Of a DNA stretch of 37,080 nucleotides, positions 1 through 37,080 are shown one piece after another (positions within the stretch are counted from its first letter, which is position 1; every line of letters starts with the position of its first letter). The position numbers and the translations under genes are program-made. The stretch is from Elsinoe ampelina. Lineage: Eukaryota. The stretch is taken from the NCBI GenBank assembly GCA_010093995.1, contig ML992507.1:450528-487607 (forward strand). Reading direction: 5' to 3'. The notes beneath the pieces are model-generated. The model did not search any database and was not told where the DNA came from. It saw nothing but the letters and a program-made list of their open reading frames with translations.

Positions 1-134
1 ATATAAGAAGAAGGTAATAAGTCGAGTTATAGATAACTCTTAAAGAAAATAGGCCGCTAGCTAAAAGTTTTAATATTCTCTTTATTATATATTAACTTTT
101 TATACTATTCTATTTACGACTAACTATACTAAGT

Positions 135-1487
135 ATAGCTCGCTCTAACTATAGTAATAACGACTATTGCGTAAGTAAGATCCCTCTACTCTCTACTAAC
201 AATAATAATAAACCTATCTAGTTATTCTATTACGACCTTATTTGCCTTAATAACTCCGACCTAAAAAAGAGATTATAAGAGTTAGATAGTATAATTACTC
301 TATATAAGGCCTTTACCTTTATTAAGTCTACCTACGATAAATAGGTTACTATATATAACTTAGTGTATACTAATACTCTCGATCTATATAACTAGTTAGA
401 TAACGTCCTTATTAAACTAGATATAGCTAATAGTACTACTAATAATCTTACTACCTAGGCCGCGCGCTACCTTACTAATATTAGTAAACTTAAAACTAAA
501 CTAGCCTAGCTAAGAGCTAAGATAGAACGCGCTATACTAGCCTCTTCTATATATAGCGTTATATTATTAGAGAAGATACTAGACTCTACTATCTTCTCTA
601 GTAGTACTCTAGAATAGTTCGAGGTCTTTAAATATTAGATAAAGAATAAGATACGCACTAATACTAACTACTTCTCTACTAAGGCTACCTAGTTTGCCTA
701 CCTATACTTACGTCTCTCTAGTAAAGTATATACCCTTATTATAGACACTGCTAGTAATAACACTATTAGCATCGATAAGATCTTTACTCTTCTAGCTTAA
801 CGCTTTAAGGACCCTAACTATAAGGCTATAGTACGCGCTTAGTTTACTAGTCTCTTCTAGCGTAATATCTCCTTTAACTCCTTTATTAGTAAGTTTAATA
901 AGTATACTCTCTACGCTAAGATTACTAAAGATAAATAGCTCTACTAGCTTTAGTAAAAGATATTTAGTAAGCTATACGCTGCCCTTATTAACTTCGATAC
1001 TAATAGCCTCTCTATCTTTATTATAAAGGCTTATACTACTAATTATAATATCTAGTAGAGTAACCTTATTACTAAGTACACCTAGGCTTTACGCCCTAGC
1101 CTAGCTATAAGCTACGCTACTACTACCTCTACTTATGTATCTTATTTTACCTCTATACCTACTGCTCTAGCTACTTTCTACTCTATTACTAGAGGCGCTC
1201 TATAGCCTTTTTGTCTAACTTAGGTACTTACCTATTACATATATAGTAAACCTAGCTATATCTCTACTAAGTATATAGCTAGTACTTTAGAGAAGGCTAC
1301 TTACGCCGCTATATACCCTGTACGTATTAGTACTATAGAGGAGATATAGTAGCTCTAGAATTGCTTAGCTAAGTTAAGTAACTAAGTTAACACTAGTTTA
1401 GCTTACGAACTAGATCTAGTTTAGCCTTAGTTTAACCCCGAAATAGACTATAAATCTACTAGTTTCTCTAGCTAGAGAAATAAGTAG
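135..1487 (+). pseudogene. gag: A1 gag, RIP-inactivated
   Basis: One frame runs from ATA at 135 (probable RIPed ATG) with only RIP-type stops. It includes an EKxPDP-type capsid motif near 570 and a CCHC knuckle near 1233-1275 (tat tac ata tat agt aaa cct agc tat atc tct act aag tat = CYTCGKPGHISTKC de-RIPed). Confidence 0.85.
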
Positions 1488-3720
1488 CTAGAGAACAAGT
1501 CTTATTCTCTAGTAGAATAAGAGTAATTCGAGATAGATCTAGAGATATATACTTAATAAACAGCGTTATTAGCTACTATATCCCTACTATTATAACTTCT
1601 ATTACTATTTACAACTCCTATAACCGCTCGCGTACTATTATACTTTAAGCCTTTATTAATACTAGCGCGCTTATTAGCGACGTAGTTAATTATAATATCC
1701 TCGATAAGCTAAAGAGCTTCGGCTACCCCGTAGTACTAGCTAGTTCTATTTAGCTTTAAGCCTATAATAGTGTTCTAATAGAGTAAGTTATATATAGTAT
1801 TTCTCTTACTACTACTATTTCTAGTAAGCTAAATAACCTTACTACCTTTCGTATTATAGATATTAGCCAATTTAATATTATTCTTAGCCTTAGCTAGCTT
1901 AAGACTAATAGGGCTACTATCGACTATAAGTATAGCTAAGTTATATACAAAGAAGAGTTTTCGCTAACAGTTATTAAGTAGGAGCTACTATAGCTAATTA
2001 AAAGGCTAGAATCTAGATCTAAGCTTAGCTTAGATCTAGGAATCTAGCTTAGTAAAGCCTCTATTTTAGTTTAGAACTAGTTCGGTTCTAGTTTAGCTCG
2101 CTAACTAGATTCTAGTTTAGCTACTAAATTAGGACGAGCTAGACTATATTAGCTACTAGCTCTTAGATCGAACTTTAAGCTAGATTAGAGAGAGTTTAAG
2201 CTAGTCTCCTATAGCGCTTAGTTAATATATAAGTTCTTCTATATACTTACTTACGTAAGTAACGCTAAATAAGAAGGACTAACTATCGCCTTTATTAGCG
2301 CTACTACCTTTATATTAGTAGCTAAATACTAAAAGAATAAGGTATTTATAATCTTAGTAAAGAACATTAAGAATTACTACCGAATAGCCTCTAAGCTAGA
2401 ACTAGACCTTATAGTAGTTCTTCTAGAGGAGCTATATAAATTCGCTAATGTCTTCTCTAAAGAATAATCTAATACGCTTCCCTAACATCGACTAGATTTT
2501 AATAATAGTATTACTCTTAAAGATAGCGCTAAATTACTACGTATAGAGCCTTTATACTACCTATTCTCTAAGGAGCTTAATATAGTAGAATAGTTCGTCT
2601 ATAAGTACCTTAATAAAGGCTTTATTATACTAAGCTCTACTAGCTATTTCTTACCTATTTTCTTTATTTGTAAGCTAGGTAGAGATCTCCGCCTCTACGT
2701 TAATTACTATAGCCTTAATAAGGTAACTAAGTAAGACATCTATTTACTACTCCTTATTAAAGAAACACTTACGCGCGTAAGTAAGGCTAAATAGTTTAGT
2801 AAGATTAACATCTATTAAGCCTTCTATTACCTCTATAACTCTATTAATAGCGAGGATCTAACTATGTTCTTTATATATATAAGTAACTTTAAGTACTTAG
2901 TAATACCTTTTAGCCTTACTAACGCCTCTATAGTATAGTAGAGATTTATAAATTAGAATTTCGTCGATATGCTAGAGTGCTTCGTATTAATCTATCTAGA
3001 TAACATTCTTATCTATACTAATAGTACTTACTAAGAGTATACTAAGCATATTAGTAAGCTTATACTCTAGAGGCTTTATAAATTAGACCTAAACGCTAAT
3101 ATTAAGAAGAGTAAGTTCTACCTAATAGAGGTAAAGTACCTTAGTATTATTATTAGCTAAGATAGAGTTAAGATAGACCCTAAGAAGGTAAAAGCTATTT
3201 AAGCGTAGAAACAGCTAGCCCCTAGTAATACTACTTAGGTAAGGAGCTTTATTAGCTTCTATAGCTACTATTATTACTTTATTAAGGGATTTAGTACTAT
3301 CGCTAAGCTACTAAACGATCTACTTAAGAAGAATACTATACTATAGAACAATAAGTATACTACTATATTTAATTACATAAAGTATACTATTATAAGCGCG
3401 CCTATCCTTACGTACTTTAATCGCTCGAAATAGATAGTCCTTAAGATAGACGCCTCCGACACTACTACTACTAGAATTCTATTATAATATAATAAGTCTA
3501 ACGTTCTTTAGCCTATTACCTTTTTTAGTAAATCTATAAACGAAGCTAAGCGTAACTACGCTATCTACAACAAGGAGCTACTAGCTATTATCTAAGCCTT
3601 TAAGAAGTAGGCCTCTAAGCTTATAAGCACTTAATCTAATAAGGCTATCTATATCCTTACTAACTACTAATCCTTAATACATTTTATAAAGACTTAGAAG
3701 CTATTACGCCGCTAAGTATG
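1478..3720 (+). pseudogene. pol: A1 pol 5' part (protease, RT, most of RNase H), RIP-inactivated
   Basis: Frame is -1 relative to gag. AFIDTGA protease motif near 1649 (clearer in A2/A3 as gcc ttt atc gac act), YLD(D)IL near 2992, TDASD near 3445, NYAIYDKELLAI near 3554. Confidence 0.9.
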
Positions 3721-4183
3721 TATTACGAACTAGTAGAATAGCTAGAGTATAGAGACGTTAGAACTAATTAAACTACTAAGGTTATTACGTAACCTAGCCT
3801 AATATTTACTTAGTTCTCTATCTTCCCTAGCAGCTCTACTCTAGAAACTATAGAGCACGTAGGTTACTAGCGGACGTATACTCTATATTGCTTCTAACTC
3901 TCGCTATAAAGTATATAGAGTATATAGAGTACGTAATATAGAATATATATATATAGGAATAGTCCTTACCTTATATAAGTACTATAGTTAACCTTGTCTA
4001 GATAGCGAACACTAGTATTACTAAGGCTAGCCTTTATAATACTATCTAATTGTACTTTATTATCTATAAGATATACCTTCTCTAACTCTTACCTTAGTAC
4101 TATACTACTATAGAAGTAGAACTACCTCGTTCTTAGCTTAGCTTAGACTACTAGCGTAGGCTATATTTAGACAGTTTATAACA
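3721..4183 (+). repeat. B1 5' LTR (463 bp)
   Basis: Direct repeat of 28706-29168 and inverted repeat of 12667-13129. Termini T(G/A)TTA...TAACA. Confidence 0.95.
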
Positions 4184-4299
4184 TTTTAACTACTCTTACT
4201 ATAGTATAGCACGCTACAAGGTTAATAAGTAACTCTCGCTCTAAGTTACTCTTAGTATCTTTAATCGCTAGTAAGCTAGAGAAGCTTACTATTAATAAC

Positions 4300-6291
4300 A
4301 TATCTACTACTAGTTTAACCTCGGGTAAACATAGAAGGTCTATTAGTATAGGTAAGAAACGAAGTAAGCCTAAGGTAGAGGTAGAACTCTTCTATAGGGA
4401 CTATACCTATCTAAGGCGCTTCCTTATCTAGCTTAAGATCTTCTTTGCTCTAGAAGGAGATAAGTACGCTAACGATATAGCTAAGGTCCTTTATACTAGT
4501 ATATAGCTTAAGGGTGCTACCTTTAGGTAGTTTAAACTCTATATAGAAGGCTACCTAGATAAGTAACTAAGTTCTAATACAAAAGCTATCTTTAAAAGCT
4601 TTAAGCTATTTTAAGCTAAGATTAAGTAAGTCTTTAACGTGTTAAATAAGAAATATATCGCTACGACGAAGATTAGATAACTCTAACAACGTAGATCTAT
4701 AGCCTAGTACTATTCCTAATTCTAGTAACTTATAATATACCTAGACTAGAACGATAGTACTAAACACTTAGTATTCTATTAAGGACTAAGCGACTTAGTT
4801 AAAGACTAAATAATACCTAAGCTGCCTAATAGTCTTTAGGAACTAGTAGATACTATAATTACTATTAATAATAGACTTTATAAATAACATATAGAACGTT
4901 ATAGAGGATATAAGGTAAATACTAGATATACGCGTTTCTCTTAGAATTATAGAGACTCTATAGAACTTAACGCTATACGTAAAGGCTACCCCTTATAGGT
5001 ATAAGGCTATAGCTATAGAGGAAAGTTCCTTAGTAGAAAAGAGAGAGAGAAGTATAGATAAGATAACTTATATTTTAAATATAAAAGACCTAGACATCGG
5101 GCTAGGGACTACTAATAAGAGGCGCTAGCTAATAGATTACATATAATAGTTGCTAGGCTAGTAGAGAAAAAGGCTAACACTACTATAGAAGACCTAACGA
5201 CCTTTAGTATAGGTAAAGAAACATAGAAGAAGTCTATAATAACTTAAGAGGTAATAGAACTCTCTCTAGATATTATACTTAATATCTCTATAACTAATAA
5301 TAAATAATAAAGCTATTACGTAATGCTATTATAGATAGCATATTATAACAACTCTTATTATATTTACTTATTAGACAAGTAGGGATCTAGTTAGTTTCTA
5401 TATAAGCTATCTAAGCGTAGGTAACTAATAAAATAGCTAGACTAGGAGCTTAACCTAGAAAGGCTCCCTATAATTAGTAGTAGCATTAACTAACCTTAGA
5501 AGGTAGTTAGCGATAATTACTAATATACAATTATTAAAACGAAGTACTAGAACGCAAGTACTATATAATAATATAGTAGTCTTACCTTTAGCTCTTATAG
5601 CGAACTATAAGGAAAGGTATATTATATATCGCTCTAGAAATGCATAAATCTAAATTACAAATAGTACTATACTATCTACTTATATAATATACTTAGAGAA
5701 GACACTATTAGTCTTAAATACACTACGGACTTCTTAGTAATTAAAATAGATAGTACTATCCCCTATAGCTAAGTAAGAGAGTATACTTAGTATAGCTTTA
5801 CTAATTGTAACTATACTAGAGGTAGTAGTAATAAAGAGAAATATAACAAAGAATATACTAAATAACTATAATATAATAATATAGATAAGGACTTATCTAA
5901 TAATAATAACAACGACGATATACTACTACTAAGTAGACAACTTAAGGTATACCTTATAGAAATATAGAGAAATTATATAATAATATACACCTACTACTAG
6001 AATAGGACATAATAAGACAAATCTACTTAACTTATATTTATCTTCGACACTAATATATAGCTCTATCTAGAGAGAATAGTTATACTAATATAGGTGTATA
6101 ACACTACTTAGTATAATTAGTAGAGAGTTATTAGACTTTATAGTTATTAAGGAACTTAAGCGCTAGAAGTCTACCTTATAATGTTAAATAGTAATAAGAT
6201 ATAACTAGCCTAATAGGTATAGTACTAATAGTAGATACGTGTAGGAAGAGATTAGCTACTTATCTAAGGAGCTATAATAATAAAAAACTAG
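4300..6291 (+). pseudogene. gag: B1 gag with long extension after the zinc knuckle, RIP-inactivated
   Basis: Retrotransposon gag-like ELFxGDRxRLRRFLIQLKIFF...LKGAAFxWFxPY at 4384-4542. CCHC knuckle near 5071-5112. Putative start, knuckle and AAAAAAC-TAG end (6282-6291) share one frame. Confidence 0.8.
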
Positions 6292-8416
6292 CTAGTTGTT
6301 ACCTAATAAGGTAAGATAATAACACTAGCTAAAACCTTAATATAATAAAGATCTATACGTTAAACTACTTTATACTAGAAGTCGAAATATAAGAGAATAA
6401 GGTAAGAGTAATAATAGATTTAGGAGCTAACTATAGCTACGTCTCTATAATAGTTACTAATTAGCTTAAACCTTATTAATATTAGAAGGAGTTACCTTAC
6501 CTACTTACTATAGTAGATAGAACCTCTATAGAAAAGAATAGGAAATTTACTTAGGAACTATAAGACGTTATAATTAAAATTAAAATATATATAGAAAAAC
6601 GATTAATTAATATAGTTAACATATAGTATAATATAGTACTTAGTATAGACTAGCTTTAGTAATATAATCTAGACGTAGACTAGATTAAAGAAACACTTAA
6701 ATTCCCTAAGTACAATTATAGGATATAGGAAGTATAATCGGCTCTATAGATACTAACTATAAGAATAGTATAGATACGACTAATAGTTAGAGCTATTACT
6801 AGTATAAGTAATTAAGTACTTCTACTAGAATATAAAGACTTTAAGGACTTATTTAAGGAATAGAAAGGTATTATAGCCTTGCCTTAATATAAACTATAGA
6901 ATTACAAAATACCTTTTAAGAAAGGTAAATTCCTAATATACTACTAAGGTCTTATACTATTATTAAAAAAGGAGAAAGACTTCCTTAAGAAATATATTAA
7001 TAAGTACCTATAGAAAGGATTTATATAACTATTAAAATTACTAATTACGTATAGAGTACTCTTTATACCGAAGAAGAATAGATCGCTACGACTATATATT
7101 AATTACTAGAAACTTAATACAATTACTAGAAAGAACTATTATTCTCTTCTAAGGATTAATAAACTTTAGAATTAACTTATTAGAGCTAAATAGTTCACTA
7201 TAATTAATATTAGGGACGCCTACTACTAAATACGAATAAAGGATAGTAAGGAGTAGAAGACGGCTTTTAGGACTAGGTAGAGACTCTATAAGTACCTCGT
7301 TATACTCTTTAGTCTAACTAACGTACCTATATCCTTCTAAGAATTAATTAATAATACTTTTAGAAAGTACCTTAATAACTTTGTCTCGGTATACTTAGAT
7401 AATATTATAGTCTTCTTAAAGATATATAATAAATATATAGAATATATTTATAAGGTACTATAGAAACTAAAAGAAAAAGACCTACTAGTAAAACTCTCTA
7501 AGTATAAGTTTTATAAATACAAGATACAATTTCTAGACTATATTATATCTACTAATAGCATCGGACCTAATCTAAAGAAGATTAAGTTAGTAAATAACTA
7601 GCTAGAACCTATAATAGTTAAGGAGGTTTAAGCGCTACTAAGGTTCTTTAACTACTACTATAAGTTTATTAAGAGGTTCTTTAAGGTAGCTATACTAATA
7701 TTTAACCTTATAAAAAAGAAAACTAGCTTTATCTTTAACAAAAAATATAGATAGACCTTTAAGAAGCTAAAACTTAGACTTATAATAGTACCTATTCTAG
7801 CACTCTTTAACCTAGACCGATAAGTACTACTAGAAATAGATGCCTTAGACTTTGCAATAGAAGTATATCTAGTGTAGAATAACATAGAAGAACGACGCTA
7901 TCTAATTATATACTACTTACGAAAAATGACCGGACCTAAACTTAACTATAACATATATAATAAGGAGTTACTTATAATTATAAAAGCATTCTACGAGTAG
8001 AGAGTATACCTAGAAGAAATAACCTTACCTATATAAGTCTATACCAACTATAAGAACCTTCTATATTAGATAACTACTAAGGTTCTTAATAGATAATAAG
8101 TATAATAGTTAGAAACGCTTATAAGCTATAACTTCTAGATCTATTACATTAAGGAATTAGAAAACAGCGAAGTAGATACTCTTAGCCGCCGGCTAGATTA
8201 CTTAAAAAATATAATAATAATAAAGGCCTCTATACTAAAGTAGTAAGATAGCGCTCTAGTCTATAAGTACTCGAAGGTAGAGTAGTTATATAGCCTTACC
8301 TAGGAGCTTATATAAGAATAAAAACAGAAAGTTATTTAAATACACTATAATAATCTAATAGTAGAACATAGTAGGATTAATAAGACTATTAAACTTATTA
8401 TATAGAACTACCTATA
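6282..8416 (+). pseudogene. pol: B1 pol part 1 (protease, RT, RNase H, start of integrase HHCC)
   Basis: ID(S)GA at 6414-6428, YLD(D)II at 7392, LETDASDFAI near 7830, LNYDIHDKELL near 7940, H...GH..IDKT near 8343-8390. Broken by C1 at 8417. Confidence 0.9.
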
Positions 8417-8603
8417 TATTAAAGCCTTATATTAAAGCTATATATATCGTAATATAGAGAACGCCTATCTAACTAAATAGTCCGTTAGTAGTAGAACTAA
8501 TTACTATTAAGCCTTAGGCGCAAGCGCTACGTAGAATATTTAAGTATATTACATAAGCGGGACTAGTCGCTACTAAGTGCTGCTCTAATACTAAGCTCTT
8601 ATA
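8417..8603 (-). repeat. C1 3' LTR (187 bp)
   Basis: Direct repeat of 20378-20564 and adjacent to the minus-strand PPT. Confidence 0.95.
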
Positions 8604-9041
8604 ATTGCCTTCTCCTCTAGGAGAGCTGTCCTTAGCTCTCGACTAGAAGTATATAACGTATAGTGTTATTTAGAGGTAATATAGGCGTAAGGTAGTTAAG
8701 GCATTTTTATAAAGGTCTCGTATATATCTTATATAATGTCTAGTAGTAGTAGTCCTAGGAATCTAGTTCCTAGGGGGGCGTTTATCTAGTCGCTATAGCG
8801 CTAAAGCTAATCGGCAGTAATAATATTACTTTTCTTAGAATTCCTAGTAGTATTATAGAAGACGTACGCCTTACGCTAGTAGCTATAACAAAGATATAGT
8901 ATACTAGAGATTAGTCTATATAATCTTATCGTTCCCCCTTGTATTTTTCTTTTCTATCTAAAATATATCTATATTTTATTAATCTCTTACTATATAAGCG
9001 TACTACCTACGACTATTATATTATTTAACTCTAGCTCCCCT

Positions 9042-9813
9042 ATAGCTAATACTTATAGCGTAAGGTCTACTAGCGCCTAGAGAGCTATTGCCGCTAGCGC
9101 CGACTCTATAACTCTTTTACTTCCTAAAGAGGAGGCCGATACCTATGCTAGGTATACTAATAGCGTCGCTAAGGGTAAGCTAATAGAGCTCTTATAAGAG
9201 ATATAACTAATTTATAGTAGGTCGTGTCTATACTAGAGACAACTTTAGTATCTTCTTCTATTATAAGTATAAATACTATACCTATAGTAAGCACGTATAC
9301 GAGCTACTCCTATCTATTCTACATAATATATATATCGACGCCTTTAATATAGTTACTAAGCTTAAGGCCCCCGACTAGGCTAGTATCACCGCGGCTAAGA
9401 AGTATATATATACTATAGCCTATAAGAACGTCCCTAAGGTTAAGAAGTTTAAGACTATACTTAAGGTATACTATACTAATAAGAACAAGGTTATTAGCGA
9501 GGTCTTAACTCCTTATATAGGGCCTGTAGGCGGCTCGCTTAGTAGTGTTACGCTCGAGTATAAGAAGGTTAAGAAGCTATAGAAGATTAGGCGTAGCCTT
9601 TATAGCTTAATTACTATTAGTAAGGAGGTAAGCTAGACTATACTCCTTATACGTTGTAAATATAGCTAATAGGTTTAGATAGTATATAACTCTAGTAGTT
9701 CTACTACTAAAATCGACTATGTTATAGCCGGTAGGTAGCTTATAGCCCCTATAGCACCCGTAGGGGAGGATCTTAGTATAGAGGTAAACGAGGATAGTAA
9801 TAAGGACAAGTAG
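9042..9813 (+). pseudogene. C1 antisense accessory gene, 3 exons (~9042-9174, 9218-9627, 9679-9813), putative six-Cys cluster protein of ~225 aa
   Basis: Two GTAAGC...CTAAT...TAG introns (9175-9217, 9628-9678) join three segments into one 678-nt frame with only RIP-type stops. TAT/TAC codons are spaced C-x2-C-x10-C-x12-C-x2-C-x6-C. The middle is basic and the C-terminus acidic. Confidence 0.65.
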
Positions 9814-9873
9814 GCATATATAAGCTAGGTGTATATCTCTAGCGCTATACCTATAATAAGGCCTTATATAGAA

Positions 9874-10076
9874 TAATACGAGATAGATACGAACTAGATT
9901 TAGTTAGGATATAGTTTAGATTAGTTACGTAATCTTAGTATTATAGCCTAGGCTTTTAGCTACTTTACCCTCGATATTATATATGCTTTATATACTAGCT
10001 TTTCTTTTTCTTCTTCTAAGTCTTAATATTTTAATAAATAGACATAATTAACTTCTTATCTTACTAGTTGTAATTA
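9874..10076 (+). repeat. A2 5' LTR (203 bp)
   Basis: Matches four other family A LTRs in the window. Confidence 0.95.
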
Positions 10077-10078
10077 CT

Positions 10079-10090
10079 ATATTAAGACTT
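10079..10090 (+). promoter_or_regulatory. Self-priming type primer-binding site of family A
   Basis: atattaagactt is the exact reverse complement of LTR bases 10018-10029, which lie ~25-30 bp downstream of a TATA-like tttatata. Confidence 0.65.
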
Positions 10091-10413
10091 TAAAACAACT
10101 ATAACTAAGTAATAGAGCTATTAAACTATCTAGTTATTCTACTACTTACGTAACTACTAATAACTACTACTTATAAAGAATTAAAGAATTAAAGAAGAAG
10201 CTATTATAACTATAGTTCCTACGTATACTATAATAGATCCTTACTACTACTATATAGGTTAATACTACAAATCTTAAAGATATAAGAAGAAGGTAATAAG
10301 TCGAGTTATAGATAACTCTTAAAGGAAGTAGGCTACTAGCTAAAAATTTTAATATTCCCTTTATTACGCGTTAACTTTTTATACTATTTTATTTACAACT
10401 AACTATACTAAGT

Positions 10414-11766
10414 ATAGCTTACTCTAACTATAGTAATAACAATTGCTACGTAAGTAAGATTCCTTTACCTTCTACTAATAATAATAACGAACTAGTCTAG
10501 TTAGTCTACTACGACCTTATCTACCTTAGTAACACTAACCTTAAGAAGAAGTAGTAAGAGATAGACAGTATAACTACTCTATATAAAGCCTTCGCCTTTA
10601 TCGAGTCTACCTACGACAAATAGGTTACTATATATAACTTAGTATATGCCGACGCTCTTAACCTATATAACTAGTTAGATAACGTTCTAATAGAACTAGA
10701 TACTACTAATAGCACTACTAATAATCTTACTATCTAGACTACGCGCTATCTCGTAGACATTAGCAAACTTAAGACTAAACTAGCCTAGCTAAGAGCTAAG
10801 ATAGGACGTGTTATACTAGCTCTCTTTACACGTAGTACTATATTATTAGAAAAGATACTAGACCCCGCTATCTTCTCTAGTAGCACTCTAGAACAGTTCG
10901 AGGTTTTTAAGCACTAGATAAAGAATAAGATACGTATTAACGCTAACTACTTCTCTACTAAGGCTACTTAGTTCGCCTACCTATACTTACGCCTCTCTAG
11001 CGAAGTATATACCCTTATTATAGACTCCGCTAGTAATAATACTCTCGATATTAAAGCCTCTCTTAGTCTATTAGCCTAGCGTTTCGAGGATCTAAACTGT
11101 AAGGCTATAGTACGCGCTTAGTTTACTAGTCTCTTCTAGCGTAATATCTCCTTTAACTCCTTTATTAGTAAGTTTAATAAGTATGCTCTCTACGCTAAGA
11201 TTGCTAAAGATAAATAGCTCTACTAGCTCCGCTAGAAGATATTTAGTAAGCTACGTGCCGCCCTTATTAATTTTAATACTAATAGCCTCTCTATCTTTAT
11301 TATAAAGGCCTACGCTACCGATTATAACATTTAATAGAGTAACCTTATTACTAAGCGCACTTAAGCCTTACGCGCTAGACTAGCTATAAGTTACACTACT
11401 ACTATTCCGGCTTATGTGTCTTATTCTACCTCTATACCTACTACTTTAGCTACCTTCTACTCTATTACCGGAGGGGCCCTATAGCTCTTCTATCCGGCTT
11501 AGACACTTACCTATTACACATGTAGTAAGCCTAGCTATATCTCTACTAAGTGTATAGCTAGCGCCTTAGAGAAGGCTACTTACGCCGCTATACGCCCTAT
11601 ACGTATTAGCGCTATAGAAGAGATATAATAGCTCTAGAATTACTTAGCTAAATTAAGTAACTAAGTCGACACTAGTTCGGCTTATAAACTAGATCTAGTT
11701 TAGCCTTAATTTAACCCCGAAGTAGACTATAAGTCTACTAACCTCTCTAGCTAGAGAAACAAGTAG
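10414..11766 (+). pseudogene. gag: A2 gag, RIP-inactivated
   Basis: Colinear with A1 gag at offset 10279. CCHC knuckle near 11512-11553. Confidence 0.85.
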
Positions 11767-14700
11767 CTAAAGGACAAGTCTTATTCTCTAGTAGAATAAG
11801 AGCAATTCGAGATAGATTTAGAGATATACGGTTATTAAATAGCGTTGTTAGCTACTACATCCCCGCTATTATAACTCCTATTACTATTTACGACCTCTAT
11901 AACCGCTCTTATACTATTACACTTTAAGCCTTTATCGACACTAGTGCGCTTATTAGCGCCGTAGTTAATTATAACGTTCTTAATAAGCTAAAGAGCTTTG
12001 GCTACCCTATAGCACTAGCTAGCTCTATTTAGCTTTAGGCTTATAATAGTGTTCTAATAGAGTAGGTCACATATAGCGTCTCTCTTACTACTACTGTTTC
12101 TAGTAAGCTAAATAACCTTACTATCTTCTATATTATAGATATTAGCTAATTTAATATTATTCTTAGCCTTAGATAGCTTAAAGCTAATAGAGCTACTATC
12201 GACTATAAGCATAGCCGAGTTATATATAAAGAAGAGTTTTTACTAATAGTCGTTAAGTAGGAGCTACTATAGCTAATTAAAAGGCTAGAATCTAGATCTA
12301 AGCTCGGCTTAGATCTAGGTTCTAGCTCGGCCGCCGAGATAGAATAAACTAGACTATACTAACTACTAGCTCTTAGGTTAAACTTTAAGCTAAATTAGAG
12401 AGAGTTTAAGCTAATCTCTTATAGCACTTAGCTAATGTATAAGTTCTTCTATATACCTACCTACGTAAGTAACACTAAGCGTAAAGAGCTAACTATTGCA
12501 TTTATTAGCGCTACTACCTTTATGTTAGTAGCTAAATACTAAGAGAATAAGGTGTTTATAATCTTAGTAAAGAATATTAAAGATTACTACTAAATAGCCT
12601 CCGAACTAGAACTAGACCCTATAGTAGTTCTACTAGAGGAGCTATAAGAGTTTACTAATATCTTCTTATTATAAACCGTCTAAACATAGTCTACGCTAGT
12701 AGTCTAAGCTAAGCTAAGAACAAGGTAGTTCTACTTCTATAGTAGTATAGTACTAAGGTAAGAGTTAAAGAAGGTATATCTTATAGATAATAAAGTACAA
12801 TTAGATAGTATTATAAAGGCTAGCCTTAGTAATACTAGTGTTTACTATCTAGACGAGGTTAACTATAGTACTTATATAAGGTAAGGACTATTCCTATATA
12901 TATATATTCTTTACTATGTACTTTATATACTCTATATACTTCGTAGCGAGAGTTAGAAGTAATATAGAGTACTTGTCCGCTAGTAACCTACGCGCCCTAT
13001 AGTTTCTAGAGTAGAGCTACTAGAGAAGATAAAGAAATAGGTAAATGTCGAGCTAGGTTACGTAATAACCTTAGTAGTTTAATTAGTCCTAACGTCCCTA
13101 TACTCTAGCTATTCTACTAGTTCGTAACATTACTCTCCTTCTTTAATTAAGTTATTCTAATAAGTAAGTATTTTTTCTTATTCTTATACGCTATATACTA
13201 AATATGTCTCCTAGTTGTCGAAGACATAGTAAATCTAGCATATCTACACGAAAGAACCTCTTAGAGTTTATTAAGTTATTCGGAACTAGGTAACTAAGTA
13301 AGATATCTACCTCTTACCTCTTATCGAAGAAACACTTATACGCGTAAGTAAGGCTAAGTAGTTTAGTAAGATTAACATCTACTAGGCCTTCTACTATCTC
13401 TATAACTCTATTAATAGTAAAGACCTTACTATATTCTCTATACGTATAGGCAATTTTAAGTAGTTAGTAATGCTATTTAGCCTTACTAACGCCTCTACTA
13501 TATAGTAGAGATTTATAAATTATAACTTTGTTAATATACTAGAACGCTTCGTGTTAATCTATCTTAATAATATTCTTATCTACACTAATAGTACTTATAG
13601 AGAGCACGCTAAGCATATTAAGCTAGTACTTTAATATCTCTACGATTTAGGCCTAAACGCTAACATTAAGAAGAGTAAGTTCTACCTAATAGAAGTAAAG
13701 TATCTTAGTATTATTATTAGCTAAGATAGAGTTAAGATAGACTCTAAGAAGGTAAAAGCTATACGAGCGTAGAAACAGCTAGCCTCTAGTAATACTACTT
13801 AGGTAAGGAGCTTTATTAGTTTCTATAGCTACTACTACTACTTTATTAAGGGATTTAGCACTATTGCTAAGCTATTAAATAACCTACTTAAGAAGGACGC
13901 TACGCTATAGAACGATAAATATACTACTACCTTTAACTATATAAAGTACACTATTATAAGTATACCTATTCTTACGTATTTCGATTGCTTAAAGTAAATA
14001 GTTCTTAAGACTAACGCTTCTAACACTACTACTATAGGAATTCTATTATAATATAACAAGTCTAACGTTCTCTAGCCTATTACCTTTTTTAGTAAGTCTA
14101 TAAACAAAGCCGAGCGTAACTATACTATCTATAATAAGGAGCTACTAGCTATCGTCTAAGCCTTTAAGGAGTAGGCCCCTAAGCTTATAAGTACTTAATC
14201 TAATAAGGCTATCTACGTCCTTACCGACTACTAATCCTTAATATACTTTATAAAGACTTAGAAGCTATTACGCTACTAAGTATACTAGGCCCTTTACCTT
14301 GTATAGTTTAACTTTAAGATTATATATAGGCCTAGCGCTACTAATAGCAAGGCCGACGCACTTACGAGGAGGAATAGAGATATACTATACTCGAAGAAAG
14401 ACTCTAATCTACGCTAGACACTATTACTATATAAAGTGCTAGATTAGTGCATTATTAACGAACTAAATCTAGGTCGTATCCGAACTGGATTACTAATCTA
14501 AGCTAAACTAAGATCTAGTTTAGTATCTAGTTCGCAAACTAGTTCGCTGCCTAGTTCGTTACCTATTTTACCTTCTATTTTACTACCTATTTCGACGCCT
14601 ATTTCGGCTCGCGAGCTAGGCACTTATATAGCACCTATTTCGACCTTAGGAGAGTAAACTTCGCTATTGTTTAACGAAGTAGCTAAAGTTAACTTACGAG

Positions 14701-16170
14701 ACTCTAATTTTAAAACAGTTTATAGCATTTACTATATAATAGAGGCCTTTCTAAAGAGGAAATAGCTACTATCGACCGATGTTATAATTAAGAAGGGGAT
14801 ACTATAGGCCGATAGCCGATTAATCGTGCCTTTCTCTATAGCTATAAAAGTTATCTAAGGGGTCTATATATTAAAAGACTACGTATATAGGAGAGCTACT
14901 AAGATATCTACTATAATTAAAACTACCTTCTATATTCCTAGATACAATAGTAACGTAAAGAGGTTTATCGCTAACTACTATAACTATAAACAGTTAAAGG
15001 CTTACTATAGCCTACTAGCTAGTCTCCTCTCTCTATTACCTATTCCGGTAAGACTATAGTAATATATTACTATAGACTTCGTTACTAGTCTACCCTTAGT
15101 AGATAGCTACAACGTAGTACTATATATTATTAATTACTTGTCTAAGGAGTAACACTTAATCTCTTATTTCTAGGGAGAAGGAGGCACTTTAGCGTTCGAG
15201 ACTACTAAGCTATTATTCTTCTATATATAGAAACTATATAGTCTACTAGATAGTATTACCTCGAATTATAGCTCTTAGTTCGTTAGCGACGTATAGAAGA
15301 GGCTCTACTAAATCCTAAAGATTACTACTAAACTATCTACTATAGGGCATCTATAAATAGACGGCTAATTAGAGGTTATAAATTGTAAGTTTAAGTAAGT
15401 TATTCGTTTATACACTACACGCTTTAGTAATTAGACACTTATTCTACTAGTTGTAGAATTCTCCGCTAATATTAACCTATTAGAGAGTACTAAGCTATTG
15501 CTATTCGAGGTTACTAGAGAATATAAGCTAAGGCTAAGCTTCTAGCCCCCTTCTAACGTACTGTTAATAAGAGCTAAGCTAAATAAGGTCGACATCTACG
15601 TACTTGCTAAGCAACTAAAAGAGGCACTAGCTATTACTAAGGCTAACCTCGCTATTGCCTAGTTACGGATAGTAGAATAAGCTAATAAGTACCGCTAGCT
15701 AATAGAGTTCGAGGTAGGCGATTTAGTTTAGCTATTAACGAAGAACTTCCAGCTATAGAGTAATCTAAAGCTGCTACTAAAACATGTCGGTCTCTATAAG
15801 ATCCTTAAGAAACAATTACTATTAGTATATAAGCTTAATCTACTAGCTACGCTACGAAGGATATACCTAGTGTTCTACGCTAACCTTCTTACTAAATATC
15901 TAAATAACTCTCTACTAGGCTAAGCCTTTAAAGAGCTACTACTAATAGAAGTTAATAGCGAAGAGAAGTACGAAGTAGACGATGTTATTAATATATATAT
16001 ACTACGCGGAAAGCTAGTTACTTACGTAAGCTAGAAGAGCTATCTAAAGGATCTTACTTAGTGGCTAATTAATAATCTTAAAGGAGCTACTAACGTGCTA
16101 CGCAACTATCTAGATTCTTATATAGATAAGCCTCGTCCGAGCTAGATTAATAAGGGACGAACTATATAAT
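11757..16170 (+). pseudogene. pol: A2 pol (PR-RT-RH-IN-chromodomain), RIP-inactivated, split by B2 and missing ~264 bp
   Basis: FIDTGA near 11930, YL(DD)IL near 13560, integrase MDFVTGLP near 15071, chromodomain YEVDDV...WKGYP near 15965-16110. Confidence 0.9.
12667..13288 (-). mobile_element. Family B fragment B2: complete 3' LTR (12667-13129) plus ~160 bp of internal sequence, reverse orientation
   Basis: Reverse complement of B1 ~28547-29168. No second LTR or TSD. A2 resumes at 13289 at a point 264 bp further along the A consensus. Confidence 0.93.
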
Positions 16171-16207
16171 AGCATTTAAGAGTAAATACGTTTAAGAGAG
16201 AGAGTAG

Positions 16208-16410
16208 TAATATAAGATAGATACGAACTAGATTTAGTTAGGATATAGTTCGGATTAGTTATGTAATCTCGGCATTATAGCCTAGGCTTCCGGCCGCTCT
16301 ACCCTCGATATTATATATGCTTTATATACTAGCTTTTCTTCTTCTTCTTCTAAGTCTTAATATCTTAATAAATAGACGTAATTAACTCCTTGTCTTGCTA
16401 GTCGTAATTA
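16208..16410 (+). repeat. A2 3' LTR (203 bp)
   Basis: Preceded by purine tract aagagagagag and followed by TSD TAGAA. Confidence 0.95.
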
Positions 16411-16559
16411 TAGAACATAATAGAGTATAGAGTTTAGGTTAATACCTGCAATAGTAGCGTAAGTATAGTGCTTTATTAAAATATATTTCCCTAGATAAGG
16501 AGTCTACTCTTTACTCTATTTATATGTTTATATAATCTATCTACTTATATACTTTATAA

Positions 16560-19500
16560 TCTACACCTTCGGCGACCTTTCTTAGCTACTCTTAGCTATA
16601 ACTTATATATAGTAATTAGCTCTCTCGTATTTACGTAATTCTCTTTAGGTTCCTAGCTATTAAACTTAATAGGCTAGTTCTTTTACTTTACTAAGTAGAA
16701 TACCTTACCCTTCGTAGTTCTCCTACCTAGGATCTTCTCTACTGTCTACTTATCTACTTCGTTAGCGAGAGGTATACTCTCTTCTAGCTCCTTACTAGCT
16801 CTACCTATCTATAGTTTAAAAAGAGATATATAAAAGACATTATAGATATAATACTAACTCGGCAAAGCTAGGCAATATACCTGCGATCTAATTATGTTAA
16901 GTATATAGAATAGGCTAAGGAATTATAGTTCTATTTTCTTCTTTAGTATAGGCAGCTATAAGTTCTTAGCTAAGAGTAGCACTAAGTTACCTACGCTATA
17001 TACCCTTAGCATATGCTTCCTATTATAGTACTTAGCCTAGTAGGTAGAAGCCTCTTTCTATTGCTCTACTAGCTTCGTATATGTATCTTATAAGTGTTAC
17101 ACTAACTCTACTACTACTAGTACTTTTCTCTTTAAAGTCTTGTCCTAAGACTTAATAGCTATTACCTCTAACTCTAGGTAGTAGCTATATATTATTTAGA
17201 AGGGGCTTATACGTAGCGTAGTATAAACGCTATTATTACTTATAAATTCTACTTGTAATAGACGTTTAGCCTAGTCGTTCTATAGCTCTATATAGTAGCA
17301 CCTTAGGTACTATTCTAACGTCTAGTTTTGCTACTTAGTTTAGCTATCTATCTACGGGTAAAAGGCTATACTAAGCCTACGCTTTACACGTGTTTCGTAA
17401 TAGAATTTACTCTAGAACTAGCTAGTAAAGACCGATTCTTAATTGCTTACTATTCCTCTTAGGACACTATAATAGCGAATAATATAGTTACGTAGAATCT
17501 CTACTAGCTCTATAGATATATACTTCTTAGTAGTAGGGACATATAGTAATATCTTAGTATAATAGTCTATAATTACTAGTACCGTATTATAGACGCTACT
17601 ACCTTACTTACTTAGTAGTAGGTTAGTAATAAAATCTATTATAATTTCTTACTATAGGCGGTCTAGCATTAGTAGCGCACGTAGCTCGCTATAGAGGCGA
17701 TAGCGGCGCGCCTTATATTTCTAGCATACTTAGTATAACTATATATAGTTATTAATATCTTTCCTTATAGTTGCCTAGAAGTACTTCCGCAAGAGGAGTT
17801 TAAGCGTCTTATTCTTACTAAAGTAACTAGCCTATTTACTATTATAGTATATATATAGCACCTATACCTTAAGTACGCTATTATTTAGAATAACTAGTAA
17901 CTCTTTATAGAAGAGAAGATTATCTTATATATTCTATAGCGCTCTATTCTTGTCTCTACTACTTCTCGCTTATAAACGTAGCTTTATAATCTCGAGGTCT
18001 TATCCCTATAGTAGCTCTACTACTAATATTAGGTTAGTAGATAGATCTTTAAAGGGATCCTCCCTTATAGTTACTATAACTACAACTCGCTAGGTTATTA
18101 TAAGCCCCTAGAAGTTCTTAGAAGAGAAGTCGCTACTATATAGCGTATAGGCGGCCTAGGCCTGTCCTAGAGTAGCCTCGTATATAACGTAGATATGTCT
18201 AATAAGCGAAGTAGCTTCCTTAACGTCGGTAGTCTAGTTCTATATATAAAGCTTATTCTAAAGAGTAGAAAGGAGGTATAATATCTCTTACTCTTCTGCT
18301 ACGTAGTTAGGGCGCCTCGAGGGTATATTAGCTAGATTCCTTATACCTAGCTAATACTCTATTATAAAGTTAAAAGTAGTAAGGAAGGTAGCTTAGTAAG
18401 CTTATTAGTCATTTAGCTATTTTAGCTTTATAAATCCTTAGAGATTATTATAGTTAGTAAGTACTTAAATTATATATAAGACACCTTCGAGGTAGTATTA
18501 CTATTACTTAAATATATATACGATTACTAATAGCTCTTAGTTGTACGTCTTATAATTATACTTAGCTAGGATAAACTTCCTTAACTAAAAGGCAATTAGG
18601 TGCTAAGTACTATCGAATAGTTAAGATAGAATTACTACTACTATAAACTTTAATATATCGCTTTTAATACGTAGGAGTAGTATAGGATTATAGTAACGAA
18701 GAATAGAGGCACGCGTAAAGGCGTCTCTAATGTCCTTAAACGCCTACTATTCGCTTATACTTTATATAAAAGAGCTATACTTACGACCTTTAACCGAGCC
18801 TTTAAGAAGGCTAGAGAGAGAGGTAATAATCTTAGAGTAGTACTATATAAAGCAATAATAGAAGTTTATAAAGCTAGTAAACTACTAGACCTTATAATAA
18901 CTCTTTAGCCTCGGCTAATTCTTAATTATAGTTACTCTACTAGGATCTATCGAGACGCCTATAGTAGAGATAATATAGCTAAGAAATTCTACCTCCTTAG
19001 TAAAGAATTTACATTTCTTAAGGTTAGTATATAAAGTAAACTTCTATAGCCTTACTAGAATCTTATATATATAATATATATAGTTCTCTCTTAAATTGCT
19101 ATAGATAAGAATATTATCGAGGTAAATAATATAGATAGTATTAACTAGCCTACCTAGCGCCTTATTAATATATACTTAGAAGGTAGCTAGGGTATTAGTT
19201 AATCTAAAAGGCATAACTAAGTACTTAAAATAGCTATAGCACGTGCGGAATGTAGTCTTCTACTTGTTACTACGCTTAATAGAGATTCTATAGTAGGTAT
19301 CCTTTAGATCTAACTTCGAAAACTACTAGGCTTACCTAAGCTAATTAAGCGTCTCGCTAATAAGTAGAAGCGAGTAGCAATTCTTAATAGTTACCTTGTT
19401 TAAGTCCTAATAATCCATATATAAGTATAGACTACTATTCTTCTTAGGCACGAATAAGATAGAAGTATCTACCTCGCTTATAGAGTGCCTAATCTACTTG

Positions 19501-20110
19501 TTTAATTAAGTAGTCTCGAGATAGTCCTTAAGCACTATAAGCTCCTTAACTAAGAGGTTATATAAGGGCTAGAACGGAGGCCTCTTACCTAGCTCTAGCT
19601 TAATCGTATACTCTACGCCTAGTAGGCGTAGTAGGTTAGTAATGTCCTTATATATAAAGATGTTAAAGAACTCTACGAACTTTAGCGAAAGAGCTAGGTT
19701 ACCTACGGCGTAAGTACTCTCCTTAGATAGAGTCTATACTATAGTATACACTCTCGGCTTGTTCTTAAGGTCCTTTATAAAGTCTTCTAGTTCGTATAAG
19801 TAAACCGTGCGTAAGAAGTAGCTATATAACTAGTTATCTATAGCGCTATTTATAATTATATATTGTCTTCTTTACTATAGGTGCCCTAAGATAACTAGAG
19901 GGCCTAGTCCTAAGTCTATAGCGTAGAAGAGGCTAATTGTCTCCCTAAGGTTACTATAGGAGTCTACTAGACATATACGAAGCTAGTACGCACTATAGTA
20001 GAATCTAGCTTGCCTTATAAAGAAAGATATACTTAAATACTAAGCGTGCTTAACCCTTAGTAAATTGTAACGAAGGGTAAATACCTAAGACATAAGATTA
20101 GTCGAAGCCT
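16560..20110 (-). pseudogene. pol: C1 pol (partial protease, RT, RNase H, integrase, chromodomain), RIP-inactivated
   Basis: On the minus strand: VILGHPW near 19880, IIYLD(D)ILIYS near 19100-19130, RNase H YDQELLAI near 18530, chromodomain WTVEKILGRR...YLVKW..W...NSWEPEEN at ~16620-16760. Confidence 0.9.
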
Positions 20111-20337
20111 CCTTAGTAGTATTCTATATTACGTATATAGTGTATTTACTTAATCTCTTTCTTAAGGCTCTAAGCCTTAAGCTCTAGCTCTAAACACTTA
20201 CGCTCGGCGTATAGGTATAGTAGCTGCTCTATAAGAGTTTCTTCTTCCTCTAGAGAAGTCTACTTAATAGAGTCTATCTCTATAACATCGTTTATGCGAG
20301 GTATAGGCGCCTTACTAATAGAGTTCTAGTTGTCTAT
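20105..20337 (-). pseudogene. gag: C1 gag N-terminal remnant (coiled-coil-like), fused directly to protease sequence
   Basis: About 75 codons (EEEETLMEQLLRLRAERKCLELELKAQSLKKEI de-RIPed) follow the 5' LTR, then the sequence switches abruptly to protease. No capsid or knuckle motif is visible. Confidence 0.6.
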
Positions 20338-20377
20338 AGAGTCTAATAGATTATAACTATAGAGAAGTAATTAGAAC

Positions 20378-20564
20378 TATTAAAGCCTTATATTAAAGCT
20401 ACGTATATCGTAATATAGAGAACGCCTATCTAACCGAATAGTCCGTTAGTAGTAGAACTAATTACTATTAAGCCCCGGGCGTAAGTGCTATATAGAATAT
20501 TTAAGTACGTTACGTAAGTAGGACTAGCCGCTACTAAGTGCCGCTCTAATACTAAGCCCTTACA
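20378..20564 (-). repeat. C1 5' LTR (187 bp)
   Basis: Direct repeat of 8417-8603 and followed by TSD CTATA. Confidence 0.95.
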
Positions 20565-21200
20565 CTATAGAAAGAACTCTAAAACGATATTAAGACATAC
20601 GTTACTATATACGATATATACTATAAGTTTAAGTACTTACGATATAAGCTATATAGCTTACTATAACTCTTACTACTACTAGACAAACTATAGTAATTAG
20701 TTACGATAGACTTTATAGGACCTCTACTACTATTAGAAGAGCCCCTTACAAGTGTAAAGTACAATAGTATTCTAGTCCTAGTAGATAGGTTTACGAAGTA
20801 TTACTACTTTATACTATATAAGACAATAGTAACTACTAAGGATATAGCCTTTACCTTCCTTCGAATAATTGTTTTACAATATAGAGTACTATAAGACCTA
20901 ATAACTAATAGGAATAAGCTATTTATATTATAATTCTAGTAATTATTTATAGACCTACTAGGAGTTAAATATAAGCTATTAATCTTCTTTTACCTATAAA
21001 TAGATAGATAAACTAAATAGGCAAATTAAGTACTAGAGTAGTACCTACGCTACTACCTAAACTATAAGTAAGACTTATAGGTAATACTATTACTACTTAT
21101 AGAGCTCGCTATTAACAATAGAAAGTTAGTAAATAGAGTTTTACTATTCTATATAAACTATAGAATATACTTGGATCTATACTATAATATACTTAGAATT
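20565..21200 (+). pseudogene. pol: B1 pol part 2 (integrase HHCC end and catalytic core)
   Basis: Continues the frame broken at 8416 (NYPW-KELRNDV...CDIC de-RIPed). VTMDF near 20700, LVLVDRFTKY near 20772, QTDGQTER near 20997. Confidence 0.9.
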
Positions 21201-21403
21201 TAATACGAGATAGATATAAACTAGATTCAGTTAGGATCTAGTTTAGATTAGTTACGTGATCTTAGTATCGTAGCCTAGGCTTCTAGCTGCTTTGCTCTCG
21301 ATATTACATGTGCTTTATATACTAGCTTTTCTTCTTCTTCTTCTAAGTCTTAATATTTTAATAAATAGACGTAATTAACCTCTTATCTTACTAGTTATAA
21401 TTA
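21201..21403 (+). repeat. A3 5' LTR (203 bp)
   Basis: Family A LTR match. Confidence 0.95.
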
Positions 21404-21740
21404 CTATATTAAGATTTTAAAACAACTATAACTAAGCAATAGAGCTATTAAACTATCTAGTTATTCTACTACTTACGTAACTACTAATAACTACTACTTA
21501 TAAAGAATTAAAGAATCGAAGAAGAAGCTATTATAACTATAGTTCCTATATACACTATAATAGATCCTCGCTGCCGCTATATAGGTTAATACTATAAACT
21601 CTAAAGATACAAGAAGAAGGTAATAAGTTAAGTTATAGACAACTCTTAAAGAAAGTAGACTACTAGCTAAAAATTTTAATATTTCCTTTATTACGCATTA
21701 ACGTTTTATACTGTTTTATTTACGACTAACTACGCTAAGT

Positions 21741-23118
21741 ATAGCTTAATCTAACTATAGCAACAAAGAGCGCTACTAAAGTAAGCTACTTTAACTTATC
21801 CCTAATAATAATAATATCTCTATTTACTCTCTCTACTATAATCTTTTTACTCTCTCTAACGCTATACTCCTTAAGAAGCTATAGGAAGAGTATAGTATAT
21901 AGGCACTAAGAGACGTATTTAACTATATTAAGTCCTTCTATAATAAGTAGACTACGTAGGTAAAAGGCACTTATACTAACGCTCTCTACTATTACTACGA
22001 GTTAGATACTACTTAGGCCTAGCTTAGTAACCTCTAATCTAAACTAGATATATCTTAGTTCTATGCCGACAGCGTTACTGCCTAAGCTACTTACTACCTA
22101 GACAAAATCTAAGAGCTTAAGGCTAAAGTAAACTAACTAAGAAACGAGATAGAGCGTAGTATACTAGCTCTTTCTATACGTAGCTCTATCTTATTAGAAA
22201 AGATACTAGACTCTACTATCTTTAGTATAGGTACACCGGAGTAGTTTAAGGTCTATAAGCACTAGATAAGGAATAAGATATATACTAACGTAGATCGATC
22301 GTTTCTCTACGAGGGACACCTAGTTTACCTATTTATACTTATACCTCTCTAGAGAAGCCTATACCCTTGTTATAGACTTAGCTAGTAATAATGTTATTAG
22401 CGTCGAAGAGGTCCTTACTCTCTTAGCCTAGCGCTTCGAGGATCCTAACTATAGAGCTACTATACGTACTTAGTTTACTAACCTTTTCTAGCGTAATAGT
22501 ACGTTTAACTCCTTTATTAGTAAGTTTAATAAGTACGCTCTTTGCGCTAAGATTGCTAAAGAGAAGTAGCTATACTAGATCTATTAGAAGATATCTAATA
22601 AGCTATATAATACTCTAGTTAACTACGACACTAATAACCTTACTACCTTTATTACTAAGGCCTACGCTACTAACTATAATATCTAATAGAACAACCTTAT
22701 TACTAAGCGCACTTAGGCTTTACGTTCTATGCTAGCTATAAGCTACGCTACTACTATATCTACTTACGTACCTTATTTTACCTCTATGCCTATAGCTCTA
22801 CCTACCTTCTACTCTATTGCTAGAGGTACTCCGTAGCCTTTTCGTCTAGCTCTAGTACTTACCTATTATACATGCGGCAAGCCTAGACATATCTCTACTA
22901 AGTATATAGCTAGCACCTTAGAGAAGGCTACTTATACCGCTATATACCCTATATATATTAGCGCCGTAGAGGAGATATAGTAGCTTTAGAATCGCTTAGC
23001 CGAATTAAGTAACTAGGTCGACACTAGTTCGGCCTACAAACTAGATCTAGTTTAGCCTTAGTTCAACCCCGAAATAGACTATAAGTTTACTAGCTACTCT
23101 AGCTAGAGAAATAAGTAG
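21741..23118 (+). pseudogene. gag: A3 gag, RIP-inactivated, with a 4-bp frameshift
   Basis: Homologous to A1/A2 gag. Knuckle near 22864-22905 retains tgc ggc aag cct. GATC duplication at 22293-22300. Confidence 0.85.
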
Positions 23119-26100
23119 CTAGAGGATAAGTTCTATTCTCTAGTAGAATAAGAGCAATTCGAGATAGATCCGGAGGTATATAGTTACTAAATAGTGTCGT
23201 TAGCTACTATATCCCTGCTATTATAACTCCTATTACTATTTACGACCCTTATAACTACTCTCGTACTATTACACTTTAAGCCTTTATCGACACTAGCGCG
23301 CTTATTAGCGCCGTAGTTAATTATAACGTTCTTAATAAGCTAAAGAGCTTTAGCTACCCCGTAGTACTAGCTAGTTCTATTTAGCTTTAAGCCTATAATA
23401 GTGTTCTAATAGAGTAAGTTACATATAGCGTTCCCCTTACTACTACTATTTCTAGTAAGCTAAATAACCTTACTACCTTTTATATTATAGATATTAGCTA
23501 ATTCGACATTATTCTTAGCCTTAGTTAGCTTAAGGCTAATAGACCTACTATCGATTATAAACACGGCTAAGTTATATATAAAGGAGAGTTTTTACTAGTC
23601 GTTATTAAGTAGGAGCTACTATAGCTAATTAAAGAACTAGGATCTAAATCTAAGTCTAGCTTAGATTTAGGAACCTAGCTCGGTAAAGCCGCTACCCTAG
23701 TTTAGAACTAGTTCGGTTCTAGTCTAACTCGCAAACTAAGTTCTAGCTTAGCTACTAAGTTAGGACAAACTAGACTATATCGGCTACTAGCTCTTAGGTT
23801 AAACTTTAAGCTAAATTAGGAGGAGTTTAAGCTAATCTCCTATAGTACTTAGTTAATATATAAGTTCTTCTATATACCTGCCTACGTAATTAACGCTAAA
23901 TAAGAAGAGCCGACTATCGCCTTTATTAGCGTAGTTGCTTTTATATTAGTAGCTAAATACTAAAAGAATAAGGTGTTTATAATCTCGGTAAAGAATATTA
24001 AAGACTACTACCGGATAGCCTCTAAGCTAGAACTAGATTCTATAGTAGTTCTCCTAGAGGAGTTATAGAAGTTTACTAATGTCTTCTCTAAAGAATAATC
24101 TAATACGCTCCCTTAGCATCGGCCGGATTTTAACAACTATATTACACTTAAAGATAGTGCTAAGCTACTATATATAGAGCCTTTACGCTACCTATTACTA
24201 TAAGAACTTAATATAGTAGAATAATTTATCTAAGAACATCTTAATAAAGGCTTTATTATACTAAGTTCTACTAGCTATTCCTTACTTATTCTCTTTATTT
24301 ATAAGCTAGGTAGAGGTCTCTACCTCTATGTCGATTACTATAGCCTTAACGAGGTAACTAAGTAAGATATCTATCTACTACCCCTTATCGAAGAAACACT
24401 TATATACGTAAGTAAGGCTAAATAGTTTAGTAAGATCGATATCTATTAAGCCTTCTATCGCCTCCGTAACTCTATTAATAGTAAGGATCTAACTATGTTC
24501 TCTATATATATAAGTAACTTTAAGTAGTTAGTAATGCCTTTCGGCCTTACTAACGCCTCTATAGTCTAGTAGAGGTTTATAAATTACAACTTTGTCGATA
24601 TACTAGAGCGCTTTATATCGATCTATCTAGATAACATTCTTATCTATACTAATAGTACTTACCGAGAGTACGCTAAGCATATTAAGCTTGTACTCTAGAG
24701 GCTCTATAAATTAGGCCTAAACGCTAATATTAAGAAGAGTAAGTTCTACCTAATAGAGGTAAAGTATCTTAGTATTATTATTAGCCGAGATAGAGTTAAA
24801 ATAGATCTAAAGAAGATAGAAGCTATACGAGCCTAGAAATAGCTAGCTCCTAGTAATACTACTTAGTTAAGAAGCTTTATTAGTTTCTATAGCTACTATC
24901 GCTACTTTATTAAGGGATTTAGCACCATCGCTAAGCTACTAAATAATCTCCTTAAGAAGGACACTACACTATAGAACGATAAGTGTACTACTATATTTAA
25001 CTATATAAAGTATACTATTATAAGTGTATCTATCCTTACGCACTTTAATCGCTCGAAGTAGATAGTCCTTAAGACTAACGCCTCTAACACTACTACTACT
25101 AGAATTCTATTATAATATAATAAGTCTAACATTCTCTAGCCTATTACCTTTTTAAGTAAATCTATAAATAAAGCCGAACGTAACTACGCTATCTACGACA
25201 AGGAACTACTAGCAATTATCTAAGCCTTTAAGGAATAGGCCCCTAAGCTTATAAGCACTTAATTTAATAAGGCTATCTACGTCCTTACTGACTACTAATC
25301 CTTAATACACTTTATAAAGACTTAGAAGCTATTACGCTACTAAGTACGCTAAGCTCTCTACCTTGCGTAGTTTAACTTTAAGATTATATATAGGCCTAGC
25401 GCTACTAATAGCAAGGCTAATATACTTATAAGGAGAAATAGAGATATACTATATTTAAGAGAAGACTCTAATCTACACTAGACGCTACTACTATATAAGG
25501 TGCTAGATTAGCATATTATTAACGAACTAAATCTAGGTCGCATCTAAACTAGATTACTAATCTAAGCCGAACTAAGATCTAGTTTAGTATCTAGTTCGTA
25601 GACTAGTTCGCTATCTAGTTCGTTACTGATTTTGCCTCCTATTTTACTATCTATATCGGCGCCTATTTCGGCTATCGAACTAGGCATTTACGTAGTACCT
25701 ATCTTAGCTATAGAAGAACCTTTACCTCTTTTCGGAGAAGTAGCTAAAGCTAACTTATAAGACACTAAGTGTAAAATAGTTAGAGGCATCTACTATATAA
25801 TAGAGGCCTTCCTAAAGAGGAAATAGCTACTATCGACCGATGTTACTATTAATAAAGGAATGTTATAGGTCGCTAGCTAACTATTTATACTATAGTTAAT
25901 AGCTATAAAGGTTATCTAAGAAGTCTATACATCGAAGAACTATATATATAGAGGAGCTACTAAAACGACTACTATAATTAAGACTACCTTTTATATCCCG
26001 AGCTATAATAACTTTATTAAGAGGTTCGTTGCTAACTGTTATAACTATAAGCGCTTAAAGGCTCGCTATAGCTTACTAGCTAGCCTCCTATTACTATTGC

Positions 26101-27218
26101 CTATTCCGGTAAGACCTTAGTAATATATTACTATAGACTTCGTTACTAGCCTACCCCTAGTAGATAGCTATAACGTAGTGCTATATATTGTCGATTGCTT
26201 ATCTAAGAAGCGACACTTAATTCCTTACTTCTAGAGAGAAGAAGAAACCTCTATATTCGAGATAGCTAAGCTATTATTCTTCTACGTGTAGAAACTATAT
26301 AGCCTACTAGATAGTATTACCTCTAACTATAGCCCTTAGTTCGTTAGCGACGTATAGAAGAGGCTCTACTAGATCCTAAAGATTATAGCTAAGCTATCTA
26401 CCGCTAGCTACTCTTAAATAGATAGCTAATTAGAAGTTATAAACCGAGAGTTCAAACGAGTTATTCGATCCTATATAATACAGTTTAGTAATTAAACTCT
26501 TGTCCTACTAGTTATAGAGTTCTCTATAAACACTAACCCCTCGGAAAGTACTAAGCTATTACTATTTAAGGTAACTAGAGAATATAAGCTAAGAATAAGC
26601 TTCTAGCCCTCTACTAATGTACTATTAACAAGAGCTAAGCTTAATAAGGCCGAAATTCGCGCGCTTGCTAAACAACTAGAAGAAGCTCTTACTATTACTA
26701 AAGCTAACCTTACTATTGCTTAGTTACAAATAGTAGAGTAAGCTAATAAACACCGCTAGCTAATAGAGTTCGAAGCTAGCGATTTAGTATAGTTATTAAC
26801 GAAAAACCTTTAGCTATAAGGCAATATAAAACTACTACTAAAGTATATTAGTCCTTATAAGATTCTTAAAAAATAGTTACTATTAGTGTATAAGCTTAAT
26901 CTACTAGCTATACTATAAAGGATTTACTCTATATTCTACACTAACCTCCTTACTAAGTATCTAAATAACCCTCCACTAGGCTAAGCCTTTAAGGAACTAC
27001 CTCCGGTAGAGATTAATAGTAAGGAAGAGTATAAGGTAAATAACATAATTAATATACGTTTACTATAAGGGAAGCTAGTTACTTATATAAGCTAGAAGAG
27101 CTATCTAGAGAATCTTACCTAGTAGCTAATTAACAATCTTAAAGGAGTAGCTAACGTGCTACGTAACTATCTAGACTCTTATATAGATAAGCTAAGGCCG
27201 AAATAGATTAATAAATAA
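23109..27218 (+). pseudogene. pol: A3 pol (PR-RT-RH-IN-chromodomain), RIP-inactivated
   Basis: FIDTGA near 23283, YLD(D)IL near 24624, NYAIYDKELL near 25182, integrase core ~26130-26480, chromodomain ~27025-27175. Confidence 0.9.
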
Positions 27219-27263
27219 TGTATAATAGTGTTTAAGAGTAAACGCACTTAAGAGAGAGAGTAG

Positions 27264-27466
27264 TAATATAAGATAGATACGAACTAGATTTAGTTAGGAT
27301 CTAGTTTAGATTAGTTATGTAATTTTAGCATTATAGCTTAGACTTTTAGCTGCTTCGCCCTCGATATTACGTGTACTTTATATACTAGCTTTTCTTCTTC
27401 TTCTTCTAAGTCTCGATATCTTAACGAATAGACGTAATTAACCTCTTGTCTTACTAGTCGTAATTA
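27264..27466 (+). repeat. A3 3' LTR (203 bp)
   Basis: Preceded by purine tract and followed by TSD GAATT. Confidence 0.95.
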
Positions 27467-28080
27467 GAATTAAGCTAATATCTAAGGATATAAACATACT
27501 AGTAGTTAATATTAAGAAGTTATATAACTAGCTATACTAAGATATAGTATTTATATTATAAAGAATAGTAGAGTTTACTAACTAGAAGAGAATTATAGGA
27601 CTAATTCTATAGGAGAGAGAGAAAGTTTACCTCTTTAGTAAAAACATTAAAACGAAACAACTAGGTAAGAAGCTTAACTACACTAAACTAGGACTCTTTA
27701 AGATCCTAGAAAAGAAAAACAAAAACGTATATAAACTAGAACTACTTAGACATATAAGGATCTACTTAGTCTTTTATATATTACTATTAGAGAAAGCACT
27801 ATAGAACATAGTACCTAGACCTATTAAACTAGATAAAGAGATATAAGAGCTATAGTATAAAATTAAAAGAGTTTTACGTTATAAATTTATAAGAGAAAAG
27901 CGTTACTATCTTATCTACTAGAAAGAATATTAGTATAGTAAGGTAATATAGGAACTAGAGAAATACCTTACCTCGTAAGTAATCTTAGATTACTAGACTA
28001 AAAACCTATTCTAAGTAAACTAACTAGGTAGGCCTAATACTACTAATACTAAACAAAAATAAGAATGCCTAAGGAAGACT
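27467..28080 (+). pseudogene. pol: B1 pol part 3 (integrase GPF/Y module and chromodomain)
   Basis: KKLDHTKLGPFKI near 27667-27705. Chromodomain YEIERVL...YYLIHWK.Y.....WEPE near 27855-27990. End position is approximate. Confidence 0.85.
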
Positions 28081-28082
28081 AC

Positions 28083-28631
28083 TTAGCCGATAGAAGTACT
28101 CTAATTGTTACTAAATAGGGAACTCTAATTGGAGTTAGGCATAAATAATTACTAATTCTATAGTAGAATAAGATCTACTAACGATAGTATTTTCTCTTAC
28201 TCTAGAACTTAAATACGAGTTTCCTCTAGAGAAATTACTTTCTTTACTTTATTCTCTAATTTCTATATCTCTTCGCATAGGCGAAGCTTATTGCCTATAG
28301 CTCGTTAATAAGCCTCTTTTACCTTTTTATAAGCTTCTTTAGCTTTCTTTCTAGTAGCCTTAGCTATAACTAATTCCTTTCGTAAATAAATATACTTAGA
28401 CTAGAGACGCTACTATTCTAATTTTGTTACCTAAATATTATAACTCGAATAGTTACTTACGATATACTAGCTATAAATACCCGACTAAACGTAGACTTTA
28501 TAGTCTAGCTCTTTTAACTTATAACAAGAGCAAGCTTATAGCATATTAGTTCTAAACAATTTAATAAACTCCGAGAGGTTCTTTTATATAGATATACTAG
28601 ATTTACTATACCTTTAACAACTAGGAGGCAT
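28083..28631 (-). pseudogene. B1 antisense accessory ORF (~182 aa): Zn(II)2Cys6-like cluster followed by coiled coil, RIP-inactivated
   Basis: Intact ATG at 28631 and one frame with RIP-type stops. C-x2-C-x6-C-x8-C-x2-C-x7-C spacing at 28440-28532 (first Cys an intact TGC, the others TAT). E/K/A/R-rich helix follows. The 5' end is repeated in B2 (ATG 13204). Stop position is uncertain. Confidence 0.75.
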
Positions 28632-28705
28632 ATTTAGTATATAGCGTATAAGGACAAGAAAGAATACTTACTCGTTAGAATAACTTAATTAAAGGAGAAG
28701 AGTAA

Positions 28706-29168
28706 TGTTATAAACTAGTAGGATAGCTAGAGTATAGAGATATTAGAACTAATTAAACTACTAAGGTTATTACGTAACCTAGCCTAATATTTACCTAGTT
28801 CTTTATCTTCTCTAGTAGCTCTACTCTAGAAACTATAGAGCGTATAGGTTACTAGCGGACGTATACTCTATATTGCCCCCGACTCTCGCTATAGAGTACA
28901 TACAGCATATAGAGAACACAATAGAAAATATATATATATAGGAATAGTCCTTACCTTATATAAGTACTATAGTTAACCTCGTCTAGATAGCGAACACTAG
29001 TATTACTAAGGCTAGCCTTTATAATACTATCTAATTATACTTTATTATCTATAAGACATATCTTCTCTAACTCTTACCTTAGTGCTATACTACTATAGAA
29101 GTAGAACTACCTCGTTCTTAGCTTAGCTTAGACTACTAGCGTAGGCTATGTTTAGACGGTTTATAATA
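28706..29168 (+). repeat. B1 3' LTR (463 bp)
   Basis: Begins TGTTA after the PPT and is a direct repeat of 3721-4183. Confidence 0.95.
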
Positions 29169-31046
29169 GTATACTAGGCCCTCTACCTTATGTAGTTTAA
29201 CTTTAAAATTATATATAGGCCTAGCGCTACTAATAGTAAGGCCGACGTACTTATAAGGAGAAATAGAGACGTACTACGCTCGAAGGAAGACTCTAATCTA
29301 CGCTAGACACTATTACTATATAAGGTGCTAGATTAGCGTATTATTAACGAACTAAATCTAGGTCGTATCCGAACTAGATTACTAATCTAAGCTAAACTAA
29401 GATCTAGTTTAGTATCTAGTTTATAAACTAGTTCGCTACCTAGTTTATTACCTATTTTACCTTCTATTTCGCTACCTATTTCGATGCCTATTTTAGCTTA
29501 TAAGCTAGGCATCTACGTAGCACCTATCTTAGTCTTAGAAGAGCTACTTTTACTACTGTTTAACGAAGTAGCTAGAGCTAACTTACGAGACTCTAACTTT
29601 AAGTTAGTTCGTAGCATCTACTATATAATAGGAGCCTTTCTAAAGAGGAAATAGCTACTATTAACTAATGTTACAATCGAGAAGAGGATACTATAGGCCG
29701 ATAGCCGATTAATTGTACCTTTCTCTATAGCTATAAAAGTTATCTAAGAGGTTTATATATTAAAAGACTATATATACGAGAGAGCTACTAAGATATCTAC
29801 TATAATTAAAACTACCTTCTATATTCCTAAATACAATAGTAATATAAAGAGGTTTATTACTAACTACTATAACTATAAATAGTTAAAGGCCCGCTATAGT
29901 CTACTAGCTAGTCTCCTCTCCCTATTACCTATTCTAGTAAGACTATAGTAATATATTACTATAGACTTCGTTACTAGTCTACTCTTAGTAGACAGCTATA
30001 ACGTAGTACTCTATATCGTTAACTACCTATCTAAGGAATAGTACTTAATTCTATACTTCTCTAGAGAAGGTAGCACTTTAGCGTTTAAGACTACTAAGCT
30101 ATTATTCTTCTACGTGTAGAAACTATATAGTCTACTAGATAGTATTACCTTAGATTGCGGCCCTTAGTTCGTTAGCGACGTATAGAAGAGACTCTACTAA
30201 ATTCTAAAGATTACTACTAAACTGTCTACTATAGAGTATCTATAAATAGATAGCTAATTAGAGGTTATAAATTGCAAGTTTAAGCGAGTTATCTATTTAT
30301 ACGCTATACGCTTTAGTAATTAGACACTTATTCTACTAGTCGTAGAATTCTCTACTAATATTAACCTATTAGAGAGTACTAAGCTATTACTGTTCGAGGT
30401 TACTAGAGAATATAAGCTAAAGCTAAGCTTTTAGCCCCCTTCTAACATACTATTAATAAGAGCTAAGCTAAATAAGGTCGATATCTATACACTTACTAAG
30501 TAACTAGAGGAGGTACTAGCTATTACTAAGGCTAATCTTACTATTACCTAGTTACGGATAGTAGAATAAGTAAATAAGTATTACTAGCTAATCGAGTTTA
30601 AGGCTAGTAATTTAGTTTAGCTATTAACGAAGAACCTCTAGCTATAGGGCAATCTAAAGCTACTACTAAAGTATGTTAGTCCCTATAAGATCCTTAAGAA
30701 ACAATTACTACTAGTATATAAGCTCGATCTACTAGCTACGCTATAGAGGATCTACCTAGTGTTCTACGCTAACCTTCTTACTAAGTACCTAAATAACTCT
30801 CTACTAGGCTAAGCCTTTAATAAACTACCTCTAGTAGAGGTCGATAGTAAAGAGAAGTATAAGGTAGATAACGTAATTAATATATATATACTATAAGGGA
30901 AGCTAGTTACTTATATAAGCTAGAAGAGCTATCTAGAGGATCTTACCTAGTAGCTAATTAATAATCTTAAAGGAGTAGCTAATATACTACGTAACTATCT
31001 AGACTATTATATAGATAAGCTAAGGCTAAAATAGATCGACGAATAA
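29169..31046 (+). pseudogene. pol: A1 pol 3' part (end of RNase H, integrase, chromodomain)
   Basis: Colinear with A2 14280-16160 and A3 25343-27218. Confidence 0.9.
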
Positions 31047-31091
31047 TATATAATAGCATTTAAGAGTAAATACGTTTAAGAGGGAAGGTAG

Positions 31092-31296
31092 TAATATAAG
31101 ATAGATACGAACTAGATTCAGTTAGGATCTAGTTTAGGAATTAGTTATATAATTTTAGTATTATAGCCTAGGCTTCTAGCTACTCTACTCTTAATATTAT
31201 ATATGCTTTATATACTAGCTTTTCTTCTTCTTCTTCTAAGTCTTAATATTTTAATAAATAGACATAATTAACTTCTTATCTTACTAGTTATAATTA
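31092..31296 (+). repeat. A1 3' LTR (205 bp)
   Basis: Family A LTR with a 2-bp insertion near 31137. The predicted right TSD is TCTTC (31297-31301). Confidence 0.93.
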
Positions 31297-31896
31297 TCTT
31301 CTTACTAGTATTTCGTTATTATTAACTCTAGTAGCGTATAGAATACTATACTACTAGGCCTAGAAACTCTACCCGCTATATAGAATAAGCTACGCTACTA
31401 CTAGGTTCTAGTAGTTTTAGTAATGTATACTAGAGAATAGACCGGAGACTCGAACGAAATATAGCCTGTCGGTGCTATACTATAACTGCTATCTCGATCG
31501 TCCTTGTCTAGTCTTAAGGACGAAGGGGTAGAGTAGTTTTTAGGTTAGGTTAGGTACTAGAATTACTACCTATAACTTAACCTATAGCGATACTAGTACC
31601 TAAAGCTTAGTAACTGTAACCCTCTAAGCCTTAGGTAGTGTTACTTAGCCTTAGGTATATAGTTAGTTATAGTGTTACTTATAACACTACCTAATAGTAC
31701 CTATAGGTGCCTAAGGGTCGAGGAGTAGATATATATCTTAAGAACTTAAGATTTAAAAATTAAAATTTAAAAGTTAAAGGTTATAATTACATTTATTAAT
31801 TACGCTAATCTTACTAGCACCTCCTATCTACTCTTATAGCCTATGCCTTACTTACTTATCTACCTTTATAGAATAATTGTCCTTGCTATAAACTAT

Positions 31897-32440
31897 CTAA
31901 TTGTCCTAGTTATATATATTAAACTTTATATAATAGCGACAAGCAAGCTATAAATCTTTCTAGTTAATAGTAACTCGCTTAGTATAAATATAATTAAGAT
32001 TTATATCTAAGAATATTAGTATCTATAATAGTATTAAATTTAAATAATAGATACCTTCTATATATCTAATAATAAATGTCTCTATTGCTTCTTAAAGTGC
32101 TTTAAGAGCTTTAGATTAGATATAAAAGCTTTTATCTTAACAAATATAGTCTTTAATAATCTTATAGATAAGGCAGCTAAAGAGAAGCTTATAGTAGAGA
32201 AGTTTAGTTAACTTCTAGTAGCGATAAATCTCTCGGAGGGTAATAGCTATATAGTATTAGTAATATAATGTAATAATTAATTATAATAATTATACTACTA
32301 GCCTTAAACTTGTTCTTCTTTCTAGGAGCAATAGTTGTCTTATAAGGTTACTTAGTAGTAGAAGCCTTAGGTCTACTAGACAACTTACTCTTATAACTAT
32401 AACTATAGATTAGTACTATAGTACCTCTCTTAGGAGGTAT
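31897..32440 (-). pseudogene. Divergent histone H3 / CenH3-like gene with 2 introns, RIP-inactivated
   Basis: Exons 32440-32296, 32246-32055 and 32006-~31897 with GT..CTAAT..AG introns at 32295-32247 and 32054-32007. Spliced literal reading is KASTITLREIYRY*KLTKLLYYKLLFSCLIYKII...I*SKALKAL*EAIETFIIRYIEDINLNYIYTKRVTIN*KDL*LACR. It reverts by C>T/G>A reversal to GTVALREIRRYQKSTELLxRKLPFSRLVREI...QSEALEALQEA.E....EDTNL..IHAKRVTI.QKDLQLARR. Start and stop are approximate. Confidence 0.9.
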
Positions 32441-32602
32441 AGTTGCTATTACTACTAAGGATAGAGTCTTAGGAGGTACTTATAATATAAAGTAATCTTA
32501 TAGTAGTAAGAGTAAGGTAATAGAGAGTATAGAAAGTAATAAGGTAGATATAGTAGTAGTATAAAGAAAGATAAGTAGAAAGAGAAGAAGTAAAAGAGAT
32601 AG

Positions 32603-32659
32603 AAGAAGAGAAATATATAATAAGAAGAGAAATATATAATAAGAAGAGAAATACGTAAT
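32603..32659 (+). repeat. 19-bp tandem repeat x3 (aagaagagaaatatataat)
   Basis: Read directly. It lies in the purine-rich spacer upstream of the H3-like gene. Confidence 0.85.
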
Positions 32660-33097
32660 AATTTAGTAGCTAGTAATAGCATAGCTAACAATAGAAATGT
32701 AATATTATAATAGAAATATAAAATTAGCAAATTAGAAATGTATAGTATATAGAATACTTACTTATTATAATATTATTTACAATAGTAAGGTATATAATAT
32801 TAGATTTGTTTAAACGCTTAGAAGAAGAGGAATCTAGATATTATAGAGTACTAACAATAAATACGTAATAATCTAGCGTAATAATACAATACTAATTTAG
32901 TATACTATAATTCTTAAAAACCTTATATTTTATATTTTATATTCTACTCTAGCTACCTTATTATTACTTTATATATAGTAGAAAGCTATATTACTCTCCT
33001 CTATTCTTCTTCTTCTTCTATTAACTTTCTTTCTTCTTATCTCTACTACCCTTTTATTTCTATACCTTTAAGTTTAACTTTTATATCTTATTTTACT

Positions 33098-34405
33098 ATA
33101 GTAACCTCTCTAGATACTTCTATAGCTAATATACCTTCTAATACCTCTCCTAGTAGCTCTTCTAAGATTAAGGATAAGTTTAATAAGTTTAAAACTATAA
33201 TAGAGATAATTATTATAGCATTTTATTACAAGTATTAAGCTAATAGGTATAGGGCTTTAGGTCTAAGTAGGCTAAAATCGAATACTAGATCCTTTAGCAT
33301 AGTTAAAGTAGCAAGGCATATTATAGTTGTCTAACTAGTTTTAAAGCAGGTTTAAGTAAGTCTTTAAAGTAGAATATTTAGAACATTATATACTAAGATA
33401 AAGATACTTAATAGTTAGCTAAGGTTAAGGTACTTAAAGTAGCTAGAGATACTAATTATAGCGTAAAGAGGAATTTACTTAAGAAGTTTAATATAAATAC
33501 TTAAGTCTAGAACCTTAGTAAAGAAGTAAAGGTAGAACTCCTTATAGAAAAGATTAAAGAAATAAAGTAGCGCTATTTTAACGCCTAGTAAAGCTATATA
33601 ATTATACTACTATATTATTACGTTTAATACTAATAGATTATAGATAAATAGCTATCTAGCAAGTTTAGAAAAGTCTATATTAAATAGTAGCGTATTAGAA
33701 AATTTACTATATGTTAAGAGTATATAGAAGTCCTTATAAAGGCAAAGGTAGCTTATACTACTAAGTCTAGTAAGAAGAATAACATATTAAAAGTAGCTAA
33801 GTAGATATATAGTTCTAGCGGAATTCTCGAGAAGCTTAAGTATAAGATTTATATAGCTAGCGCTACTAAGCTTACTATTAATAAAGGTACTAATAAGAAT
33901 ACTAAGAAGAAGTACTTAAAGTTTGTCTAGAAACTTAGTAAGGAGAGTAGGCTTACTACTATCTTCGATCCTAACTAGTAGTAAGTTCCCTATTATTATT
34001 ATATATTATTATTATATTAGTATACTAATAAATAGTAGAACTTATAATTCTATATCTCCGGCTAAGTATTAACTACTCGAGCTAATCTATCTTATAGATA
34101 AAGATAAATATATAAAGCCTAATAATAATAACAAGTATAAAGAAGTATACGAGCTAGACTATAACTCTAAGATTAAGAAACTAGCTAATAAGTATAAGAT
34201 AGATAAGTAGTATATAGAGTTTAAGGGGTTTTTCTCTAATAAGGATAAGATTATTAATAAGGGAGAGAGAGTTAAAGCGGAAAGTTCTTTAGAGAGTAGA
34301 GATAAGAAGGAGAATAATAATAAGAATAATAATAAGAATAATAATAAGAATAATAATAAGAATAATAATAAGAATAATAATAAGAATAATAATAAGAATA
34401 ATAAT
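33098..34405 (+). pseudogene. Multi-exon gene of unknown function with probable acidic C-terminal tail, RIP-inactivated, runs into the gap
   Basis: ATA GTA ACC TCT CTA GAT (ATG GCA ACC TCT CCA GAT) start. Intron-like segments at ~33356-33414, ~33588-33643 and ~33981-34035. Codon-like K/E-rich frames with RIP-type stops. No family recognised. Confidence 0.55.
34310..34405 (+). repeat. 12-bp tandem repeat (aagaataataat) x~8, truncated by the gap
   Basis: Read directly. It is in frame with the preceding pseudogene and compatible with a RIPed GAG-RAT-GAT-GAT (Glu/Asp) tract. Confidence 0.9.
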
Positions 34406-34600
34406 NNNNNNNNNNNNNNNNNNNNNNNNNNNNNNNNNNNNNNNNNNNNNNNNNNNNNNNNNNNNNNNNNNNNNNNNNNNNNNNNNNNNNNNNNNNNNNN
34501 NNNNNNNNNNNNNNNNNNNNNNNNNNNNNNNNNNNNNNNNNNNNNNNNNNNNNNNNNNNNNNNNNNNNNNNNNNNNNNNNNNNNNNNNNNNNNNNNNNNN
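34406..34600. other. Assembly gap (195 N)
   Basis: Run of N. Confidence 1.
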
Positions 34601-37080
34601 ATACTAAGGAAGATAAATTTACTAGCTTTAACTAGTAGATTTTCTATACTATAATCAACTACTAAGTAGTTTAATCTATAGTATAGTCCGGCCCTTTTAT
34701 AGATTTGAGTTTTATAATAAGATCTTTTCCTATATAGCTACTATTATTATTTATGCTTCTAATTGTTACTTCTAATAATAGTAAATTATCTATATTATTA
34801 CTTCTAACAATAGATTTCTATTACTATTGTTACTATAAATAATAGAAGGTACTAGATATATATACTATCTTATTCCTATTTATTCTTCTTTCTAAAACCT
34901 TTCTTTCTTATTATTATAGCTTCTTATATATAACTCTATTCCGACCTAGGAGATTTAATTCTCTACTAGCCTTATACTATAACTTATAGTAACTACGCTA
35001 GGCTACTATACTTACGTTAGTGTAAAGCTTATATCTGCCGTATAACTAAGTAATTTATTGATAGCGAGGAAAGGTAGACTACTTATATCTATAATAATAA
35101 TAGAGGCTCTAAACTTTGCTATAAGGCCTATTACTCTTATAATACTCCTTGTAACTTTATTAGTATTTCTAATCTAATACTACTATATTCTCTAATAAGT
35201 ATTAGTATAACAGCTTCTAGACTAATAATATTTTTAACCTTATCGACATATAGTATATACTTAATCGTTGCTATCTTAATCTTATCCGGGATTAGATTAT
35301 AATCTTTAATATACGCTATAGCGTTAAACGCTAGTAGGACGAGCTAGATAATTCTAAATCCTAAGGATCTTAATAGTTCTAATTCTTCTAGTAACTAGTT
35401 TAGTAGTATAATATAAATAAAGCATTAGTAGGCTAATAGCTTTAGTAGGTTTTTTATAACATAGATATGCTTTTAATTTTAAAAAATTTCTACTCTACCC
35501 TAATATAGATATGCCTTTAATTTTAATTATATTATCTATTCCTTAGCCCCTATATAATATAAGTCTAGCCTATAGAAATTAATATACTTCTTACTTTAAA
35601 GTTTCTATAGTATAGTATAGGATTTATTATTATATATTATAAATATATTAATAAATATTCTATAATAAGTTATCTACCTTTATTAAATAATATAATCTAC
35701 ACTAATTGACATATCTAAAGCTTCTAACTTTAAGTTAGTACTTAACCTATAACTTAGAGATACTATATATTTCTCTCTAGCTATTCTAGTAGAATTACGT
35801 AGCTTTATAATCTCTACTTAGAATGTTAGATGTAATAGTAGAATATAACAATTATAACTCCTTAAATGCTTGCCTTTTTAACCTAGTAAGAGATTTAAGA
35901 ATTAACCTCTATAATAAGCCTAGAAAGACTAGTAGAGTTAAACAATTATAGTATCTATATATAGAGAAGGCACGAAAAATACACTAAATTAGAATTCTAA
36001 AGCACGTTTTAGAGGTCTATAGGCAAATATTATAGAAGCTACTAAGATTTACAATAGAGAACTATAAGTTATTTATAATAGGTGTAGTAATATACTTACT
36101 TATCCTACTTACTATTATACTAGTAATAAAGCAATAGAGAGATATCTTAAGTCTTAGAAATATACTATAGTTGTTAAGTACTACTATAAGTAAAGCCCTA
36201 CCTAAAAAGCCCTTAAGTAATTATAATAGTATATAAAGAGCATTTACTAAATTGTCTCTCTATTCTCTACTAATACCTTCTACTATAAGCTTGTTTATGT
36301 AGTTACTAACTATAACTAGTCTTTCTATATAGTTAAGCGTTCTATCTTTAGCTAATTCCTCCGCTTCCTCTAACCTAATATTACTATACCTAGCTAGACT
36401 CTTTTTTAAGTAACACTAGTAGCATAATTTAAAAGGTTATAAAAATTGCTACTCTCTAACCTTAGTAAGAATACTAAGCTTTTAATAGCGTTAGATAGAT
36501 AGTCTACTAATAACTACTTAGGGTTTATTATAATTAAAGGCTATTTTATTAATAACTAATAGTAATTACAAGAGTAGCTTCTAGAAATAACACCTCTTCG
36601 AGGTTACTACACTAGTAAAGCTATAGTAAATAAGGTAATATAGGTACTAAAAGATATATCGGTTAAGTAATAACTACTTGTAGTTATAGTAGATAATATA
36701 TTAAACAATAGAACACTCTAAGAGTCTCTTAAAAGAAGCCTAGGTATACTAGATATTAAGTAGAACACAAAGAAGAATATAATTCTATACCTAGTATATA
36801 TTATTAATCTTATTATATAGGACATTATTAAGCATCTAAAACTTAAAACAAGTAAAGAGATTAATATAGTAAAGAAGTTATAAAACTACTATATCTAGAA
36901 TATTATAATATTAGTCTCTATCTTAAATCTACTATAGAAGGTATATAATATTTATTATATTATTTTATTACGTCCTAATATCGGCAAGCTCTATATAATA
37001 TATATTATAATTAATAGTTCTCTATAATAGTTTAAACAATTTATAGACCTCTAGAAGTATCTACTACCTAAGAAGAGGTA
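34601..37080. other. RIP-degraded unclassified sequence, possibly minus-strand coding remnants
   Basis: Same TpA-rich, CpA/TpG-poor signature and no match to families A-C. Some codon-like minus-strand stretches (e.g. RLEEAEELAKDRTL near 36335-36376). Confidence 0.4.

Follow-up and report, generated by a model that had tools for sequence, protein, structure and literature searches.

The window (the whole stretch of 37,080 nt of Elsinoe ampelina DNA that was analysed) carries on its minus strand, at 31906-32440, a three-exon pseudogene with a histone H3 fold and an affinity to the H3-like proteins known as H3L. The gene bears the signature of RIP and lies in a many-copy repeat that has one sharp end. 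It is probably a dead copy of an H3L-type gene in a many-copy, RIP-hit, DNA-transposon-like repeat, the class of which is likely to be hAT.

Fungal transposons that carry H3L-type or other histone genes were found in the literature solely in two papers (PMC3538342; PMC6710886), and the word "histone" is absent from two others, PMC5915480 and bioRxiv 10.1101/2025.11.13.688278. In Pyrenophora tritici-repentis, 26 near-identical, open and transcribed H3L genes with little RIP were reported, carried by "transduplicating" hAT transposons of 5.6 kb and 2.3 kb, and H3L was assigned by its authors to neither the H3 nor the CenH3 group, all according to the accessible part of that paper (Manning et al. 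2013, PMC3538342). In Pseudocercospora fijiensis, 784 RIP-killed H3-like copies were reported in hAT elements of about 9.5 kb, situated in AT-rich blocks, and five relatives of this species were found to hold 135-520 RIP-killed H3-like copies; the H3-carrying hAT element of the P. fijiensis type has an 8-bp TSD (Dhillon et al. 2019, PMC6710886). In the accessible portion of the consensus file of the latter paper, the H3-carrying hAT consensus of C. zeae-maydis (Czm_cons) begins with TAGAG, and both Czm_cons and Pmu_cons have subterminal repeats of the TAGGT type (PMC6710886 Additional file 2). An earlier note on this DNA had remarked that H3 homology in de-RIPed fungal repeats had been noticed before, which the two papers bear out. 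As hAT-borne H3-like genes, intact or RIP-destroyed, are already in print, the locus is a new example and not a new phenomenon.

Structure of the pseudogene

The following features make up the gene:

31906-32440, minus strand: H3L-type histone H3-like pseudogene, RIP-inactivated, 146 codons with 7 internal stops and an ATA start
32296-32440, minus strand: exon 1, encoding a divergent N-terminal tail with K-F-K-A-(G)-T at its end
32247-32295, minus strand: intron 1, 49 nt, GT..AG, with a TACTAAT-like branch site
32055-32246, minus strand: exon 2, histone-fold elements alpha-N/alpha-1, loop 1 (with three extra residues) and alpha-2
32007-32054, minus strand: intron 2, 48 nt, GT..AG, in frame, at FE|D
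31906-32006, minus strand: exon 3, D-x-N-L-N-x-I-(H)-(A)-KRVTI ... LA-(R)-R-Y-Y-x-K-F C-terminus

The joined exons form a frame of 438 nt, i.e. 146 codons, which ends with a TAG stop codon at 31908-31906. When read by eye, a TACTAAT-like stretch is seen just upstream of the AG in both introns. A spliced minus-strand frame with two introns had been proposed for 31897-32440, and the three-exon model agrees with it to within 9 nt. The open reading frame expected of an H3L gene is broken here, with ATA at the expected start position and seven internal TAA or TAG stops, three of which fall on columns that hold Q in 12-14 of 14 H3L rows. The locus is a dead pseudogene without a function of its own, and the roles suggested in the earlier note, a chromatin or centromere mimic or an anti-silencing histone, would have no bearing on this copy.

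Both intron positions recur in related gene models. The read-through model P0167 of a relative has an intron at the same place as intron 1, and the position of intron 2 (FE|D) and its length of 16 codons are matched in the read-through models P0011, P0024 and P0164. The CenH3-like metagenome models P0019 and P0022 also have an intron at the site of intron 2, so that this position alone is not specific to H3L.

Histone homology and differences from canonical H3

Exon 2 alone (63 aa, with stops as X) matched the Pfam Histone profile PF00125 with an E value of 6.8e-5 and a score of 23.6 bits; this falls short of the gathering score of 26.4, as is to be expected of a RIPped piece of 63 aa. Exon 3 matched the same profile with an E value of 0.017, and the tail encoded by exon 1 had no match in Pfam. 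Exon 2 also matched 167 distinct PDB sequences at E<=1 (best 2.1e-6), and the best 60 of these 167 were all H3, H3/CENP-A or histone-domain chains. When exon 2, intron 2 and exon 3 were read through as one sequence of 112 aa, 552 proteins were found at E<=1e-3 among 1.84 billion representatives. The top rows of this search were concatenated canonical H3 gene models; the best non-concatenated match was P0011 (E 3.1e-13), which was aligned through the intron 2 read-through. P0011, a gene call from a metagenome, runs through an intron at this very position, and its odd C-terminus is shared by the locus. Judged by these matches, the homology of the predicted protein to the histone fold is far beyond chance. 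A second H3-like copy was not found within the 37,080-nt window at E<1, apart from two weak matches (0.43 and 0.59).

All five differences from canonical H3 that the earlier note had listed were confirmed. Position 68 is AGC (S) on both alignment and codons, loop 1 is three residues longer than in canonical H3 on the alignment, position 84 is ATC (I), which is underivable from TGG or TTY by C>T or G>A, and the "CA" of NLCAIH is replaced, the codons being AAT TAT. With respect to the tail, the absence of ARTKQTARK stood, but the de-RIPed reading of it as RGRGRK/KQPRK is not unique, since the codons are very ambiguous.

A many-copy repeat struck by RIP

The surroundings of the gene are made up as follows (no strand is assigned to these features):

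31001-31296: end of the last copy of a Ty3/Gypsy-type LTR retroelement, with loose contig ends at 31296 (agreement 0.52-0.60)
31297-31528: short low-copy spacer, by contig cover, between the LTR end and the H3L-bearing repeat; 31521-31528 is a candidate 8-bp target site
31529-31778: left terminus of the repeat family, with a TAGAG start and 11 TAGGT/ACCTA subterminal motifs in 250 nt
31529-34405: body of the many-copy RIPped repeat with the pseudogene; contigs were placed up to 34400, and the window shows no right end
34406-34600: assembly gap of 195 N after a (AATAATAAG)n microsatellite, which hides whether the repeat continues

The window is AT-rich throughout, with a GC content of 0.18-0.37 per kb. 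The usual cut-offs of the RIP indices are 0.89 for TpA/ApT and 1.03 for (CpA+TpG)/(ApC+GpT). In the gene, the two indices are 1.65 and 0.27, respectively, and in six segments of the window they range over 1.6-2.4 and 0.14-0.27, which is a strong RIP bias. One repeat, in at least three copies spaced at 10-11 kb, takes up positions 1-31296 and has RIPped domains on its plus strand (RVT_1 6.9e-8, RT_RNaseH_2 5.1e-18, RT_RNaseH 7.7e-15 and a Tf2-type SH3 4.7e-4); these reverse transcriptase, RNase H and Tf2-type SH3 domains identify it as a Ty3/Gypsy-type LTR retroelement. The part from 31346 to 37080 has no repeat within the window, the matches there being just AT-rich ones of 57-66%.

The copy status of the stretch was assessed with contigs from four public runs (X1, X3, X4 and X7, from four studies and under three organism labels), which were aligned to 31000-34400 at no less than 80%. 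The contigs that matched numbered 1179 in X1, 4131 in X3, 2472 in X4 and 218 in X7, and they were spread over the identity classes 99+, 95-99, 90-95 and <90. At the places listed for X1, the differences were A>G (61), T>C (46), G>A (31) and C>T (22), that is, 160 transitions vs 3 transversions. At 31999, 32079 and 32409, all within the gene, the other letter was carried by 8-29 distinct contigs of any one run, the maximum support for an in-gene variant being 29 distinct contigs at 32409 (X3). The stretch 31342-31455 served as an internal negative control; it was matched by one contig of X1 and by none of X3, X4 and X7, and since it is nearly bare, the cover of the repeat is not due to unspecific AT-rich matching. 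In X1, the word depth sums to 177 in the spacer, compared with 4,000-11,000 in the gene and 47,000-100,000 in the LTR portion; contig and word depths of this kind are not copy numbers, but the latter point roughly to tens of copies.

The stretch 31529-34400 is a many-copy repeat family, the copies of which differ almost solely by transitions. The variant had been thought to sit in a multi-copy RIPped element, and the contig counts, the excess of transitions and the bare control spacer all agree with this; instead of a single-copy locus without mobile-element context, contigs of graded identity reveal many copies of 31529-34400.

The end of the element and the class of the carrier

The onset of contig cover lies at 31529 in X3, X4 and X7, where the bin 31456-31569 has about 36% of the depth of the next bin, and loose contig ends with a low agreement (0.51) are found just before this position. 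The 11 TAGGT/ACCTA motifs per 250 nt represent a density that was reached by 1 of 737 tiles, with a window mean of 1.22 and a standard deviation of 1.31. The terminal consensus of hAT elements is YARNG, and dense short subterminal repeats are typical of hAT ends. The TAGAG start of the end at 31529 is compatible with YARNG. The gene is located about 380 bp inside this end, with its 3' end pointing at the terminus.

No inverted partner of the terminus was found in the window, the sole other match at <=3 mismatches being at chance level; with no second TIR in the window, both paired TIRs and an 8-bp TSD are putative features of the element. The search for a transposase, or for any Pfam domain at E<=1, gave no match when 31297-37080 was scanned in all three plus frames and 32441-37080 in all three minus frames; the same method recovered the RIPped RT and RNase H of the neighbouring LTR element as a positive control. 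A transposase could be encoded past the window or be lacking from a non-autonomous copy, or RIP may be too advanced for it to be recognised. The 12-mers of the terminus are absent from the published hAT-H3 consensus file (PMC6710886 Additional file 2). The carrier is probably a DNA-transposon-like element of the hAT class, and we infer that the gene was its cargo, lying between the TIRs, and that the element had multiplied before RIP.

It is unlikely, but by no means far-fetched, that the many-copy H3L gene has a carrier that is not hAT, i.e. a DNA transposon of another class, a composite repeat or the cargo of a larger mobile element. This would fit with the lack of a hAT, BED or DUF659 domain in the frames scanned and of a second TIR or TSD in the window, and the hAT call is built on the P. 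tritici-repentis case, a terminal consensus of 5 nt and the subterminal repeats. However, the end is unlike that of an LTR, having no TG..CA-type start, and TAGAG together with dense subterminal repeats is also seen in the accessible part of a published H3-carrying hAT consensus. Furthermore, the sole characterised carrier of H3L is a hAT element, going by the text available (PMC3538342). An element of the hAT class is the reading preferred here.

Placement among H3L, CenH3 and canonical H3

Among the relatives of P0011 are two clusters named "histone H3 [Pyrenophora tritici-repentis]", of 158 aa and with 19 and 6 member sequences; other named relatives come from Paraphoma chrysanthemicola, Massariosphaeria phaeospora, Pyrenophora seminiperda and Alternaria gaisen. 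P0024 represents this P. tritici-repentis protein as well, but with an intron of 16 residues read through at FE|D. The proteins of the P. tritici-repentis clusters match the published "H3L" genes of hAT transposons as these are presented in the accessible part of the paper (PMC3538342). When metagenome loci were scanned with the H3L alignment, the best 80 of 566 confirmed loci were all intronless canonical H3 and gave no H3L context. In the search for longer H3L fusions (e.g. with a transposase), the 120 matches listed were models of canonical H3, either concatenated or extended.

A tree of 29 rows was calculated, with the locus left out. In this tree, H3L formed a clade of 15 rows with a support of 99/94, the four named CenH3 rows grouped apart (88/90), and H3L joined canonical H3, not CenH3, with a support of 85/93. 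Masking of all RIP-ambiguous codons for the tree was tried and dropped, 17 of the 146 codons being unambiguous. A score of the best RIP ancestor per codon over the whole protein came to 389-442 for H3L, 406-432 for CenH3 and 383 for H3, and scoring of this kind is unable to separate the three groups. Since masking was useless and the best-ancestor score did not discriminate, an explicit C>T/G>A model on group profiles was used, in which the observed codons were compared with the profiles over 90 shared columns (codons 50-142) at RIP rates of 0.3-0.9.

This RIP-aware likelihood placed H3L over CenH3 by 22.2-30.5 nats and over canonical H3 by 32.7-41.4 nats. It was calibrated with leave-one-out profiles and simulated RIP at a rate of 0.7, whereby the H3L call was made for 70 of 70 RIPped H3L rows (with a margin of 15.9-51.1) and for none of 25 CenH3 rows or 20 H3 rows. 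By undoing C>T and G>A, the majority residue could be reached in 62 of 70 columns for H3L, 70 of 90 for CenH3 and 67 of 88 for H3. There are 12 columns in which the majorities of H3L and CenH3 differ; the locus is compatible with H3L only in six of these, with CenH3 only in one, with both in two and with neither in three. Codon evidence of this kind assigns the fold of the locus to the H3L clade, as opposed to canonical H3 or CenH3. The proposal that it is neither host H3 nor simply CenH3, but a separately evolving variant, is thus in line with both the H3L clade of the tree and the RIP-aware likelihood.

This placement bears on whether the locus might be a member of the canonical-H3-derived, hAT-carried and RIP-destroyed family of Pseudocercospora, Cercospora and Sphaerulina, which is very unlikely. 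The locus resembles that family in its AT-rich RIPped block and hundreds of copies, as in PMC6710886, in its 48-nt intron, equal in length to the "16-aa insertion" described in the same paper, and, as far as the accessible consensus sequences go, in its TAGAG start, as in Czm_cons, and its TAGGT-type repeats, as in Czm_cons and Pmu_cons. However, the H3-like frame of the P. musae consensus, read by eye in the accessible part of the file, is of the canonical type with Q68, F84, a normal loop 1 and an R-L-R C-terminus, and at C110 (D-T-N-L-x-A-I) it has a codon that RIP could derive from C, whereas canonical H3 is rejected for the locus by 33-41 nats. In addition to the 12-mers of the terminus, an 11-mer of exon 3 is absent from the consensus file of PMC6710886 in both orientations, and an 11-mer of exon 2 matches it at the conserved L-R-E-I codons only.

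A RIP-mutated duplicate of the host's own CenH3, which landed in or was copied with repeat DNA, is a still slighter prospect. Of the CenH3 criteria, a longer loop 1, S68 and a divergent tail are all seen at the locus; its loop 1 has the length found in all four named CenH3 rows, its apparent (M)PPK start is like that of three of the four (MPPR, MPPK and MPPK) and like that of no H3L row, and the best-ancestor score of the whole protein leaves CenH3 and H3L unseparated. Against this, the criteria W84, N-L-C-A-I-H and an R-R-I-R-G C-terminus, which hold for all four named rows, are not seen at the locus, and the ATC, AAT-TAT and TAT-TAT codons are underivable by RIP from the CenH3 residues at most such places. 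In particular, ATC cannot be derived from the TGG of W84, nor the F and A of K-F-K-A-G-T from the Y and P of CenH3, and N-L-N, K-D-S and R-Y-Y-x-K-F fit H3L only. The likelihood is 22-31 nats in favour of H3L, simulated RIPped CenH3 was called H3L in 0 of 25 cases, and the stretch exists as many diverged copies. The "CenH3-like traits" emphasised in the earlier note do not amount to CenH3 ancestry: S is the commonest residue at position 68 in the H3L clade, the length of loop 1 varies within H3L, as does residue 84 (F, Y, M and W are present), and H3L groups with H3. The residue found at 84 (ATC, I) matches the majority of neither H3L (F) nor CenH3 (W).

Finally, it is scarcely credible that a lone host gene outside any repeat was degraded by RIP that leaked from the adjacent LTR element, for although the gene lies about 600 bp from the end of that high-copy element and has no second copy within the window, three of the runs each have hundreds to thousands of contigs, graded in identity, over 31529-34400 and the spacer 31342-31455 beside the LTR is almost bare.

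Proposed origin and significance

The H3L-type gene in a RIP-hit, probably hAT element probably arose as follows. H3L is a distinct, intron-bearing lineage of H3 that is present in the hAT transposons of P. tritici-repentis and in other Pleosporales. An element, probably of the hAT class and with an H3L gene some 380 bp from one of its ends, would have multiplied in the host genome. RIP would then have struck this element with C>T and G>A, its copies being hit because the element was repeated; CAA and CAG would have become stops, ATG would have become ATA and the GC content would have fallen to about 25%.

That H3L is a true and long-lived histone lineage which is borne by transposons and has its own function, and not a recent accidental capture in one species, is a rather improbable proposition. 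H3L is monophyletic (99/94) and intron-bearing, it occurs in several genera of Pleosporales and on many environmental fungal contigs, and its fold is conserved with consistent changes of the C110>N, I124>S and I130>Y type. The H3-H3' four-helix bundle and the C-terminus are built by those residues of H3. If the proposition were true, H3L might form its own nucleosome on or for its element, e.g. one resisting heterochromatin marks, and the locus would be the wreck of a large H3L expansion that was stopped by the RIP of the host.

The value of the locus is comparative, in that it has the protein lineage of the Pyrenophora case and the fate of the Mycosphaerellaceae case. H3L, which had been described from one species as a recent expansion free of RIP, is found here as a many-copy, RIP-destroyed family under three organism labels. 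The locus thereby joins the two published outcomes, intact in Pyrenophora and RIP-killed in Mycosphaerellaceae, for a different lineage of cargo, and suggests an association of H3L with mobile DNA that goes back further and is more widespread than has been reported. Surveys of protein sets, such as that in the accessible Methods of PMC6710886, would overlook RIPped copies of H3L.

Comparison with known systems

Canonical histone H3 and the locus are alike in the histone fold and in both intron positions, whereas Q68, F84, C110-A111, I124, I130 and the ARTKQTARK tail of canonical H3 are missing at the locus. Fungal CenH3 (hH3v/Cse4) shares with it S68, a longer loop 1, a divergent tail and possibly the MPPK start; it differs from the locus in W84, in the C110 region and in the C-terminus, and the locus in addition has many copies.

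As far as the accessible text of PMC3538342 allows the comparison, the H3L of P. tritici-repentis is like the locus in its protein lineage, in the position and 48-nt length of intron 2, in its many copies and in its residence in a mobile element. It is unlike the locus in having open copies with little RIP, compared with the 7 internal stops and heavy RIP seen here. The tail at the locus is without MARTK, and loop 1 is 3 aa longer than in the P. tritici-repentis protein. The hAT carrier was demonstrated in P. tritici-repentis, on the same part of the source, and is suggested at the locus.

The hAT-H3 family of Dhillon et al. (2019, PMC6710886) has in common with the locus its RIP-killed copies and AT-rich blocks, and the termini are alike (TAGAG, TAGGT) in the accessible part of the consensus file. 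It is distinguished by a cargo that, read by eye in that part, resembles canonical H3, whereas the cargo of the locus is of the H3L type, and by a terminus that has no 12-mer in common with the one described here.

Genomic surroundings of the H3L-bearing repeat

The features flanking the repeat that carries the H3-like pseudogene are as follows.

1-31296: Ty3/Gypsy-type LTR retroelement, RIPped, in at least three copies 10-11 kb apart
9874, 16208, 21201, 27264 and 31094: 300-nt family within the retroelement block
12667-13288 and 28547-29168: long inverted repeat pair, 622 nt, 89%
3723-4181 and 12669-13127: long inverted repeat pair, 459 nt, 93%
31297-31528: spacer of 232 bp with higher GC (0.38), separating the LTR-element repeat from the H3L-bearing repeat
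34300-34600: (AATAATAAG)n microsatellite running into a 195-N assembly gap

The 300-nt family may represent the LTR of the Ty3/Gypsy-type element. The presence of two inverted repeat pairs means that one repeat segment also occurs in the opposite orientation, and this arrangement probably arose by nested insertion. When contigs from four public runs were compared, the spacer was found to be covered by only one contig, from run X1, and for this reason it may be a leftover of the original target DNA. In run X7, the summed depth, which is not a copy number, reached 2904 in the bin 34306-34400, the last before the gap, far above the remaining bins.

Intact H3L genes and the apparent start of the pseudogene

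The H3L clade, which is distinct from H3 and CenH3, extends beyond the one species of its first description. Intact genes of this clade were found on many metagenome contigs (protein-search handles P0011, P0164, P0167, P0171, P0172, P0023, P0024 and P0025); in these gene models, an intron of 48-51 nt was translated through by the gene callers, giving an insert of 16-17 residues at FE|D, the position of intron 2 in the locus. The pseudogene has a fold of the H3L type, yet its apparent protein start, (M)PPK(R) (32428-32440, minus strand), resembles the MPPK/MPPR with which three of the four named fungal CenH3 proteins begin. Chance, a chimeric exon 1 or a wrongly assigned start could account for this resemblance.

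Comparison with published hAT-borne H3 copies

PMC6710886, which deals with RIP-killed H3 copies in Pseudocercospora fijiensis and relatives, concludes that the captured transcript was intron-less. Visual inspection of the reverse strand suggests that the H3-like frame of the P. musae hAT consensus (Additional file 2) retains an intron of 48 nt (GT..AG) at FE|D and a TACTAAC...TAG acceptor directly before (T)VTLREI. Such features would fit poorly with intron-less transcript capture. The '16-aa insertion' described there for the second P. fijiensis copy equals the seeming 48-nt intron in length.
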